DNA of 64,000 nt, taken from Truepera sp. (GTDB taxonomy: Bacteria > Deinococcota > Deinococci > Deinococcales > Trueperaceae). The notes below the pieces were generated by a model, which made no database searches, was not told the origin of the DNA, and saw only the letters and a list, made by a program, of their open reading frames with translations. Positions within the stretch are counted from its first letter, which is position 1. Every line of letters begins with the position of its first letter. The stretch covers positions 3,392,001 through 3,456,000 of the forward strand of contig CBDCKW010000009.1 of assembly GCA_965218435.1 (NCBI GenBank). Direction: 5' to 3'. Shown in pieces: positions 1-64,000 of the stretch. Both the position numbers and the translations under genes were made by a program.

Positions 1-1048
1 CCTGCACAGCGGTTTTGAAAAGACGATGGAAAACCGCACTTATCAGCAGGGCGTAACCTACTCGAACCGGATGGATTACCTGCACGGGTTCGCGCACGAC
101 CTCGCGTATGTACTCTCAGCCGAAAAACTGATCGGCGCACAGTTGCCGATTCGGGCACAGCGGATTCGGGTCATCTTAAACGAACTCAACCGTATCGCCA
201 GCCACCTGGTTTTTTTCGGGACCGGTATCCTAGATATGGGCGCACTGACACTGTTTTTTTACACCATGCGTGAACGCGAAAAGATTTCGGACCTCTTTGA
301 GATGGTCTGCGGCGTACGGATGAACTACGGCTATTTCCGCGTCGGTGGCCTCTCGCGCGACCTGCCTGAAGGGTTTGAAGACGCTACTAGAGACTTCATC
401 AAAATGTTTCCGGCAATGCTTAAGCAGTACAGTACGATGTTCCAAAAAAATGACATTTTCGTCAACCGTACCAAAGGTGTCGGACATATTTCTAAAGAAA
501 CCGCGCTCGAGCATGGCCTGACCGGGCCGGGCCTGCGCGCGTCGGGGGTGCCGCTCGACTTTCGCAAAGCGCAACCCTACAGCTCATATGACGACTACGA
601 CTTCGACGTACCGACGAGTGATGTGGGCGACGCTTATACGCGCTTTATGATGCGCTTTTACGAGATGGAACAGAGCTTAAGAATTATCGAACAGGCGTTA
701 GATAAGCTCGAGCCCGGTCCTATCCGTGACCCTGACCGCCGGATTTCACTGCCGCCGAGAAGCGAATTAGAGACTTCGATGGAAGCGGTGATCTTTCACT
801 TCAAGCTGGTTACTGAAGGCTTTCACCCACCGCGCGGCGAGGTTTATGTCCCCACCGAAAGTGCCAGGGGCGAGCTGGGCTACTACCTCATTTCAGACGG
901 CGGTTCGATGCCTTACCGCGTCAAGGTGCGGGTACCGAGTTTGATCAATCTGCAGAGCCTCGAGCCCGCCTGCCTGGGTGGCCTGTTCGCTGATATGGTC
1001 ATCAACATCGCCACGCTCGACCCGGTTTTGGGAGACGTAGACAAGTGA
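1..1048 (+). CDS. nuoD: NADH-quinone oxidoreductase subunit D, 5'-truncated by the window edge
   Basis: Frame is open from the window start ([10 protein letters not shown]...); motifs [19 protein letters not shown] and C-terminal [10 protein letters not shown]; heads the nuoE-N run. Confidence 0.95.
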
Positions 1049-1055
1049 GACACAA

Positions 1056-1301
1056 ATGAATTACGAACACCCGGAGAGGGAAAAGGCGCGGCAGCAGCAG
1101 AAGCGCAAGAATCAGCTGACGGCGCTCTTCGCTGGTCTCGGTGTAGGAGTAGCGTTTGCGCTGCTGTTCGGTCTCTTTTTAGGTAATTGGGGCTTTGCCA
1201 TAGGCGTCGGCGTTGTGATTGCAGTTGCCGTCGCCTTCGGTCTTAACGTCGTGCGCAGAGACAGCCGCAAAATTGCTGACGATGTACCGGAGTCTAGATG
1301 A
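1056..1301 (+). CDS. Small hypothetical membrane protein (2 predicted TM helices) inside the nuo operon
   Basis: 81 aa; starts 7 nt after the nuoD stop; its stop overlaps the nuoE start (ATGA); two Gly-rich hydrophobic segments. Confidence 0.75.
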   Translation: MNYEHPEREKARQQQKRKNQLTALFAGLGVGVAFALLFGLFLGNWGFAIGVGVVIAVAVAFGLNVVRRDSRKIADDVPESR

Positions 1302-1891
1302 TTGAATTAGAAACCGTTCAGGGATTTTTCTCCGACAAACAAGACTTGCTGAACGAGATTTTAGGCCGTTACCCCGACTATGGGCGGCGAAGCGCCATCA
1401 TGCCGCTGTTGTGGGAAGTGCAAAACGCCGAAAAGCATGTGAGCGAAGTGCGGATCGAAGAGATCGCGCAGATTCTAGAGATGCACGCGACTGAGGTCAA
1501 AGGTGTGATGACCTTTTACTCAACCTACCACGAGCAGCCGGTAGGCCAGTTTCACCTGCAAATCTGCTCAACGCTTCCTTGTGCGCTCGCCGGTTCGGAC
1601 GAGATGTACGACTTTATCTCTGAAGAGACAGGGCTCGTCAACGGTGAAACCGACAGTTCGGGCCTCTTCAGCATCCAAAAGGTCGAATGTCTGGGTTCAT
1701 GCGGCACTGCGCCCGTGTTGCAGGTCAACGATACCTATTACGAACGGGTCACCAAGTCGCGTTGCAAGGTGCTGCTTACGGCGCTGCGCTCCGGTGAGAT
1801 GCCCGAAGTAGAGCGTGAACGCGGCGGCGATAACGAAGGAGCAGAAAAGCCGAATATCAGCAGTGAGCAGAAAGCAGTGAGCCATGACTAA
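1298..1891 (+). CDS. nuoE: NADH-quinone oxidoreductase subunit E
   Basis: 2Fe-2S motifs CSTLPC and ECLGSC; TFYS motif; operon position. Confidence 0.95.
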   Translation: MIELETVQGFFSDKQDLLNEILGRYPDYGRRSAIMPLLWEVQNAEKHVSEVRIEEIAQILEMHATEVKGVMTFYSTYHEQPVGQFHLQICSTLPCALAGSDEMYDFISEETGLVNGETDSSGLFSIQKVECLGSCGTAPVLQVNDTYYERVTKSRCKVLLTALRSGEMPEVERERGGDNEGAEKPNISSEQKAVSHD

Positions 1892-1921
1892 GGTTTTGCG
1901 CGTTGCTTCTAGGAGTTTCTT

Positions 1922-3262
1922 ATGACAGCCGTTGCCGAAAAACCACAACTGATTAACAGCCGTAAAGATTCCCGCTTCGAGGTTACGCTTTACAAATACG
2001 TCGGGGTCAAAGACTCGCATAAACTAAGCACGTATCTCGAGCACGGCGGGTACGACGTGGCCAAAAAAGCTGTGACGACGATGAAACCGGGCGAAGTTAT
2101 CGAAGAGGTTAAACGCTCGGGTTTACGCGGGCGCGGCGGCGCAGGCTTTCCCACCGGCCTCAAGTGGTCGTTTATGCCCAAACCCGACGGACGGCAGCGT
2201 TTTCTGGTCTGTAACGCCGACGAGTCGGAACCAGGGTCGTTCAAAGACCGCTATCTATTAGAAGATGACCCACATCAGCTCATCGAAGGGCTGATGATCG
2301 GCTGCTACGCTATCGAAGCGACCATCGGCGTGATCTACCTCCGCGGCGAATATTACACTGCGTATGAGCATCTCGGGGAGGCCATCAAAGACGCGCGTGA
2401 AGCCGGGTATCTCGGTAAAAACGTCTTTGATTCGGGCTTTGACTTCGACATAATTTTGCACCGGGGCGCAGGCGCGTACATCTGCGGGGAAGAGACCGCG
2501 CTGATGAACTCGTTTGAGGGCTTGCGCGCGAATCCACGCCTCAAACCGCCCTTTCCGGCGCAAGCGGGCGTGTACGGGTTGCCGACGACGATCAACAATG
2601 TCGAGAGCTTAGTAAACGCCGTCCACATTATCGGCAAAGGGGCCGAGTGGTACGCCTCAATGGGCTCAGAAGACTCGAAGGGCATCAAGCTCTTTCAGAT
2701 CAGTGGGCCGATTGCGCGACCCGGTGTCTATGAATTGCCCATCGGCGCGACCTTCCGTGAGCTGCTCTACGACCTGGGCGGTGGCCCGACCGAAGAGATC
2801 AAGGCGCTTGTTCCAGGTGGCTCGTCTGCGCCGCTGCTGCCCTTTAACGACGACACGCTCGATACGCCGATGGATTACGGCTCGGTTTCTAAAAAAGGCT
2901 CGATGTTGGGTACCGGCGGTGTGATTCTCATTCCTAAAGAGAAATGCATGGTTGACGCGATGTATAACGTGGTGCGGTTTTACGCGCACGAGTCGTGCGG
3001 CAAATGTACGCCCTGCCGCGAAGGAGTCTCAACCTGGTTGCCGAAGATGTTCAAAAAACTGCTCTCGGGTTACGGTGAACCCGGCGACTTGGAGCTGATT
3101 GAAGGGATGCTCCAAAACATGCGCGGCACCGCCTTCTGCCTCTTGGCGGATTCATGCGTGATGCCGGTACAGTCGAGTTTCAAGCATTTCCGCGATGAAT
3201 ACGAATACTTGATCGAACACGGCCACTCGAAATATCAAAAATCGGACTGGTGGGCCGAATGA
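1922..3262 (+). CDS. nuoF: NADH-quinone oxidoreductase subunit F
   Basis: [57 protein letters not shown]. Confidence 0.97.
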
Positions 3263-3286
3263 GGATAGGTCAAAAAGGACACACGT

Positions 3287-5659
3287 ATGAAAGTTAAAGT
3301 CAACGACGTAGAGCTTGACCTCGAGCCCGGCACCAGTGCCATTGACGCGGTCTTTGCTGCGGGTTACGACGTGCCGTACTTTTGCTCGCAAGAGTATATG
3401 TCGCCCATCGGCGCTTGCCGGATGTGTCTCGGCAAGGTCGGTGCGCCCCGCAAAGACCGTGAGACGGACGACTGGATTAAAGACGAGGAGACGGGCGAAC
3501 CGAAAGTGTTCTTTTTCCCTAATCTGATGGCGACCTGCACCACCGCCATCATGGAGGGGATGGTCATCGATACGCTTGGCAAAGAGGTCAAGCAGGCGCA
3601 GTCAGGGATGATGGAGTTTACCCTGATCAATCACCCGCTCGACTGCCCGGTGTGCGACAAGGGCGGCGCGTGCGAGCTGCAAGACCGCGCTTATGAATAC
3701 GGTTCGGGTACCTCACGCTTCGAGTTCGACAAACGCCATCAGGAAAAGCATCACGTCTTGTCCGAACTCATTACCTTAGACCGTGAACGCTGTATCCACT
3801 GCAAACGCTGCGTCCGCTATTTTGAAGAGGTTCCCGGCGACGAGGTTTTGGACTTTATCGAACGCGGCGGCCACACCTATATCGGCACCGTTGACGAGGG
3901 CTTACCGAGCCACTTTACCGGCAACATCACCGACATTTGCCCGGTCGGAGCGTTGCTCGATTCGACGAGCCGTTTTCGGGGCCGCAACTGGGAATACGAC
4001 CACACCCGCACCGTCTCACCCGATGACGCGTCGGGCGCGGCCATCATGGTAGACGCCCGGACGGGCCGGATCGAGCGGATTAAAGGCGCACGCAATACGC
4101 AAGTCAACCTCGACTGGATTGACGACAGCACGCGTTTTGGGCACGAGTATGTGGGCGCACCCGACCGCTTAAAAACGCCGCTGGTGCGTAAAGAGGGGAA
4201 GTTGGGGCCCGCTACCTGGGAAGAGGCACTCGAGTTTATCAAGGCACAATTAACGCAGTCCGGCAAAAAGGTTGGCGTCGCCCTTCGAAGTGATGCAGCT
4301 TTAGAAGAGGGCGTCGCCGCGAAAGCTTTAGCCGAACACCTCGGCGGGCAAACCGAGCATTTCCCGCGCCCCGCTGCTTCAGTGATCGCTAAGAATCCGG
4401 CGACCTTTACCGACGTTGCTACGAGTGACGCTATCTTCGTTGTCGGGGACCCGACTGAAGAAGTGCCGACGTTAGACCTGCGGATTAAAGACGCCCTTAA
4501 AGGTGTCGCGCCGCCCGAGCTGCTCGCGCACGGCGTCCCGATTGCCGACCTGCGGCTCAAAGAGCGGATGCCGCGTAAACAGGAAATTCTTACGATTGCT
4601 GCGCCCTACCGCACCGATTTGATGCGTCACGCGGGCCAAGGGTGGATTTATCCGGCAGGGCAAGAAGCCGAACTCTTCAAAGGTGTCGAGTCCGGCAAGG
4701 CGGCAGTTGGGCTCGAGGCTGAGCAACTCAAACGGCTTAAAGATGCCCTAAACGAGGCGAAAAACCCTGTCATTGTCCTCGGCGCGTTCGTGCTCAACTC
4801 AGCTGCCGCAACGCAAGCTGCCGAAGCTCTAGCTGAAGCGGTCGGCGCAAAAGTCATGAAACTCGGACAGATGGCCAACAGTTACGGCCTCGAGGCTATC
4901 TACCTCACCTCCGAACGGGGTTACGACGACCTCGTTACCAATAGTGACGTGCTGTTCTTATCAAACCTCAACCCGGCGCAAGACAAAGCGGTAGGGGAGA
5001 AGCTGCAAAACGTTAAGCTGCTCGTCGTCCACGACACGTTCGAGACTGAAACAACTGAGCTTGCGCACGTCGTCTTACCTGCTAAAACCGGTTACGAAAA
5101 AGAGGGCACGGTGGTCAACCTCGAGGGCCGCTTCTTAAGTCTCTTTTCCGCTCCGGTAGACAGCGGTGCTTCGGAAGACTTTGTCGGCGTCGTCCGGGCG
5201 CTCGGTGAGACGCTGGGTGTCAGGTTAGACGGACGCAGCCTCCGAAGTGCGCGGCGGGCGCTGCAAAAAACGTTTGAGCTAGACTTCTCCGCGCTGCCTG
5301 AAGAGGGTCAGCTCGCTCCTGTCGCAGCAGGTGAGGTCAAGGACACCGGTACGGAAAGCACGCAAGGCAATCTGCTTCTCACCCCGAGCTTCGTCAAGAT
5401 TGACCGTTTAGAAAGAAACCCTGCCCTGCACGCTTCTTACGGTGACGTTTCGTTACAGGTCAATCCGGCGGACGCCAAAGAGCAGGGGCTCGAGTCCGGC
5501 AGCAACGTTACGCTTACTGTCGGTGGGGTAACCCGCAAAGCGGCAGTTGTCGTGACTGATAACACCCCCGAAGGTCTGATGCTGCTCCCGGCAACTTTTA
5601 ATCAGCCTGCCGGGTTAGCTACCGCCGACGTGACCTTAGAACCCGAGTTGGTCGCGTGA
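3287..5659 (+). CDS. nuoG: NADH-quinone oxidoreductase subunit G
   Basis: [42 protein letters not shown]. Confidence 0.96.
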
Positions 5660-6672
5660 CCGACGGCTTTATCATCACCTTCGTCAAGGCGCTCGTGCTG
5701 TGCGCCGTGCTGCTCGGCGCGTTCGCCTATATGACCGTCATCGAACGCAAAATCTTGGGCCGGATGCAAAACCGTTACGGCCCCAACCGCGTCGGCCCGT
5801 TTGGACTGTTGCAACCCATTGCCGACGCCATCAAATCCATCTTCAAAGAAGACATCGTGGTGTCGGCGTCCGACCGCTTTGTCTACTTTATCGCTCCCTT
5901 TATCAGTATCTTGTTCGCGCTCTCCGCCTTCGGTGCGATTCCGGCAGGACCGGCAGGCAGTTTGTTCGGCTTTAACCCGTGGATCGTGGACCTCGACGTC
6001 GGTCTCCTGTACGTCTTTGCCGCCACAAGTATCGGCGTTTATGGAATTTTTCTGGCAGGTTGGTCGTCAAACAGTAAATATTCGCTTCTAGGCGGTCTCC
6101 GCTCCTCGGCGCAGATGATCTCGTATGAGCTGGGCTTAGGTTTGTCGGCGCTGACGATTATTCTGATTGCGGGGACGCTCAACTTGCGTCAGATTGTGGA
6201 CTTTAATGTCTGGTCGCTCAGTCCGCTGTTGTGGCTTCCGCTCGCGGTGTCGTTTGTGACCTACGTCATTTCGTCGGTCGCGGAGGTGAACCGCACGCCG
6301 TTTGACCTGCCTGAAGCCGAACAAGAGATCGTCGCGGGGTATCTGACCGAGTACTCGTCTATCAAATGGGCGCTCTTTCAGATGGCCGAGTACGTCAACA
6401 TGATGACGGCGGCGGCGTTTATCAGTACACTCTTCTTAGGCGGTTGGCGCGGACCCGGCTTTTTAGACGCCGTAATTCCAGGTATAGCCGAGTGGCCGTT
6501 CGTCTGGCTGCTGTTAAAAATGGCCATCTTCATGTTCTTGTTTATCTGGTTGCGGGCGACGTTGCCCAGATTTCGCTATGATCAGCTGATGCGCTTTGGG
6601 TGGATTTGGCTGTTTGAAATTGCGCTCTTTAGTGCGCTGGTGACGGGCGCGATCATCGCGTTCGCCCTTTAG
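5656..6672 (+). CDS. nuoH: NADH-quinone oxidoreductase subunit H
   Basis: [47 protein letters not shown]. Confidence 0.97.
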
Positions 6673-6679
6673 GAGCTTT

Positions 6680-7204
6680 ATGGGAGTTTTAGACATCGCC
6701 AAAGGGATGGGGGTAACGCTCGGGTACCTGTTCAAAAAGCCCGTGACGGTCTCGTACCCGGAACAAAAAGTTGACGTCAAGGCGCGCTTTCGCGGGCGTC
6801 ATCACCTACTGCGGCACCCGAACGGTTTAGAAAAGTGTATTGGCTGTTCGTTGTGCGCGGCGGCGTGTCCGTCTTACGCGATCTACGTCGAGGCGGCGGA
6901 GAACGACCCCGAAAACCCAACCTCACCGGGAGAGCGTTACGCCAAGATTTATGAAATCAACATGCTCCGCTGTATCTTTTGCGGGTTTTGTGAAGAGGCG
7001 TGTCCAACAGGTGCGGTCGTTTTAGGTCATGAGTTCGAGCTGGCTGATTTCAAATACAAAGACTTCACTTACGGCAAAGACGATATGCTCGTCGGCGTAG
7101 AGGGCTCAAAGTGGCAGCGGCGTGAGGCGGCAAAATTGGGTGAAGAGGTTGAACTCGGCTTTAAGGCGGCCCAAAGGGTGGAACTCGAGGGGGTCAAATA
7201 CTAA
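6680..7204 (+). CDS. nuoI: NADH-quinone oxidoreductase subunit I
   Basis: Two 4Fe-4S motifs: [12 protein letters not shown] and [12 protein letters not shown]. Confidence 0.97.
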
Positions 7205-7242
7205 ATGAGTACTGATGCTCACTATTTCCGACAGGAGCCCCT

Positions 7243-7806
7243 ATGGTGATGTTTATCCTCCTCGCCGCCGTCATGATCGCCGGGGCGCTCGGTGTAATCC
7301 TCATGCGTCAGCCCGTTCACGCCGCACTCTGCTTGGTCGGCACGCTGCTGACACTCGCTGTGACTTACGTTACACTACAAGCGCACTTTTTAGCAGCTGT
7401 GCAGGTGATCGTCTACGCAGGCGCAATCACGGTGCTCTTTTTGTTCGTAATTATGCTCCTCAATGCTCAGGGCGACGAACGTGCGAAGCGGCTACGCTGG
7501 GTGACCCCTACCGCGTGCATCATCGGCGTGATCGCTGCAGGTGGGCTTATCGCGGCGGCTTTTATCGACCGAACGCCGCTACCGAGTGCCGGGGTGGTCG
7601 ACGCCGCGCTTGGGGGGGGTGGGGCTAACGCGCTAGGCGAAGTTCTTTTCAGTCAGTTTGTCTTGGCCTTTCAGCTCGTCGGGGTGCTCCTCTTAACCGG
7701 CATCATCGGCGCAGTGAGCCTGGTCGAGCGCCGCGCCGCGCAAGAAGACCGCGCCCAAGAGATGCCACAAGCTGAAACTCGGGAACGGGAGTTGACCCGT
7801 GCTTAA
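7243..7806 (+). CDS. nuoJ: NADH-quinone oxidoreductase subunit J
   Basis: Hydrophobic; QVIVYAGAITVLFLFVIMLL motif. Confidence 0.95.
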   Translation: MVMFILLAAVMIAGALGVILMRQPVHAALCLVGTLLTLAVTYVTLQAHFLAAVQVIVYAGAITVLFLFVIMLLNAQGDERAKRLRWVTPTACIIGVIAAGGLIAAAFIDRTPLPSAGVVDAALGGGGANALGEVLFSQFVLAFQLVGVLLLTGIIGAVSLVERRAAQEDRAQEMPQAETRERELTRA

Positions 7807-8155
7807 CGGACCTGTCCCTACCGAGTTTTACGTTGCCCTCAGCTCAATTATCTTTGTCATCGGCGCAGTTGGAGTGCTGATCCGCCGCAGCGCCATCATG
7901 ATCTTTTTGTCGGTTGAGCTGATGTTAAACGCGGCTAACCTGGCGCTCGTCGCCTTTGCAAGGGGCTGGGCCGCCTCGGGCGCGGCTGTGGCGCTTTCCG
8001 GGCAAGCCGCAGTGTTTATTATTCTGGCCGTGGCTGCTGCTGAGGTTGCTGTCGGCTTGGGTATTTTGGTCGCTATCTTCCGTTACCGGCACTCCGCCGA
8101 CGTTGACGCGCTCTCGCTGGCCAACCGACCCCAGGGAGCACAGGTGAGCCGATGA
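7799..8155 (+). CDS. nuoK: NADH-quinone oxidoreductase subunit K
   Basis: SVELMLNAANL and VAAAEVAVGL motifs. Confidence 0.95.
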   Translation: MLNGPVPTEFYVALSSIIFVIGAVGVLIRRSAIMIFLSVELMLNAANLALVAFARGWAASGAAVALSGQAAVFIILAVAAAEVAVGLGILVAIFRYRHSADVDALSLANRPQGAQVSR

Positions 8156-10077
8156 CGGTCGTGACGCTGGCTGCGGCGGCTCCTTTTGTCGCTCTTTTAG
8201 GCGCACTGATCAACGGTTTGTTCGGCAAGCGTTTGCGCGAGCCGCTCCCGGGGATTATTGCAGCGTTTGCCGTCGGTACGGGTTTCGTTTTGTCGGTTCT
8301 TGCTTTTTTCGGACTCTTGGCCTACCCCGAACGCACGGCGCATATTCCGCTGTGGTCGTACCTGCAAGGCGGTTCTTTCAGCCTCGATTTGGGGTTCGTG
8401 ATTGACCCCCTGAGCATTACTTTAATGCTGATTATCACCGGCGTCGGGCTTTTGATTCACGTCTATTCCGCTAGGTATATGCACCGTGACCCCGGTTTTA
8501 GCCGCTACTTTTCTGCGCTCAACTTGTTCGTCGCGGCAATGCTTATCTTGGTCATGGCTGATTCATTTTTCTTGATGTTTATCGGTTGGGAAGGTGTCGG
8601 GGTCTGCTCGTACCTGCTGATCGGGTTTTGGTACGCCATCAAAGAAAACGCTGACGCGGCCCGTAAAGCGTTTATCGTCAACCGTGTGGGTGACGTCGGC
8701 TTCTTACTGGCGATGTTTTTAACGGTTAAAACGTTTGGGACGCTCACTATCGCTGAGGTCAACGCGGCTGCGCCGCTGCTGGCAGGTTCGGCTGTGCTCA
8801 CGGTGCTAGGGCTACTTTACTTATTGGCAGCTTGCGGGAAGTCGGCGCAGTTGCCGCTGCAAACCTGGTTGCCCGACGCGATGGCAGGTCCGACGCCGGT
8901 TTCGGCGCTGATTCACGCTGCGACGATGGTCACCGCCGGGGTTTACCTGATTGTGCGCACTGCGCCCCTTTTTGCCAGCACGCCGGACGCGTCAACCGTC
9001 GTTGCCTGGGTGGGCGGTATCACCGCACTCGTGGCGGCGTTTGCTGCCTTAACGCAACAAGATATCAAAAAAATCTTGGCGTACTCGACGATTTCACAGC
9101 TCGGTTTTATGTTTGCGGCGGTCGGTGTCGGCGCGTATTGGGTGGCGATTTTCCACGTCTTGACGCACGCCTGCTTTAAGGCGCTGCTCTTTTTAGGCGC
9201 GGGGTCGGTGATTCACGCTATAGGCGGGGAACAAGACATCCGTAAGATGGGCGGGTTGGGCAAACACATGAAGCTCACCGGCACTACCTCGCTGATCGCT
9301 GTTTTGTCCATCTCCGGTGTGCCTTTCTTGTCCGGCTTTTTTAGTAAGGACGCGATCTTGGCAAATGTATTTACCTCAAATCTCGTCGTCAGTGGGGTCT
9401 GGCTCTACCTTGTGCTGCTTTTAACAGCAGTCTTAACGGCGTTTTACATGTTCCGCTGGTACTACCGCGTGTTTGCCGGTGAGGAGCGGCTTTCGGCGTC
9501 GGCTAAAGCGCACCTGCATGAATCGCCGCCGGTCATGACCGTACCGCTGCTGATCTTGGCGTTTTTAAGTATCTTTGCGGGCTACCTTGGACTCCCTGAG
9601 TTTGCGTTTCCCAACCTGATCGCGCCGTGGCTCGAGTCTCCTACGGCGGCAACGTTTAGCCATCCTGCTTTGTGGCTCGAGTGGCTCCTCGTCATCATCT
9701 CAGTTTTGGCCGCCGCTTTGGGGCTTTATCTGGGTTATTTGCGGTATCACCGTAAAGCCGAGTTTATGGGTGCCAAACAGCCTCGCGTGGCAGGTCTTTT
9801 AGGGGGTCTACGCGCCGCGTCATTTTCGGCTCTCGGGTTCGACGCGCTTTACCGTGCGCTCTTTACCCGTCCCGGTGAACAGCTTGCCAGAGGGTTTGAT
9901 GAGGTTGACAACGACGTGATTGGTACTGAGATAGGTGACTCGAGCCGAGGTATCAGCGACCTGGGACAATCAGTGGCGCAGTTGCAGTCGGGGTTTGTCC
10001 GCGCTTACGCGCTGCTGATGCTTGTAGGACTAGCCGTGCTCGTACTGGTCGCAGTCTTTACCGGAGGCGTCGCGTGA
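8152..10077 (+). CDS. nuoL: NADH-quinone oxidoreductase subunit L
   Basis: GWEGVGVCSYLLIGFW and KSAQLPLQTWLPDAMAGPTPVSALIHAATMV. Confidence 0.97.
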   Translation: MTVVTLAAAAPFVALLGALINGLFGKRLREPLPGIIAAFAVGTGFVLSVLAFFGLLAYPERTAHIPLWSYLQGGSFSLDLGFVIDPLSITLMLIITGVGLLIHVYSARYMHRDPGFSRYFSALNLFVAAMLILVMADSFFLMFIGWEGVGVCSYLLIGFWYAIKENADAARKAFIVNRVGDVGFLLAMFLTVKTFGTLTIAEVNAAAPLLAGSAVLTVLGLLYLLAACGKSAQLPLQTWLPDAMAGPTPVSALIHAATMVTAGVYLIVRTAPLFASTPDASTVVAWVGGITALVAAFAALTQQDIKKILAYSTISQLGFMFAAVGVGAYWVAIFHVLTHACFKALLFLGAGSVIHAIGGEQDIRKMGGLGKHMKLTGTTSLIAVLSISGVPFLSGFFSKDAILANVFTSNLVVSGVWLYLVLLLTAVLTAFYMFRWYYRVFAGEERLSASAKAHLHESPPVMTVPLLILAFLSIFAGYLGLPEFAFPNLIAPWLESPTAATFSHPALWLEWLLVIISVLAAALGLYLGYLRYHRKAEFMGAKQPRVAGLLGGLRAASFSALGFDALYRALFTRPGEQLARGFDEVDNDVIGTEIGDSSRGISDLGQSVAQLQSGFVRAYALLMLVGLAVLVLVAVFTGGVA

Positions 10078-11576
10078 CGTTAGCTGCAGTTCTTATTCCG
10101 CTGATCGGTGCGCTTTTACTCTTTTTCCTTTCCGGGTCGGGCCGCGTCATCGCGCTTACCACCTCGGTATTTACACTTTTAGTGGCGCTGGCCCTACCGC
10201 AAGCCGGTCCTTTCGAAACGCCGTGGCTGGGCACATTCGGCGTGTACTTTTCTCTTTCAGCGGTGGGGGCAGGTGGTCTCCTCGTTTTGATCGCGGCCAT
10301 CGTCATGCTGCCGACAACGCTTTATGCAAGCTTTGTTGTAAAGGAAAATACCAGTCGTTTTCTCGCGCTCCTGTTGGCGATGCAGGCCGGACTTAACGGC
10401 GTCTTTATGGCGCAAGACGTGGTGCTCTTTTACCTATTCTGGGAAGCGACCTTGATTCCGAGTGTGCTGATGTTGGGGATTTGGGGACTCGAGCGCCGCC
10501 GTCAGGCCGCGATCAAATACCTCGTCTACGCAGTGGCCGGGTCGTTTATCATGCTGGTCGCAATTTTGGCCCTTCGCCCGCTGTCGGGTGCGACGAGCTT
10601 CCGCTTAGTTGACCTGATTCCGGCGACCCAGGCCCTGCCCCTCAGCACCCAAGTATGGCTCTTTCTGGCGTTTACCCTGGCGTTTGCCGTTAAACTTCCG
10701 CTCTGGCCCGTTCACGGCTGGTTGCCGGACTTTCACGAACAAAATCACGTCTCGGGCGTTGCCGACATTGCCGGGACGCTTTATAAGGTCGGGGGCTGGG
10801 GCTTTTTCGCCATCGCACTGCCGCTTTTCCCGGCAGGTGCAACCGCCGTCACACCTTATCTGCTGGGGTTGGCTGCCTTTACCGCTGTCTACGCTGCGAT
10901 GATCGCCACAGCGCAGACGAATCTCAAACGTCTGCTTGCCTACGCCTCTTTGTCGCACATGGGGATTGTTGGGGTTGGGGTCTTCGGGCTTTACCTGTCC
11001 GGCTTAAACGGTGCGGTCTACCTGCTCGCCGCGCAGATGCTCTCGACCGGCGGGCTGTTTTTGATCAGCGGAATGCTCTACGCGCGGCGTGGTTCATTTG
11101 AGCTCTCCGAATACGGTGGGTTGGCAAAGTCGGCCCCGGCACTCGCCGCGTTGACGCTACTGGTTACCTTTGCCAGCATCGGGGTACCGGGGTTATCGAA
11201 CTTCCCAGGCGAGTTTATGAGTCTTTTGGGAGCCTTTGAGCGGAACGCCTGGTTGGGCGGATTTGCGACGCTGGCGGTGATTGCGGCCGGGGTTTACGGC
11301 GTCAACATGTATCAGCGGCTCTACCAAGTAGACGCCAAAGAAAAGGTTCGGGATTTGGGGGGGCTCGAGCTCACCGTCCTCCTTCCCTTCGTCATTGGCA
11401 TTTTGGTTTTTGGCCTAATTCCCCAACCTGGATTTTCCCGGATTGAAACGCAGGCCGCGCGGATTACCACGTTTGATACGTCGGTCGCTGAGCCGGTCAG
11501 TTTAGCGCCTGGAAATCCTGACGCCGCGTCCGAACCGGCCGCTGCACCCGCTGAAAGGGGCGAAAGTGGACATTAA
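10074..11576 (+). CDS. nuoM: NADH-quinone oxidoreductase subunit M
   Basis: FYLFWE, AVKLPLWPVHGWLPD, KRLLAYASLSHMG, GLSNFPGEF. Confidence 0.95.
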   Translation: MTLAAVLIPLIGALLLFFLSGSGRVIALTTSVFTLLVALALPQAGPFETPWLGTFGVYFSLSAVGAGGLLVLIAAIVMLPTTLYASFVVKENTSRFLALLLAMQAGLNGVFMAQDVVLFYLFWEATLIPSVLMLGIWGLERRRQAAIKYLVYAVAGSFIMLVAILALRPLSGATSFRLVDLIPATQALPLSTQVWLFLAFTLAFAVKLPLWPVHGWLPDFHEQNHVSGVADIAGTLYKVGGWGFFAIALPLFPAGATAVTPYLLGLAAFTAVYAAMIATAQTNLKRLLAYASLSHMGIVGVGVFGLYLSGLNGAVYLLAAQMLSTGGLFLISGMLYARRGSFELSEYGGLAKSAPALAALTLLVTFASIGVPGLSNFPGEFMSLLGAFERNAWLGGFATLAVIAAGVYGVNMYQRLYQVDAKEKVRDLGGLELTVLLPFVIGILVFGLIPQPGFSRIETQAARITTFDTSVAEPVSLAPGNPDAASEPAAAPAERGESGH

Positions 11577-13002
11577 CTGGCTCGTTATCTCGCCGCCGCT
11601 CATTTTGATCATCACCGCGGCCGTCGGCGTTATCTTAGGCCGCAGCTTTGAGAGCACCCGCCCGGTCGCGTACTTGAGCCTCGCCGGGGTGCTCGTCGCA
11701 CTCGTTTTTAGTGCATCACTTTTTGGCAGCGCGACGCCGCTGAGTGCGTTTGGGCTGCGTTACCTGGCGGATAACAGTGCGCTCGGTCTCTCGACGCTGA
11801 TCTTATTGGGGACGGCGCTTGCACTCCTGATTTCGTTTGACGCGGTTGAACACAGCTTGGGCGGGTACGAATACTATCCGCTGATGCTCCTAAGTGCGAC
11901 CGGCGGCTTGGTGATGGCCGCCGCAGGTGACTTGATTACTTTGCTGCTAGGGCTCGAGATTCTCTCGCTCCCGGTCTATGTATTGTCGGCGTGGCGACCG
12001 AACTCGAGGTCGTCTGAAGAGGCCGGGATGAAGTACTTTCTCCTGGGCGCGTTCGCCTCAGCCTTTTTGATCTACGGTATTGCCCTGATGTACGGCGCAA
12101 CCGGACACTTTACCTACGCCGAAATCGTTCAGGTCCTCCGAAGCGAGACCTTTTCTCAAAATGCGTTAGCGACGCTGGGCGGTGCGTTCATCTTAGGCGG
12201 CCTCGCGTTTAAGGCTGCGTTCGCTCCCTTTCACCAGTGGTCGCCCGACGTTTACACGGGCGCACCGACGCCCGTAACCGCGTTTATGAGCGTCGTCGTT
12301 AAAGCGGCTGCCTTTGCTGCTCTCGTGCGCATCTTTGCCACGGTTTACCCAGACTTAAACAGTTCATTGCTGCAAGGGCTCGCTATCCTCGTCGCGCTGA
12401 CGCTCGTCGTCGGGAACCTCGTCGCGCTCGTGCAGACGAGCCTTAAACGGCTGCTCGCCTACTCCGCCGTCGCGCACGCCGGTTATCTGGGACTCGCACT
12501 TTTGGCGGCGGATGGCAGCGGTACCCAAGCAATTGTTTGGTACTTGACGGCCTATACCCTGATGAACGCTGGCGCGTTTGCCGTGCTGAGCCTCCTCACC
12601 GACCGCAACGATCGGGGTGACGATTTAGAACGCCTTGCCGGTCTCGGTAAGACGCGCCCTTATCTTGCCTTCGCGCTGGCGCTCTTTCTCTTGTCGCTCG
12701 CCGGTATCCCGCCACTTGCCGGGTTTGTCGGAAAAATCTTAGTGTTTCAAGCTGCGCTGCAAGCGGGCTATATCAGCCTTGCGATCATCGCCATCTTGAC
12801 GAGCATCGTCGCGGCGTACTACTACGTGCGGGTCATCGCGCTGATGTACTTTCGCGACGCCGAATACACCGACGTCGGGACGAAAAGTACCTTTACAGGT
12901 ATCGCCATTGCCGCCGCCGCTATAGGAACGGTTTTGCTCGGCTTTTTTCCGGGTTGGTGGTACGGGCTGCTCGAGGCTACCCAGCGTTTAGCCGGAAGAT
13001 AA
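11566..13002 (+). CDS. nuoN: NADH-quinone oxidoreductase subunit N
   Basis: EAGMKYFLLG, FKAAFAPFHQWSPDVYTGAP, KRLLAYS, GIPPLAGFVGK. Confidence 0.96.
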   Translation: MDINWLVISPPLILIITAAVGVILGRSFESTRPVAYLSLAGVLVALVFSASLFGSATPLSAFGLRYLADNSALGLSTLILLGTALALLISFDAVEHSLGGYEYYPLMLLSATGGLVMAAAGDLITLLLGLEILSLPVYVLSAWRPNSRSSEEAGMKYFLLGAFASAFLIYGIALMYGATGHFTYAEIVQVLRSETFSQNALATLGGAFILGGLAFKAAFAPFHQWSPDVYTGAPTPVTAFMSVVVKAAAFAALVRIFATVYPDLNSSLLQGLAILVALTLVVGNLVALVQTSLKRLLAYSAVAHAGYLGLALLAADGSGTQAIVWYLTAYTLMNAGAFAVLSLLTDRNDRGDDLERLAGLGKTRPYLAFALALFLLSLAGIPPLAGFVGKILVFQAALQAGYISLAIIAILTSIVAAYYYVRVIALMYFRDAEYTDVGTKSTFTGIAIAAAAIGTVLLGFFPGWWYGLLEATQRLAGR

Positions 13003-13005
13003 CTT

Positions 13006-13040
13006 TCGGGTGCTGCGGTTAGCTTTTACGCAGCACCCGA
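13006..13040. terminator. Hairpin ending the nuo operon, probably bidirectional
   Basis: Perfect 12-bp inverted repeat TCGGGTGCTGCG / CGCAGCACCCGA between convergent genes. Confidence 0.75.
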
Positions 13041-13054
13041 GCCTTACACAAGAC

Positions 13055-13414
13055 CTAGCCTTTAAGACCGATATAGTTGCCCCACAAGTCTCTGACATGA
13101 CACATCTTTTTGCCCCTTTTGATGTCCACGGGGCTACGGTAGAGCGTCGCGCTCAAAGCCACTAAAAAGTCCAAGCGTTTTTGAAAGTTGTCGGTTTGCC
13201 AGTACACCACCGTACCTGCTGGACCGGACGCTACCTTCTCGTCAGCGGGTACGATTTCGGTTGTGACGCCGTAGTACTTGTGATACTCGAAATCAAACTC
13301 GGTGACAGCGTGTCGCTCAGCTCCTGGGAACGCTTGGTGATACCACTCGAGCCCCGCTTCGGGGTCGTCAACGTGAATGAGCACAGGGGCGATAGGTGAA
13401 GTAAAGGGGCGCAT
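13055..13414 (-). CDS. VOC/glyoxalase-family protein
   Basis: VLIHVDD..GLEWY, GTVVYW and RDLWGNYIGL pattern; start taken at the internal ATG (ORF track extends to 13450). Confidence 0.75.
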   Translation of the reverse strand: MRPFTSPIAPVLIHVDDPEAGLEWYHQAFPGAERHAVTEFDFEYHKYYGVTTEIVPADEKVASGPAGTVVYWQTDNFQKRLDFLVALSATLYRSPVDIKRGKKMCHVRDLWGNYIGLKG

Positions 13415-13458
13415 CTCAACAGCTTTTTTGTAGCTTTGTTGTCGGCACAAGAGCTTCC

Positions 13459-13773
13459 TCAGTCGCTTTCGGTCGGCAGCCCCTCAGTCTTCCAACGCAA
13501 AATCCCGCCCTCCATATTCGTCACGTCGTAGCCCTGTGCCCGCAAAAAGTCGGTGGCTTGGGCGCTCCGTTTTCCGCTCCGGCACTGCGCGACGATCTCT
13601 TGATCTTTTGGGAGCTCGTCAAAGCGCACCATCAGCTCTGAAAGAGGCAAGAGCTGTGCGCCGGGGATGCGCTCTTCGTCGTATTCGTTTTGCTCACGTA
13701 CATCGAGCAGCAGTGCGCCGCCCTGCACGCGTTTTTGGGCTTCTTGAACGTCTATTTCGGGAATGTCTGCCAT
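13459..13773 (-). CDS. Rhodanese-like domain protein
   Basis: LLDVRE..EY...RIPGA, CRSGKRS, NMEGGI..W; TATAGT 6 nt upstream of ATG. Confidence 0.92.
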   Translation of the reverse strand: MADIPEIDVQEAQKRVQGGALLLDVREQNEYDEERIPGAQLLPLSELMVRFDELPKDQEIVAQCRSGKRSAQATDFLRAQGYDVTNMEGGILRWKTEGLPTESD

Positions 13774-13856
13774 AAACCTACTATAGCGGCCTGAGGTTTT
13801 ACGGGTGTTCTAAAGCAGACGTTTTCGGGTCTGCCGGTTACGGTTATAGTCTTGAG

Positions 13857-14339
13857 ATGGACGATTATGTAACGCGGATGTTGGACTTACTCGGTGACCA
13901 AGAGCCGATTTTGGTGTTAGAAGCGACGCCTGTGAAGCTCGAGGCCCTCCTTCTACAACTTGGTGACGACGTAGACCGCCCCTACGCCCCCGGCAAGTGG
14001 GACGCGCGGCACATCTTCGCGCATCTGGCTGACAATGAGCTGGCCGCTGGCTTTCGGCTCCGGCAGATGGTCGCCCGCGTCGGTGAAGTTCAGCCTTATG
14101 ACCAAGACGTTTGGGCGACGCGTTACGCCCATGCTGACCCGGCTCTAGCCCTCGGTACGTTTCAGGCGCTGCGGGCGTGGAACCTGGCACTTTACGCGAC
14201 GTTTGACCTAGACGACTGGCTCACCGAGGTCTACCATCCCGAGCGCGGGCCGCTGTCGGTTGACCTAGCGGTGCGGATGTTGGCTGGACACGATATAAAC
14301 CATTTGGGGCAGTTGGAAGGGCTTGCTGCTGGGCTTTAG
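13857..14339 (+). CDS. DinB-family protein
   Basis: PGKW....FAHLAD.E and AGHDINHLGQ His motifs. Confidence 0.85.
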   Translation: MDDYVTRMLDLLGDQEPILVLEATPVKLEALLLQLGDDVDRPYAPGKWDARHIFAHLADNELAAGFRLRQMVARVGEVQPYDQDVWATRYAHADPALALGTFQALRAWNLALYATFDLDDWLTEVYHPERGPLSVDLAVRMLAGHDINHLGQLEGLAAGL

Positions 14340-14357
14340 CCCCACTAAACTACAGAG

Positions 14358-14867
14358 ATGATCATCGAAAATCCTTTGCAGTTTGGAGACCTTCCGGGTT
14401 ACACACCGCACATCAGCCGTTTGCTGGCGATGATGCATTATGTGCGCGGTACGACTCTTTACGCGGCAAAAGACCTCAATATAGCGCAGCTCGACTATCT
14501 GCCTCATCCGGCGGGCAACTCTATCGGGATGCTGCTCGCTCACATTGCTGCTGTAGAAAAGGGCTACTATCTGGGTACGGCTGAGGATCAAGACGTTGAT
14601 TGGGAGACTCCGGCTCGAGCCCTGGGTGAGATTGGTCGCAAATCCTTGCAAGGCGAACCTTTAGAGCACTATCTGGCAGAACTGGAACGTGTCCGGGAGC
14701 AGACGCTGGTAGGCTTCAGAAACTGCAATGACACTTGGTTACATGAGACTGACGAGTCTTGGGGTACGCCTACCAGTAACTACTTCAAATGGTTTCACGT
14801 CTTTGAAGATGAAGTGAACCATCGCGGCCAAATTCGGCTGATTCGGAAGCTTCTACCCGATGAATGA
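14358..14867 (+). CDS. DinB/DUF664-like protein
   Basis: NSIGMLLAHIAAVE and WFHVFEDEVNHRGQI. Confidence 0.85.
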   Translation: MIIENPLQFGDLPGYTPHISRLLAMMHYVRGTTLYAAKDLNIAQLDYLPHPAGNSIGMLLAHIAAVEKGYYLGTAEDQDVDWETPARALGEIGRKSLQGEPLEHYLAELERVREQTLVGFRNCNDTWLHETDESWGTPTSNYFKWFHVFEDEVNHRGQIRLIRKLLPDE

Positions 14868-14939
14868 CCGAAGACCGTCATCCCGAACGCAAACCGCTCT
14901 TAGATTGACCTGCTTGAAAAAAACGTAGCCACCTAACCT

Positions 14940-15764
14940 CTAGGGACGAACGGTTGGCCCCAGCACAAACGCGTAAACGACCGTTACGGCTGCTCCAAAC
15001 ACAATCCAGCTCCAACTCCGCCGAAACGTCAAAAGGGTACCCGGAGCTTGCTTCAGGTTAATCAACTGCATCATCCACAAAAACCCCGAAGTGCCGCCCA
15101 GCGTCGAAGCTGCGGCTGAGGTCAAAACAATCACGACGCCGTAAGGATTGAGAAAACCGATAGCGACCGCTACCACGACGCCCGTAAGGTACGAAGCTAA
15201 AACCAAGTGACGTGCGTAGGTAATCCGCGCACGGCCCACGCCGCCGATATACGGCTCTATCTTACGAACAGCGAGCCTGACCGTTAAAAAGTAGCTCGCC
15301 AAGCCTATAACGCTCATGAGAATCTGCCAGAGCCACGCGGGTGACGCGCCGTAAAGTGCGCCGTCACGGGTCAGGCCAAAATCGCCGATGCCGGAAACGC
15401 CTGAAAAGAGCAGGTAGCCGGTAGCGGTCATAAACCCAATCGTACCCAAGAGCCAGACGAAATAATAAAGGGCAGGTTGACGCGGTGAGATTCGGCGAAG
15501 GCTGAGAAAACTTATGATGCCGGTCAGCAAACTGACGACTGGACCCGCTAGGGCGACGAGTCGAACCGCTAAGTCGCTCATACCTGCGTAGTTACAATTC
15601 ACGTAAAACGCGCCGAGTTCGGTTGGGTAACTGCCGAGTAAAAGGCACGACCCGGCGTGCCCGAGATGTTCATGAAGCGCAGTCTCGAGGATGAGCGCGA
15701 GGGCTGAAATTGCGATAATGGTAGGCCAATCGGTTTGTACAAGCGCGGACTGAGGCTGAGTCAT
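14940..15764 (-). CDS. Multi-pass membrane protein, possibly an M50-like metalloprotease
   Basis: About 7 hydrophobic segments; LHEHLGH (HExxH-like) and ALAGP motifs. Confidence 0.6.
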   Translation of the reverse strand: MTQPQSALVQTDWPTIIAISALALILETALHEHLGHAGSCLLLGSYPTELGAFYVNCNYAGMSDLAVRLVALAGPVVSLLTGIISFLSLRRISPRQPALYYFVWLLGTIGFMTATGYLLFSGVSGIGDFGLTRDGALYGASPAWLWQILMSVIGLASYFLTVRLAVRKIEPYIGGVGRARITYARHLVLASYLTGVVVAVAIGFLNPYGVVIVLTSAAASTLGGTSGFLWMMQLINLKQAPGTLLTFRRSWSWIVFGAAVTVVYAFVLGPTVRP

Positions 15765-15943
15765 CGTGTCCTTTCTTTACCTAATCCAGGTACCTAGCGT
15801 GTAAGCCTAATTTCAACCCCCTTAATAACGGACATCGTACACGCTTTGTCGTCTGACTAGCTCCTTGAGCTGAGTTGTAAGCTCGAGGCTGACCCCGGTT
15901 GAGGTGTCAAAGGCTTGACCGGCGTGTGGTATGGTGCTTCGTT

Positions 15944-16363
15944 ATGGCTATAGAACTTACCTACGCAATGGTGAAACCCGACGGCGTGAAGCGCGGCTTG
16001 GTCGGAGAAGTGGTTCGGCGGCTCGAGGCCAAAGGCTTTCGTATCGTCGGCATGAAGCTCATGCAGATTCCCCGTGAAACGGCTGAACGTCACTACGGCG
16101 AGCACCAAGGCAAACCCTTTTTCGAGGGGCTCGTCTCGTTTATCACCAGCGGCCCGGTGGTGGCGATGGTCGTCGAGGGTGAAAACGCCATCTTAGAGTG
16201 GCGCAAGATGATGGGCGCAACGAACCCTAAAGACGCGGCACCCGGCACCATCCGCGGCGACTTTGCCAGCACGATTGACGAAAACGTCGCGCACGGCTCC
16301 GACGCCCCTGAAACCGCCGAACGCGAAATCGGCATCTTTTTCGATCCTGAAGAACTCCTCTAG
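15944..16363 (+). CDS. ndk: Nucleoside diphosphate kinase
   Basis: [28 protein letters not shown]; start corrected to ATG 15944. Confidence 0.97.
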
Positions 16364-16384
16364 TTTTTCTGGCGCTTGACCCCT

Positions 16385-16411
16385 ACGCCCTGCAGCTAGC
16401 AGGGCGTTTTT
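16385..16411 (+). terminator. Rho-independent terminator after ndk
   Basis: ACGCCCTGC-loop-GCAGGGCGT followed by a T-run. Confidence 0.8.
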
Positions 16412-16483
16412 CATGCTGAGGCTCAGGTAAGGGTAGCTATGACGAAATACCGTTAAACTAGCCTTACCAACGAGGAGGAACCT

Positions 16484-17647
16484 ATGCCGCAACTCTCCGA
16501 AGCCCTCAAAGCCCTGAAAGCGTCCGCCACCGTCGCCTTTAACACCAAAGCCAAAGAACTCCAGCGTAGCGGGGTTGACGTCATCGCGATGACTGCCGGT
16601 GAACCGGATTTTCAGCCGCCCGAACACGTGTTGGCTGCCGCGCACGACGCGATTGACCGGGGCATGACCAAATACACGCCCGCTGAAGGCACCGCTGAAC
16701 TGCGCGAGGCTATCGCAGAGAAATTTCGACGTGAGAACGGCCTCAGTTACGGCCTAGACCAGATTTCGGTCAGTACCGGCGGTAAACAAGACCTGTACAA
16801 CGGCTTTATGGCCGTCTTAAACCCCGGCGATGAGGTCATCATGCCCGCGCCTTACTGGGTGTCGTACCCCGCGCAGGTGCAACTGGCGGGGGGCGTGTCA
16901 GTGCCGGTCACAACGCGCCCGGAAGACGGTTTTATCCCGAGCGTGGAGGCCATTGAAGCGGCGATCACGGGGCGCACCCGTATCATCGTGCTCAACTCCC
17001 CGTCAAACCCGACCGGCGCGGTTTATCCGCCTGAAGTGGTACGCGGGATTGCTGAGCTTGCGCAAAAGCACGACCTCTGGGTCTTTTCCGATGATCTGTA
17101 TGAGCATCTCGTCTACGAAGGTGAGTTTGTCTCGGCCGCGAACTTTGCTCAGGATCGGACCCTCGTGGTCAACGGTGCGAGCAAGGCGTATGCACTTACG
17201 GGTTGGCGCATCGGCTACGGGGCGGGACCTGCGCCACTGATCAAAGCGATGAACAAGCTCCAGGGGCAGGTGACGAGTGGGGCCAATGCAGTCGCGCAGC
17301 ACGCGGTTGTGGCAGCCTTAAACGAAGTTGAAAAAACGCACGAGTTTATCGAGATGACCAAAAAAGCATATCTGGCGCGGCGTGAGGTATTAGTCAACGG
17401 CCTCAACCGCATCGGGCTCGAGACGCCGAAACCCCAAGGCGCATTTTACGTCATGAGCGACCTGACGCCGATTCACCCAGACGAAACCGAAGCGGCGGTG
17501 ATGCTCTTGGAAAAAGCTCACGTCGGCGTGGTTCCCGGTACCGACTTTGACGCACCGGGGCAGGCGCGGTTTTCTTACGCGACGAGTATGGAAAATATCG
17601 AGAAGGCGTTAGAGCGGCTCGAGGCGTTCGTCGGCGCAAAAGTCTAG
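16484..17647 (+). CDS. aspC: PLP-dependent class I (aspartate-type) aminotransferase
   Basis: AGEPDF, NSPSNPTGAVY, SKAYALTGWRIGY (PLP lysine); GAGGAGG RBS. Confidence 0.88.
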   Translation: MPQLSEALKALKASATVAFNTKAKELQRSGVDVIAMTAGEPDFQPPEHVLAAAHDAIDRGMTKYTPAEGTAELREAIAEKFRRENGLSYGLDQISVSTGGKQDLYNGFMAVLNPGDEVIMPAPYWVSYPAQVQLAGGVSVPVTTRPEDGFIPSVEAIEAAITGRTRIIVLNSPSNPTGAVYPPEVVRGIAELAQKHDLWVFSDDLYEHLVYEGEFVSAANFAQDRTLVVNGASKAYALTGWRIGYGAGPAPLIKAMNKLQGQVTSGANAVAQHAVVAALNEVEKTHEFIEMTKKAYLARREVLVNGLNRIGLETPKPQGAFYVMSDLTPIHPDETEAAVMLLEKAHVGVVPGTDFDAPGQARFSYATSMENIEKALERLEAFVGAKV

Positions 17648-17661
17648 CGGCCCAGCGGCAT

Positions 17662-17694
17662 AAAAAAAGCCCTCAGCTTGTCCGCCGAGGGCTT
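17662..17694 (-). terminator. Terminator between convergent genes
   Basis: AAGCCCTC...GAGGGCTT stem preceded by A7, which is a U-tract on the minus strand. Confidence 0.75.
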
Positions 17695-17712
17695 CTCCTA
17701 TTTGTTTTACCT

Positions 17713-18228
17713 TCAGGGGCAGCTTAGCCGCCCACTAAGCTGCAAAGGTTGGCTCTGCGCGTCTATAAACGACGCGTTAAAAGTGTAAACACCCAGCGAG
17801 GTCGTCACGGTTCCGCTTAGCAGCGTGTAGGTTGCGCCGTCTATCTTGAGGGTTAACGTGCTGTTCGAGCCGAGGACATAGTAGCTGCCGTTTGCTGAAA
17901 CCGGGGTGTTAAAGGCCAGTGTGAGCGGAAACGCGGTCGTCTGCGTGCTTGCCAGACGAAATCCGGTGGGGCTGCACTGCAAGGTCTGGAACTCATCTGC
18001 GCCCAACGTGGCGGTACTCGAGACCACCCCGGAGAGAATCAGCTCGAGCCCCGCTGTAGATTGTGTCGGGGTGCTGCGCGGTTCGGGAAAAATGGCCCAG
18101 ATGGTCCCAACGACGAGTAAGAGGGCAAGAACGACGCCCAGGGTGTCGGCAAGTTCTTCTTGTGACGGTAACTTGGGCTGGAGAAACCGGGAACGGCGGG
18201 GAAAGGGGCGGGCATACGTGGCTTTCAT
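17713..18228 (-). CDS. Hypothetical single-pass membrane protein with a Ser/Thr-rich, beta-rich C-terminal domain
   Basis: GGAGG RBS, one TM segment, divergent from the LysR gene. Confidence 0.65.
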   Translation of the reverse strand: MKATYARPFPRRSRFLQPKLPSQEELADTLGVVLALLLVVGTIWAIFPEPRSTPTQSTAGLELILSGVVSSTATLGADEFQTLQCSPTGFRLASTQTTAFPLTLAFNTPVSANGSYYVLGSNSTLTLKIDGATYTLLSGTVTTSLGVYTFNASFIDAQSQPLQLSGRLSCP

Positions 18229-18307
18229 AAGGTGCCTCCTAATGTCCTTAGTTTAGGTGCTGCACGGCAAAAGTACAAAGCACCAGGGTGATAGATAGGG
18301 CAGCTTG

Positions 18308-18324
18308 TATCAAAAATACTGATA
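18308..18324. promoter_or_regulatory. Probable LysR binding box
   Basis: TATCA-N7-TGATA dyad (contains T-N11-A) between the LysR gene and its divergent neighbour. Confidence 0.6.
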
Positions 18325-18353
18325 GAACTGAGCTTTGCCGTTAGACTACCTGG

Positions 18354-19280
18354 ATGACACTTTCACAACTCCGCAGCTTGCTGATGGTTTTAGAAACCGG
18401 CAGCTTTTCGGCGGCGGCGCTTGAACTCGGCAGCGCACAGTCGGCGGTAAGTTACGCGGTCGCTGAGTTGGAGCGCGAACTCGGCGTCAAGCTCTTAGAG
18501 CGCGGACGGTTCGGCGCACGCCCGACCCGCGTCGGCGTCCGGGTTGCCGACCACGCGCGGCAGCTGCTGAGGTTAGAAGACGCCGTTCGGCAAGAGGCGA
18601 GCCTCGAGCGCGGCGTCTTAGAGGGAACGCTCCGCGTAGCAACATTCCGCAGCGCCGCCCGTCACATCCTTTCCAAAGCTATCGCACGGCTTGCACGGCG
18701 CTACCCGGAGCTTCAAGTCGGCTTGCTCGAGGCCGACGGGGACATGCCGGAACTTAAGCATTTACTTTTAAGTGGGCGCGCCGAGATCGCCATGTTGCAG
18801 ACCCCCTATCCTGAGGGCGTACTCGTCTGGGAACTGCTACAAGACCCTTATGTTGCCCTGATGCCTAAAGATCATCCGCTGGTACAAAGTACCGTAAGCC
18901 GCGCCGAGCTGCTGGCGTCGCCACTTATTCTTTACGACAATGACGATCAGTGCGGGCGCGTTGCACAGCAGTACCTGCATGACGCGAAGCTGCCATTTCG
19001 CTCCACCATACATAGCATCCGCGAGGATTCGACCATCTTCAGCTTAGTCGAGCAGGGTTTAGGAGTCAGTGTCGTGCCGGAACTGGCGTTTCGAGACCTA
19101 CCTGGTAGCGTCGCCCGAGTACCGCTGACTGAACCGCTGATACGGACTATCGGGGTGGCAATCTTGCCGCAAAGCCTTAAAGTTCCTGCTGTACGCGCTT
19201 TGTTAGGCGCGTTAAAGCAGCAGTTTCCCGAAAGTAACTTGCCCGAGTTGAAAACGGTGCTCGAGCCCGTCCCTTCATAG
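18354..19280 (+). CDS. LysR-family transcriptional regulator
   Basis: N-terminal GSFSAAALELGSAQSAVSYAVAELERELGVKLLER HTH; 308 aa. Confidence 0.96.
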   Translation: MTLSQLRSLLMVLETGSFSAAALELGSAQSAVSYAVAELERELGVKLLERGRFGARPTRVGVRVADHARQLLRLEDAVRQEASLERGVLEGTLRVATFRSAARHILSKAIARLARRYPELQVGLLEADGDMPELKHLLLSGRAEIAMLQTPYPEGVLVWELLQDPYVALMPKDHPLVQSTVSRAELLASPLILYDNDDQCGRVAQQYLHDAKLPFRSTIHSIREDSTIFSLVEQGLGVSVVPELAFRDLPGSVARVPLTEPLIRTIGVAILPQSLKVPAVRALLGALKQQFPESNLPELKTVLEPVPS

Positions 19281-19437
19281 TCTGCGCAAACGACAAAAGG
19301 ACTTTTGGAAATCTTACCTAATCCTCTATAGACCTTTGAATCCTAAACTTTTTTACTTTCTCGCCTCTTATTCAGGTGTATTGAGCACATTCGCCCTCTA
19401 GAGTTGGTGTAAGGTGAAAGGGACTCGAGGAGGCACT

Positions 19438-20355
19438 ATGACAACCTTAAACAGCAAAAACGATACCCTAAACGGTGTTTTAGATGGCCTGATGCGCCGC
19501 TACCAAGAACGTGTGCCGGACGTTCAAAAAATTTTCCAGGCGATGATTCAAGACGGGCTGATCCGCGTACCGGAAGACATCGAAAACGACCACATCGCCT
19601 TTCGGACGATGGGCGTGCCACACTTGGGCATTGCGTCATTAGAAAAAATCTTTTTACATTTGGGCTACGACCGCCGTGACCCTTATACGTTTCTCGGTAA
19701 AAAGCTCAACGCGTTTTGGTACAGCCCACCTGAACCGCAGCTGCCGCGTATCTTTATCAGCGAGCTGCGCGTCGGTGAGCTGAGTGACGAAGCGCAGCGC
19801 GTCATCCACAGCTACACCGGTGAGGTTGACAGTGACCCGGTAGACGCGCTTGACTTAGATGACGCCAGACAGATTGACGCCTTTTTGCACCGCGCACTCT
19901 GGCGGCTACCGAGCTATAAAGACTATCAACAGCTTGCGAGTGAAAGCGAGTACGCTGCGTGGGTCATCTATAACCGCTACTACTTAAATCACTTTACGAT
20001 CTCAGTCCATAACCTGCCGCAGGGTTACGACACCGTAGACGCGTTTAACAGCTTTTTAGAGTCACACGGGATCAAGCTCAACGATTCGGGCGGGAAGGCC
20101 AAAACGAGCCCGGATGGGCTACTGATTCAAAGTTCAACGGTTGCGGAGATGATTCCGGCAACCTTCGCGGGCGGCGACACGCATCCCATTTCAGGCTCGT
20201 ACGTCGAGTTTGCTGAACGCCGTGCGCTGCCTGAATATCAGGGCAAACGTAAAAATGAGTTGGGACGCGCCGAACGCCGCGAAGGATTTGAGGCGGGCAA
20301 CGCCGACAAGATTTTTGAAAGCACCTACAGTGCGCAGACGGGGCGGGGCGGTTAA
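19438..20355 (+). CDS. DUF1338-family protein (2-oxoadipate dioxygenase/decarboxylase-like)
   Basis: NDHIAFRT, PRIFISEL, YYLNHFT, YVEFAER; GAGGAGG RBS before ATG 19438. Confidence 0.8.
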   Translation: MTTLNSKNDTLNGVLDGLMRRYQERVPDVQKIFQAMIQDGLIRVPEDIENDHIAFRTMGVPHLGIASLEKIFLHLGYDRRDPYTFLGKKLNAFWYSPPEPQLPRIFISELRVGELSDEAQRVIHSYTGEVDSDPVDALDLDDARQIDAFLHRALWRLPSYKDYQQLASESEYAAWVIYNRYYLNHFTISVHNLPQGYDTVDAFNSFLESHGIKLNDSGGKAKTSPDGLLIQSSTVAEMIPATFAGGDTHPISGSYVEFAERRALPEYQGKRKNELGRAERREGFEAGNADKIFESTYSAQTGRGG

Positions 20356-20376
20356 GCTCCGCTCCAGCAAGCTCTA

Positions 20377-20961
20377 CTAAACAACGCACCGTCTAAAGCC
20401 GGTGGGTTTGGAAGCCACTGAAAGTGTCCTTCCAGGCTCAAGCCTGCTTGCAACCTCTACTCACTAATCTTGAAGTTCTCTTCGGGCGGCGCTTCATCAG
20501 GCGCTTCGATATACGCCTTGACCTGCTCGTCTGTGACCGTTCCGACCGTCGCACAGAAGTAACCTCGTGCCCACAAGTGTGGTCCCCAGTAACGCTTCTT
20601 CAAATGTGGAAACTCTTCTTGCAACAGCCGTGACGAGCGCCCCTTAAGATACGGCATCACTTTCGCTGGACTCAGGCTTGGCGGACATGATACCAGCAAG
20701 TGAACATGTTCTTTGCTAACGTGCCCTTTGAGTATCTTGATGTCACGGCTCATACAGCTTTGTCTGATAAGTTCCCTGGCTCTTTCGGCAACCTCACCGC
20801 GCAACACCTGGTAGCGGTACTTCGTCACCCAGACAAAATGGTACTCGATGTCGTAAATCGTGTGTGCGCCCGTTCGATACTCTGCCACCAGAGCGTCATC
20901 GTAGCAGCCCCTGCTAAAGCTGTTCGCCTATAGGCGAAGGTTTTAGACCTGGCGCGTGGAA
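20377..20961 (-). mobile_element. IS200/IS605-family element, tnpA only
   Basis: Y1 transposase flanked by imperfect subterminal hairpins (about 20384-20407 and 20914-20946); exact ends are inferred. Confidence 0.85.
20457..20888 (-). CDS. tnpA: IS200-type HUH (Y1) transposase, possibly degenerate
   Basis: YHFVWVTKYR, EHVHLL (HUH), LKGRSSR, LWARGYF. Confidence 0.92.
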   Translation of the reverse strand: MAEYRTGAHTIYDIEYHFVWVTKYRYQVLRGEVAERARELIRQSCMSRDIKILKGHVSKEHVHLLVSCPPSLSPAKVMPYLKGRSSRLLQEEFPHLKKRYWGPHLWARGYFCATVGTVTDEQVKAYIEAPDEAPPEENFKISE

Positions 20962-23091
20962 ATAAAACGTCTTCCCCTGCTCGGCGTGTTCACGAAGCAG
21001 CGCCGCAGGCTTAAACCGTGGGCCGAAGTGACGCTCTAACCCTTCTAGTTTCTCCAATAAAACGGATGCACCGATAGCGTCGGTGTACCAAAACGGCCCC
21101 CCCAAAAAGGGCGGAAAGCCGAGGCCGAACACTGCACCGACATCGCCATCTCGAGCGGAGCGCAGCACACCTTCTTCCAAACACAACACGGCCTCGTTGA
21201 CCATCATCAGCTCGAGCCGATCTTGAATCTCTTGCTTGGGCGCGTCTCGCTTCTTGTCCCCGATGAGGCGCGTCAGTTCGTCGTTAACCTCTTTTTCACC
21301 TTTGCCCTCGCCGTAGACGTAAAAGCCCTTGCCGTTTTTACGCCCTAAAAAGCCCGCTTCGACAAGTTGTTCGCCCTTGCTGCTGAGCGTGATGCCCCGC
21401 GCCGCAAACGGCTCTTTTAAGACCTTGTTGATCTTCGCCCCCACGTCAATGCCGACTTCATCCAAAAGTGTAATCGGCCCGACCGGAAAGCCGAAGTCGC
21501 GCATCGCCCGGTCAATCTCGCGGACGCCGACGCCCTCTTCGACCATTACGAGCGCCTCGTTCATGTATAACGATACGATCCGCGTCGTATAAAACCCCGG
21601 CGCGTCGCCGACGATGATCGGCGTTTTGCCCTGAGCACGGCCCGTAGCAAAAGCGGTCGCTAAAACCCACTCCGGGTTCTGATCGGTGGCGATAATTTCT
21701 AAGAGCGGCAGTTTGGGAACGGGGGAGAAGTAGTGCATCCCGACAACCTGCTCGGGACGGCTCGAGGCGCTCGCAATCTCATGAATGGGGATAGACGAGG
21801 TGTTCGAGGCGAAAACTAAATCTTCTTTTGCCACGGCTTCAACGTCTCTGACGACTTGTTGCTTGAGGGCAACGTCTTCTAACACAGCTTCGATGACCAA
21901 ATCTGCGTCCTTAAGCGCACCGTAATCCTCGACGGGTTCGATGTGGGCGTCAATCAGGTCGCGTTCAAAGCTGCTGCGGCCCTTGCCGACGCGCTTGGTC
22001 AGGTCTTTCCAGATAGTACCTTTGCCCTTCGCGGCAATCTCGAGCGTCCGGTCTTTGAGGAAAACCTGCTGCCCGCCCTCGGCGCTCACCTGCGCGATGC
22101 CTGAGCCCATCAGCCCCGCGCCCAACACACCGACGGTATGAACGTCCTTTGCTGCGCCCTTAAACGGATTTTTCTCCGTGGCAGATTTGGCAAAAAAGAG
22201 GTGGATAAGCGCCTTCGACTGTGGGGTAAAGACCAGCTCGGCGAAGTTTTGAGCTTCAGCTTCCAACCCCGCCTGCATCCCCTGCTCTTGCCCGGTACGG
22301 ACGGTTTCGATAATTTTGGCAGGTGCGGGGTAGTTGCCGCGGGTTTTTTTCTGTACCGTTTCTTCAGCCTGGTTGTAAACGACGCGGCTGAGCAGGGTGC
22401 GTTCTAAAACGGCGCTCGTCACCCGGCTGCGGAGGTCGCGTTTGGGAGCGCGGCGTTCTACGTTTCCGTCTACCAAGCCCTTGGCCGCCACCTTACCCGC
22501 TTCTAACAGCCCTTGCGGATGGATAAGCGCGTCAACCAAGCCCATCTTTAGGGCAGGTTTGGCGTAGATAGATTTGCCGGTTAAGGCCATCTCGAGCCCC
22601 TGCTGCAAGCCGACGAGTTGCGGGAGTCGCTGCGTGCCGCCGAGCCCCGGCAACAGTCCTAAATTGACCTCGGGCAGCGCAAATTTGGTCTTCGGATGCT
22701 GCGTGGCGAGGCGGTAGTGACACGCTAAGATGAGTTCTAAACCTCCGCCGACCGCTGCGCCGTGAACAGCGGCGACCACAGGTTTGGAGAGCCTCTCGAG
22801 CCTCCCCAAGAGCGCGTGCCCCTCATGGATCAGTGCCGTCACCTGCGCAGGCGTTTCAAAGGTCAGAAACTCCTTGATGTCTGCGCCGACGACAAACGAG
22901 TCTTGTTTGCGGCTGATTAAAACAGCACTTTTCACCGTAGGATTTCGCTCAATGCTATCTAAAACCTCACCGAACTCGCGTAAGGCGGCGGTCTCGAGCG
23001 TATTGACCCGGCTATCTTGCTGGTCAAAAAAGATAACGGCCACGTCGTCTGCGGTTTCACCGGTTGAAATTTCTAGGTCGAAAAAAGCCAC
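20914..23091 (-). CDS. fadJ: Fatty-acid oxidation complex alpha subunit (enoyl-CoA hydratase / 3-hydroxyacyl-CoA dehydrogenase)
   Basis: LPEVNLGLLPGLGGTQRLP, GAGLMGSGIA, ASNTSSIPI, GMHYFSPV, GFPPFLGGPF; GTG start overlaps the fadI TAG; C-terminus runs into the IS end. Confidence 0.9.
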   Translation of the reverse strand: MAFFDLEISTGETADDVAVIFFDQQDSRVNTLETAALREFGEVLDSIERNPTVKSAVLISRKQDSFVVGADIKEFLTFETPAQVTALIHEGHALLGRLERLSKPVVAAVHGAAVGGGLELILACHYRLATQHPKTKFALPEVNLGLLPGLGGTQRLPQLVGLQQGLEMALTGKSIYAKPALKMGLVDALIHPQGLLEAGKVAAKGLVDGNVERRAPKRDLRSRVTSAVLERTLLSRVVYNQAEETVQKKTRGNYPAPAKIIETVRTGQEQGMQAGLEAEAQNFAELVFTPQSKALIHLFFAKSATEKNPFKGAAKDVHTVGVLGAGLMGSGIAQVSAEGGQQVFLKDRTLEIAAKGKGTIWKDLTKRVGKGRSSFERDLIDAHIEPVEDYGALKDADLVIEAVLEDVALKQQVVRDVEAVAKEDLVFASNTSSIPIHEIASASSRPEQVVGMHYFSPVPKLPLLEIIATDQNPEWVLATAFATGRAQGKTPIIVGDAPGFYTTRIVSLYMNEALVMVEEGVGVREIDRAMRDFGFPVGPITLLDEVGIDVGAKINKVLKEPFAARGITLSSKGEQLVEAGFLGRKNGKGFYVYGEGKGEKEVNDELTRLIGDKKRDAPKQEIQDRLELMMVNEAVLCLEEGVLRSARDGDVGAVFGLGFPPFLGGPFWYTDAIGASVLLEKLEGLERHFGPRFKPAALLREHAEQGKTFYFHAPGLKPSPIGEQL

Positions 23092-24380
23092 TATGCGTCC
23101 CCCCTGCGTTCTAAGAGCATCGCGTGACCGAGCCCACCCGCCGCGCACGCTGTGACGAGCGCCAGTTGACCGTCTTCGTCATGCAGCCGCTCTGCGGCCA
23201 TCGTCAGCAAACGGGTGCCGGTTGCGCCGAATGGGTGTCCGAGCGAGAGCGAGCCGCCCCAGAGGTTGAGTTTGTTCATGTCTACCTCGCCGACACGTTG
23301 CTTCCGGCCCAACCGTTTTTTGGCAAACGCGTCCGATTCTATCGCTCGCAGCACTGCCAACACCTGACCGGCGAACGCTTCGTGCAGTTCAATCACGTCT
23401 ACGTCACCCAGCGTGACGCCTGCTCGGTCTAACACCTGCGGCGTGGCGTAAGCCGGACCTAACAGAAGTTCTTCGCCGGGGTCTTGAGCGACAAAGGTAT
23501 ACGCGCCTAACTGCGCCATTGGGGTCAAACCTTGCGCTTTCGCCGCCTCTTCTTCCATCAGCAGCACAGCTGACGCGCCGTCCGTTAGGGGTGACGAATT
23601 GCCCGCTGTGACCGTGCCGAACGGTTTGACGAACACGGGTTTTAGGGACGCGAGTTTTTCGGGGCTCGAGTCCGCCCGAACCGTGTTGTCATCTGTGAGC
23701 AAGCCGAACTTCGGCGGGACGGCGGTCGGCATCACGTCCTCGAGTTTGCCCGCCTCGGTCGCCGCCGCCGCCAGCCGGTGCGAGCGCAGCGCGTAATCAT
23801 CTTGCTCCTGCCGCAAGACTCCGAACGCCGCCGCGAGTTTGTCGGCGCTCTCACCCATCGTTTCACCCGTCGAGTATTCAGCCACTTTGGGCGCTTTCGG
23901 CAGCAGGTCGGATGGCGACAGTCCCTGTAAGAGCTTGCGGTACTCCAAAGGTGAACCATACTTTTGCGACTCGTAGAGGCGCTTTCTAACCTCTATAGGA
24001 AACTGCGGCGGCGTGTCGGATAAGACCTCGACGCCCCCGGCGATGGCGACGTCGGTTTGCCCGGAGCGGATGGCTTCAGCGGCGCTCACGACCGCTTGGT
24101 TCGCTGAAATACAGGCCATCGTCACGGTATGGGCGGGCGTCCGGTGCGAAAACCCGGCACCCAATGAGGCGTCACGCGCGACGTTGCTCGTCGAGACGTT
24201 TTGCACGACGTTGCCCATCACCACGAGGCCGATGTGCTCAGGCGTTAAGCCTGTTTTATCCAAGATGCCGCGCAGCGCCAGCCGCGCCAGATCGTACGAC
24301 GTCAGTCCCAGATAGTCCGTTCCGGAGCGGCGAAACGGTGTGCGGAGGCCCGCGATCAAAACGACTTTACGTTGCGTCAT
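23091..24380 (-). CDS. fadI: Acetyl-CoA C-acyltransferase (thiolase)
   Basis: TMACISAN, TAGNSSPLTDGAS, HEAFA, GHPFGATG, ACAAGGLG. Confidence 0.92.
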   Translation of the reverse strand: MTQRKVVLIAGLRTPFRRSGTDYLGLTSYDLARLALRGILDKTGLTPEHIGLVVMGNVVQNVSTSNVARDASLGAGFSHRTPAHTVTMACISANQAVVSAAEAIRSGQTDVAIAGGVEVLSDTPPQFPIEVRKRLYESQKYGSPLEYRKLLQGLSPSDLLPKAPKVAEYSTGETMGESADKLAAAFGVLRQEQDDYALRSHRLAAAATEAGKLEDVMPTAVPPKFGLLTDDNTVRADSSPEKLASLKPVFVKPFGTVTAGNSSPLTDGASAVLLMEEEAAKAQGLTPMAQLGAYTFVAQDPGEELLLGPAYATPQVLDRAGVTLGDVDVIELHEAFAGQVLAVLRAIESDAFAKKRLGRKQRVGEVDMNKLNLWGGSLSLGHPFGATGTRLLTMAAERLHDEDGQLALVTACAAGGLGHAMLLERRGDA

Positions 24381-24449
24381 GGCTTTACTTTACTCGCTGG
24401 CTAGAGAAAAAGCGTCGGCTGCTTCGTCATTCGTATAAAATAAGGTGCG

Positions 24450-25034
24450 TCAGCGGCCTGCTTCGACCCGGAGCCCGTCTTCGCCCAGGTAGGTCACCGC
24501 GGCTAGCGAAACGACTGGAACACGGAGGCTAGCGAGTGCTTGACGTCCCCCTTGAAAGGTCTTTTCTACGACGCAGCCGACCCCCAACAGTTCGGCCTCG
24601 CAGCGGCGAATCAGCTCAGCGAGCGCCAAAATCGTCTCGCCCGAGGCTAAAAAATCGTCTATCAGCAGGACCCGGTCGCCCGCCGTGACGTACTCGGGGG
24701 AGAGGTAGAGCGGCGTCACGCCGCCTTTGGTACGGCTGGGGGCACTCGCGCTGAGCGCGTCGGGCATCGTAACCGGGCGCTTTTTACGGGCGTAAACGAC
24801 TGGGACACCCAGCGCGACGCCGGTTGCCAGCGCGGGCGCGATGCCGCTCACCTCAGCGGTGACGACTTTGCTGACGTCCGTCACGCCTAGCGCAGCGAAG
24901 CGCTCAGCAAACGCTCGTCCTAGCTCGAGCGTCAAGTCGGGCTCGAGCCGGTGGTTGATAAACCCGTCAACTTTTAAGATATTGCCTTTTAGTGCCCGAC
25001 CTTCTGCAGCAATGCGCACAACCAAACGTTCCAT
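24450..25034 (-). CDS. xpt: Xanthine phosphoribosyltransferase
   Basis: ILKVDGFINH, TAEVSGIAPA, VLLIDDFLASG, VVEKTFQGGR. Confidence 0.9.
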   Translation of the reverse strand: MERLVVRIAAEGRALKGNILKVDGFINHRLEPDLTLELGRAFAERFAALGVTDVSKVVTAEVSGIAPALATGVALGVPVVYARKKRPVTMPDALSASAPSRTKGGVTPLYLSPEYVTAGDRVLLIDDFLASGETILALAELIRRCEAELLGVGCVVEKTFQGGRQALASLRVPVVSLAAVTYLGEDGLRVEAGR

Positions 25035-25419
25035 ACTCCCTAGCGTAACGGTTCAGTAACCCGGTTGGGTGGTCCTCGAGCCTTATTACCCAAACTCAGC
25101 ACAAACCCCTGTCTCCAAAATAGTGCATCCAGTAATCAAGCTAAACCCAGCTGGAAACGTCTTAATAAACGCTGTAATCAAAAACCTGCACAAGTTGCGT
25201 ATTTTCTACCAAACTGGTAGACTTAATGAATTCAACCGACCGGTAGCACTTTTCGGAAGGCTATGCTAGCATTGTGTCGGGCCGGACAGTTGGCCGGGTA
25301 CTAGTGCCCGGTATACTACCTCCAGCCGCACGAACGGTCCTCTACCGCGCACACGAGTCCCGCTTCGTTCAACCTACCTAAATCTGCGCGAACTTACCTA
25401 CCTATTAGGGGGAAACACA

Positions 25420-25590
25420 ATGAAAAAATTAGCTCTTCTTCTGTCCATCGGTGCTCTTCTTGCTTTCGGCGCAGCTCAAACCATGTCGGGTGGCATGATG
25501 TCGGGTGGCATGATGTCCGGCGGTATGATGTCCGGCGGTATGATGTCGGGTGGCATGATGTCCGGCGGTATGATGTCGGGTGGCATGTAA
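25420..25590 (+). CDS. Small secreted methionine-rich peptide, MKKLALLLSIGALLAFGAAQT(MSGGM)7; absent from the ORF track
   Basis: AGGGGGA RBS 6 nt before ATG, Sec-type signal peptide, seven 15-nt units differing only at synonymous sites, downstream terminator. Confidence 0.88.
   Translation: MKKLALLLSIGALLAFGAAQTMSGGMMSGGMMSGGMMSGGMMSGGMMSGGMMSGGM
25483..25587 (+). repeat. 7 x 15-bp coding tandem repeat
   Basis: Units ATGTCGGGTGGCATG (x4) and ATGTCCGGCGGTATG (x3). Confidence 0.97.
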
Positions 25591-25610
25591 GCCGGAGTAA
25601 CATCCGTTGG

Positions 25611-25640
25611 GGGGCGCTGGGTTACCGGCGTCCCTTTTTT
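25611..25640 (+). terminator. Rho-independent terminator after the Met-rich peptide
   Basis: GGGGCGCTGG-GTTA-CCGGCGTCCC stem followed by T6. Confidence 0.85.
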
Positions 25641-25780
25641 ATTGTCTAGTAGTTTACGAGGACCGGTTACCCAAGTAGTTGTTGCCACAAACACTGTTGC
25701 CAATGCCGTGACAGCCATGTACCGGCTGACACACCGGCGGTAGCTAGCCGAGCAGCGAGCACCTACGGTAAAGTGGCGGG

Positions 25781-26350
25781 GTGCCGAGTGGACGCGCCCA
25801 CGAATCAATCAACCTGCTGGTTTACGGGGCAGCCGCAGTCTTATACGCGTATGCACGGCAAGAAGGCTTAACAGCCGAGTTCGACACTGTTCTTGCACCG
25901 CAAACGCTTAAAACGTTTACCCTCAGCTACCTCGTCGGGACATTTCTGGTTACGCCGGACCTTGACCTGGCTGAAAACCGGGTGCAGGCGCGGAACAACT
26001 GGGGGCTGCTGGGGCTGCTCTGGGTTCCTTACGGCGCACTCTTTAGCCACCGCGGACTCTCACACACTTGGATTGTCGGGCCGCTGACGCGGCTACTCTA
26101 CCTTGCAGGTCTTGGTTTGGCGTTCTCATGGGCAGCGGCGCAGGTCGGGCCGTACTTCGGTTATGGGTTTTCGTTCTCCGCTAAGCTCTCGCAAAACTGG
26201 CCTGAGCTTGCCACTGGCGCGTTGGCAGGGTATTACCTGTCGCAGTGGCTACACTTGCTAGCTGACGGAATTCGCCCGGATCACGGGTTTAAGCGGAGTA
26301 GTAGAAACAAGCGCGGCTCGAGGCGCACCCCCAAACGCTCGAGACGCTAA
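25781..26350 (+). CDS. DUF2227-family putative metal-binding membrane protein
   Basis: MPSGRAH, PDLDL, HRGLSHT...G..TR..YL and WLHL.AD motifs; TAAAGT 6 nt before GTG. Confidence 0.8.
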   Translation: MPSGRAHESINLLVYGAAAVLYAYARQEGLTAEFDTVLAPQTLKTFTLSYLVGTFLVTPDLDLAENRVQARNNWGLLGLLWVPYGALFSHRGLSHTWIVGPLTRLLYLAGLGLAFSWAAAQVGPYFGYGFSFSAKLSQNWPELATGALAGYYLSQWLHLLADGIRPDHGFKRSSRNKRGSRRTPKRSRR

Positions 26351-26469
26351 CCTCTCAGTCTGGTTTGGACGCCTAAAGCAACGCTCGGAGTAACCGAGTG
26401 TAAAGTGCTTGAAGGTAAAGCGTTGGGCGCAAAGTCCCGGGTGCAAAGTGTCGCGTGGTATCTTGTGCC

Positions 26470-27594
26470 ATGACCCAAAAAATGACGACAAAATCCGCAT
26501 GGACGTCCCCAGTCGCCATCTTTACACTTTGTTTGTTTATACTGTGCGCGGCGCTCGGCTCGGCCTCGGCGCAAGCTGCCCCTAAAAGCTCGTGGACCTG
26601 CCCGGAAGGGTTTGCCGGACAAAAGCTCAACATCTACAACTGGACGAGTTACATCGCCGAGGACACGGTCCCTAACTTTGAAAAGCTCTGCGGGGTTAGC
26701 GTCACTTACGACACTTACCCGAGTGAAGATGACCTCTTGGCGCGGATTCGGCAAGGGAACCCCGGCTACGACATCATCGTTCCAAGCGGGGTCGTGACCT
26801 CTCCGCTGATTGCCGAAGGGCTGTTAGAGCCGCTCGACAAGTCGAAAATTCCCAACCTCGCCAACCTCAACACCTCGCTGTTAGACCAATCCTTTGACCC
26901 CGGTAACGAGTACACCCTGCCGTATCAGTGGGGGACGGTCGGCATCGGCTACAACAAAACCAAGGTCGGGGCCGAAGTGACCGGTTGGGCCGACCTGTTT
27001 GCGTACGACGGACCGGTGGCGTGGCTCGAGGACATTCGGGGCATGATGGGGACGGCTTTAGTCATGCTCGGCCTGGACCCCAATACCAAAAGTCCCGACG
27101 AAATCGCTCAGGCCCGCGATTACCTTGTAGATCACGGTAACAATGTCGTCTATATCGCCCAAGATGACGGTCAAGAGGTGCTTGCTCGGGGCGAAGCTGA
27201 TATGGTGATCGAGTATTCCGGTGACATCTTTCAGATCATGGACGAGTGCGGTTGCGACGACTACGCTTACGTGATTCCCAAAGAGGGCGCGTATTTTTGG
27301 GTGGACAATATAGCAATTCCGGTCGGGGCACCCAACAAGGCGCTCGCCGAGGTCTTTATTGACTACCTGCTCGACCCGCAGGTGGGCGCGGACCTGTCGA
27401 ACTACACCGCTTACGGGTCACCGAACCAGGCTGCCATCGACCAAGGGCTGATTGACCAAGACCTGCTAGACGACCCCGCCATCTATCCACCGGCTGACGT
27501 TGAGAAACGGCTCTACTCGATTGTCAACGACCCTGAGCTCGAGCGGCTCTACAACGACGCGTGGGACGAAGTAAAAATCTACGTCGGCGGTTAA
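26470..27594 (+). CDS. potD: Polyamine ABC transporter substrate-binding protein (PotD/PotF-like)
   Basis: Signal peptide; LNIYNW..YI, GYDIIVPS, PYQWGTVGIGYN, WVDNIAIP. Confidence 0.85.
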   Translation: MTQKMTTKSAWTSPVAIFTLCLFILCAALGSASAQAAPKSSWTCPEGFAGQKLNIYNWTSYIAEDTVPNFEKLCGVSVTYDTYPSEDDLLARIRQGNPGYDIIVPSGVVTSPLIAEGLLEPLDKSKIPNLANLNTSLLDQSFDPGNEYTLPYQWGTVGIGYNKTKVGAEVTGWADLFAYDGPVAWLEDIRGMMGTALVMLGLDPNTKSPDEIAQARDYLVDHGNNVVYIAQDDGQEVLARGEADMVIEYSGDIFQIMDECGCDDYAYVIPKEGAYFWVDNIAIPVGAPNKALAEVFIDYLLDPQVGADLSNYTAYGSPNQAAIDQGLIDQDLLDDPAIYPPADVEKRLYSIVNDPELERLYNDAWDEVKIYVGG

Positions 27595-27602
27595 GGTTAC
27601 GT

Positions 27603-28733
27603 GTGGCCGTACCCGCCCAAACCGTGACCAAGGTAGCCGCCGTCGAGCTGAGCGGCGTCAACAAAACCTATCTGGATTCGCGGAGCGGTAGCACCGTTCA
27701 GGCGCTGAACGACGTGTCGCTCACCATCCGCGAGGGTGAGTTCTTCGCGCTGTTGGGACCGTCAGGGTGCGGTAAAACGACGACACTCCGGTCTATCGCC
27801 GGATTCGAGCAACCCGACACCGGTACGATCCTGATTCGGGGACGAGCGGTGCAGGGGATTCCGCCGTTTCACCGCCCCGTCAATACGGTGTTTCAGGACT
27901 ACGCGCTCTTCCCACACATGAGCGTGCTACAAAACGTGATGTTCGGCCTCAAAATGGCGAAGGTACCCCGTCAAGAGGCTCGGCAGCGGGCGACGGACGC
28001 ACTAGAACTCGTCCAACTGCCTCAGGTGGCATCTCGGAAACCCTCACAGCTTTCGGGTGGGCAGCGGCAACGGGTCGCGCTCGCTCGAGCACTCGTCAAC
28101 GAACCCGCTGTTTTGCTGCTAGACGAACCGCTCGGCGCACTCGACCTTAAACTCCGCAAAGCGATGCAGCTCGAGCTCAAAGAACTGCAGACCCGCGTCG
28201 GCATCACCTTCGTCTTTGTCACCCACGACCAAGAAGAAGCCCTGACGATGGCTGACCGTATCGCGGTGATGGACGGCGGGCGTGTGCTCCAAGTCGGCCA
28301 ACCCGCCGAGATCTACGAACACCCCGCTGACCGTTTCGTCGCCAACTTCATCGGTGAAACGAACTTTCTTAACGGGACGCTTGTAGGGCGTAGCGGCGAA
28401 CTAGGTGACCTCAAACTCGCCGACGGGCGCGTGCTCTGTGTGCCGTTGGGTGGGCATGACCTTAAGCCAGGAGATTCCGTCACGCTCTCGGTACGGCCTG
28501 AACGGGTGAGGCTGGGGGCCAGTCACCTTACTCCGTCTGACTTAGCCCGAACCTACCTCACCGCCAAAATCGCCGAAGTTCACTACCTGGGAACCGACAC
28601 GCGCTACGACCTGGTGTCGGGTAGTACCTCCCTGACAGCGCGGCAGCAAAACGCTGAAGGTGAGGCAGCCTTCCGTGTCGGCGATGAGGTCACCGCGTCT
28701 TGGCGGACGCTGGGCGCGTCGCTCGTCCGCTAG
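27603..28733 (+). CDS. potA: Polyamine ABC transporter ATP-binding protein
   Basis: GPSGCGKTT, VFQDYALFPH, LSGGQRQRVALARAL, LLLDEP, C-terminal TOBE-like region; start inferred. Confidence 0.88.
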   Translation: MAVPAQTVTKVAAVELSGVNKTYLDSRSGSTVQALNDVSLTIREGEFFALLGPSGCGKTTTLRSIAGFEQPDTGTILIRGRAVQGIPPFHRPVNTVFQDYALFPHMSVLQNVMFGLKMAKVPRQEARQRATDALELVQLPQVASRKPSQLSGGQRQRVALARALVNEPAVLLLDEPLGALDLKLRKAMQLELKELQTRVGITFVFVTHDQEEALTMADRIAVMDGGRVLQVGQPAEIYEHPADRFVANFIGETNFLNGTLVGRSGELGDLKLADGRVLCVPLGGHDLKPGDSVTLSVRPERVRLGASHLTPSDLARTYLTAKIAEVHYLGTDTRYDLVSGSTSLTARQQNAEGEAAFRVGDEVTASWRTLGASLVR

Positions 28734-28742
28734 ACTGACAGT

Positions 28743-29843
28743 ATGACCCCAGCCCAAACTACCCGCCGCATCCGGGTGCTGACCCTTTCCGGTAGTCCTT
28801 TCGAGATAGGCTACGCGCACGGAGCCGCGCACAAAGACGCGATTCGCCACTTTGCCGACGAGCGGGTTCGGCTGAGCGGCGACCCACTCTGGACGGGCCG
28901 GACGCTTTCCCGAACCGAAGTTTTAGACCTCGCTGAAGCGTGCCTAACCGAACACGAACGCTACGCCCCCGAGCTGGTCGAAGAGTTGCGCGGGATGGCG
29001 GCGGCCACTGCCCTGACTTTGGCTGAACTTTTAATCGTCAACGGCTTTACCGATTTTATTGACACCGTGCATCACGTCGGTCCCGGCACTGTGCAACCCG
29101 CCGCGCCGGTTGGGGCGGACAACTGCACCGCGTTCTTGGTTCCCAACAGTCTTGCAAACGGCCAGGGCTTTTTCGGTCAAACCTGGGATATGCACGACAG
29201 CGCGACGCCGCACGTGATTTTGCTGCGTGGCGAGCCCGAAGCTGCCCCCGCATTTTTGTGCTTTACGACCGTCGGTTGTGTCGGGATGATTGGCATGAAC
29301 GAAGCCGGGGTTGCGGTCGGTATCAATAACTTGCTCGGCGCGGATGGACAGATTGGCGTCACGTGGCCGTTCGTCGTGCGGAAGATGCTGCAAGCTGAAA
29401 CGGCTGAGGCTGCCCTGGAAGCCCTCCAAAATGCGCCGCTTGCCGGAGCGCACAACTACCTCATCATGGACCGCGCCGGAACCGGCTACAACGTCGAGGC
29501 GAGTGCGACCGTAGAGCATGTGACGCCACTAGGGACCGAACCCGTCATCCACACCAATCACTGTCTGGTCGAGGCGACGAGACGCGCCGAACGTCCTCGA
29601 GACGCCTTTTCACTCAGCTCATCCGAAGCGCGAGCGGCGCAGGCTCAGGAGTTGCTCGGCGGCGAAGAGGTCACCATAGAAGATTTGCAAGAGCTAACCC
29701 GTGACGATATCATCTGTGTGCGCTCGGCCGCGCCCAAACACATCGAGACGTGCGGCGCGGCTATTATGCGGCCTGCGACCGGCGACTTTTGGATGGCGTG
29801 GGGGCGTCCGGCGGAGCATCCGTATGAGCACTTCCGCCTCTGA
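28743..29843 (+). CDS. Peptidase C45 / acyltransferase (Ntn-hydrolase)
   Basis: G...EIGYAHG, NCTAF autoprocessing Cys, GQTWD, GMNEAG, HTNH. Confidence 0.85.
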   Translation: MTPAQTTRRIRVLTLSGSPFEIGYAHGAAHKDAIRHFADERVRLSGDPLWTGRTLSRTEVLDLAEACLTEHERYAPELVEELRGMAAATALTLAELLIVNGFTDFIDTVHHVGPGTVQPAAPVGADNCTAFLVPNSLANGQGFFGQTWDMHDSATPHVILLRGEPEAAPAFLCFTTVGCVGMIGMNEAGVAVGINNLLGADGQIGVTWPFVVRKMLQAETAEAALEALQNAPLAGAHNYLIMDRAGTGYNVEASATVEHVTPLGTEPVIHTNHCLVEATRRAERPRDAFSLSSSEARAAQAQELLGGEEVTIEDLQELTRDDIICVRSAAPKHIETCGAAIMRPATGDFWMAWGRPAEHPYEHFRL

Positions 29844-30453
29844 GCTGGTTTTGACGACGCTCAGGGCCGAACATGCGGCGGGGCTCGAGCAACTCCAAAT
29901 CGCCTGTTTCCCAACGCTTGCCCCTCATGAGTGGATGCGCCGAGAGCACTTCCTAAGTCACGCTAAGCTCTTTCCTGAAGGCAACTTTGTCGTGTTAGAC
30001 GGTGAGAAGGTCGTCGGACTCGGGTCGGGGTTTTTGACCGACTTTGATTTTACGGCGAAACATACCTTTTGGGAAACGGTTTCTGGAGGCTTTTACACGC
30101 GCCACGACCCGAACGGCGCGTGGTACTACGGCGGCGACATCAGCGTACATCCGGAGTACCGGAGTTTCGGCCTCGGGCGCAAACTTTACGACGCGCGTAA
30201 AGAGGTCGTGAAACGGCTGGAGCGGCGGGGCATCGTTGCAGGAGGGATGCTGCCGGGGTACGCGGCGCACAAATCGGCGCTGAGTGTTCACGACTACGTT
30301 CAAAAAGTCGTTGCCGGTGAGCTGAGCGACCCGACGCTCAGCTTTCAGCTTAAAAACGGGTTTGAAGTGCGCGGACTGCTGGAAAACTATCTGGACGATG
30401 AAGCTTCAGATGGATGGGCAACGCTGATTGTCTGGGAAAATCCAGACATGTAG
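29824..30453 (+). CDS. GNAT-family acetyltransferase (YkwB-like)
   Basis: VHPEYRSFGLGRKLYDARK, DPTLSFQLKNGF, C-terminal WENP; ATG overlaps the end of the C45 gene. Confidence 0.85.
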   Translation: MSTSASELVLTTLRAEHAAGLEQLQIACFPTLAPHEWMRREHFLSHAKLFPEGNFVVLDGEKVVGLGSGFLTDFDFTAKHTFWETVSGGFYTRHDPNGAWYYGGDISVHPEYRSFGLGRKLYDARKEVVKRLERRGIVAGGMLPGYAAHKSALSVHDYVQKVVAGELSDPTLSFQLKNGFEVRGLLENYLDDEASDGWATLIVWENPDM

Positions 30454-30482
30454 CTCTGAAACGTTAGGGTGACGGCTCATGC

Positions 30483-31091
30483 TTACCGCTTTGCACTAAC
30501 CGCGTACCGCTCGTCACTGACTTCGCCACCCCACAAATCTTGAATAGGACTCAGCTCAATAACCTCTACAGCTTTGAACTTTTCGGGGAGCATACTGACA
30601 ACTTCTTTTGCCTTTAAGCCTGCGCCCGTTGTCCAGGAGCCTTCAATCAGAAACATCTCACCCGCTGGCGTCAACAGATCGGCCCAGCGTTTTAACACCT
30701 CTTTAGGCTCGGGCAACGTCCATAAGATGTGACGACAAATTACGTAATCAAATCTTCCTTTGGCGACTGCGGGCTGGGCTGCGTCCATCACTCTAAAGTC
30801 AATAACTACGCCGCGCTGCTTCGCCTTTGCTCTAGCTAATTCAATCATTTTAGGTGAGCAGTCAATACCAACGACTGTATGCCCAGCTTGGGCCAGCAAC
30901 ACGCTGATTGAGCCTGTGCCACACCCTATATCAACAATCTTTGCTTTTGGCTTCGTTAGCCACTGGTCTAATAGGCTCTTCCAAGCCTTTTCTGTGTCAG
31001 GTTGAGCCATACCATGATCTGGCTGCTCATCAAATGAGGCAGCCTCTTCGTCCCACACATAGCGAGTTTGGGTTAAGTAATCTTCTTCCAT
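30483..31091 (-). CDS. Class I SAM-dependent methyltransferase
   Basis: DIGCGTG, GIDCSPKMI, FDYVICRHILW; AT-richer than the flanks. Confidence 0.9.
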   Translation of the reverse strand: MEEDYLTQTRYVWDEEAASFDEQPDHGMAQPDTEKAWKSLLDQWLTKPKAKIVDIGCGTGSISVLLAQAGHTVVGIDCSPKMIELARAKAKQRGVVIDFRVMDAAQPAVAKGRFDYVICRHILWTLPEPKEVLKRWADLLTPAGEMFLIEGSWTTGAGLKAKEVVSMLPEKFKAVEVIELSPIQDLWGGEVSDERYAVSAKR

Positions 31092-31198
31092 TAAAACAGC
31101 TTAGCAAATGAACCGGTCATATTAAGAGTTAGTGCCTGACTCTGCTTACTGCCTGCTCTCAGTCCACCACCCAAGGATTACCCTGCTAAAGTACAAGG

Positions 31199-31672
31199 GT
31201 GAAGCCCAGTGTGTATATTGAGACCACCGTCATCAGCTACTTAACGTCAAAACCGAGCCGTGACCTGATTATCGCGGCGCAACAGCAAATCACGACAGAC
31301 TGGTGGGACTCTGTGCGCTCTGAAGTAGACTGTTATGTATCTCCCTTTGGGATTCAGGAGGTGTCGCGTGGTGATAAAAGCCAAATAGAGCTTCGCCGTA
31401 CGGTCATTCGTGACATGTCTGTACTTGCCCTTAACGAAGTTATAAGGGAGCTGGCAGCCAAGTACGTTTCGGCACTTGGGTTGCCCGAACGAGCGACGCT
31501 CGACGCCTTCCACCTTGCTGTTGCCTCTTAGTACAACGTGGACTACGTGCTGAGTTGGAACTGCAAACACATTGCCAGCGGACGCGTTCAAAAAGTTTTG
31601 CAAAACCTCAACCGGAGTTTAGACATTCACACACCCGTTTTATGTACACCCCAAGAACTTATGGAGGTTTGA
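31199..31672 (+). pseudogene. PIN-domain (VapC-like) protein with an in-frame TAG at 31529-31531
   Basis: VYIETTVISYL...DAFHLAVAS*YNVDYVLSWNCKHIA...CTPQEL; the frame continues past the stop to TGA 31670-31672. Confidence 0.85.
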
Positions 31673-31673
31673 A

Positions 31674-31853
31674 ATGTGGGAAGACGCAATCGTTAAAGAG
31701 GTTCGTAAAGTACGCCTCGAGCTCGAAAAAGAAGCCGATTACGATGTGTCAACGCTCTACCAACGGGCGCTCGAGGTTCAAAATAAGGTCAAAGCAAAAC
31801 TCGTTTTGGAACCGCTACCTAAACTAGCGATCACTACTCCAAATCGGGTTTGA
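31674..31853 (+). CDS. Small partner protein of the PIN gene (putative antitoxin); absent from the ORF track
   Basis: 59 aa MWEDAIVKEVRKVR...; GGAGG RBS; starts 1 nt after the PIN stop; ends inside the GNAT-end repeat. Confidence 0.7.
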   Translation: MWEDAIVKEVRKVRLELEKEADYDVSTLYQRALEVQNKVKAKLVLEPLPKLAITTPNRV

Positions 31854-31932
31854 GGTGCGCGGGCTTTTGGAAAACTACTTGGACGATGAAGCTTCGGACG
31901 GTTGGGCGACGCCGAGTGTTTAGGAGAATCCA
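31846..31932 (+). repeat. Diverged copy 2 of the GNAT 3' end (matches 30358-30444)
   Basis: 72/87 nt identical by manual alignment; 12 of the 15 differences are synonymous. Confidence 0.92.
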
Positions 31933-31934
31933 AG

Positions 31935-32240
31935 TCAAGTCGCGTGAACATAAACTTTGACATCGGACTCGAGTCTGTCACCAAGCTGGTCTTGTGCCAA
32001 GTCAAGGTCATAATCGGTCTGTAAACCGAGCCAAAACTGAGGTGACATGCCGAAGTAACGCGCCAAGCGTAGCGCCGTATCAGCCGTTACGGAACGTTTT
32101 TTAAGCACGATCTCGTTTATCCGACGCGCACTTATACCTAAGCCGTTAGCAAGCTGATTCTGGCTGAGGTTCATGGGTTTAAGGAACTCTTCTAAAAGCA
32201 CTTCGCCGGGGTGAACCGGGGCAAGTTTGTCTACCATCAT
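31935..32240 (-). CDS. higA: HigA-family antitoxin
   Basis: HPGEVLLEEFL, RINEIV.KKRSVTADTALRLARYFG.SPQFWLGLQ. Confidence 0.95.
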   Translation of the reverse strand: MMVDKLAPVHPGEVLLEEFLKPMNLSQNQLANGLGISARRINEIVLKKRSVTADTALRLARYFGMSPQFWLGLQTDYDLDLAQDQLGDRLESDVKVYVHAT

Positions 32241-32253
32241 GATCTCCTCTCAC

Positions 32254-32535
32254 TTAGTGGTAATCAATGATCTCTACGTCAGCAGCGTCGCCGTCATCCC
32301 AAACAAAGCAAATACGCCACTGCTTATTGATACGGATGCTGTGTTGCCCCGCACGGACGCCTTGAAGTTTTTCAAGACGGTTAGCAGGAGGTACCCGCAG
32401 GTCAGTCAAAGTCTTAGCGTTGCTGAGCATTCGCAGTTTGCGTAAAGCGAGCTGCTGAATCTCGGAAGGGAGCTTACGAGAACGTTGCCGGTGATAAATC
32501 TTCTCTGCTTCTTTACTCTTAAAAGATTTGATCAC
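32254..32535 (-). CDS. higB: HigB-family (RelE-like) toxin
   Basis: IKSFK, DLRVPPANRLEKL.G...GQHSIRINKQWRICF.W, EIIDYH; GTG start 7 nt after TATAAT. Confidence 0.93.
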   Translation of the reverse strand: MIKSFKSKEAEKIYHRQRSRKLPSEIQQLALRKLRMLSNAKTLTDLRVPPANRLEKLQGVRAGQHSIRINKQWRICFVWDDGDAADVEIIDYH

Positions 32536-32546
32536 ACAAAAGATTA

Positions 32547-32561
32547 TAACGTATAACGTTA
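32547..32561. promoter_or_regulatory. Probable HigA operator overlapping the higBA -10 box
   Basis: TAACG-N5-CGTTA dyad adjoining the minus-strand TATAAT (32543-32548). Confidence 0.6.
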
Positions 32562-32619
32562 AACGCCACATGTAACTTAAACGGGTAAGGAAAGTGTCTG
32601 ACAACCCGAGTCCGGAAGC

Positions 32620-32664
32620 GACGAAACTTCAGATGGATGGGCAACGCTGATTGGTTGGGAGAAT
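32620..32664 (+). repeat. Copy 3 of the GNAT 3' end (matches 30397-30441)
   Basis: 40/45 nt identical, including the exact run CTTCAGATGGATGGGCAACGCTGATTG. Confidence 0.9.
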
Positions 32665-32683
32665 TTGAATTACAATAGGCTTA

Positions 32684-33403
32684 ATGATAGACAAGGCTCA
32701 CATTCTTAATGAATTAAAGCGAGTTACAGATTCTGGCAATGGCGTTGTGCCGGGACAGCAAAAGTTTTTTAATGAAACTGGAATAAAGCAGTCAGACTGG
32801 TATGGAAAGTTTTGGGCAAGATGGAGCGACGCAGTTAAAGAAGCTGGCTATAGCCCAAACCAGCTTCAGAAGTCTTACAGTCATATATTTTTGCTTGAAA
32901 ATTTGCTCGCACTTACCCGTGAGTTGGGACAGTTCCCAACCAGAGGTGATTTGCGACTTAAAGCAAAAACTGATTCCAGTTTCCCCAGTCACAACACTTT
33001 TGGCAATCTAGGCAGCAAGAAAGAAATAATTCGTAAACTGATTGAGTTCTGCGAACAGCACGGCAACCTTGAAGACGTGGCAGAAATCTGCAAACCTTTA
33101 GTTTCTGTGGCGGAACCTAGACAGAGCGTTCAAGAAATTTCAGAAGACTTTGGTTACGTTTACCTGATGAAATCAGGCCGCTTCTACAAAATTGGCAAAA
33201 GTAGTTCAGTAGGGAGAAGGCATTACGAATTATCTATACAGCTTCCCGAAAAACTTTCTGTTGTACACAAGCTCATAACGGATGACCCTTCAGGAATCGA
33301 GTCCTATTGGCACAAGCGTTTTGAAAGTAAACGGAAGAACGGTGAGTGGTTTGAGCTTTCCCAACAGGATATCAAAGCATTTAAGCGCCGTAAATTCATG
33401 TAG
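32684..33403 (+). CDS. GIY-YIG / T5orf172-like nuclease-domain protein
   Basis: C-terminal GYVYLMK...YKIGKS...E..WH.RF..KR.NGEWF; AT-rich. Confidence 0.8.
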   Translation: MIDKAHILNELKRVTDSGNGVVPGQQKFFNETGIKQSDWYGKFWARWSDAVKEAGYSPNQLQKSYSHIFLLENLLALTRELGQFPTRGDLRLKAKTDSSFPSHNTFGNLGSKKEIIRKLIEFCEQHGNLEDVAEICKPLVSVAEPRQSVQEISEDFGYVYLMKSGRFYKIGKSSSVGRRHYELSIQLPEKLSVVHKLITDDPSGIESYWHKRFESKRKNGEWFELSQQDIKAFKRRKFM

Positions 33404-33445
33404 AAGGTTGGCTCTCAATCTATCCTGAAAGCAATTTGGTCTTGC

Positions 33446-34339
33446 TCATTCTCCGCGCCGCTGCATCACCAGAGACACCGCGACGAGCACTATCGAAACC
33501 AAAATCATCAACGCCGACACCGCGTTGATTTCCGGCGGCACGCGCTGCTTTAAGAGCCCGTAAACAAAGAGCGGCAGCGTCGTCGTCCCAACGCCCGCCG
33601 TAAAAAAGGTCACCACGAAGTCGTCTAAAGAAATCGTAAAGGCTAAGAGTGCGCCGCCTAAAATCCCCGGTACGAGCGCCGGAAAGGTGATGTGCCAGAA
33701 GGTTTGGAGGTGATTGGCACCGAGGTCTCGAGCGGCTTCCTCGAGCGTTCCGTCCATTGTTGCCAGCCGCGCCCGCACCACGACGGCGACGTAGGCGATG
33801 TTAAAGGCGATGTGTGCGATGATGATGGTGGCAAAGCCGCTCACCAGCCGTACCCCGAACAGGTTTTGCACGAGCGCAAAAAAGGTGTTGAAAAAGACTG
33901 CGAGCGCCACCCCTTGCGTGATGTCGGGAATGATTACCGGCAGGTAAAAAAGTGCGTCGAACACCCGTTTACCGGGAAAGTCGCCGCGCGCCACGGCGAG
34001 CGCAAACAGCGTCCCGATGATTGTAGACATTACCGTCGAGATAGCCCCGACAATGAGCGAATTACGGACGGCGTTTAAGAGCTGCGCCGACTGAAAGCTG
34101 AGCCCGTCCGCGCCGCCGCCCAATAAGTTTTGATACCACCGCAGGGTAAAGCCGCGCCACACCGAGATAGACTCGGCGTTGTTAAACGAGTAGACGACCA
34201 AAACCAGAATCGGCACCCAAAGAAAGATGTAGGTCAACATAGGAATCAACCACAATCCGAAACGTCCGACCCGGCGTACAGAGAGGTCTCTCGACAATTT
34301 GCCTTGATTGAGGTCGGTCGCTTTGGCCGCTTTGGTCAC
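33446..34339 (-). CDS. potC: Polyamine ABC transporter permease (PotC-like)
   Basis: YSFN...W.GFTLRWY, LEEAARDLGA, SLDDFVVTFF, PEINA. Confidence 0.88.
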   Translation of the reverse strand: MTKAAKATDLNQGKLSRDLSVRRVGRFGLWLIPMLTYIFLWVPILVLVVYSFNNAESISVWRGFTLRWYQNLLGGGADGLSFQSAQLLNAVRNSLIVGAISTVMSTIIGTLFALAVARGDFPGKRVFDALFYLPVIIPDITQGVALAVFFNTFFALVQNLFGVRLVSGFATIIIAHIAFNIAYVAVVVRARLATMDGTLEEAARDLGANHLQTFWHITFPALVPGILGGALLAFTISLDDFVVTFFTAGVGTTTLPLFVYGLLKQRVPPEINAVSALMILVSIVLVAVSLVMQRRGE

Positions 34340-34340
34340 C

Positions 34341-35243
34341 TTAGTCCCGCCGTTCGCCGTAGCGCGTATAGACCAAAAGACCAATCATCACGACGAGCAT
34401 CAAGACAACTGAGATGGCTGAACCGAGCGGGATGTTGCCGCGTCCGCGAAACTGGCCTTGAATGAGGTTGCCGATCATCAACCCGTGGGTGCCGCCCAAC
34501 AGGTCAGGCGTGACAAATGAGCCGATCGCCGGGATGAAGACGAGCACCGACCCCGCGACGATACCGGGCATCGTTAGAGGCACAATGATACGCCAGAACG
34601 CCTGAAAGTCGTTCGCGCCCAAGTCTCCGGCGGCCTCGACAAAGCGAAAATCGAGGCGTTCGGCGGCGGCGTAAATCGGCAAGACCATAAACGGCACAAA
34701 TCCGTAGACGAGCCCGAGCATCACCGCAAATTGGGTGTTGAGCATGGTCAGCGGTTCGGAAATGACGCCGAGGCTTAAAAAGAGCGCATTTAGCGGGCCT
34801 TCGCGCCCCAAAATGGTTTGCAGTGCGTAGGTGCGAACTAAAAAGTTTGTCCAAAAAGGTAAGAGAATCAAAAAGAGCAGAAACTGCCGAGTTCTTGGAT
34901 TTGGGCGTGTACTGATAAAAAACGCGACGGGAAACCCAAGGAGCAAGCAGAGCAGCGTCGTAAAAAGAGAAAAGTAGAGTGTCCGCCAGATAACCGGCCA
35001 AAAGACGTCAAAGGTGCGGGTGTAGTTTTCCAGCGTGACCGGGGCGACGGGTGCGCCTCCGGTGCCCCGGGTAAAAAAGCTCGAGACCAGCACGAACACC
35101 AGCGGGACCAGAAAAAAGATGATCAGCCAAAAAAGACCGGGGAGCGCGAGGAGAAAGCTCGAGCCGCGTCCGGTTTTTGTTCCTCTGGCCACACCTACTC
35201 CCAACACATCGAAGAGGTCCACGCCGAAGCGTTGCGCCAGCAT
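34341..35243 (-). CDS. potB: Polyamine ABC transporter permease (PotB-like); true start may be GTG 35192
   Basis: LPFWTNFLVRTYA, PFMVLPIY, EAAGDLGA, LVFIPAIG.FVTPDLLGG. Confidence 0.88.
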   Translation of the reverse strand: MLAQRFGVDLFDVLGVGVARGTKTGRGSSFLLALPGLFWLIIFFLVPLVFVLVSSFFTRGTGGAPVAPVTLENYTRTFDVFWPVIWRTLYFSLFTTLLCLLLGFPVAFFISTRPNPRTRQFLLFLILLPFWTNFLVRTYALQTILGREGPLNALFLSLGVISEPLTMLNTQFAVMLGLVYGFVPFMVLPIYAAAERLDFRFVEAAGDLGANDFQAFWRIIVPLTMPGIVAGSVLVFIPAIGSFVTPDLLGGTHGLMIGNLIQGQFRGRGNIPLGSAISVVLMLVVMIGLLVYTRYGERRD

Positions 35244-35269
35244 ACCGCAAGTGGTCTGTAAAGGGTGCG

Positions 35270-35902
35270 CTAAGGGGATTTTTGGAGGCGCTGCGCTCGT
35301 AGTGCGTCAATCAGTGGGCGCAGCGCGTCGGTTCTAAGTTTGAGTGCCGCGCGGTTGACCACAAACCGGGCCGAAGAGTGGAGGATGACCTCGAGCTCTT
35401 CTAAATCGTTCGCCCGTAAGGTGCTGCCGGTCTCGACAATATCTACTACGGCGTCGGCCAATCCTGCCAGACACGCCAGCTCGACGTTGCCTGCCAGCTT
35501 AATCACTTCCGCGCTGAGGCCACGCTGCCGCAGATAATCACGAGTCGTACGCGGATACTTTGAGGCAATCCGCCGCACCGGGCCACGCGCACCCACGGGC
35601 CGAATAAGTGACAAACGGCAGCGAGCAAAACCCAAATCTACGGGCTCGTAGACGCTGCGGCCCGACTCTAGGAGCACATCTTTGCCGACAATCCCTGCGT
35701 CCGCCACGCCCAAATCTACATAGGTCGGCACGTCGGTGTTGCGCATCTCGATGATGTGAGCGCCGCCCGCGTCGTACTGTAGAGCTCGAGTACCGGGTGG
35801 GTCTCTAAGCTCGAGCCCGGCTGCCCGGAGCAGCGCCAAACTCTGCTGCATCACGCGCCCTTTGGGGAGGGCCAAGGTAAGTGTGACGCCTGACTTAAGC
35901 AC
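35270..35902 (-). CDS. hisG: ATP phosphoribosyltransferase, short form
   Basis: [37 protein letters not shown]. Confidence 0.95.
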
Positions 35903-37055
35903 GTTCGAGTCCTAATAATTCGCTCAGCCCTTCAAATTCGGGGCGTTCAGAGGTGAGGGGCTCGAGGTGACCTTCCAGCAATAGATAGGGAATCCCCCTA
36001 GCCCGCGCGTGAGCTCGCAGCTCGTTTACATCATCGGTCAAGGCCCGCTCGACGCGGTAACCCGCCGTCCGTAAACGTCGCGCCAGGTCGTCATCTAAAC
36101 TTACAGCAATTGGCGGTGCGTCGCCGGTGACACCGGGCAGGGCCGATAAAAGGCGCTCCAAACCAATCGCAAACCCCGCCGCAAAGGGCAACAGCGCCCC
36201 GTCGTAACGGCCCCCGCCGAGGAGCGGTTGCCCGAAGTCAAAGGTGTACGCGCGAAAAGTGACGCCCGTGTAGTACGACAGCCGCCGCGCCATGCCGAGG
36301 TCTAAGAGGAGTTCGCTGCTATCTTCAAACTCGGTTAGGACGGCCTCTAAGTGGTCACAAGCCGCTGCCGTCTCCGGCCACGGCGCGAGCCGCCGCGCCT
36401 CGTCCAGGACGCGCACACCGCCGTAAAGGTCAGGAACACTGAGGAGCGCCTTTTCCAAGTCGGGGGCTAAGGCAAGCGGGTCCAAGAGTGCTCGTAACGT
36501 CGCCGGGTCTTTGCGGTCAACCGCGTCAGCAGCCATATTCTGCACGGCAACCGGCAGTTCAGCAAGCTTAAACAGCTGCCGGACAAAGCCTGGATTGCCC
36601 ACTTCGACGCGGGGCGCTAGGCCCACGGCCCGCACCGCTTCACGCGCCAGATGAATCAGTTCAGCGTCGGCGCGGACCCCGCTGACGCCGATAAGCTCGA
36701 GCCCGACCTGCGTAAACTCCCGCGTCCGGGCGATGTCCGGGACGACCGTGCGCCAGAGCCCGCCGCTATATTGCAACCGCAAAGGGCCTTGCTGCTCAGC
36801 TTGGTTAAACCGCACCAGTTTAGCTAAAGCGTAGGTATAGTCCGAACGCAGCGCCAGAAGCTCACCCTCCGGCCCCGTCAGTTTGAATGAACGTTCTGCA
36901 ACTGGATGACGGGGGTCAAAGCGTTCCAATACCGGTACCGCGACGTGTTCGTAGCCCCAGCTCGAGAACAGCGCCCGCAGCGTCCCGACGGCCCGGACCC
37001 GCGCCGCACTTTCAGACGCGTGCGCGTAGCGGGTACCTTCGGGGGGAGTGCTCAC
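35895..37055 (-). CDS. hisZ: ATP phosphoribosyltransferase regulatory subunit
   Basis: HisRS-like [29 protein letters not shown]; overlaps short hisG. Confidence 0.92.
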
Positions 37056-37274
37056 GTTTTTAAGCGTACCGCGCCCTTTGCAGGTAAGGCTAGCATTTTT
37101 GGAGTTTGGCGCTTACTATAACGGCCTTCCACTTATTGCTCGAGGACGGCATTAATCTAGTGCGAGTGTTCGACGGACGACAAAACATTAGACGCGAATT
37201 TGGAGAATACCGAAACTTCTTCGCTATTCGAGCACAGCAGACTAAAGATTGCAAAGCAGTAAACTCTAATAATA

Positions 37275-37775
37275 ATGGACTACATTTTCATTCATGGTGC
37301 TCCTGGAAGCGGTAAGTCATCTCTAGCTTGGGCACTGCAAGCAAAACTGGAAAGTCCCTGCTTTGAGTTTGGTTGGATTCCAGAATTCCGGATTAAACGA
37401 AACAGTACGATCAGCTATGAAGAGGAAGAAAATCTTGCCTTTGAAAATCTTACATTAGTCATTAAAAACTATGTCCAGCACGGCTTTAGTAATATCTTAG
37501 TGACTGATCTACGAGACCATATTGTCAAACAGCTACCGACGCACTTCAGCTATCATCAATACGTCCTGGTCACACTATATTCAGATGATGAGCAGGCATT
37601 AAAAGCTAGAGTGTTGGATGAATCGCGCTCTAGCAGTTACAGAGATTGGCAAGAGGCGGTGGCGCTAAACACTGAGATTACCAACCGTCCACTCATGAAG
37701 CACGAAGTCAGGCTCGCTAGCGATCAGACCATTGAGGAACTGACTGCAAAAGTGATAGCACTTGTCAGCAACTAG
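37275..37775 (+). CDS. P-loop (AAA/kinase-like) protein
   Basis: N-terminal GAPGSGKS; AT-richer than the flanks. Confidence 0.75.
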   Translation: MDYIFIHGAPGSGKSSLAWALQAKLESPCFEFGWIPEFRIKRNSTISYEEEENLAFENLTLVIKNYVQHGFSNILVTDLRDHIVKQLPTHFSYHQYVLVTLYSDDEQALKARVLDESRSSSYRDWQEAVALNTEITNRPLMKHEVRLASDQTIEELTAKVIALVSN

Positions 37776-37968
37776 CTGGAACCCCTTTCCTGGGAAGTTC
37801 CGAAATCTGGCGCGTCAGAGGCTTAAGATATCTACTCGAGCCCCTCTGCAAGTAGCAAACGCCTTTCGGCAAAACTCCTTCAACTGGGAACAATTATATT
37901 CTCAAGCGTAACGCACACCCTCCATAGCGGCTAGCACCAGGCCACCCATAACCCTTACATTAGAAGAC

Positions 37969-38913
37969 GTGAGCGTCCTACGACCTTTTGCAGAGACCGA
38001 CTACCCCGCTTTTACCGCGCTCTATAACCGCTGCCGTCCCGAAGCGCCGGAGAGTGAAACGTCAATAAGGGCGTTTGACAACGCCTATGCTGACGACGAA
38101 CTGCTCAATCTTGTTGCTTTAGAAGGTGACAAACTCGTCGGCGCGGTCTGGGCGCACCGTGATCAGGCGGGCGAGAGGCAGGTGCGGCTCGACATGCTCG
38201 CTGAGCCCATCATGCCCCTTGCCGAAACGCTCTACCGGGTGGCGCTGGAAAAGCTCGAGCCTTACCATCCCTCAGCCCTGATTGTGCGAGTACGCGAAAA
38301 CTGGACGGACTGGCTGGACTTTTATGACGGCAAAGGTTTTGTTGAACTCGAGCGGATGTGGGAGTCTCGGCTCGAGCTCGCTACCTTCAGCCCCGAAAGA
38401 TTTAAGGAAGCTGCAGCACGTATAGCCGACTCGGGCATCACCCTCGGTACCCTTGCCGACTTGCCCGATACGACCGCAACGCAGCGGCGCTTGTACGGAA
38501 CAATCATCCAACTTCTCAGCGACGTGCCTTTCTATGAACCTCTCAATATCTGGCCTTTTGAGCTATGGCAAAAACGGTTTTGGAGGAATCCGGCACGCCG
38601 CCCTGAAAGCTTCTTTTTGGCGTTTGACGGCAACGATACCGTCGGGGTAAGTGAGTTGCGAACTGCTTCTCGCCCCGGTTGGCTCAGCACCGGCCTTACC
38701 GGAGTTAAACGCACACATCGTCGGCAAGGCGTCGCGCTAGCCCTCAAGGTTCGGGCCGCGCAGTACGCGCAAGCTGCCGGATTCGAGATCATTTCAACGC
38801 AAAACCACACGACGAACCGCGCCATGCTCTCTATTAACGAAGCATTAGGCTTCGTCAAAGAACCCGCGTGGATACGTCTTAAGAAAACTTTTGAGATAGC
38901 GAAAGCAGATTAG
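37969..38913 (+). CDS. Tandem-domain GNAT acetyltransferase
   Basis: TGV...HRRQGVALALK and NRAMLSINEALGF. Confidence 0.85.
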   Translation: MSVLRPFAETDYPAFTALYNRCRPEAPESETSIRAFDNAYADDELLNLVALEGDKLVGAVWAHRDQAGERQVRLDMLAEPIMPLAETLYRVALEKLEPYHPSALIVRVRENWTDWLDFYDGKGFVELERMWESRLELATFSPERFKEAAARIADSGITLGTLADLPDTTATQRRLYGTIIQLLSDVPFYEPLNIWPFELWQKRFWRNPARRPESFFLAFDGNDTVGVSELRTASRPGWLSTGLTGVKRTHRRQGVALALKVRAAQYAQAAGFEIISTQNHTTNRAMLSINEALGFVKEPAWIRLKKTFEIAKAD

Positions 38914-38916
38914 CCT

Positions 38917-39264
38917 CTAACCGAGCGGCGCAGGCCCGTCCCACCCGGCCAAGATATGCACGTGCGTATGAAACACCTCTTGCCCCGCCCCCGGCCCGAC
39001 ATTCACGACCAGCCGGTAGTCCCCTAACCCGTTTGCCCTCGCTGTTTTGACTGCCGCCTCAAAAAGTGCGCCTACGTCATCAGCGCCTTGTGCGTCTAAC
39101 ATCTCGTCCAGGCGCGGGCTGGGTGTTTTAGGAATGACCAACAGGTGAACGGGCGCTTTGGGCGCGACGTCCTTGATGGCGATAAAGTCGTCATCTTCGT
39201 AGACGCGTTCGGCTGGGATGTCGCCGTCAATGATCTTCTCAAAGATACCCTTTTCTTCACGCAT
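38917..39264 (-). CDS. HIT-family nucleotide hydrolase
   Basis: APVHLLVIPK and GQEVFHTHVHIL histidine triad. Confidence 0.93.
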   Translation of the reverse strand: MREEKGIFEKIIDGDIPAERVYEDDDFIAIKDVAPKAPVHLLVIPKTPSPRLDEMLDAQGADDVGALFEAAVKTARANGLGDYRLVVNVGPGAGQEVFHTHVHILAGWDGPAPLG

Positions 39265-39304
39265 AAAAACCTCGTCTCGGCTTTATTCTACAAATTATGA
39301 CAAC

Positions 39305-39940
39305 TCAAAAAGAAACGTTAGCCCAGGCTTTGTAGGTGTCAGAAGAAAAGACGAGCGTGCCGCTGGTGGCACTTTGAGAGACCTCGAGTGCAATCAAGCA
39401 GGTCAGTGACCCATTTCTAAGCACCGTTTGTTGGTCACACCCTCGGTATTCGGGAACAAAAGTATTATCGTAGGTTGCGCCGTCACTTTCAAACTTGAAG
39501 TCATACACGTCAACCCCGACGCCCCTAGCCCAACGGCTTGCCAGCGTAACCTCAAAAAGCCGAGACGTGACGCCGTTTTGTGCTGCGGCTTTGTCACCCC
39601 TCGAGATAGCCCAACTCTGCTTGACCTCGAGCTGAGCGTGCGGAAGCACCTGATTTAAGACTGGAGCCACGTGGCGATTGTCTTGACCAAAACCGATCAG
39701 GAGCCCAAGAGCTATGGAGATATAAGCCGGAATAGCCAGCTTACGATTAAAGCTCGAGCGGTCTGCAGAAGCTGCGGCGAGTAAAAAGACGTAACCGGTC
39801 ATCAAAAGCAAGTAGGTGATGCCCTGCACATCGTCTTGCGAGCGAAACGCCCCAAACGCGCTCAAAGCTAAAATGATAGGCGTCGCGTAACGCCAAGCGG
39901 TCGCTAAAAACCAGCGGAGCGGCCTCGCTACGTAAACCAT
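39305..39940 (-). CDS. Hypothetical membrane protein with a C-terminal beta-rich domain
   Basis: Three N-terminal hydrophobic segments; TATAGT 7 nt before ATG. Confidence 0.65.
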   Translation of the reverse strand: MVYVARPLRWFLATAWRYATPIILALSAFGAFRSQDDVQGITYLLLMTGYVFLLAAASADRSSFNRKLAIPAYISIALGLLIGFGQDNRHVAPVLNQVLPHAQLEVKQSWAISRGDKAAAQNGVTSRLFEVTLASRWARGVGVDVYDFKFESDGATYDNTFVPEYRGCDQQTVLRNGSLTCLIALEVSQSATSGTLVFSSDTYKAWANVSF

Positions 39941-39960
39941 TCTTAAGACTATACCCTTAG

Positions 39961-41052
39961 TTAGCCTTGGCTGCCGTTCAGCACGAGGTTATCGCGGTGA
40001 ATCACCTCATCGTAATCTTTGCTTCCGAGCAACTCGGCAATCTCACGGGTGTGTTTGCCCTGAATTTTAGCGAGGGCGTCGCTCGAGTAATTGCTCAATC
40101 CCCGCGCGACCCGCTCCCCGGCGTGCGTCACGGCTACGGCGTCACCAAAAGAAAAGCTGCCGGTGACGCCGATGATGCCTTTGGGAAGGAGGCTCCGGCC
40201 GGTCTGCAACGCCCGAAACGCGCCCGCATCAACCTCGAGACTCCCCTTCGTCCGCTGCTGCGCCAGCCAGCTTTTACGTGAGGGCGTGTGCGCTCTGGCT
40301 AAAAAGCGGGTCCCACGGACTTCGCCGCGGGCGAGGGCCTCGAGCCCTGCCCCGCCACCCCCGATAATGAGCGTTTCCGTCCCGGCGGCCGTAGCGAGCG
40401 CAGCGGCGCGAAGTTTGGTGACCATGCCGCCTGTCCCGCGCGATGTTCCGGCGTTACCGGCGAGGTGCTGCACGTTTGCTACGTCCTCGACCAACGCAAG
40501 CCGTTTTGCCGCCGGGTTATGGCGTGGGTCGCTGTCATAAAGCCCGTCTACATCGGTCAGGATGACGAGCGCGTCCGCGCCGACGAGGTGCGACGCCCAC
40601 GCGGAGAGGCTGTCGTTGTCGCCAAAGCGGATTTCGCTCGTGGCGACCGAGTCGTTTTCGTTGATAATCGGGAGTGCGCCCAATTTGAGAGACGCCTCGA
40701 GCGCGTTTTTTGCGTTCACGTAGCGTTCGCGGTCTTGGATGTCGGCGGCGGTGAGTAAAAGTTGCGCGACCGGTGTGGGCGCGACAGCGCGCGCCCACTC
40801 GAGCATTAGGAGCGTTTGACCTACGGCGGCAGCAGCTTGCTTTTCGGGCAGCGTCAGCGGCAGCGACACCCCGAGCTGTTCCCGCCCCGCTGCGCCTGCA
40901 CCCGATGAGACCAATACGACTTTACATTTCAGTTCGGTTTGTAAGACGCCGAGGCCGCGTGCGAGTGCCCACAAGAGCGGCGGATAGATACGCCCGCCCG
41001 CGTCGGTTAAGCTGCTCGTCCCGACCTTGACGACGACGCGTTGCCATTTCAT
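39961..41052 (-). CDS. proB: Glutamate 5-kinase
   Basis: VVKVGTSSL, KQAAAAVGQ, INENDSV, FGDND, GTGGMVTKL, C-terminal PUA domain. Confidence 0.96.
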   Translation of the reverse strand: MKWQRVVVKVGTSSLTDAGGRIYPPLLWALARGLGVLQTELKCKVVLVSSGAGAAGREQLGVSLPLTLPEKQAAAAVGQTLLMLEWARAVAPTPVAQLLLTAADIQDRERYVNAKNALEASLKLGALPIINENDSVATSEIRFGDNDSLSAWASHLVGADALVILTDVDGLYDSDPRHNPAAKRLALVEDVANVQHLAGNAGTSRGTGGMVTKLRAAALATAAGTETLIIGGGGAGLEALARGEVRGTRFLARAHTPSRKSWLAQQRTKGSLEVDAGAFRALQTGRSLLPKGIIGVTGSFSFGDAVAVTHAGERVARGLSNYSSDALAKIQGKHTREIAELLGSKDYDEVIHRDNLVLNGSQG

Positions 41053-41573
41053 CTAGCTACCTTTTTCTCGTAAAGAGCAGCGTCAAACTGCCCAACCCTG
41101 CGCTCGCCAACGTAGATAAACCCGTGTTGTTCGTAAAATGCCCGTACTTTGGGGCGCTCTGCGGCAGTATCGAGCCGCACGTAGCGTTTGCCCTGTTCAA
41201 GGGCTCTGTCTAACGCAAACGCCAACATCTGCGCCGCCATACCCTTGCCCTGTACTTTAGGAATAACCGCTAGTTTATGAACGAAGAGAGACTCATCCAT
41301 TGGCGTGTCCGGCCAGAACATCGGGTCTTCAGCGACTAAAACCATACACGCGACAGCTTCGCCCTCCCAACATCCCACGACCATCTCGGCATCCGGGTAA
41401 GCCTCCAGGAGTGCGTCGGGCGTGAGTTCGCTCTGTAACCACAAAGGTTGGCCCCGCGCCTCGAGCGCCCTCGCTGCTATTTGCAGCACTTCAGAGAGCT
41501 GAGAACGTTCGGCTTCGGTAACGACTTTAATCTCAAACGAATGGCTGACAAGTTGCGAGGTCTCATCACGCAT
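41049..41573 (-). CDS. GNAT-family acetyltransferase
   Basis: VHKLAV...QGKG.A, VRLDT, FYEQHGF; start inferred from the overlap with the upstream gene. Confidence 0.85.
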   Translation of the reverse strand: MRDETSQLVSHSFEIKVVTEAERSQLSEVLQIAARALEARGQPLWLQSELTPDALLEAYPDAEMVVGCWEGEAVACMVLVAEDPMFWPDTPMDESLFVHKLAVIPKVQGKGMAAQMLAFALDRALEQGKRYVRLDTAAERPKVRAFYEQHGFIYVGERRVGQFDAALYEKKVAR

Positions 41574-41823
41574 CGGCGTAGTGCAAAAACGCTTCAGGGA
41601 TGACACTTTTATCTACATAAAGCACATCACCCTCATGCTTGGCGCGGCCCTCACGCTCGAGCGCCTTCAAACTCGCCTGCACCTTGCCCTGCACCTGCCG
41701 TAAAAACGCTGTGCTCCAGTCGGCTTCACCGGGGCGCACGGTCTCCAAAAACGCCCGCTGAAAGCTGGGTAACTCGTCTAGCGGGATACGGGTCTCGAGC
41801 TTTTGCCAATCAATCCAGTCCAT
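41566..41823 (-). CDS. Small hypothetical protein
   Basis: 85 aa; TAACAT 6 nt before ATG; first of three overlapping genes ending in proB. Confidence 0.7.
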   Translation of the reverse strand: MDWIDWQKLETRIPLDELPSFQRAFLETVRPGEADWSTAFLRQVQGKVQASLKALEREGRAKHEGDVLYVDKSVIPEAFLHYADA

Positions 41824-41923
41824 AAGATTATGTTACTCGGACGAGAGAGGTTTGGCTCGGGCTAAAACCTGCGAGATGCTAAACTGACCTTCTGGGCACC
41901 CGCTCAGCTGGAGAGGTGTTGTT

Positions 41924-42946
41924 ATGCGTGTAGGCATCGTCGGAGCCACCGGAGCCGTGGGACAGGAGTTTTTAAGCCTGTTCGCAGAACGCTATTTTCC
42001 TTTTACGGAGCTGACGCTCTTTGCGTCGGCACGTTCGGCAGGGAAGACGCTCACCTATGGCGACAAGACGTACACGCTTAAAGCTCTACCCGAAGACGGC
42101 AACTTAGACGTTGACTTGGTGTTTTCGTCGGCGGGCGGGAGCATCTCGAAGGCGAATGCGTGGCGTTGGGCGGAGCACGGGGCGGTTGTCGTTGACAACA
42201 CCTCGGCGTGGCGGATGGATGAGCGTGTGCCGCTGGTCATTCCTGAAATTAACGGTGAGGCGGCCCTCGGACATCAGGGCATCGTCGCCAATCCGAACTG
42301 CTCGACCATCGTCGCATTGATGGCGCTTGCGCCCTTGCACCGCGCGTTCGGCCTCAGACGGGCGACGGTGGCGACGTATCAAGCGGTGTCGGGTGCAGGC
42401 GCGGCGGGGATTGCCGAGCTGCAAAACCAGACGCAAGCGGTCCTTGTCGGTGAGGAGCCCGTTCCGCAAAAGTTCGTGCATCCGGTAGCGTTTAACCTCT
42501 TCAGTCACGACTCGGACATTGGGGACGACGGCTACAACGTTGAAGAGCGGAAATTGACCTTAGAGTCTCGCAAAATCTTGAGCGTCCCCGAACTTGCCAT
42601 CAGCGCAACGTGTGTCCGCGTCCCGGTCTTTCGTGCCCACAGTGAGGCCATTCACGCCGAGTTTGACCGGGCCGTTTCGGTAACAGAGGCGCTCGAGGTC
42701 TTAGCCTCCGCCGAAGGCGTCCGCATCGTAGACGACCGCGCCGCCAATCATTTTCCGATGCCTTTAGAGGCCAGCGGCCAAGATGACGTACTCGTCGGCC
42801 GCGTCCGCGAAGATGTTTCGCTACCGGGGGCGCTGGCGTTTTTCGTTTCGGGTGACCAAATCCGTAAAGGGGCGGCCCTTAACGCGGTGCAGATCGGTGA
42901 ATATCTCATTCGGCGCGGCGCAGTCGCTGAGGCTACGCGCTCCTGA
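41924..42946 (+). CDS. asd: Aspartate-semialdehyde dehydrogenase
   Basis: GATGAVG, ANPNCST, YQAVSGAG, CVRVPVFRAHSE, DQIRKGAALNAVQI. Confidence 0.96.
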   Translation: MRVGIVGATGAVGQEFLSLFAERYFPFTELTLFASARSAGKTLTYGDKTYTLKALPEDGNLDVDLVFSSAGGSISKANAWRWAEHGAVVVDNTSAWRMDERVPLVIPEINGEAALGHQGIVANPNCSTIVALMALAPLHRAFGLRRATVATYQAVSGAGAAGIAELQNQTQAVLVGEEPVPQKFVHPVAFNLFSHDSDIGDDGYNVEERKLTLESRKILSVPELAISATCVRVPVFRAHSEAIHAEFDRAVSVTEALEVLASAEGVRIVDDRAANHFPMPLEASGQDDVLVGRVREDVSLPGALAFFVSGDQIRKGAALNAVQIGEYLIRRGAVAEATRS

Positions 42947-43066
42947 GAGAAGAAATCAGAATATAGAAGCTGGTTAGCTTGAGGAGCTATCACGTCTCAC
43001 GCAACTTCAAGGAGCGAAAGTTATCAACCCGGCTGAGCTGCCTGAAAACACGGCCTCCCGTTCACG

Positions 43067-43096
43067 CTGACTTAGGTCAAACTGACTTAGGTCAAA
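43067..43096. repeat. Perfect 15-bp tandem duplication upstream of the VOC gene
   Basis: CTGACTTAGGTCAAA x2; each unit contains a TGAC-N4-GTCA dyad. Confidence 0.9.
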
Positions 43097-43115
43097 CTTA
43101 GAGTGGGAGGTCACT

Positions 43116-43481
43116 ATGAGCTATATTACCGGACTCGATCATCTGCAACTAGCGATGCCCGCCGGCAAAGAGGCTGAAGCGCGGGCCTTTTACGGTGACC
43201 TGTTGGGGCTGGTAGAACTAGGGAAACCGCCCCAACTCGCCGGACGTGGCGGCTGCTGGTTTGCCCTCGGAACCCAGGCGCTGCATCTAGGTGTAGACAC
43301 GCCTTTTGTGCCCGCACGCAAAGCACACCCAGCGTTTACCGTTACAGATTTAGAGGCACTGAGAGCGCGGCTCGAGGTTGCCAATATCTCAACCCTAGAT
43401 GACTTTACGTTGCCGCACGTCCGCCGTTTTTACGCCGCCGACCCGTTTGGAAATCGGCTCGAGTTTGTAAGCAGGGTTTAG
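43116..43481 (+). CDS. VOC/glyoxalase-family protein
   Basis: LDHLQLAMP, FYGDLLGL, HPAF, DPFGNRLEF. Confidence 0.9.
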   Translation: MSYITGLDHLQLAMPAGKEAEARAFYGDLLGLVELGKPPQLAGRGGCWFALGTQALHLGVDTPFVPARKAHPAFTVTDLEALRARLEVANISTLDDFTLPHVRRFYAADPFGNRLEFVSRV

Positions 43482-43545
43482 ACTCGAGTGCTGTTTCGTA
43501 CTGACGGTTGCTTTTTTCTCACCTTGCTCGGGCCTAAGGTAACGT

Positions 43546-43734
43546 ATGAGTACCCAAAAATTAACCCGTTCACGTAGAGACCGCAGGATCGCCGGAGTTT
43601 GCGGCGGTTTGGCCGAATACTCCGGAATCGACGTCACGATTATCCGCATCTTGTTCGTCGTGTTCGCGCTCGCCGGCGGCCCCGGTTTACTCGTCTACCT
43701 CGTCCTCTGGGTGGTTTTGCCCAAGGGCAACTGA
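43546..43734 (+). CDS. PspC-domain protein
   Basis: LTRS..DRRIAGVCGGLAEY.GID...IR...YLVLWVVLP. Confidence 0.92.
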   Translation: MSTQKLTRSRRDRRIAGVCGGLAEYSGIDVTIIRILFVVFALAGGPGLLVYLVLWVVLPKGN

Positions 43735-43740
43735 GCTGTG

Positions 43741-43766
43741 AAGCCGCCCCATCAGGCGGCTTTTTC
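43741..43766 (+). terminator. Terminator after the PspC-domain gene
   Basis: AAGCCGCC...GGCGGCTT followed by a T-run. Confidence 0.75.
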
Positions 43767-43777
43767 ACGACTCGCGC

Positions 43778-44407
43778 TTAGAGCTCAGCAGGTTTGCCCC
43801 ACTCGCCTTCGAAGACGATCTCTTTAAGAGGTTTCCGGATACGCGGCGCTTCTTCGCGTTCGCGCAGGCTCTCGGCTAGGGTGCTGCTGTCGGCAAGATA
43901 GCCGAGAGCGGTGACCGTCACAGGCTCGTAAGGGCTTGGAATCCCGAACACTTCTTTAACCTTTTCTTTGTCAAATCCCCCCATCGGGTGAACGTGCAGC
44001 CCGAGTTCGGTCGCTTGCAGGGACAAGTTGGCAAAGGCTAAACCGAGGTCGTGTTTGGCGGTAGGGTTTTCGCGGGCAGGTTTGTCGCCTTTTGCCGGAA
44101 ACATCGTGTCGGTAAGGCTGAGCAGCAAGACGGGAACCTGCTCAGTCCACGGTTTGTTGCCATCGGCTAAGCAGCTGTGAAGTTTGTTAAAACTCGGCTC
44201 GCCGTGACGTGCGATTAAAAATCGCCACGGTTGGACGTTTGCCGACGACGCTGCCCACCGCGCCGCCTCGAAGATGCGCTGCAGCTTCTCCTCTTCGACC
44301 GGCCTCATGCTAAACGCTCTCGGGCTCCAGCGTTGGCTCATCAGTTCGTGAATCAAATAGGTGGTCGGTGCGCGTCTATCTTTGGGCTTGGTTTCAGTTT
44401 GGCTCAT
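43778..44407 (-). CDS. Nitroreductase-family protein
   Basis: RWSPRAF, EAARWAASSANVQPWRF, HPMGGFD. Confidence 0.92.
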   Translation of the reverse strand: MSQTETKPKDRRAPTTYLIHELMSQRWSPRAFSMRPVEEEKLQRIFEAARWAASSANVQPWRFLIARHGEPSFNKLHSCLADGNKPWTEQVPVLLLSLTDTMFPAKGDKPARENPTAKHDLGLAFANLSLQATELGLHVHPMGGFDKEKVKEVFGIPSPYEPVTVTALGYLADSSTLAESLREREEAPRIRKPLKEIVFEGEWGKPAEL

Positions 44408-45300
44408 AAAAATCCCTTTTCATGGTGCGGCGTGACCTGGCGCAGCGCCGCTCCCTCAGCTTCAGTTAGTCCTACCAGGTGACGTGAGGCCCGCCAGAGC
44501 CGCGCCTGCACCTGCACGTCATAAGAACGTTTAGATGAACTAACGGCTTTTTTGTTGTCAAAATACTTGCCCGATACTCCGTTGACCTCGGGTGAGGTGG
44601 CGAGGTAGACAACCGTTTCAGCGCCCTCTGCGGGCGTCTTGAGAAAGGGCCGACCTACCCGGTACAAAGTTTTGAGGAAGAGTCCGTCACCGAAATTGCT
44701 GGCGACGCCGCCCGGATGCAGCGCGTTGACGGTTGCGGGCGTATCCGCTAAAAACCTCGAGAGCTGATAGCTAAACATGATGTTAGCGAGTTTGGCCTGC
44801 GCGTACGCCTTAAAGCCGCCGTAGTTTTTGCTGAGCATCAGGTCGTCAAAGTGAATCTTGCCGGTGTTTGACGCAGCCGACGCGACGTTGACAATGCGGG
44901 GCTCGGGACTCTCGAGTAGCGCCCCCATCAAGAGCTGCGTCAGCAAAAAGTAGTTGAGGTGGTCGAGCGCAAAGGTTTTTTCGTAACCGTCTACGGTTGT
45001 TTGGCGTTCTTGAAACAGTGCCCCGGCGTTGTTGACCAGAACGTCTAACTGACCGAACTGCGTCTTGACCTCCCCGGCAACGCGGCGAATCTCAGCGAGT
45101 GACGAGAGGTCGGCGGGAAAGTAGTGGAGGTCAGGGTTGCCGGTCTCTTGTTTCAGGGTCTCGGTGACCTGAGCGCCAGAGCCGGAGCCCCGCGAAACCA
45201 ACCCTACGCTTATCCCTTGCCGTGCGAGCGCCCGCGCCGTCTCGAGGCCGATCCCTGAGGAGGCCCCGGTGACGAGTGCGGTCTGTCGAGAATGTGTCAT
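44404..45300 (-). CDS. SDR-family oxidoreductase
   Basis: TGASSGIG, NNAG, YAQAK, HPG; start corrected to ATG 45300. Confidence 0.93.
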   Translation of the reverse strand: MTHSRQTALVTGASSGIGLETARALARQGISVGLVSRGSGSGAQVTETLKQETGNPDLHYFPADLSSLAEIRRVAGEVKTQFGQLDVLVNNAGALFQERQTTVDGYEKTFALDHLNYFLLTQLLMGALLESPEPRIVNVASAASNTGKIHFDDLMLSKNYGGFKAYAQAKLANIMFSYQLSRFLADTPATVNALHPGGVASNFGDGLFLKTLYRVGRPFLKTPAEGAETVVYLATSPEVNGVSGKYFDNKKAVSSSKRSYDVQVQARLWRASRHLVGLTEAEGAALRQVTPHHEKGFL

Positions 45301-45593
45301 AAGGGCTACTCTACGGTGCTTTGCACTCTTGTAAAGCATGTCGGCTTACGCACCGGCGGCGTGTTCGGAGGAGGTTTCGTGTGTGTGAATATCCTGAACA
45401 TGCGCCTCGCTTTGGCGTAGCCACGCCGACTTGTTAAATTTTAAGTAACCGCTCAGCTCCGAGTCTTTTCAGCTTTGCTTACATTTACTACGTCGTAGAG
45501 AGACATGTCGCCGTACGTCTGCTATACTCATAAAAATCTCACGTGGTTGGAGCCCTGACAGAAGTTTGTCCGGCCCAAACTTCTGCTGACTTT

Positions 45594-46871
45594 ATGATGC
45601 TGACCGTTTCCTTTTACCCCACCTTTTTCAGGCGCTTTTTGCTTCTGACCGTGCTTAGTGCGCTGATTTTGGCAGGGTGCAGGGGTGTGCAGGAGGCCGA
45701 GGGTGCGCTCACGCTGCAGATTGACGGGCGCGGCTCGAGCTACCTCGCTATTCAAGACGGTGCTATTCAAGACGGTTTAGGCGCGTGGCGACCCCTTACC
45801 CCCGGCGCTGACGCGCTGTCTAAGGTGACCCTGACAGACCCGCAGGGGCGTTACGGGGTCCTAAGTCTCTGTCTCGATACGGCGACGGGTAACTCGAGCA
45901 TCACGGTTCAGCACGGCGTCGTCGCCGACACGCCGGTCGTTTCGGCGACCTGTCTGGCCGATCCGGTAGGGGAGACGCTCAGCGTTTTAGCAAATGTCAG
46001 CGGGCTTTCACAGGGCGACTACGGCAACGTCTATCTGGGCTTTACGTCGGCGCTCTTAGACAGTGAGGCACCAACCTCTCGGCTCGAGCTTCCCGGTTCG
46101 CCCGAGGTCCGTTACGACTTGGTGGCGAGCCGTTACAAAGGTGAGGCGCGCGTTCCGAACCGTTTGGTGCTCGAGCCGGGACTCGCGCTTACGGCTGCAA
46201 ACGAGCTGAGCATTAATTTTGACGGCCCCTTTTCGTTCCAGCCTGAAGTGGCGCGGCTTTTGGTTGACGGGGTTCGCCCTGGCGAACTGCTCTCTGGCTC
46301 GGTCGAACTGCTCAGCGGCGGCACGGCGGCGCGGGTCGGCGAATATACCGGCGGCGACGCGCTTTTTTACACCCGTATTCCCGAACGTCTAGTGGGGCGC
46401 TTGGGCCGAGACGTAACGTTTCGCGCCGCCGTCCAGAGTTTTTCGTACAACGACCGCACCAAAGCGGGCTCGAGCCGTAGCCTCAGCCGCACCTTACTGA
46501 CTACGCCGAGAGAGCCTGCTCGGATAAGACTCCCTGATCCCCTCGAGCCACCTGAGCTGCGGCTTCTTGGAGCCCTCGAGTTCCGCCCTCAAGCAGGCTG
46601 GCGGCTGCATCCGGCAGGGCGGGGTGTGTACACGCAGTTTTACTCGCAGATTCAGGCCGGGCACACGGTCAGCTACCGCCTCAGCCAGAGTTCGGCGTGG
46701 CTTAAGGGGCGCGCCCCGAGGTACACGCTGCCCGACCTGAGCACGCTTCCCGACTGGCAGAGCGCGTGGAACCTGACGCGTGGTGAGGCGCTTTTTTGGG
46801 ACGTGTCGTTTACGCAAAAAACCGCCGTCAAAGAGCTGTTTGTCAACCGTTCGGGGGTGCTGACGCCGTAG
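45594..46871 (+). CDS. Hypothetical lipoprotein
   Basis: Basic then hydrophobic signal ending in an LAGC lipobox; start uncertain. Confidence 0.65.
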   Translation: MMLTVSFYPTFFRRFLLLTVLSALILAGCRGVQEAEGALTLQIDGRGSSYLAIQDGAIQDGLGAWRPLTPGADALSKVTLTDPQGRYGVLSLCLDTATGNSSITVQHGVVADTPVVSATCLADPVGETLSVLANVSGLSQGDYGNVYLGFTSALLDSEAPTSRLELPGSPEVRYDLVASRYKGEARVPNRLVLEPGLALTAANELSINFDGPFSFQPEVARLLVDGVRPGELLSGSVELLSGGTAARVGEYTGGDALFYTRIPERLVGRLGRDVTFRAAVQSFSYNDRTKAGSSRSLSRTLLTTPREPARIRLPDPLEPPELRLLGALEFRPQAGWRLHPAGRGVYTQFYSQIQAGHTVSYRLSQSSAWLKGRAPRYTLPDLSTLPDWQSAWNLTRGEALFWDVSFTQKTAVKELFVNRSGVLTP

Positions 46872-47063
46872 GGATCAGTGTTGACCTTTTCAGTCGGGAC
46901 GTTTGCAGTGAGCCACGCGGAGGAAGTAAGCATCCAGCGTAGAGAACGTAGTCGGTGACCTATAAAAAACATCGTCTCTCACGCAAAATGTGATAACAAA
47001 GGCGAATCTCGGCACAGCTTGACCCAAGCTTTTGCGGTCATGCTCAGCTGAGCAGGAGGTGCT

Positions 47064-47885
47064 ATGGCTAAAGCCGAACACAAACTTGGCGCTGAGATTA
47101 CGGGCTATTACAACCATGGGCGCGAAGCAGCGCGCTTAGAAGGGGGTAAAAATCAGCTCGAGCGCCTCCGCACGCAAGAACTGCTCACTCGTTTTTTGCC
47201 CCCGGCCCCTGCTGTAATTCACGATGTCGGCGGCGGGGCCGGGGTTTATGCGTTTTGGTTGGCGGAGCGTGGGTACACGGTTAATCTGCTTGACGCGATG
47301 CCATTACACATTGAACAGGCTAGAGAAATTTCTGCATCACAAGCTCAGCCGCTCGAGTCCATCACTTTAGGCGACGCCCGCGCCTTACCTTTTGCTGATA
47401 GAAGCGCCGACGCGGTGCTCTTATTGGGACCGCTCTACCACTTGACCGAACAAAAAGACCGACTTACGGCGCTCCGCGAGGCGCACCGCGTTCTCAAACC
47501 GGGCGGGGCGGTGCTCGCGGTCAGCATCAACCGCTTCGCCTCGGCGTTCGACGCCCTTTTCGAGGGCTACTTGCACGACCCAGCGATTAGGGCCGTGATT
47601 GACCGCACGCTCACCGACGGGCAACACCGCAGCCCGGAAGGGAAGGGCTTTTTTACCACCGCTTTTTTCCACCGGCCCGAAGAGCTGCGCGGGGAGGTCG
47701 AAGCGGCGGGCTTTAGCACCGAAGCCCTCGTAGGGATTGAAGGTATCGCTTTGGGAGACTTTGAAGCGGCGTGGGCCGACCCCGAAGCGAGGGCGTGGGC
47801 GCTCAACGTTGCGCGGCTGCTCGAGGCTGAACCGACGCTCCTCGGGGTGAGTTCGCACGTGCTGGCGGTTGGACGTAAAACGTAA
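47064..47885 (+). CDS. Class I SAM-dependent methyltransferase
   Basis: DVGGGAGVY, GDAR, DAVLLLGPLYHL. Confidence 0.9.
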   Translation: MAKAEHKLGAEITGYYNHGREAARLEGGKNQLERLRTQELLTRFLPPAPAVIHDVGGGAGVYAFWLAERGYTVNLLDAMPLHIEQAREISASQAQPLESITLGDARALPFADRSADAVLLLGPLYHLTEQKDRLTALREAHRVLKPGGAVLAVSINRFASAFDALFEGYLHDPAIRAVIDRTLTDGQHRSPEGKGFFTTAFFHRPEELRGEVEAAGFSTEALVGIEGIALGDFEAAWADPEARAWALNVARLLEAEPTLLGVSSHVLAVGRKT

Positions 47886-47932
47886 GGAGTATAACGGCGG
47901 CTGTAGATCAACCAGTCGTCTATACTCAGCTC

Positions 47933-48547
47933 ATGACGCCGAAATTATGGCTTATCCTCACTGCGCTGCTCGCGTTGCCCTTTAGCTTTGCCCAACGCCA
48001 AATGTTTGAAGCGTGTGCGCCTGCTGTAGGTAAAGTCGTGCTGAACGGTTCTCCTCATCCGGCTATCTCAGACCGAATGCGGACGATCTTTAGTGACGAC
48101 CAAGAAGCTCGTATGAAAGAGAATATTGATTGGGAAACCTTGAGCCGTAAAGATACTGAGCGCCGTGCCGAAGTGATGGGTTACCTTAAAAAGGGTCAGC
48201 TTACCACCGGGAACGATATGTATTACGCCGCCTTTATCTTTCAGCACGGGAACTGCCCGGAGCACTATCAGCTTGCCAACAAGCTTGCAGACAAGGCGAT
48301 TAAGCTTGGTTACAGCGACGCCCGCTGGATTTACGCCGCGACCCTCGACCGGTACCTGCTGAGCATCGGTAAAAAGCAGAAGTTCGGCACGCAGTACACT
48401 TCGGCTGACGGCTGCACGTACGTGCTCGAGCCCGTCAACCCGAAGACGACCGACGCGGAGCGGCAGCGTTTCGACGTACCACCGCTAGCGCAAGCGAAAG
48501 CCAGGGCAGCCGGATTCGGTGCGGACGGTTGCAAAGACAGCAACTAG
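47933..48547 (+). CDS. Secreted hypothetical protein (DUF6624-like)
   Basis: Signal peptide; AFIFQHG and AATLDRYL...GK.QKFGTQY. Confidence 0.7.
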   Translation: MTPKLWLILTALLALPFSFAQRQMFEACAPAVGKVVLNGSPHPAISDRMRTIFSDDQEARMKENIDWETLSRKDTERRAEVMGYLKKGQLTTGNDMYYAAFIFQHGNCPEHYQLANKLADKAIKLGYSDARWIYAATLDRYLLSIGKKQKFGTQYTSADGCTYVLEPVNPKTTDAERQRFDVPPLAQAKARAAGFGADGCKDSN

Positions 48548-48554
48548 CTTTTGT

Positions 48555-49388
48555 TTATAGCGTTTCAAACTCGAGCAGCAACCCTTCGACACGCTCGCAC
48601 AGAGGTTTTCCCAGCTCTTTAGGCGCACGCCGCAAAGAAAAGTAGAGCGCCCGCAGCGTGTGTTTGATGTTCATAAAACTCCCGTAGCCTGCATGCATCG
48701 CCAGCTCAGCGCACGCCTGTACCTGCTCCCGAAAGCTGTCCAACCACTCGAGGCGCTTAACCGGGGTAAGCTCCGTCCGTAACAGCGCGTTACTCATCGC
48801 TACAGCAATACGCTCATCTTCACCGTCTGTATATGCCCGGTCGCGTCCCATCAAACTCTGTAAACCTCCGAGCAGTGCTTTGACCTCCGCGCCGCTGAGT
48901 TCGTGACATGTTGCCAGGGTTCCTACTGCGTCCGCTGCGTGCGCCGCCGCGTGCAACCAACCGAGCAGCGCGTCGTAGCCGCGCAAGTCCTGCTCACCTT
49001 CTAGGTAACGCAGCAGGACCGGAACCAGCTGCTGAACTTCGTCCGTAGCCAAACAAGGCTCGTGCTGCTGCCTATCTAAAACAGCCCCAATTTGCAGCAG
49101 CGTAAAAGAGCGGACGAGTACGGTTTCGTCGTCAGCTTGGCCAAACTTGAAAAACAGATGGTTGTCATCCGAAAGCAGCCTCAGCACGCTGCGAACTTGC
49201 TCAGCAGAAAGTGCTTGGGTGATCCAGGTATAAAGTGCCGGGTAGACGAGTTCGTCCCGGATGTGTGGATCGGGATGCCCTAAATACTCGGGCTCGAGTA
49301 ACCGCCGGGTCAATTCCCAGACATCATCCGGCACGTTCAACGAGCCTTGAAGGTACTCGAGGCGCGCTTTTAAGGTTTCAGTAGACAT
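48555..49388 (-). CDS. DUF2785-family protein
   Basis: PDPHIRDELVY, RSFT.L, EQDLRGY...GWLHAAAHAAD, EDER; start corrected to ATG 49388. Confidence 0.8.
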   Translation of the reverse strand: MSTETLKARLEYLQGSLNVPDDVWELTRRLLEPEYLGHPDPHIRDELVYPALYTWITQALSAEQVRSVLRLLSDDNHLFFKFGQADDETVLVRSFTLLQIGAVLDRQQHEPCLATDEVQQLVPVLLRYLEGEQDLRGYDALLGWLHAAAHAADAVGTLATCHELSGAEVKALLGGLQSLMGRDRAYTDGEDERIAVAMSNALLRTELTPVKRLEWLDSFREQVQACAELAMHAGYGSFMNIKHTLRALYFSLRRAPKELGKPLCERVEGLLLEFETL

Positions 49389-49405
49389 AGTAACCAGCTT
49401 ACAAG

Positions 49406-50392
49406 TTAGCGCGAGGTCAAAAGCCTGTCGCAAAGCGTCTCTGCAACATACGCCGAGGCCAGAAACCCACGTCCGGCAAGTCCCCCGGCAAACCAGAGTC
49501 CGGGCTGAAGCTCCTTCACAACCGGCAAGTTGTCGTCCGCTTTAACCCGAACACCGTGCCACACGCTCTTCAGAGACGCGCTTTTTAGGGCTGGAACGAA
49601 CCAACCGCCGGCCCGTTGCAACTGGGTCGGGGCACTCTCGTCTGTTTGGTCGGCTGGGCGGTGATTGCCTCCCAGATAAAATGTCTCCTCAACCTGAGCG
49701 CCGTACACGGCTCCAGCGAGTGGATAAGGGAGCGCCGGTTCGGGCTCCGGCAGCGCCAAACCGATGACCTCACCGGCGACGTGCTCAAGCCCCACTACCT
49801 TTTGCCCAAGTTCCATACCGGAGCCGCTACAAAGCACGACCGTGTGCGCGTCTAAGAAGCCCTGTCGGGTAAGGACCTCGAGCCCGTCATCCGTCCTGAC
49901 GATCTGCGTGACGTCGTAATGCTCGAGTACCCTCGCTCCCGCTTCACGTGCAGCCTGTGTCAGCGCAGCCAACCACAGCTGCGACCTCAGCCACCCGCCG
50001 GACGGTGCGACAAACCCGCCGAACGGCGCGTAAAATCCCATCGGCACCTCGTCCGCACCGAACCACGACACGCCGTCTCTTTTTCGCCACTGTTTTGCTT
50101 GTTTGGCGTTTGGTGCCACCCGCAACACGCCACTTTGCACGACGCCGGTCTCTAAACCTTGACGTTCTACCTCGCTGACCAGCGCCCACATCGCCTCGAG
50201 CGCCGAGCGGTCAAAGTCACTTGCCCTTGCACTCCGGCCCCGATAGGGGTTTAAGAGCGCCACCGGGACGCTTGACGCCCCTTCAGTTTGGCCGATTCGT
50301 CCACGCTCGAGCAGCGTCACCGCCGCGCCGCGCTTGGCTAAGGTATACGCCAGCGTGCAGCCCATCACGCCACCCCCGATGATCACGATCAC
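49406..50392 (-). CDS. FAD-dependent oxidoreductase (DAO / MnmC oxidase-like)
   Basis: IIGGGVMG Rossmann motif, GLAGRGF; start overlaps the mnmD-like stop. Confidence 0.8.
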   Translation of the reverse strand: MIVIIGGGVMGCTLAYTLAKRGAAVTLLERGRIGQTEGASSVPVALLNPYRGRSARASDFDRSALEAMWALVSEVERQGLETGVVQSGVLRVAPNAKQAKQWRKRDGVSWFGADEVPMGFYAPFGGFVAPSGGWLRSQLWLAALTQAAREAGARVLEHYDVTQIVRTDDGLEVLTRQGFLDAHTVVLCSGSGMELGQKVVGLEHVAGEVIGLALPEPEPALPYPLAGAVYGAQVEETFYLGGNHRPADQTDESAPTQLQRAGGWFVPALKSASLKSVWHGVRVKADDNLPVVKELQPGLWFAGGLAGRGFLASAYVAETLCDRLLTSR

Positions 50393-51081
50393 AAGTTGAT
50401 GTCCGCCGGTTTTTGCGCGAACAACACCTCGCGTTTGCCCCCAACTGGTCCGGGCCGCTTGGTTACGGTGAGGCCGAGCGCCGCAAGTCGCCGCCGTACC
50501 GCGCCCTGCACGCAGTAGCTGACGAGCGTGCCCCCTGGCTCAAGTGCTGAAGTCAGCCTTTCTAAAAAGCTTTCCGTCCACAACTCCGGGTTGACAGCGG
50601 GGCTAAAGGCGTCGTGGTAGACGCTGTTAAACGCTTTTGCGGGCAGGGTTTGCGCCGTCGCCTCGCCGAGTAAAAGTGTGAGTCTGACCTGTCCAGTTTC
50701 AAAAACGCAGGTACCGGAGGGTGTCAGGGTGCCTCGCCACGCTAGATACGCCTCGACGAATTCGCTCTGCAATTTCTCGTACCCCAAGCTCCGAACGGTG
50801 GCGGCGTCTAACAGGGTATGCTCGAGCGCCGTGTAGTCAAGCCGCGCCGCCGGGTTTTCCAGGCACGCCGCTGCGGTCACAAAAAAGTTGAGGCCGGTAC
50901 CGAAACCGACCTCGAGCACCCGCACCGTTTCCCCCTCGGTCAACTTCCGGGCGACGCCGGAGCCCTCTAAAAACACGCTGCGCGCTTCGCTCAGCGCCCC
51001 CCGCTCCGAGGCGAAGGTCTGGGCGTAACGCTCGCTGTAGAGCGTCGCGCTCCCGTCCCCGGTCAGCTGCAATTTCGTCAC
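50389..51081 (-). CDS. mnmD: tRNA mnm5s2U34 methyltransferase (MnmC methyltransferase-domain-like)
   Basis: TGDGS.TLYS..Y, EVGFGTGLNF, YHDAFSP..NPELW, GP.GGKRE. Confidence 0.85.
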   Translation of the reverse strand: MTKLQLTGDGSATLYSERYAQTFASERGALSEARSVFLEGSGVARKLTEGETVRVLEVGFGTGLNFFVTAAACLENPAARLDYTALEHTLLDAATVRSLGYEKLQSEFVEAYLAWRGTLTPSGTCVFETGQVRLTLLLGEATAQTLPAKAFNSVYHDAFSPAVNPELWTESFLERLTSALEPGGTLVSYCVQGAVRRRLAALGLTVTKRPGPVGGKREVLFAQKPADINL

Positions 51082-51142
51082 CCGTCTACTCTACCGTGCC
51101 GGTTGAGACTGTTTTGCCGGGGCGTTGCGTTAAGCTAAACGC

Positions 51143-51937
51143 ATGATGGAGACCCTCCGAGGGGCGTGGGACACCACCCTCTCTTTTCTAACGCCCTACT
51201 ACCAACAGACGGTTGCATTCTTGCGTACTTTAGACCCGGTGGTGTGGTGGACGGTCGGGGGCGTGCTGCTCGTATCGTTCCTCCTTTGGCTCTTGCTGCG
51301 CCGCCGCGAACCCCGTAAAGACGGTCGCCCCGAGGTACTGCTCTCGCTTGGGACGGTCTCCGCGCCGGACGGTGAGGTCGCCGGGACCGAAGGCCGCCAC
51401 CTGCTGCGGCTGACGGTCAGCAACCTCAACACCTACGCCGTGCAGGTGCTGGAACTCGCCCTCAAAACGCCCGAGATGGACGTGCCGGTCACCGCTGAAG
51501 TCGCCGCCGTAGTGCCGCCGGAAGGCTCAGTGATGCTCGAGCAATCCTTGACCGGCGTGACCGGCGACGAGGGTCGCCTCAACTTGTACTTTTACACCGC
51601 TGGAAAAAGGCGTATCTACCGTTTGCAAGCGCCGTTTGCGCTCGAGCCGTGGAACAACCGCTATAAGATTTCGCCGCTCGACCAGAGTGTCACCCCGGCC
51701 AGGCAACTTGCGAGTGCCGGAGTCAGCCGCGTACAAGAACAGACGTGGCGCGAAGCGCGTGAGCAAGAACGCGCCGAAGTTGCAACGAGCAGTGCGCCGC
51801 GAGAAGCCGTATACGTCGTTCGTGAAAAGCCCCAGAAACGCCGTGAAGTCAGGGAGCGCCCTGCCGAGCTGCCCCGCACCCCTGAGCCGGTCGAAGCGCC
51901 CCACTACAGTGAAACCGTTTTTCCCGACGAGTTTTAG
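51143..51937 (+). CDS. Hypothetical single-pass membrane protein
   Basis: One TM segment, beta-rich middle, charged tail; TAAGCT 6 nt before ATG. Confidence 0.65.
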   Translation: MMETLRGAWDTTLSFLTPYYQQTVAFLRTLDPVVWWTVGGVLLVSFLLWLLLRRREPRKDGRPEVLLSLGTVSAPDGEVAGTEGRHLLRLTVSNLNTYAVQVLELALKTPEMDVPVTAEVAAVVPPEGSVMLEQSLTGVTGDEGRLNLYFYTAGKRRIYRLQAPFALEPWNNRYKISPLDQSVTPARQLASAGVSRVQEQTWREAREQERAEVATSSAPREAVYVVREKPQKRREVRERPAELPRTPEPVEAPHYSETVFPDEF

Positions 51938-51955
51938 GGTATTACCGGTTATACT

Positions 51956-52777
51956 TTGCAGCTTGGGTGTAACGATTCTCTGCCGCTCCGCCTTTTGCTG
52001 GACGAAAACCGCGTTAAGCTCGATTTTCTCAAAGTCTCGAGCCTGGACGGGCTCCCGGAAGCCGTAGAAGCTGCCCTTAATTACCGCCCTGTGCTTATTC
52101 ACGTAGGGTTTGGCATCGGTGACACCACAGCCTCTTACGACGCGTTCGACTGGAACGGATTTAACCGCCTCGTGCAGCGTGCCGGGTCGCCTCACCTGGC
52201 GATGCACCTCGAGGCGTCCACACATAACTGGCGCGGCGACGATTTACGGGTTCAAAGCCGAGCTGAAATTCTCCAAATTACAGAACAGCTGGCCGCTTTG
52301 TGCAAGTTCTTGAAAGATAGGCTGGGGTGCCCCTTGCTTTTAGAAAATATGGACTACATGGGCACCGAGCTAAAACCGGGTTACGGCGTGTTCCTTACAA
52401 GCGTCGAACCTGCACTAATGTGGGATTTAGTTGGAAAAGAGGGGGTCGGCGTCTTGCTCGACTTGGCGCATCTGCGGGTTACGGCGTATCACCTCGGTTT
52501 GGACGTTTACGCGTTCGCTCGGTCGTTGCCCCTTCACGCAGTGCGCGAAATACATGTGAGCGGCCCCGCCTATATTGACGGTTTGGGACTTCGTGACGAT
52601 CATCAAGAATTAAGCGAAGCTGACTACGCGCTGCTCGAGTGGGCCTTGCCCCGGACAAACGCTGAGATTGTGACGCTCGAGTACCCGAAAGCCCGGACGG
52701 TCACAGCGTCTTTTGACGAGCAAGCTGCGGCGCTGAGGCGTCAGCTTAAGAGGCTTAACAAGATAGTTGACTTGTGA
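51956..52777 (+). CDS. DUF692 (MNIO)-like TIM-barrel metalloprotein
   Basis: Spaced metal-ligand motifs LLLEN, LLDLAH, EIHVSG, DDH, VTLEY. Confidence 0.75.
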   Translation: MQLGCNDSLPLRLLLDENRVKLDFLKVSSLDGLPEAVEAALNYRPVLIHVGFGIGDTTASYDAFDWNGFNRLVQRAGSPHLAMHLEASTHNWRGDDLRVQSRAEILQITEQLAALCKFLKDRLGCPLLLENMDYMGTELKPGYGVFLTSVEPALMWDLVGKEGVGVLLDLAHLRVTAYHLGLDVYAFARSLPLHAVREIHVSGPAYIDGLGLRDDHQELSEADYALLEWALPRTNAEIVTLEYPKARTVTASFDEQAAALRRQLKRLNKIVDL

Positions 52778-52834
52778 AGTGGCATAAGTAAGCGCCTGAA
52801 ATAATGCCTGCTAGGGCAGTCTGCATAGGGCGAC

Positions 52835-53689
52835 CTATTGATCTGTAGCCTTCGACTTTTTAATTAAGTGTAGAAAAGCGTGAATTGTGGAAAGGTAATA
52901 GTAAAACAGCCATGAATACCAAATCCTTTTGTCGTAGTCAATCTTTTGTTTATCGTTGTGATGTCTAATGCCAAAATTATTGGCAATATTAAATAGATCG
53001 TTTTCGTCTTGGGATAGCATGACCATTTTTAGTTGCGGTCTGAGGAATTCTAGAACATCAGCCAAGTCCCTGATGGCATTTTTTCTATCTTCAAAGGTAG
53101 CTCTCGCTCGTCGGAAATTAAAAACGGCAGCCTTCACTTTGGATTCTACATTTTCAGGGTCGTAATTAGGGAGATCAGCACTTAAAATAACTTCATAGCC
53201 CTCTTGTGGAGCTTCTAAAATCTCTCCATCGGCACTTAAATCGAACCCATACCGATAACTCTCCAAAACTGCGTTGATAGCATTTCTAAACTCTACTTGT
53301 CCCTCGATTTTGTTGAAGACTTTATAGTGCCATCCGCAATCGTTATAGCTGTGGTAGTCCCCGTTAATAGGCTTAGATACATAGTCATAAAGAAATTCAA
53401 TCACATCGAATAGATCATCTTCTGAATAACCTAAGGCTTTATCTTGTACGGGCCAAAGGTTCTCTTTCCGTAGGTTGGTCATTATTGCCGACTCGATATC
53501 TTCACCTAGAGAACCAGGCACATAGTCCATATCTACACACCAAAAGCCAAAAGCTTGTTGAAAGTAGCCTTCCGAATCTAATTTTAGATAGGCGCTTTTG
53601 AATAATTTAAGAATTATTGGGAGTTCAAAGCCTTCGCTGTAAGGGTTCTTACCTGTACGAACAGAGTAATAAGCATTCTTTCTGGACAT
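52835..53689 (-). CDS. AT-rich hypothetical protein, possibly AbiJ/HEPN-like defence protein
   Basis: 284 aa; markedly AT-rich; C-terminal helical region with ANNFGIRHHN. Confidence 0.6.
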   Translation of the reverse strand: MSRKNAYYSVRTGKNPYSEGFELPIILKLFKSAYLKLDSEGYFQQAFGFWCVDMDYVPGSLGEDIESAIMTNLRKENLWPVQDKALGYSEDDLFDVIEFLYDYVSKPINGDYHSYNDCGWHYKVFNKIEGQVEFRNAINAVLESYRYGFDLSADGEILEAPQEGYEVILSADLPNYDPENVESKVKAAVFNFRRARATFEDRKNAIRDLADVLEFLRPQLKMVMLSQDENDLFNIANNFGIRHHNDKQKIDYDKRIWYSWLFYYYLSTIHAFLHLIKKSKATDQ

Positions 53690-53715
53690 TTTATTTTAGT
53701 ACCCACTGCGCTTTT

Positions 53716-54093
53716 TTAGGCCCGAATCGTCGTAACGCTGTATTCACTAAACCGCCTATCCCTTGTGACCAGTGTGAGATTTTCAAACTTTGCCTGAGCA
53801 ATCAGGAGCCGGTCGAACGGATCGGCGTGGTGCTGTGGCAGCGTTTCCACTGCCAAGGCGTGTTCGGTACTGATTGACAGTGGCGTGAAACGGTAGCGTT
53901 TAAGGCCGTTCTGGTAGTCGCCCCTTAGCTCGAGCTTGTTGAGGCTGCGCTTGATGGCAATTTCCCACGCTGTTACAGCACTGACAAACACCTCATTCTG
54001 ACCGTCAGCTATGGCGTCGCGGGCTTGTTGTGAAAGCGTCGGGTTGTTGTCGAATACCCAGATTAGCGTGTGGGTGTCAAGTAAGAGGTTCAT
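53716..54093 (-). CDS. vapC: VapC-family PIN toxin
   Basis: LLLDTH.LIW, VSAVTAWEIAIK, HADPFDRLLIAQA, LVTRD. Confidence 0.93.
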   Translation of the reverse strand: MNLLLDTHTLIWVFDNNPTLSQQARDAIADGQNEVFVSAVTAWEIAIKRSLNKLELRGDYQNGLKRYRFTPLSISTEHALAVETLPQHHADPFDRLLIAQAKFENLTLVTRDRRFSEYSVTTIRA

Positions 54094-54334
54094 CAGAGGT
54101 GCCGGTAAAGGCGTCCATCAGTTCTGGGGGCAACTCGTCGAAGTCGTCGGCTATTTTCACTTCACCTTTCCAGATACGCACGTTCATATCGCGAGGGCTG
54201 GTGTCGCGCTCATAGGGAATGAGCTTGACCAGCGGCTTACCATGTTTGCTGATCACTACCTCTTCCCCGGCTAGTGCTTTTTCAATCAGTAGCGACAGGT
54301 GAGCTTTGGCTTCGGCTACGTTTGTGGTTCGCAT
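54077..54334 (-). CDS. Phd/YefM-family antitoxin
   Basis: NVAEAKAHLS.LI....GEEVVI...GKP; overlaps vapC. Confidence 0.92.
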   Translation of the reverse strand: MRTTNVAEAKAHLSLLIEKALAGEEVVISKHGKPLVKLIPYERDTSPRDMNVRIWKGEVKIADDFDELPPELMDAFTGTSDEPLT

Positions 54335-54513
54335 CTCCCTAATACCTCACTTCATCAATTAGTATGGTCATAGTTGGTCAGAATAGCAAGTAAGATATAG
54401 ACACGGTCAGACTTTACAGCGGATGAAAAAGAACAAAGCGCACTTAGCGGGCTTTTAACCCCTTACATTCCTCTTTTCTATGTCAAGCATCAGACTTACG
54501 ATTTTGTTTCGCT

Positions 54514-54846
54514 CTAGCGTGTATCGCCCTCGCCGTAAAGTGTCCCCTGCGCTTGCCTCGAGGCCAACTTCTCCAAGTTTGCCGCCGCTACCTCGTCCAA
54601 ACTCAGCCCCAGCTCGGTACAAATTTGCGCCAGATACCAGAGCACGTCGCCGAGTTCACCTTTAAGGGCGTCCCGCTCAGCGTCGCCGATGACGCCGCCC
54701 TTGTCCCGAAAGATTTTTTTGATCTTGCCTGCGACTTCGCCTGCTTCGTTAGCTAAGCCGAGGGTCGGGTAGACGATGGGATGGTCGGTATGAATCAGGC
54801 TCCAGGTGCTTCTCGAGGCTCGTTGGTAACGCTCCAGGTCGCTCAT
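54514..54846 (-). CDS. MazG-like nucleotide pyrophosphohydrolase
   Basis: LGLANEAGEVAGKIKK.FRD, ELGDVLWY, NLEKL..R. Confidence 0.9.
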   Translation of the reverse strand: MSDLERYQRASRSTWSLIHTDHPIVYPTLGLANEAGEVAGKIKKIFRDKGGVIGDAERDALKGELGDVLWYLAQICTELGLSLDEVAAANLEKLASRQAQGTLYGEGDTR

Positions 54847-54856
54847 AAGCTCTACT

Positions 54857-55711
54857 CTATCCGGACTTTAAGTGCTCGAGCACCGTCAGACTTCCCGACT
54901 TGCTGATATGTAACTGGTGCGGCCCGAGGGGCACATTAGCATCTTTAGGGTAAACGGTAACGTTTAGCTCGTCAGCTCTGGCTCCTTGCCAAGCTTCTCC
55001 TCGTCGGCGTGTCATCTCCTCGCTGTAACGCGCCACTTCGCTACGAAAGAGCACCATATCTAAACCACCCAAGCCAACGCCTTTCAAACAGCCATCTTTG
55101 GGCTCCAAGCTGACCAAAACACATTGGTGCGTTTCAACTCCCAAATGTAGGGGCACGACGATTTTGCCGCCGGGAGCGAGTTGTTCGGGCCAAGCTGCTG
55201 GAATATCGGGTAAGCCGACTGTAGCGACAATCCGGTCATACGGTGCGTGAGGCGGGTAACCGAGTGCGCCGTCACCGCAGATGACTTCGACCCGTTCAAA
55301 ACCTATAGCGGCGAGCTGTCTATGCGCCTTTTCGACAAGAAAATCTTCCACATCAACCGTAACGACGTGCCCGTGTTCACCTACAAGATGGGCCAGCAGC
55401 GCCGCGTTGTAGCCGCTGCCCGCCCCGATCTCTAAAACCTGCATCCCAGGTTTGACGTCAAAACCTTCTAACATCATAGCGACGGCGATGGGTTGAGAGA
55501 CGGTCGAACAGGTTTCCGGTGTTGTGTCAGGGTCAACCATCGCGCCTTCCGTACCTCGGTAAGCGTCTTCAGGGTTTCGCCACGGGATAAAGAGGTGACG
55601 CGGCACGCTCCTAAGCGCCGCTTCAACCGCGCCGCTTTTGACGTATCCCTGAGCTTTAAGCTCCGTAACAAGCCCGTCTCTTAAAGCTTGTGTTTCCGCG
55701 TTATCCTCCAC
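54857..55711 (-). CDS. pcm: Protein-L-isoaspartate O-methyltransferase-like protein
   Basis: VPRHLF, TVSQP, VLEIGAGSGYNAALLA, APYDRI. Confidence 0.8.
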   Translation of the reverse strand: MEDNAETQALRDGLVTELKAQGYVKSGAVEAALRSVPRHLFIPWRNPEDAYRGTEGAMVDPDTTPETCSTVSQPIAVAMMLEGFDVKPGMQVLEIGAGSGYNAALLAHLVGEHGHVVTVDVEDFLVEKAHRQLAAIGFERVEVICGDGALGYPPHAPYDRIVATVGLPDIPAAWPEQLAPGGKIVVPLHLGVETHQCVLVSLEPKDGCLKGVGLGGLDMVLFRSEVARYSEEMTRRRGEAWQGARADELNVTVYPKDANVPLGPHQLHISKSGSLTVLEHLKSG

Positions 55712-55792
55712 GCCGTGATGGTAGCGTAAACGTTAGTCTAAAAACCGTCAGGAGGCTGACATGAGACAGATTTACCTGAGACAAGGCCCGGC

Positions 55793-56911
55793 ATGAAGTT
55801 AGAGCGTATCGAACTGCGCGAGGTCACGGCGCGTCTTAAATTTCGTTTTGAAACGAGTTTCGGCGTCGAACAAGAGTTGCGTAAGGTGCTTTTAACACTT
55901 CACACTGAGGGCGTGGAAGGCTACGGCGAGGCGACGAGCGGCATCTTTCCCGGTTACTCGTATGAAACGAACGAGACCGTGTGGGATACGCTTAAACATC
56001 ACATCATCCCGCTGGTTTTGGACAAAGAGTTTGCGACCCCCACCCAACTTCTAGCGGCGCTAGGGCCCGTTCGGGGGCATAACATGGCGGTAGCAACGCT
56101 CGAGACCGCCTTTTGGGACGCGTCGGCCAAAGCTGCCGGGGTGCCGCTCTGGGTGCTGCTAGGTGGGTCACGCACCGAGCATCCGGTGGGCGCGTCGCTG
56201 GGGATTCAAGAGAGCGTTGAAAAGACGGTTGAAACGGCTCTCAAGCACGCCGACGAGGGCTACAAACGCCTCAAGTTCAAGATCAAACCGGGGTGGGATG
56301 TGCTGCCGCTTCGGGCTGTGCGGGAGGCGCTCCCCGAGATGCCGCTGACCGTAGACGCGAACAGCGCCTACCGCCTGACTGACGCCCGCGTCTTTCAACA
56401 ACTCGATGAATTGGGGCTCGAGTACATCGAACAACCGCTCGCCTACGACGACCTGATAGACCACGCGCAGCTCCAAAAACTCCTAGCGACGCCCATCTGT
56501 CTGGACGAATCCATTCACTCCCCCGAAGACGCCCGCAAAGGCTTACAACTCGGGTCGGGGCGCGTCATCAACATCAAAGTCGGGCGAGTACGCGGACATC
56601 TGGCGGCGCGGCGCACGCACGACGTCGCTTTATCGTTTGGTGCGCCGGTGTGGTGCGGCGGGATGTTGGAACTCGGCATCGGCCGCGCCCACAACCTGCA
56701 CCTCAGTTCACTGCCTGGATTTACGCTCCCCGGCGATACGGCGAGCGCGTCGCGTTACTGGGATGAGGACATCGTAGAGCCCGTTTTGGACGCCGTAGAC
56801 GGGATGCAGAAGATTCCGGACGGTCCCGGCCTCGGCGTGACGCTCCGACAAGGCTTGATTGATGAGCTGACCCTGCGGCATGAAGTGTTTTCAGCTGAGA
56901 CGGGCAGGTGA
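55793..56911 (+). CDS. menC: o-succinylbenzoate synthase / N-succinylamino acid racemase (enolase superfamily)
   Basis: FETSFG, RLKFKIKPG, VDANSAY, IEQPL, LDESI, WCGGMLE.GIGRA. Confidence 0.85.
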   Translation: MKLERIELREVTARLKFRFETSFGVEQELRKVLLTLHTEGVEGYGEATSGIFPGYSYETNETVWDTLKHHIIPLVLDKEFATPTQLLAALGPVRGHNMAVATLETAFWDASAKAAGVPLWVLLGGSRTEHPVGASLGIQESVEKTVETALKHADEGYKRLKFKIKPGWDVLPLRAVREALPEMPLTVDANSAYRLTDARVFQQLDELGLEYIEQPLAYDDLIDHAQLQKLLATPICLDESIHSPEDARKGLQLGSGRVINIKVGRVRGHLAARRTHDVALSFGAPVWCGGMLELGIGRAHNLHLSSLPGFTLPGDTASASRYWDEDIVEPVLDAVDGMQKIPDGPGLGVTLRQGLIDELTLRHEVFSAETGR

Positions 56912-57465
56912 AGCGCATCCTTCTCGTCGTCACGGGGCCGCCATGTGCTGGTAAAACAACGCTCGCCGCGCAGCTCGGCCTCGAGCTGTCTTTGCCCGTC
57001 ATTCACCGCGACGTCCTGAAAGAAATCTTGTTCGACGCCTTGGGGTCAAAAGATCGGGCTTGGTCACGGGACGTGGGTGGGGCGAGTTATGACCTGCTAT
57101 TCAGTTTTCTCGAGTCTCTCTTGCAAGCTGGCTATCCGTGTATCGCCGAAAGCAACTTTGAAATCGGACGGCCTAGTGTCCGGCTCAAAGGTCTTTGCGA
57201 AACCTACAACTTTACGCCTGTAGAAATCCTCTGTACCGCCGAAACCGAAGTGCTGCGCGAGCGTTATATTACGAGGTTGGATTCCGGTGCGCGGCATCAA
57301 GGCCATGTGGATCACCTCAACTTAGACGACATCAGCGCGCGGTGGGCAAATAATCAGCACGGCAGTTTGGAACTCGGCGGTCAGAGTATCCGGGTAGACA
57401 CCACTAAATTCGGCAACCCCGAGCAGGCCCTGCTGAGGCGTGAGTTACAAGACATATTAGAGTAG
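56908..57465 (+). CDS. P-loop kinase-like protein, paralog 1
   Basis: GPPCAGKTT; start overlaps the menC stop (GTGA). Confidence 0.85.
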   Translation: MKRILLVVTGPPCAGKTTLAAQLGLELSLPVIHRDVLKEILFDALGSKDRAWSRDVGGASYDLLFSFLESLLQAGYPCIAESNFEIGRPSVRLKGLCETYNFTPVEILCTAETEVLRERYITRLDSGARHQGHVDHLNLDDISARWANNQHGSLELGGQSIRVDTTKFGNPEQALLRRELQDILE

Positions 57466-57558
57466 GCTATAGCGGTTGTGACATACCGGTAGGGCCAAGC
57501 GAAGGGTTTTTGATAGGGCTATCTCGGTTTTTGCTGCTATGCGTTACACTGCCTGAGG

Positions 57559-58119
57559 ATGAAGCGAATCCTAGTAGTAGTAACAGGGCCGCCGTGTGCC
57601 GGTAAGACGACCCTTGCGGCGCAGCTCGGTCATGAATTGTCGTTACCCGTCATTCACCGGGACGTTTTGAAAGAAGTTCTTTTCGACACGCTGGGGGTCA
57701 AAGACCGGGCTTGGTCGAGAGAAGTGGGCGGGGCCAGCTACGTCTTGCTCTTTAGTTTTCTCAAGTCTCTCTTAAGCGCCGGTTATCCCTGCATCGTTGA
57801 AACCAGTTTTGAGAGACGAGCTTCTAATAAGCTAAAGGCGCTCTGTGAAACGTACAATTTTGTTCCCGTAGAAATTCTCTGCACCTCCGACCTCGAGACG
57901 TTTCGTAAACGGTACAAAACTCGGCTTGAGTCCGGCGAACGGCACGCGGGGCATGTTGATCATCTCAACCTAGACGAAATTAGTGCAAGGTGGGTGAGCG
58001 GCGAGCGCGGCAGCTTAGAGCTCGGCGGTCAGAGTATTCAGGTAGATACCACCAACTTCGGCCAACTTGAGCGCGACGCGCTGACGAAGAAGTTGCGAAT
58101 CCTGACCGAGAGCCGCTAA
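57559..58119 (+). CDS. P-loop kinase-like protein, paralog 2
   Basis: GPPCAGKTT; collinear homolog of 56908-57465. Confidence 0.85.
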   Translation: MKRILVVVTGPPCAGKTTLAAQLGHELSLPVIHRDVLKEVLFDTLGVKDRAWSREVGGASYVLLFSFLKSLLSAGYPCIVETSFERRASNKLKALCETYNFVPVEILCTSDLETFRKRYKTRLESGERHAGHVDHLNLDEISARWVSGERGSLELGGQSIQVDTTNFGQLERDALTKKLRILTESR

Positions 58120-58201
58120 AACGCGCTAACCGGGGGCATGGTCTGAAAACCTTTCACTCAACCTGACAAAACCCCGGTAGAGTAGAGCAAAGGAGTTTTT
58201 T

Positions 58202-59566
58202 ATGAATTGCCTGAGCCTTCGGTCTCTATTGCTGCTGTGCGTTACGCTATGTTTCGTGAGCGCCGCTGCCCAAACAAACACCGCCTCGACAACGACCCAA
58301 ACAGAGTTTGTCTTCGGTGACCCGTTGCCCGACGCGCCTGAACTCGCGCCGCGCGGCCCCTACAGCGTCGGCGTGCGGACGATACAAACCGTAAATCCCG
58401 ACCAGTTAGATGTTCTAGCCGTCACGCCGGAGGACCCGAATCCGCGTTATGACCGCCCACTGACCGTGGAGGTGTTTTACCCCGGCACGGTGCCGGAAGG
58501 TCAACAGGCGCTGACGACCTATAGGGACGTTTACGGTTTCGGCCCGAACAATCCCGAGCGCCCGAACACGCCGTTAACCTTTGCCGGACGCGCCCTGCGA
58601 GACGCCGCGCCGGACAAAGCTAAAGCGCCTTACCCGCTCGTGGTGCTCTCGCACGGGTATCCGGGCTCGAGGCTGATGATGACGTACTTGGCTGAGAACT
58701 TGGCCTCAAAAGGCTACGTCGTCGCGGCCATTGGGCATACCGACTCGACGTTTGACAAGGTGGGGGATTTCTCGAGCACCCTCATCAACCGAGCCAAAGA
58801 TCAGCTTTTTATGATTGACGAGATGGCTGGGCGAAGCCGGAGTGACGGCTTTTTAAGCGGACTGCTAGACGCACAAAATACCGCCATCATCGGCTATTCG
58901 ATGGGCGGTTACGGGGCGCTCAATGCGGGCGGCGCAGGCTACAGCGAAGCGGCGGCGGCGTTTCCGGGTTTACCGGAAGGGGCACTCGCGCCGCGCGTTA
59001 CCGGCAACTTCAAGCCTGACCCCCGGATCAAAGCGGTCGTTGCGTTTGCACCTTGGGGGGCAGAGGCCGCGCTAGGATTTATCGGGATTCCCAATCTGAG
59101 CTTTTTTGAACCGGACGGCCTCGCCGGGCTCCGCGTGCCGACGTTTTTCGTCGTCGGTAGTCAGGATGACGTGTCGGGCTACGAGGGCGGTGTCAAAAGC
59201 CTGTTTGAAGGTGCAGTCAACGCCGACAGATACATGCTCGTTTACGAAGATGCCCGCCACAACGTCGCACCGAACCCGCCGCCGGTAGACGCGCCGAACC
59301 TGGACGAATACTCGCGCTACGCCGAGTTCTCGTGGGACGCGCGGCGCATCAACAATATCAATCAGCACTTTGTCACGGCGTTTTTAGACGAGATGCTCAA
59401 GGGTAAAAAGACGGGCAAGTATTTAGAAATCATCCAAAACTCGAACGAAGGCGTGTGGGCACAGAATGACGACGGGAGTTTTGCACCGGAACACACCTAC
59501 TGGACCGGGTTTCAGGAGCGCACGGCGTTAGGGATGCAGTTTTATCACTCGGCTGCCAAAAAATAG
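58202..59566 (+). CDS. Secreted alpha/beta hydrolase (dienelactone hydrolase-like)
   Basis: Signal peptide; SHGYPG, GYSMGG nucleophile elbow, ARHN. Confidence 0.85.
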
Positions 59567-59567
59567 T

Positions 59568-60524
59568 TTACGGCAGTAAACCGGGTTTAAGCAGTCTGTG
59601 CAGCTGCGCATACGGTACCGTGACGGCAAACTTTCCCTGCACGTAAGGGCCGACAGCATAGGGCGCAAAGGTAAACTCGAGCCCCCTCGCTGTCAGATTA
59701 AACACGCCCAAATCGCGCGCTCTTAGCTTGACGCTACCGTCTAAAATCCAAGCGGCGCGGCGGGCACGAAGCTTTTTCGTCACCTCTCTGAGCAGCACCT
59801 TTTGATACGCCGTGTCTTTTCTAAAAAGGTTGTTGAACCCAAGCTGTTCTACCTCTCGACCCCTCTGGTAAAAGGTCAGGCTGCGGTACGCGGTGTTGGG
59901 GTGTGCTCCGCCGGTATCGTAAAAGCTCGTCTCGAGCAAGCTCAAGGTGTCGCCAGTCAAGAGGGTGGGCTTTACGGTACTTTCGTAGGTGTACGGGTAC
60001 GTCAGCTCACCTGCAGTAGCGAGGCGCTGCGCGTCCTGAACGAACGAGGTTACCGGAGCGTTGACAAAGTGCTCCAGTCTCCCGTTTAGCCGCCGCCAAG
60101 GGGAGATGAGCCAAAAGGGAGTCTCAGTGCGCGTTTCTAGAAACGGCCCTTGCGTCACATGGCGCACGGTATAAGAGGCGGCGAGCGCCAGCTTAAAAGG
60201 TGTTCCGTCCGCGACGGTGCCGGAAAATGCTTGGTTTTTTGTACGGAATCCGGGCAGTTGTCCTGTAAGACTCAGCCCACCTCCCGTTAAGCTGATGTCT
60301 CCGTTTTGCGTCCTCTTACCTTGCAGCGTCTGAGGTGGTGTACCCAGCAAGGTTCCGGTCGTTTGGGTAGGCGTAAGGGCCAGCTCGAGCTGAACTTGTT
60401 CTCCCCCAAGCGTGCCTGACAAAAGATAACGTGCGGGGACGACCTGCGCTAGCGCACAGCTGAACACCGTGCTTACGGCTGCAGCTGTGAAACAGCCGGT
60501 CAACCGGAAAAACTCTGACCGCAT
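59568..60524 (-). CDS. Secreted DUF3298/RsiV-like protein
   Basis: Signal peptide; TGGAHPN and F.FAPYAVGPY..G...V.VPY. Confidence 0.75.
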   Translation of the reverse strand: MRSEFFRLTGCFTAAAVSTVFSCALAQVVPARYLLSGTLGGEQVQLELALTPTQTTGTLLGTPPQTLQGKRTQNGDISLTGGGLSLTGQLPGFRTKNQAFSGTVADGTPFKLALAASYTVRHVTQGPFLETRTETPFWLISPWRRLNGRLEHFVNAPVTSFVQDAQRLATAGELTYPYTYESTVKPTLLTGDTLSLLETSFYDTGGAHPNTAYRSLTFYQRGREVEQLGFNNLFRKDTAYQKVLLREVTKKLRARRAAWILDGSVKLRARDLGVFNLTARGLEFTFAPYAVGPYVQGKFAVTVPYAQLHRLLKPGLLP

Positions 60525-60682
60525 CCGCGCCTCCTAAGCCTTGTTTACTTTCTCAAAAAATCCACGTCTTAAAACGCTTACGCCAAGCTTAAAGCCTGTT
60601 ACACTCTCTTTAGCAACGTACCAGGTTTTAGAGGGTACGTCACCGGCGCTCAACCACCACCGTAACGACTGAAAGGGAAAAG

Positions 60683-61138
60683 ATGAACCGCATAGCACGT
60701 CACATACTACTCTGGGGAAGCCTATTGGGGCTTTTGGTGGGTTGTGGACAACTTCCCGGGGAGAACAGCAGCATCTCGGGAACGGTTCGCGCACCTACCG
60801 GCGGAGACGTTGCGGGGACACAAGTATTCGCTTGTTACGAAGATAATCCCAAGTGCGCCAGAATGGGCAGCGTAGAAGTCACGACGTCGGCGGTCTCTGC
60901 ACCGTACGAACTAAGTGGTTTACCTACAGGAAGCTATAGTATCTACGCCCTTAAAAAGTCAGTCGGTGAAACCTACGCAGGTTGGTACGCGCCCCCTACA
61001 AACGCCGGGGAGCGGACGCTCGTGACCCCACCTGCGGCGGATATTGATATTCAGCTACGCGCCTATACAGGAACGCTACCGGCTGATGTCTCAGAGACCG
61101 TCCGACGTCTCAGCGTTATGCCTTCGTCTGAAAAATAG
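60683..61138 (+). CDS. Hypothetical lipoprotein (carboxypeptidase-regulatory-like beta domain)
   Basis: LVGC lipobox; SISGTV and LPTGSYSIYA. Confidence 0.65.
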   Translation: MNRIARHILLWGSLLGLLVGCGQLPGENSSISGTVRAPTGGDVAGTQVFACYEDNPKCARMGSVEVTTSAVSAPYELSGLPTGSYSIYALKKSVGETYAGWYAPPTNAGERTLVTPPAADIDIQLRAYTGTLPADVSETVRRLSVMPSSEK

Positions 61139-61140
61139 AG

Positions 61141-61794
61141 CTATTTGGGCCGCGCCAGCGAAAAAACGCGTCCGAGGGTACTGTACTCACTTCGTCCGAG
61201 GCGGGCAATAGGACGCAGGCGTTCAGCGACGATCAAGCCGTCTTGACCGAGTAGGTCACGCTGCACCTGCATAGCGACCACTTGCCCCAACACCAGCGTC
61301 GAACCGGAGCCTGTGACCTCGACAAGTTGGGAAACGCGGCACTCTAAGGCAACCGGGGCCGCTGCCACACGGGGTGGGCGGATGAGGCTCGAGGCCGCCG
61401 CTGTCAACCCTGCTTCGGCAAACTCGTCAACGCCGTGTGCCCACGCCCCGGAGGTGTGGTTGAGCGCCTCGGCTAAAGGCTCGTCGGCTAGATTGACGAC
61501 GAACTCGCCGGTATCTCGGGCATTTTGTAGCGAATCTTTGGGTGAGCCGTCGGGTCTCTGACCGGGCGAAAACATCACCGTAAGCGGATGACTCGCCACC
61601 GCATTAAAAAACGAATACGGCGCGAGGTTCAAAACGCCTGCTTTTGAAACCGTGCTGACCCACGCAACCGGACGCGGGATAAGGGCGCTCGTCAGCAAAC
61701 CGTAAGCGTCTTTGCCCTCCAAGTCTGCCACCGTAAACGTTGCCGTATCTTCTACTGCCGTGTCTTTTACAGCCGTGTCTTTTACGTCAGGCAC
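61141..61794 (-). CDS. Flavin reductase-family protein
   Basis: PRPVAWVST, NLAPYSFFN, KDS..N...TGEFVVN, RLGR..Y. Confidence 0.9.
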   Translation of the reverse strand: MPDVKDTAVKDTAVEDTATFTVADLEGKDAYGLLTSALIPRPVAWVSTVSKAGVLNLAPYSFFNAVASHPLTVMFSPGQRPDGSPKDSLQNARDTGEFVVNLADEPLAEALNHTSGAWAHGVDEFAEAGLTAAASSLIRPPRVAAAPVALECRVSQLVEVTGSGSTLVLGQVVAMQVQRDLLGQDGLIVAERLRPIARLGRSEYSTLGRVFSLARPK

Positions 61795-62419
61795 GCCGCG
61801 CCCCTTCGATAATCAGGTTGACCTCGGCTACTTCTTCTTGACTGACCGTATGACCCATTCCCGGATAGATACGCGCGTCTACCTTCGCGCCGAGTCCTTT
61901 GAGCACACCGGCTGACAGCATCACCCGCGCTTCGGGAATGTGCTCGTCCACGGCTCCACAACCTAAAAAGACCGGTGTGCCGCCCAGTGAACCCTGATAG
62001 TCGTACATTCCGCCATCCGGCCCGATAAGACCACCGGAAAGTGCAACTACGCCGCCGTAAATTGCGGGGTTACGAGCGGCAAACTCGAGGGCCAAACATG
62101 CACCCTGTGAAAACCCCATGAGCACGATGTTTTCGCGGGCAAACCCGGCTGACTCTAAGTCTGAAAGCGCGTCTTGCACCGCCTTAAGTGCTTGTGAAAG
62201 GTAAGGCTCGTTGTGCTCGAGGGGCTCTAAAAATGACTCGGGATACCAGGCGCTATGTTCAGCTTGCGGCGCGGCGTAGATGACGTTGTCGGTTTCTAAC
62301 ACGTCGGTCAGGCCGAGAATCCCGTCTGCCGAGTCGCCGCGTCCGTGCAGGAGCAGTACGGCAGCTCTCGCGGTTTCGGGTACGCCTGCAAAGGTGAGTT
62401 TGTGGCCGTCGTGCGCCAC
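61787..62419 (-). CDS. Phospholipase/carboxylesterase (alpha/beta hydrolase)
   Basis: LLHGRG, GFSQGA, D.HIP, GMGHTV. Confidence 0.9.
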   Translation of the reverse strand: MAHDGHKLTFAGVPETARAAVLLLHGRGDSADGILGLTDVLETDNVIYAAPQAEHSAWYPESFLEPLEHNEPYLSQALKAVQDALSDLESAGFARENIVLMGFSQGACLALEFAARNPAIYGGVVALSGGLIGPDGGMYDYQGSLGGTPVFLGCGAVDEHIPEARVMLSAGVLKGLGAKVDARIYPGMGHTVSQEEVAEVNLIIEGARRA

Positions 62420-62490
62420 TACGCGCCTGCCAGCTTTTGGGAGAAATGGAGCTCGAGCGGGTCTTGATAGTTGAATGGGGTCATAGACAT
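62419..62490 (-). CDS. Putative 23-aa ORF coupled to the esterase (leader peptide or deletion remnant)
   Basis: GAAAGG directly upstream of ATG-TCT-ATG; its TAG overlaps the esterase GTG (TAGTG). Confidence 0.45.
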   Translation of the reverse strand: MSMTPFNYQDPLELHFSQKLAGA

Positions 62491-62654
62491 CCTTTCAAAA
62501 AACTACCTTCAAAGATAGCTTATACGCGCACCTAAAACTGTGGGACGCCCACGAAAATGTCTGCTCGAGGGCTTTTAACCCAGTTTCGGCTCAGCGCGGC
62601 ATGTCACCAAGGCGTGCGACGGGTACGCCTCAGACAGCTTGCTAGACTAATTGC

Positions 62655-63992
62655 ATGACTACAGCCCTTGTCAACCCTCCGCGCATCACCGTGATCGGCG
62701 CTGGTATGGCCGGTTCCGACGCCGCTTTTGCCGCCGCCAACTTAGGCGTCCACGTTGACCTCTATGAGATGCGCCCAACGAAGACGACGCCCGCGCACCG
62801 CACCGGCAGCTTCGCCGAGCTGGTCTGCTCAAACTCGTTTGGGGGTGAGGGCGAAACGAACGCCAAGGGCCTGTTACAGCGCGAAATGCTCGCGGCGGGT
62901 GGCCTGGTAATGAGCACCGCGCACGCCACGCGGATTCCGGCAGGGGGCGCGCTCGCCGTTGACCGCGACGCGTTCGGGGAGAAGGTCACGGCGGCACTGA
63001 CCGAGCATCCGAACATCACCGTTCATAAAGAAGAGCTGACGCGGATTCCTGAAGGCATCGTCGTGATCGCGTCGGGGCCACTGACTTCGGACGCGTTGGC
63101 TGAACATTTACGTGAGGTTATCGGTGAGGACTTTCTGGGTTTTTACGACGCGGCGGCTCCGGTCATTGACGTGGATTCGGTAGATATGAAGGTTGCCTAC
63201 CGCAAGGGCCGCTACGGGCAGGCGGCGGATTATCTGAACTTGCCGTTTGATAAGGAGCAATATGAACGGTGGTACGAGGCGCTCACCAACGCACGGCAGC
63301 ACACGCCGCACGATTGGGAAAACTTGGAGTTCTTTGAAGGGTGTATGCCCATCGAAGAGATGGCGCGGCGCGGCGCGGACACGCCCCGCTTTGGGCCACT
63401 GAAACCGGTGGGGCTCGAGCATCCCTACACCGGCCAACGCTTTTACGCGGTGGCGCAGCTCCGACAAGAGGACGTGCGCGGGCAGATGTGGAGCTTGGTC
63501 GGGTTCCAAACCGGGCTCAAATGGGGCGATCAAAAGGAAGTCTTACAGCTGATTCCAGGCTTGGAAAATGTCGAGGTAGTGCGTTACGGCGTCATGCACC
63601 GTAATACCTATTTGAATGCACCAAAACTCCTGACGCCTGAACTGAACTTGCGTGAGCATCAGAACTTGTTTGTGGCGGGGGTGTTAGCTGGGACGGAAGG
63701 GTATCTCGAGTCCTCTGCCACAGGTTGGCTGGCCGGGAGTAATGCTGCGCGTAAGGCTCTCGGTTTAGAACTGCTGTTACCTCCGGAAACGACGATGCTG
63801 GGTGGGTTGGTGCGCTACCTGGTAACGGCGAACTCTGAGAACTTTCAGCCGATGAACGCGAATTGGGGGCTGGTACCGACGCTGCCGAAGCAGAAGCAGG
63901 AGGGGAAAAAGGAGCGGCGGATGCGGACGTTTGCGCGGGGGTGGGAGGATTTTCAGGAGTGGATAGACAAAGCAGTAGCCGTAGGAGTTTAA
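62655..63992 (+). CDS. trmFO: Folate/FAD-dependent tRNA (uracil-54) methyltransferase
   Basis: VIGAGMAG, AELVCSNS, FYDAAAP, FFEGCMPIE, VGFQT, YGVMHRNTY, FQPMNANWG. Confidence 0.95.
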   Translation: MTTALVNPPRITVIGAGMAGSDAAFAAANLGVHVDLYEMRPTKTTPAHRTGSFAELVCSNSFGGEGETNAKGLLQREMLAAGGLVMSTAHATRIPAGGALAVDRDAFGEKVTAALTEHPNITVHKEELTRIPEGIVVIASGPLTSDALAEHLREVIGEDFLGFYDAAAPVIDVDSVDMKVAYRKGRYGQAADYLNLPFDKEQYERWYEALTNARQHTPHDWENLEFFEGCMPIEEMARRGADTPRFGPLKPVGLEHPYTGQRFYAVAQLRQEDVRGQMWSLVGFQTGLKWGDQKEVLQLIPGLENVEVVRYGVMHRNTYLNAPKLLTPELNLREHQNLFVAGVLAGTEGYLESSATGWLAGSNAARKALGLELLLPPETTMLGGLVRYLVTANSENFQPMNANWGLVPTLPKQKQEGKKERRMRTFARGWEDFQEWIDKAVAVGV

Positions 63993-64000
63993 AAACATTT

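What the first reader, a model, noticed from the sequence alone, without database searches (positions are those of the whole stretch)
25400..25640. Unannotated secreted peptide made almost entirely of (MSGGM)x7
Seen: a 56-codon ORF below the ORF-track cut-off, with an AGGGGGA RBS, a Sec-type signal (MKKLALLLSIGALLAFGAA|QT), seven MSGGM units and an intrinsic terminator. The units come as two synonymous variants (TCG-GGT-GGC and TCC-GGC-GGT), which argues for selection on the peptide rather than a neutral DNA repeat. The predicted mature 37-mer has 14 Met, 14 Gly, 7 Ser and no charged residues. Known: Met-rich envelope sequences bind Cu(I)/Ag(I) (e.g. the CueO Met loop), and Met-rich periplasmic peptides such as MrpX scavenge reactive chlorine and are recycled by MsrPQ. 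Inference: a stand-alone soft-metal sponge or sacrificial antioxidant, or a self-assembling low-complexity envelope peptide. I do not recognise a named family with this unit.
Basis: partly seen in the sequence, partly recalled or inferred. Interest (0 to 1): 0.85.

Follow-up and report, generated by a model that had tools for sequence, protein, structure and literature searches.

The report
Secreted repeat peptide, likely sugar carrier
A tiny overlooked gene encodes an exported peptide made of one short repeat, and in most relatives it sits beside a membrane enzyme of the kind that attaches sugar chains to proteins, which suggests the repeat is a new attachment signal and the peptide a miniature mucin.

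Summary
The gene is real: window 25420-25590 encodes a signal peptide plus (MSGGM)x7, with RBS, terminator and conserved upstream elements. Twelve loci were examined and a profile search gave 26 family members, none with a functional name. The conserved core is [S/T]-G-G, not Met. The same tag decorates many unrelated exported proteins, often without Met. In 8 of 12 loci a Wzy_C (WaaL-fold) gene lies within two genes of the peptide, and a fragment of it in a ninth. This enzyme clade occurs in 14 of 128 family genomes, including all 11 rich in M[ST]GG tags. The other 3 have Met-poor TGG proteins directly beside it. Distant homologues follow pilin-like or PEP-CTERM-like genes, and the enzyme persists where LpxC is missing. 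Best reading (0.55, inferred, untested): [S/T]GG is the acceptor sequon of an undescribed O-oligosaccharyltransferase, and the peptide is a minimal multi-site glycan carrier. In this genome the enzyme is unlinked. The MrpX model lacks MsrPQ here, but the conserved Met suggests a second, redox or metal, role.

The parts
25264..25272 (+). Candidate extended -10 promoter element (TG-n-TAGCAT)
   Evidence: TG-n-TA-nn-AT is seen at this place in all 9 xpt-type loci; promoter role inferred
25290..25317 (+). Candidate sigma-70 promoter, TTGGCC - 16 nt - TATACT
   Evidence: the -10 box is conserved in 5 of 5 genus genomes aligned and not evident in L270, L279, L283
25330..25390 (+). Conserved 5' leader with two crossing helices (25330-25337 with 25360-25368; 25346-25351 with 25385-25390); candidate pseudoknot
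   Evidence: 96% of 126 cells paired in 9 sequences, but covariation not above shuffles; no Rfam match over this stretch
25407..25413 (+). Ribosome-binding site AGGGGGA
   Evidence: conserved in the aligned orthologues
25420..25590 (+). Gene for the 56-aa exported [S/T]GG-repeat peptide
25420..25476 (+). Sec-type signal peptide, 19 aa, cleavage before Gln predicted by eye
   Evidence: sequence; M-K-K and A-Q invariant in 12 of 12
25483..25587 (+). Seven MSGGM units; each Ser is a proposed O-glycosylation site
   Evidence: site role inferred
25609..25643 (+). Intrinsic terminator
24450..25034 (-). Context: divergent xanthine phosphoribosyltransferase gene, syntenic marker
   Evidence: TIGR01744 above cut-off; same neighbour at the 9 xpt-type loci
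25781..26350 (+). Context: DUF2227 membrane protein gene; relatives carry the Wzy_C gene just before or just after it, this window has none

Best explanation
The peptide is exported by Sec and cleaved. The unstructured mature part is then O-glycosylated on the Ser of its S-G-G units by a lineage-specific Wzy_C O-oligosaccharyltransferase, which transfers undecaprenyl-linked glycan in the periplasm. [S/T]GG is a portable sequon that this lineage has also added, singly or in tandem, to the tails and linkers of many exported proteins. The peptide is the sequon array with no folded domain: a minimal mucin-like glycan carrier that would add hydrated, Met-containing glycopeptide to the envelope. Shown: gene, conservation, tag distribution, gene linkage, enzyme fold. 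Inferred: export, glycosylation, the enzyme-substrate pairing and the physiological benefit. In this genome the likely enzyme is an unlinked paralogue at G000:C9:1932594-1934144 (-).
For: (1) The hydroxyl residue is the invariant part: S and T exchange while G-G is fixed. Tags in other proteins are often Met-free. (2) In G000, tandem [ST]GG occurs 25 times in predicted exported proteins (1.63 per 10,000 aa) against 12 in 'cytoplasmic' ones (0.14); the tandem AGG control gives 1 against 3 (heuristic gene and signal calls). (3) A Wzy_C gene lies within two genes of the peptide in 8 of 12 loci, in two different syntenies, and a 5' fragment follows the peptide in G125. (4) The enzyme clade (E<1e-100) is in 14 of 128 family genomes, including all 11 with many M[ST]GG tandems. 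The other 3 (G027, G028 and the unpublished G090) have non-homologous multi-TGG exported proteins directly beside the enzyme. In-frame period-5 triplets reach 5 or more hits in 13 of 14 enzyme-positive and 3 of 114 enzyme-negative genomes (threshold chosen after seeing the data). (5) Homologues follow a type IV pilin-like gene in 7 of 7 loci of family f5 and a PEP-CTERM-like gene in 54 of 71 scorable, mostly cyanobacterial, loci. That is the layout described for O-OTases (PMC3643930, PMC12645811). (6) The model matches WaaL, PDB 7tpg, E=1.1e-5; two Arg and a His are invariant (R273, R344, H434). (7) Genus g13 keeps the enzyme beside the peptide but lacks LpxC, 0 of 3 genomes at 96-99% completeness.
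Against: No glycosylation or expression data. In G000, G126 and L292 no trace of the enzyme is at the locus, and G000's copy belongs to the unlinked paralogue clade. The g14 enzymes and the second g1 paralogue have no tagged neighbour. The enzyme-positive genera may be one lineage (their enzymes group at only 83/92 support), so co-occurrence may be a single event. In g13, g15 and g27 the two genes are convergent, not co-transcribed. The f5 and cyanobacterial partners carry no tandem [ST]GG array, so the clade is not inherently specific for this motif. A looser triplet pattern did not discriminate (112 of 128 genomes). G000 has LpxC and 7 Wzy_C-family genes. A Wzy_C domain cannot tell ligase, polymerase and OTase apart (PMC3643930), and a public record of the clade is named O-antigen ligase or polymerase (P0010). 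Only 4 of 11 PEP-CTERM-like neighbours tested pass the TIGR02595 cut-off. The model does not explain why Met is kept.
Confidence: 0.55

Rival explanations
1. The main job is sacrificial oxidant scavenging, as for MrpX and BcrX: the Met residues absorb HOCl or ROS in the envelope, and the S-G-G spacers only keep them exposed. This could coexist with glycosylation.
For: Met is 24-38% of the mature peptide in 12 of 12 and precedes S/T in 62 of 67 units. It is the only small Met-rich exported ORF found in G000. [quoted passage not shown] Precedent: PMC4436054, PMC8315932 (passages).
Against: No MsrQ-type domain above cut-off in the 8 peptide-bearing genomes, although 41 of 128 family genomes have one. 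G000's three molybdopterin-domain proteins score 40-62 bits against an MsrP cut-off of 207. Its single MsrA shows no signal peptide. No msr or ECF gene was recognised at the 12 loci. MrpX is 44% charged (PMC4436054); this peptide has none. It does not explain the Wzy_C linkage. MsrB and DMSO-reductase-type enzymes were not searched, and one molybdoenzyme with a Tat-like N-terminus (C9:3807842-3809002) has an unknown substrate.
Confidence: 0.2
2. Cu(I)/Ag(I) buffer: paired Met thioethers bind soft metals in the periplasm.
For: Met density. Unrelated exported proteins in metagenomes carry similar MMSGG runs (L274, L280, L286, L293). Met-rich Cu(I) sites are established knowledge (recalled).
Against: No copper gene was recognised at the 12 loci. 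The only CopA-like gene found by a crude motif scan is about 283 kb away. The peptide has no His or Cys. The conserved S/T and the Wzy_C linkage are unexplained.
Confidence: 0.1
3. [S/T]GG is a lineage-specific flexible linker or self-associating low-complexity unit, or the site of another modification or of proteolytic release of short peptides. The Wzy_C gene is an inherited neighbour acting on polysaccharide.
For: Gly/Ser/Thr linkers are common in exported proteins: single GG[ST] is as enriched as single [ST]GG in G000 (15.8 against 16.4 per 10,000 aa). Isolated TGG or SGG arrays occur in enzyme-negative genomes. Linkage is lost in 3 of 12 loci.
Against: Tandem [ST]GG is enriched about four times more than tandem GG[ST] (25 against 6). 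The enzyme sits beside three non-homologous tagged carriers. Unit length varies between 4 and 5 within one peptide, which argues against a defined processed product.
Confidence: 0.15

Closest known systems
Bacterial O-oligosaccharyltransferase systems (TfpO, TfpM, PglS, PglL) and their acceptors
   Same: Wzy_C domain, WaaL fold, conserved Arg and His, gene next to an exported candidate acceptor; PglL also modifies disordered regions of many exported proteins (PMC12645811, PMC3643930, PMC9829042; passages).
   Different: The described sequons are C-terminal Ser/Thr (TfpO, TfpM), a Cys-flanked ComP loop (PglS) or undefined Ala-rich regions (PglL). None is a short tandem [S/T]GG unit, and no acceptor consisting only of sequons appears in the passages read. 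Pfam reported only PF04932 for the five linked enzymes scanned, with no PglL_A or Wzy_C_2 hit at E<=0.01.
MrpX / BcrX (MXKDX-repeat) Met-rich periplasmic peptides
   Same: Small, signal peptide, Met-rich, pentapeptide-like repeat.
   Different: Uncharged rather than 44% charged; different repeat; no msrPQ operon or adjacent ECF16 pair; MsrPQ not found in G000.
Eukaryotic mucin, serglycin and antifreeze-glycoprotein repeats (recalled, not tested)
   Same: Signal peptide plus a tandem Ser/Thr-Gly-type repeat serving as a dense glycan scaffold.
   Different: No homology; an analogy only; bacterial en-bloc transfer is proposed here.

Membership tests
MrpX/BcrX (MXKDX) peptides | Small exported Met-rich peptide | tested here: met
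   (signal judged by eye)
MrpX/BcrX (MXKDX) peptides | MXKDX-type charged repeat or family HMM match | tested here: not met
   no charged residue; no Pfam or NCBIfam hit
MrpX/BcrX (MXKDX) peptides | Operon with msrPQ and adjacent ECF sigma/anti-sigma | tested here: not met
MrpX/BcrX (MXKDX) peptides | Induced and oxidised by hypochlorite | not testable with these tools
   needs experiment
O-OTase/acceptor system (partner enzyme) | Wzy_C domain and WaaL fold with conserved Arg/His | tested here: met
   equivalence of the residues to the WaaL catalytic ones is inferred from motifs
O-OTase/acceptor system (partner enzyme) | Gene beside an exported candidate acceptor rather than in a polysaccharide locus | tested here: met
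   8 of 12 peptide loci, 4 further TGG-protein loci, 7 of 7 f5 loci, 54 of 71 distant loci; not so in G000 itself
O-OTase/acceptor system (partner enzyme) | Transfers glycan to protein Ser/Thr | not testable with these tools
   needs experiment
PglL/PglS classes | PglL_A and Wzy_C_2 domains | tested here: not met
   only PF04932 reported for 5 of 5 linked enzymes
TfpO/TfpM classes | Acceptor is a C-terminal Ser/Thr | tested here: not met
   the 12 peptides end in M, G, N or Q
WaaL O-antigen ligase | Depends on lipid A-core synthesis | tested here: inconclusive
   enzyme kept in 3 LpxC-negative g13 genomes, and missing from most of the 114 LpxC-positive genomes; G000 itself has LpxC; only LpxC was searched

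The most novel reading that the evidence does not exclude
An undescribed class of O-oligosaccharyltransferase in Deinococcota reads a three-residue, position-independent, tandem-repeatable sequon, [S/T]-G-G. Part of the Trueperaceae has tagged much of its exported proteome with it and encodes a dedicated 'mini-mucin' peptide made of nothing else, whose Met residues double as an oxidant sink in the envelope.
Probability: 0.45. Interest if true: 0.85.

Novelty: new variant of a known kind. Interest (0 to 1): 0.72.

Why it matters
General bacterial O-glycosylation by PglL has no defined sequon, and the defined ones are long or terminal (PMC12645811, Table 1). A three-residue repeatable internal sequon would make glycoproteomes predictable from sequence and could serve as a compact multi-site glycotag for glycoengineering. 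It would give a first handle on general protein glycosylation in this family, and on the related enzymes that follow pilin-like and PEP-CTERM-like genes. It also points to a kind of tiny exported gene that is easy to miss: this exact protein is not in the 15-billion-protein collection. The claim is directly testable in E. coli.

Tried and rejected
Pfam, NCBIfam and ESM Atlas for the peptide: no hit. Rfam over 24900-26500: 3 weak matches, all below gathering score, two of them on the terminator. PDB sequence search with the enzyme profile: none. Loose triplet pattern with out-of-frame gaps: uninformative, 112 of 128. The TGG-pair pattern had controls about as high as the signal, so the evidence for G027, G028 and G090 rests on the translated proteins. 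Sequencing runs: no RNA holder listed; read laying not used. Leader pseudoknot: pairing is conserved but covariation is not significant, so a riboswitch is not claimed. ECF control of the peptide: no sigma gene nearby, not pursued. Metagenome pattern scan: of 25 loci, 4 were stand-alone peptides, 2 CHRD proteins, and 19 unrelated or Cys/Arg-codon matches, dropped. In one search, G006 (linker of a DnaJ-like protein) and G013 (Trp codon) were set aside as incidental. In the tree L171 was dropped for wrong coordinates and the row named L219_cyanoX is really L228. Earlier findings of the scan: nothing returned. Literature searches listed no paper on this motif, peptide or enzyme clade; the library lacks most subscription papers and no supplements were read.

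Full report
Observation. The window holds a 56-codon ORF at 25420-25590 (+) with an RBS at 25407-25413, a signal-like 19-residue N-terminus, seven 15-nt MSGGM units at 25483-25587 and a terminator at 25609-25643. It lies between a divergent xanthine phosphoribosyltransferase gene and a DUF2227 gene. No Pfam, NCBIfam or Atlas family matches the peptide.

It is a conserved gene. Pattern searches of 128 family genomes and one metagenome scan gave 12 stand-alone loci. Nine are at the xpt locus (G000, G123-G126, L270, L279, L283, L292) and three are next to dnaK in genus g13 (G022-G024). All keep the frame, with 4-7 units. Of the 67 units, 38 have S and 29 have T before G-G, 62 have Met at -1, and spacing is 5 or 4 residues. 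A profile search found 26 proteins of 22-105 aa at E<=0.001. All are signal plus [S/T]GG repeats, one is labelled 'hypothetical protein', and none has a functional name (25 sequences were read there, the 26th is the G126 peptide). The closest named records for the partner enzyme are labelled Truepera or Trueperaceae; they may duplicate handles and are not counted separately. Promoter-like elements, RBS and leader are conserved.

The unit is a tag, not a private repeat. M[ST]GG tandems occur 8-22 times in each of 11 genomes of genera g1, g13 and g14, once in each of 2 genomes of another family, and not at all in the other 351 of 364 phylum genomes. In 40 regions fetched around such matches, the carriers are CHRD, fasciclin, Lipoprotein_15, SurA/PPIase, cyclophilin, alkaline phosphatase, collagen-like and unnamed helical proteins, nearly all with signal-like N-termini where the start is in view. 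Many tags lack Met. In G000, tandem [ST]GG occurs at 1.63 per 10,000 residues in predicted exported proteins and at 0.14 in the cytoplasmic class, and several of the latter are visibly exported proteins mis-sorted by my heuristic. Tandem AGG gives 1 against 3 hits; single GG[ST] is as enriched as single [ST]GG. What is conserved is a hydroxyl residue followed by two glycines in disordered parts of exported proteins.

The neighbour. A Wzy_C (PF04932) gene is the next gene in G022, G023, G024 and G123, and one gene further in G124, L279, L283 and L270 (cut by the contig end). A 5' fragment follows the peptide in G125, and nothing remains in G000, G126 or L292. The close clade (E<1e-100) is in 14 of 128 genomes; 9 more have only weak matches. 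It includes all 11 tag-rich genomes. The other three were missed by the Met-requiring pattern. They have an exported protein with 12-16 TGG units directly beside the enzyme: an EF-hand-like protein in G027 and G028 (three loci) and an SCO0930-like protein in G090. G090 is unpublished; the g27 case, and the count 14 rather than 13, rest on it. In-frame period-5 triplets reach 5 or more hits in 13 of 14 positive genomes (G090 has period 6 and scores 0) and in 3 of 114 negative ones (threshold post hoc). A looser pattern did not separate the groups. G000 keeps a copy at C9:1932594-1934144, in a sister paralogue clade whose members have no tagged neighbour; the g14 copies have none either.

What the enzyme is. 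An AlphaFold model (pLDDT 74.7) matches only WaaL at E<=0.001, and two Arg and a His are invariant in 16 sequences. Ligases, polymerases and OTases share this domain (PMC3643930, passages), so context has to decide. In family f5 (Thermus-like by my inference from genome size), 7 of 7 homologues directly follow a gene with a type IV pilin N-terminus, read from the translation. T. thermophilus pilins are O-glycosylated on Ser (PMC7203116, PMC13039148; passages), but the passages read name no transferase. Among 75 distant loci, mostly cyanobacterial, 54 of the 71 scorable ones follow a PEP-CTERM-like gene by a loose regex; 4 of 11 tested pass the NCBIfam cut-off. Genus g13 has the enzyme beside the peptide but no LpxC. 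Against this, G000 has LpxC and seven Wzy_C genes, a public record of the clade is named O-antigen ligase or polymerase, and the distant partners have no tandem tag.

Mechanism. Most likely (0.55) the peptide is exported, cleaved and glycosylated on its S-G-G units by this enzyme, giving a small, heavily glycosylated, Met-rich envelope peptide. Export, glycosylation and pairing are inferred. The co-occurrence may reflect one ancestral event, and in three genera the genes are convergent. The strongest points are the three non-homologous carriers beside the enzyme and the acceptor-like neighbours of its distant relatives.

The Met models. MrpX and BcrX are charged Met-rich peptides in msrPQ operons under an ECF sigma (PMC4436054, PMC8315932; passages). 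Here no MsrQ-type domain passes the cut-off in the 8 peptide genomes, G000 has no MsrP equivalog, and its one MsrA lacks a signal peptide. It is therefore not a member of that family. It may still work like one, because Met is retained in every copy and the Met-tagged CHRD protein sits behind an ECF pair: 0.2 as main role. Copper buffering has no genomic support at these loci (0.1). A linker, self-assembly or other-modification reading remains (0.15).

Novelty. Nine literature searches listed nothing on this peptide, motif or enzyme clade. I read passages of seven papers (PMC4436054, PMC8315932, PMC12645811 including Table 1, PMC3643930, PMC7203116, PMC13039148, PMC9829042), no whole texts and no supplements. 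The sequons in the review's table differ from [S/T]GG. Verdict: a real, unnamed peptide family and a probable new variant of bacterial O-glycosylation; interest 0.72.

Noticed in passing
window 25330-25390 and the 8 other xpt-type loci: Conserved 5' leader with two crossing helices (candidate H-type pseudoknot) and a further hairpin over the RBS; g13 leaders form a simple 5' stem-loop instead. Pairing 96%, covariation not above shuffles.
   Followed up: partly
L063-L102 (tagged proteins of g13, g14, g1): Tagged proteins share C-terminal endings: mostly G-N, S-N, D-N or D-Q in g13 and g14, often G-M in g1. In G000 all 3 predicted exported proteins ending in Met are tagged and end in G-M. Possible C-terminal signal.
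   Followed up: partly
G000:C9:3551759-3553770 (L101); also L004, L005: ECF sigma factor, anti-sigma factor and a secreted CHRD protein with a Met-rich SGG tag form a conserved three-gene unit in g1.
   Followed up: partly
L158-L232: A mostly cyanobacterial Wzy_C subfamily lies a few bases behind PEP-CTERM-like genes, often in several copies per genome; candidate dedicated transferases for these proteins.
   Followed up: partly
G000:C9:346585-352655: lpxC with lpxA-, lpxD- and fabZ-like neighbours (neighbours judged from their N-termini). LpxC is in 114 of 128 family genomes but not in the Thermus or Deinococcus controls, and is missing in g13 and g32.
   Followed up: partly
L102:4022-4459, L071:5076-5606, L079, L082, L069 C-terminus: An unnamed roughly 110-aa helical domain without a convincing Pfam match recurs in tagged exported proteins and is fused to alkaline phosphatase; in g13 it is encoded beside the peptide.
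   Followed up: no
L095:5146-5565 and 6336-6575 (G125): xpt appears frameshifted and only a 5' fragment of the Wzy_C gene follows the peptide.
   Followed up: partly
L111:3177-3755, L113, L128 (G027, G028): Exported EF-hand-like, Met-rich protein with 15-16 TGG units; weak similarity to lanmodulin, below cut-off.
   Followed up: no
window 20457-20888 (-): ORF that looks like an IS200/IS605 transposase (recalled from sequence, not scanned).
   Followed up: no
G000:C9:3807842-3809409 (-): Sulfite-oxidase-family molybdoenzyme with a Tat-like N-terminus, preceded by a small ORF ending in an SGG tandem; substrate unknown.
   Followed up: partly

Follow-up and report, generated by a model that had tools for sequence, protein, structure and literature searches.

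In the window, which is the whole stretch of 64,000 nucleotides of Truepera sp. DNA that we analysed, an intact GNAT acetyltransferase gene is followed by several blocks of cargo, and two displaced copies of the gene's own 3′ end (its tail) lie between the blocks. The array is flanked by a conserved peptidase gene on the left and by a conserved convergent permease gene on the right. The features are as follows.

28743..29843, + strand: C45/AAT-family peptidase (Pfam PF03417; 79–81% DNA identity and syntenic in G004 and G005)
29824..30453, + strand: GNAT acetyltransferase, the intact anchor gene (PF00583; 209 aa from the ATG at 29824)
30358..30444, + strand: present functional GNAT tail (29 codons, GFEV...WENP)
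30483..31091, − strand: cargo 1a, class I SAM methyltransferase (PF08241)
31199..31672, + strand: cargo 1b, PIN-domain (VapC-like) pseudogene (PF01850, slightly below cut-off)
31674..31853, + strand: cargo 1c, 59-aa ORF, putative PIN partner (from the ORF list)
31846..31932, + strand: displaced tail copy 2, decayed allele at congener-level divergence (L>P, I>S, W>stop)
31935..32240, − strand: cargo 2, HigA antitoxin (TIGR02607, 113 bits against a cut-off of 47.7)
32254..32535, − strand: cargo 2, HigB toxin (RelE-like, bacterial toxin-antitoxin; PF05015)
32619..32664, + strand: displaced tail copy 3 (15 codons, 41/46 identical)
32684..33403, + strand: cargo 3, HNH-repeat and GIY-YIG-like (MUG113/T5orf172) nuclease (profile matches; 42% GC)
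33446..34339, − strand: PotC-like ABC permease, conserved and convergent, forming the right flank (PF00528; syntenic in G004, G005 and L071)

The cargo has a GC content of 42–49%, compared with 57–60% in the flanks. The PIN pseudogene contains a single internal TAG (31529–31531) and spans 157 codons if this stop is read as X. The 59-aa ORF behind it, which terminates only within tail copy 2, had no match in Pfam and NCBIfam searches, and its position suggests that it is the putative partner of the PIN gene. Related cargo is found elsewhere: a methyltransferase homologue with 74% DNA identity occupies another site in G005, and higBA with 69% DNA identity lies at another site in G001. The nuclease has 3256 homologues, of which the best are 53–60% identical and the named ones come from other phyla, and it is present in a single one of the 364 genomes of its own phylum (E≤1e-25). 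Judging from these homologues, the nuclease is foreign to the phylum. PADLOC gave a generic methyltransferase match and otherwise weak matches in the array (nuclease E 0.003), so a 'defence' role of the cargo is not established.

The first-pass annotation of this DNA had placed neither an integrase nor a transposase nearby. The former statement stands, whereas an IS200-type transposase is located at 20460–20888, 9.5 kb upstream; nothing evident ties it to the array.

Short-read contigs cross every junction of the array. Run X1 supplied three contigs that cover 30345–31681, 31655–32066 and 32037–33671, each with 0 differences, at depths of 56–61 on the array contigs and 75 on the upstream flank; the corresponding depths in run X2 are 366–389 and 408, X1 and X2 being a single sample that is possibly the window's own source. 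A chimera assembled from co-occurring strains, which had been raised as an objection, is ruled out by these spanning contigs. Two other runs touch the higBA block. In X3, a 232-nt contig matches 31846–32077 with 17 differences, and its change spectrum (one A>G, one G>T, one T>A) hints at an intact-type tail joined to higA. In X4, from another study, higBA is found at 95–99% from 31903, with the methyltransferase, the PIN gene and most of the nuclease left without cover; the missing cover carries no evidential weight.

Displaced copies of the GNAT gene end

The gene aligns with copy 2 at 83% over 92 nt (30353–30444 against 31841–31932) and with copy 3 at 89% over 46 nt (30396–30441 against 32619–32664). 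Genome-wide, blastn gave no significant extra copy of the tail besides these two (E 1e-20 and 2e-10). Over 30358–30444, copy 2 is identical to the gene at 72 of 87 positions; of the 15 differences, 12 are synonymous and the other three are L>P, I>S and W>stop. Both copies had been reported before, and we reproduced the codon tally exactly. Weak homology of copy 2 possibly extends a few codons to the left of 31846. On the other side, WEN(P/L) marks the limit of homology among GNAT alleles, and the protein sequence of the tail is unchanged among congeners up to WEN.

Under neutral decay, 12 or more synonymous changes among 15 are expected with a probability of 7e-6 to 1.4e-4, depending on the transition bias. 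The present gene (G000) and its counterparts in G004, G005 and L071 differ pairwise at 8–17 of the 87 positions, and copy 2 differs from each of these four at 12–15, with 15 separating it from the gene. Because copy 2 combines a congener-level distance with mainly silent changes, we take it as a displaced allele rather than a decayed local duplicate. The sequence thus supports the earlier proposal that copy 2 was once a functional allele of the GNAT end.

Copy 3 is nearer to the present gene (5 of 45 differences, two of the five synonymous) than to copy 2 (10 of 45). It has two silent states in common with the present gene that are absent from copy 2 and from all congeners, the exception being one other variant in G004. 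A plain newest-to-oldest series, in which each acquisition simply pushes the old tail downstream, is therefore not what the copies record. The copies begin at gene positions 30358 and 30396, and this 38-nt offset implies that they have no common crossover, although a later partial deletion of copy 3 is possible.

GNAT relatives were found in 21 of the 41 genomes searched (G000 counted in). In the GNAT–potC interval, the cargo differs in all four syntenic relatives compared, which agrees with a gene-capture hotspot, and the cargo 3 nuclease does not occur in the intervals of G004, G005 and L071. The expectation of variable cargo across relatives was thus borne out, but not that of cargo bounded by a tail copy: no true downstream copy was found among the 120 GNAT-homologue loci tested, some of which are duplicate records and many of which have short flanks. 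Three downstream matches among them were rejected, two as paralogous GNAT genes (L034 and L041) and the one in L072 as a repeat that begins past the conserved GNAT end. An intact GNAT gene joined to higBA or to the nuclease was seen letter by letter in no relative, and there are hints only.

Displaced gene ends across the genome

A genome-wide scan for displaced 3′ ends, which had been set as a check on the array, revealed a polarity. By chunked blastn on C9 and C5 (score ≥23), gene 3′ ends are repeated 19 times downstream and once upstream (P=4e-5). Gene 5′ ends are repeated 8 times upstream and twice downstream (P=0.11), and mid-gene repeats are found five times on either side. After paralogue and IS remnants were removed by hand, the set holds 17 tails of 16 genes, several of them weak. 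The tails are 37 to ~190 nt long, with one weak case of 23 nt, and have no att-like site in common. The anchors include purA, aspS, mutL and rimO among ~15 unrelated genes. On our reading, capture is a general process of this genome and not a device of the GNAT gene, contrary to the dedicated, GNAT-centred system first envisaged. The cargo at these sister sites is mostly metabolic or regulatory, only ~4 of 15 being toxin-antitoxin-like, and does not form the stockpile of toxin-antitoxin and defence genes that had been suggested. Among the 26 sister-site cargo ORFs, no Pfam integrase or recombinase was matched.

Comparison with congeners reveals the direction of the change. For a LuxR-type regulator, the displaced copy and the DNA behind it match the sequence immediately after the intact gene in G005, and the same holds for purA in G005 and G002. 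Since congeners retain the ancestral order at these two sister sites, it is the displaced copy that represents the original native end, as the proposal of a replaced tail with the old end moved downstream requires. Donor-type orders are also observed: in G002 the HD-domain cargo comes directly after aspS, and in G005 the first part of the mutL cargo comes after mutL.

The scar was not found in 60 aspS, purA and ABC permease loci (1.16 Mb; one from G001, the rest from other genera of the family), where 3 downstream and 5 upstream matches were rejected as GC-rich chance matches, short repeats or paralogues. Outside the phylum, the matches listed for 99 loci comprise 8 downstream and 6 upstream, without polarity. 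No Trueperaceae record, judged by title, came up when the collection was scanned with purA and mutL. We found no published genome-wide description in the literature searched, which included few subscription papers and no supplements.

Several known systems resemble this arrangement. The T6SS arrays of Vibrio cholerae were likened to integrons by Kirchberger et al. (2017, PMC5361080), who proposed that they arise by homology-facilitated illegitimate recombination; in the available portion of that paper, the effector-immunity modules are integrase-free like ours, and successive insertions displace older material downstream. Their anchor is the secretion-system cluster and the kept parts are selected immunity genes, whereas here ordinary genes serve as anchors at ~15 sites, the dead tail is <200 nt, and anchor and cargo are unrelated. 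In rhs/mafB displacement, as far as the accessible text of Jackson et al. (2009, PMC2935791) describes it, an intact gene is likewise followed by 3′ copies of variable length, each preceding different low-GC DNA, some with stops, and no integrase is present. What is swapped in rhs is the protein's own variable toxin tip, along with its immunity gene, and its repeats are almost identical to one another; in our case, the protein is unchanged, the copies are diverged at congener level and the cargo consists of separate ORFs. Homology-facilitated illegitimate recombination (HFIR) in naturally competent Acinetobacter, Streptococcus and Pseudomonas stutzeri also combines a one-sided homologous anchor with an illegitimate joint to take in foreign DNA, but it is described in the part of PMC2884548 consulted as replacing recipient DNA, with no duplicated gene end mentioned there.

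The likeness to an integron, also drawn in the first-pass annotation, did not survive. The best match to the integron integrase IntI (TIGR02249) scored 59.7 bits against a cut-off of 265, and five spacers folded no better than shuffles when assessed for attC hairpins by folding only (z −1.15 to +0.59). An attC-like motif after the methyltransferase was rejected, as it forms no hairpin. Integron cassettes are mostly co-oriented, whereas the orientation here is mixed, with the methyltransferase and higBA on the minus strand and the PIN gene and the nuclease on the plus strand.

Proposed capture mechanism and its alternatives

We interpret the array as the scar of at least two homology-anchored captures from relatives, each closed by an illegitimate joint within the gene end, and assign this reading a probability of about 0.55. 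Linear donor DNA, with the same operon end and another downstream neighbour, would enter the cell, most likely by natural transformation; the host has a ComEC (PF03772 above cut-off). Homologous recombination would then take place in the conserved anchor, which the peptidase gene, as part of the conserved upstream operon, would help to supply, and the GNAT gene would stay whole and acquire the donor tail. Such tail replacement is seen at the sister sites; the crossover itself is presumed. The free non-homologous end would be joined illegitimately within the last ≤200 nt of the recipient gene, by which the old tail and everything behind it would end up downstream of the new cargo. The geometry is that observed, and the chemistry of the joint is our conjecture. 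Finally, the orphan tail decays, as the copies do. Tail-less cargo swaps in relatives may arise because joints beyond the stop codon leave no copy, and stacking at GNAT may occur because only a short gap separates two convergent conserved operons. HFIR is described, in the available parts of PMC5361080 and PMC2884548, as rare and as yielding replacements. A joint placed at random would not predict the tight ~190-nt ceiling on tails, which may point to circles or to a targeted cut.

Small circles of gene tail plus cargo could integrate in the Campbell manner, by one crossover in the recipient tail, after excision in the donor, either by recombination from one tail copy to another or at a short repeat like CTCGAG. 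The geometry would be the same and short, variable tails would come naturally, and copy 3 and the gene, 89% identical, could delimit a 2.2-kb unit; yet one crossover in 40–90 nt at ~85% identity is generally expected to be inefficient. Circles were proposed for rhs by Jackson et al., although very high identity is required in the accessible text of that paper (PMC2935791), and excision between HIP1 sites in cyanobacteria is reported in the available part of PMC13756078. Among the read-contig matches listed, there is no joint from tail copy to tail copy, and we consider circles unlikely.

A replacement end that is diverged at silent sites is a hallmark of integrase elements restoring their target gene, such as e14, which integrates in the protein gene icd of E. 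coli and restores its 3′ end. The array displays such a replacement end with a displaced pseudogene fragment, and the genome holds 23 tyrosine-recombinase matches. However, decayed islands that targeted GNAT, with the integrase lost or acting in trans, are quite improbable and largely refuted. E14-type elements have an integrase and a single fixed crossover. Here, the starts of copies 2 and 3 reveal no shared crossover, neither the array nor any gene called in the window encodes an integrase, and the nearest tyrosine-recombinase match is ~545 kb away. The ~15 target genes would each require a lost integrase of their own. Genuine integrase islands of this genome look different, with tRNA repeats of 46 nt at 100% and 75 nt at 95% and an integrase match between them. 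A phage collection gave no match, and plasmids gave only higBA at 66–75% identity.

The cargo 3 nuclease, with its GIY-YIG-like domain and 'homing endonuclease associated repeat', starts 19 nt past copy 3, and might be taken for a free-standing homing endonuclease that cleaved the GNAT tail, supplied a recoded one resistant to cutting and set off the stack. We regard this as very improbable, since the nuclease was found in one of the 364 genomes of the phylum (E≤1e-25) and is absent from the other GNAT–potC intervals inspected, belongs to a conserved multi-phylum family and has no displaced tail behind it, and the 26 sister-site cargo ORFs include no such nuclease. Local duplication of the gene end with neutral decay and independent insertion of cargo, with which copy 3 alone would be compatible, deserves hardly any credence, as the silent excess and distance of copy 2 refute it for that copy and it leaves the downstream polarity and the ancestral arrangements in congeners unexplained.

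The CTCGAG palindrome and its possible role in gene gain

The palindrome CTCGAG is the commonest hexamer of the chromosome, with one per 470 nt. It lies on 3 of 17 joints in this genome and on 2 of 6 elsewhere; both GNAT joints lack it. About 2% of joints would be expected to lie within 4 nt of the palindrome. The 3 joints in this genome that share it could reflect microhomology. As the 60 family loci contain no true scars, they provided no new joints for a larger test. We tentatively suggest, while thinking it doubtful, that Truepera-like bacteria gain genes genome-wide by integrase-free tail replacement with CTCGAG as a preferred joint or cut site. As part of the same combined and equally doubtful claim, the palindrome would close the non-homologous end of relatives' DNA, and the GNAT array would be a stacked instance independent of it.

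HIP1 of cyanobacteria is a comparable hyper-abundant palindrome, associated in the available text of Elhai (2015, PMC4390886) and PMC13756078 with recombination, either site-specific or illegitimate, and with how efficiently cells are transformed. CTCGAG is another word in another phylum, with 0 occurrences in the text of PMC4390886, and, unlike HIP1, its tie is to natural joints of captured DNA, the GNAT copies excepted. In the literature searched, we found nothing that lists CTCGAG among the highly iterated palindromes of Deinococcus. What such palindromes do has long been unsettled, and scar joints make the question countable. If the suggestion is true, a HIP1-like word would be directly involved in gene capture and legible in natural scars, and an excess of CTCGAG at joints could matter more than the GNAT site.

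Displaced tails record gene gains in a datable and polarised form, and island finders keyed to integrases would miss such records. By this route, toxin-antitoxin, nuclease and metabolic genes arrive next to housekeeping genes, from donors that differ at ~15% of tail positions, and the GNAT site is an ordinary, stacked example of it.

Copies of the GNAT gene end

Two displaced repeats of the 3' end of a GNAT acetyltransferase gene lie between that gene and potC.

Features of the array (window coordinates)
29824-30453, + strand: GNAT gene, intact
31846-31932: tail copy 2, repeat of the last 29 conserved GNAT codons
32619-32664: tail copy 3, repeat of the last 15 conserved GNAT codons
33446-34339, - strand: potC
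Cargo between copies: methyltransferase; PIN pseudogene with a 59-aa neighbour; higBA; HNH-repeat/GIY-YIG-like nuclease

In the 4.8-Mb genome, these are the sole significant extra copies of the GNAT tail, and their starts are 38 nt apart. The GC content of the cargo blocks is 42–49%, versus 57–60% in the flanks. All array junctions are bridged by zero-difference short-read contigs at 74–95% of flank depth in one sample, possibly the source, which rules out an assembly chimera. The repeats noticed in the first-pass annotation are real.

Copy 2 differs from the gene at 15 of 87 nt, 12 differences being synonymous and the others L>P, I>S and W>stop, and copy 3 differs at 5 of 46 nt. The probability that neutral decay gives at least 12 silent changes of 15 in copy 2 is 7e-6 to 1.4e-4. 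The divergence of copy 2 falls within the range among the gene and its relatives in genomes G004 and G005 and locus L071 (8–17/87). Because of this silent excess and a divergence at the level between the gene and its close relatives, the copies are alleles, and the earlier reading of copy 2 as a former functional allele holds.

Over 45 positions, copy 3 has 5 differences from the gene and 10 from copy 2. Two silent codon states are common to copy 3 and the gene and absent from copy 2, G005, G004 and L071. It follows from this closeness and the two shared states that the present tail and copy 3 belong to a single gene pool, copy 2 being the allele of more foreign origin. The array requires two events or more. 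By position, we infer the order nuclease, higBA, methyltransferase/PIN, oldest first; equally possibly, a ready-made 2.2-kb unit arrived and pushed copy 3 downstream. A 40%-identical GNAT paralogue is located just past the window end (3464858-3465388 of C9, the main contig of this genome, G000), and most family genomes having the gene hold both paralogues.

The same interval in relatives

The nearest named relatives are Trueperaceae. Flanked by the same pair of convergent operons, the interval holds a GrpB-family gene in G005, a 407-aa unknown gene in L071, and about 370 nt without an ORF of 70 aa in G004. The GNAT–potC interval is a hotspot, and the expectation of variable cargo in relatives was borne out; that of a tail copy at each cargo was not, as none occurs in the G005, G004 and L071 intervals. 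Among the relatives compared, the tail copies are private to G000. Of 120 GNAT loci tested, three gave downstream matches, namely two paralogues and one unrelated repeat. In co-occurring relatives of the source sample, potC is linked via other letters to the end of GNAT, to the PIN neighbour or to the beginning of higA (30444>33448, 31705>33456, 32251>33450), but these joints are weak, with 85% likeness and some short sides.

Adjoining the GNAT interval of G004, we notice a 5.55-kb tandem duplication (L032:7367-18468, 99.4%) of potCB, hisG and an IS-like ORF, which could be either real or an assembly artefact. Between hisZ and a HIT gene (window 36900-38915) lies a further variable interval, with other ORFs in G005 than the AAA-family ORF and double GNAT of this genome; a displaced tail was not detected in it. 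Elsewhere in the window, two AAA_33 kinase-like genes stand in tandem (55793-58116, 72% DNA identity across 507 nt) behind a gene of the mandelate-racemase family. At 51143-52774, a 264-aa ORF without annotation precedes a match to the MbnB/TglH/ChrH family (E 8e-13) that also hits AP_endonuc_2 and is probably a TIM-barrel protein. A small ORF at 25420-25590, whose start resembles a signal peptide and which repeats MMSGG units, may encode a metal-binding peptide. Two arrays of CRISPR-like repeats, with periods near 66 and 72 nt, are located at C3:1124-4916 and C9:2954571-2955901 of G000.

Displaced gene ends across the genome

We compared 20-kb chunks of C9 and a second contig, C5, with themselves (score cut-off at least 23), using a home-made gene caller (3763 genes on C9, 756 on C5). 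Gene 3' ends are repeated downstream 19 times versus once upstream (P 4e-5), gene 5' ends upstream 8 times versus downstream twice (P 0.11), and mid-gene pieces 5 versus 5. After removal of evident paralogue, IS and internal-repeat rows, the hand-picked set comprises 17 tails at 16 genes, every tail shorter than about 190 nt. Its anchors include purA, aspS, mutL, a radical-SAM/TRAM protein (read as rimO), pyrD, a Ca/H exchanger (cax), an ABC permease, a LuxR-type regulator, a Rieske oxygenase and a TPR protein. Weak rows were retained: pyrD, the gene at C9:2682917, a 23-nt match on C5 and a 66% match at C9:2439392.

Eight sister sites, other genes of this genome with displaced tails, were compared with congeners across 29 congener loci. 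At the regulator and purA, the displaced copy together with its stop codon and following DNA matches what directly trails the intact gene in G005; at purA, the downstream DNA matches G002 as well. The displaced copies at these two sites are thus old native ends, and the first-pass reading of tail replacement holds. A donor-like order is found in G002 (aspS then the HD gene) and in G005 (mutL then the first cargo gene). None of the 29 congener loci has a displaced tail of its own anchor, except cax in G004.

We also observed a mirror case on C5 (109301-111654), where the gene at 111088 is preceded by two displaced copies of its 5' end (65 and 45 nt, 86–89%); the longer copy ends 5 nt past a CTCGAG. 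At C9:1175895-1179768, a membrane-protein gene has a displaced 5' end (65 nt, 82%) lying 3.2 kb upstream. In G005 (L215:6557-9400), a gene 3' end with downstream DNA (167 nt, 81%) is displaced 2.2 kb downstream; we take an ORF in this cargo to be IS5-like.

CTCGAG and the proposed mechanism of displacement

With 8390 copies, or one per 470 nt, CTCGAG is the top hexamer of C9; GCTCGAGC has 2157 copies, and GGCGCC (26), TTTAAA (24), AGGCCT (29) and GGGCCC (34) are nearly missing. These counts suggest strong restriction-site avoidance alongside a HIP1-like excess. Tail homology starts at CTCGAG in 3 of 17 tails (ABC permease, cax, TPR; P 0.001-0.005, post hoc).

Tails starting at (G)GCTCGAG or CTCGAG
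G000:C9:1164057-1164140
G000:C9:2339429-2339502
G000:C9:3731746-3731811
Other loci: L214, L229, L242, L252

In G004 and G005, the cax tails start at the same site; the two have downstream DNA in common and are probably one event. Among loci examined after the idea arose, CTCGAG is the exact starting point of 2 of 6 candidate tails (L242, L252; P 0.013-0.044), but not of those at L215, L236, L254 and L275, L039 being left out as a GC-rich chance match. By likeness, the L242 cargo may be a DpnI-type restriction enzyme. CTCGAG is missing at 14 of 17 joints and at both GNAT joints, and no countable tail came from 60 more loci of the family. A role of the palindrome as capture joint is less likely than not; the abundant word could also be passive microhomology, or the part of a decaying copy that stays recognisable longest. 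Two papers link HIP1 to recombination and transformation efficiency (PMC4390886, PMC13756078).

No dedicated recombinase was found for the array. About 545 kb separate it from the closest tyrosine-recombinase match, the called genes of the window include a single transposase (IS200 type, 9.5 kb away), and none of 26 cargo ORFs scanned at sister sites matches an integrase or recombinase. The integron-like defence stockpile first proposed was overstated: IntI was not found in the genome, nor an attC-like fold, and sister cargo is mainly metabolic or regulatory (toxin-antitoxin-like at about 4 of 15 C9 sites).

We favour, at a probability of about 0.55, that linear DNA of a relative would enter the cell, homologous recombination would anchor it in a conserved operon, and an illegitimate joint within the recipient's gene end would close the other side. 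The host genome has ComEC. The data show the allelic origin, the polarity and direction of the displaced ends, and that an integrase is absent; how the DNA was taken up, the crossover and the chemistry of the joint are inferred. The main rival, integration of small circles by single crossover, is rather unlikely. Decayed integrase islands fit poorly and are improbable. Homing by the nuclease, also a poor fit, is still less probable: the nuclease occurs in 1 of 364 phylum genomes and its family spans several phyla, so it is cargo rather than a driver of homing. Local duplication of the gene end fits poorly and is the least probable.

Scars of e14-type elements look similar, and the array fails as a member of the integrons, integrase islands, rhs arrays or homing elements. 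The array works like rhs C-terminal displacement (PMC2935791) and like the stepwise displacement put forward for T6SS arrays in Vibrio (PMC5361080). Genome-wide scars of this kind behind housekeeping genes had no description that we found in the open-licence literature; in G000, the tail-replacement scar is genome-wide.
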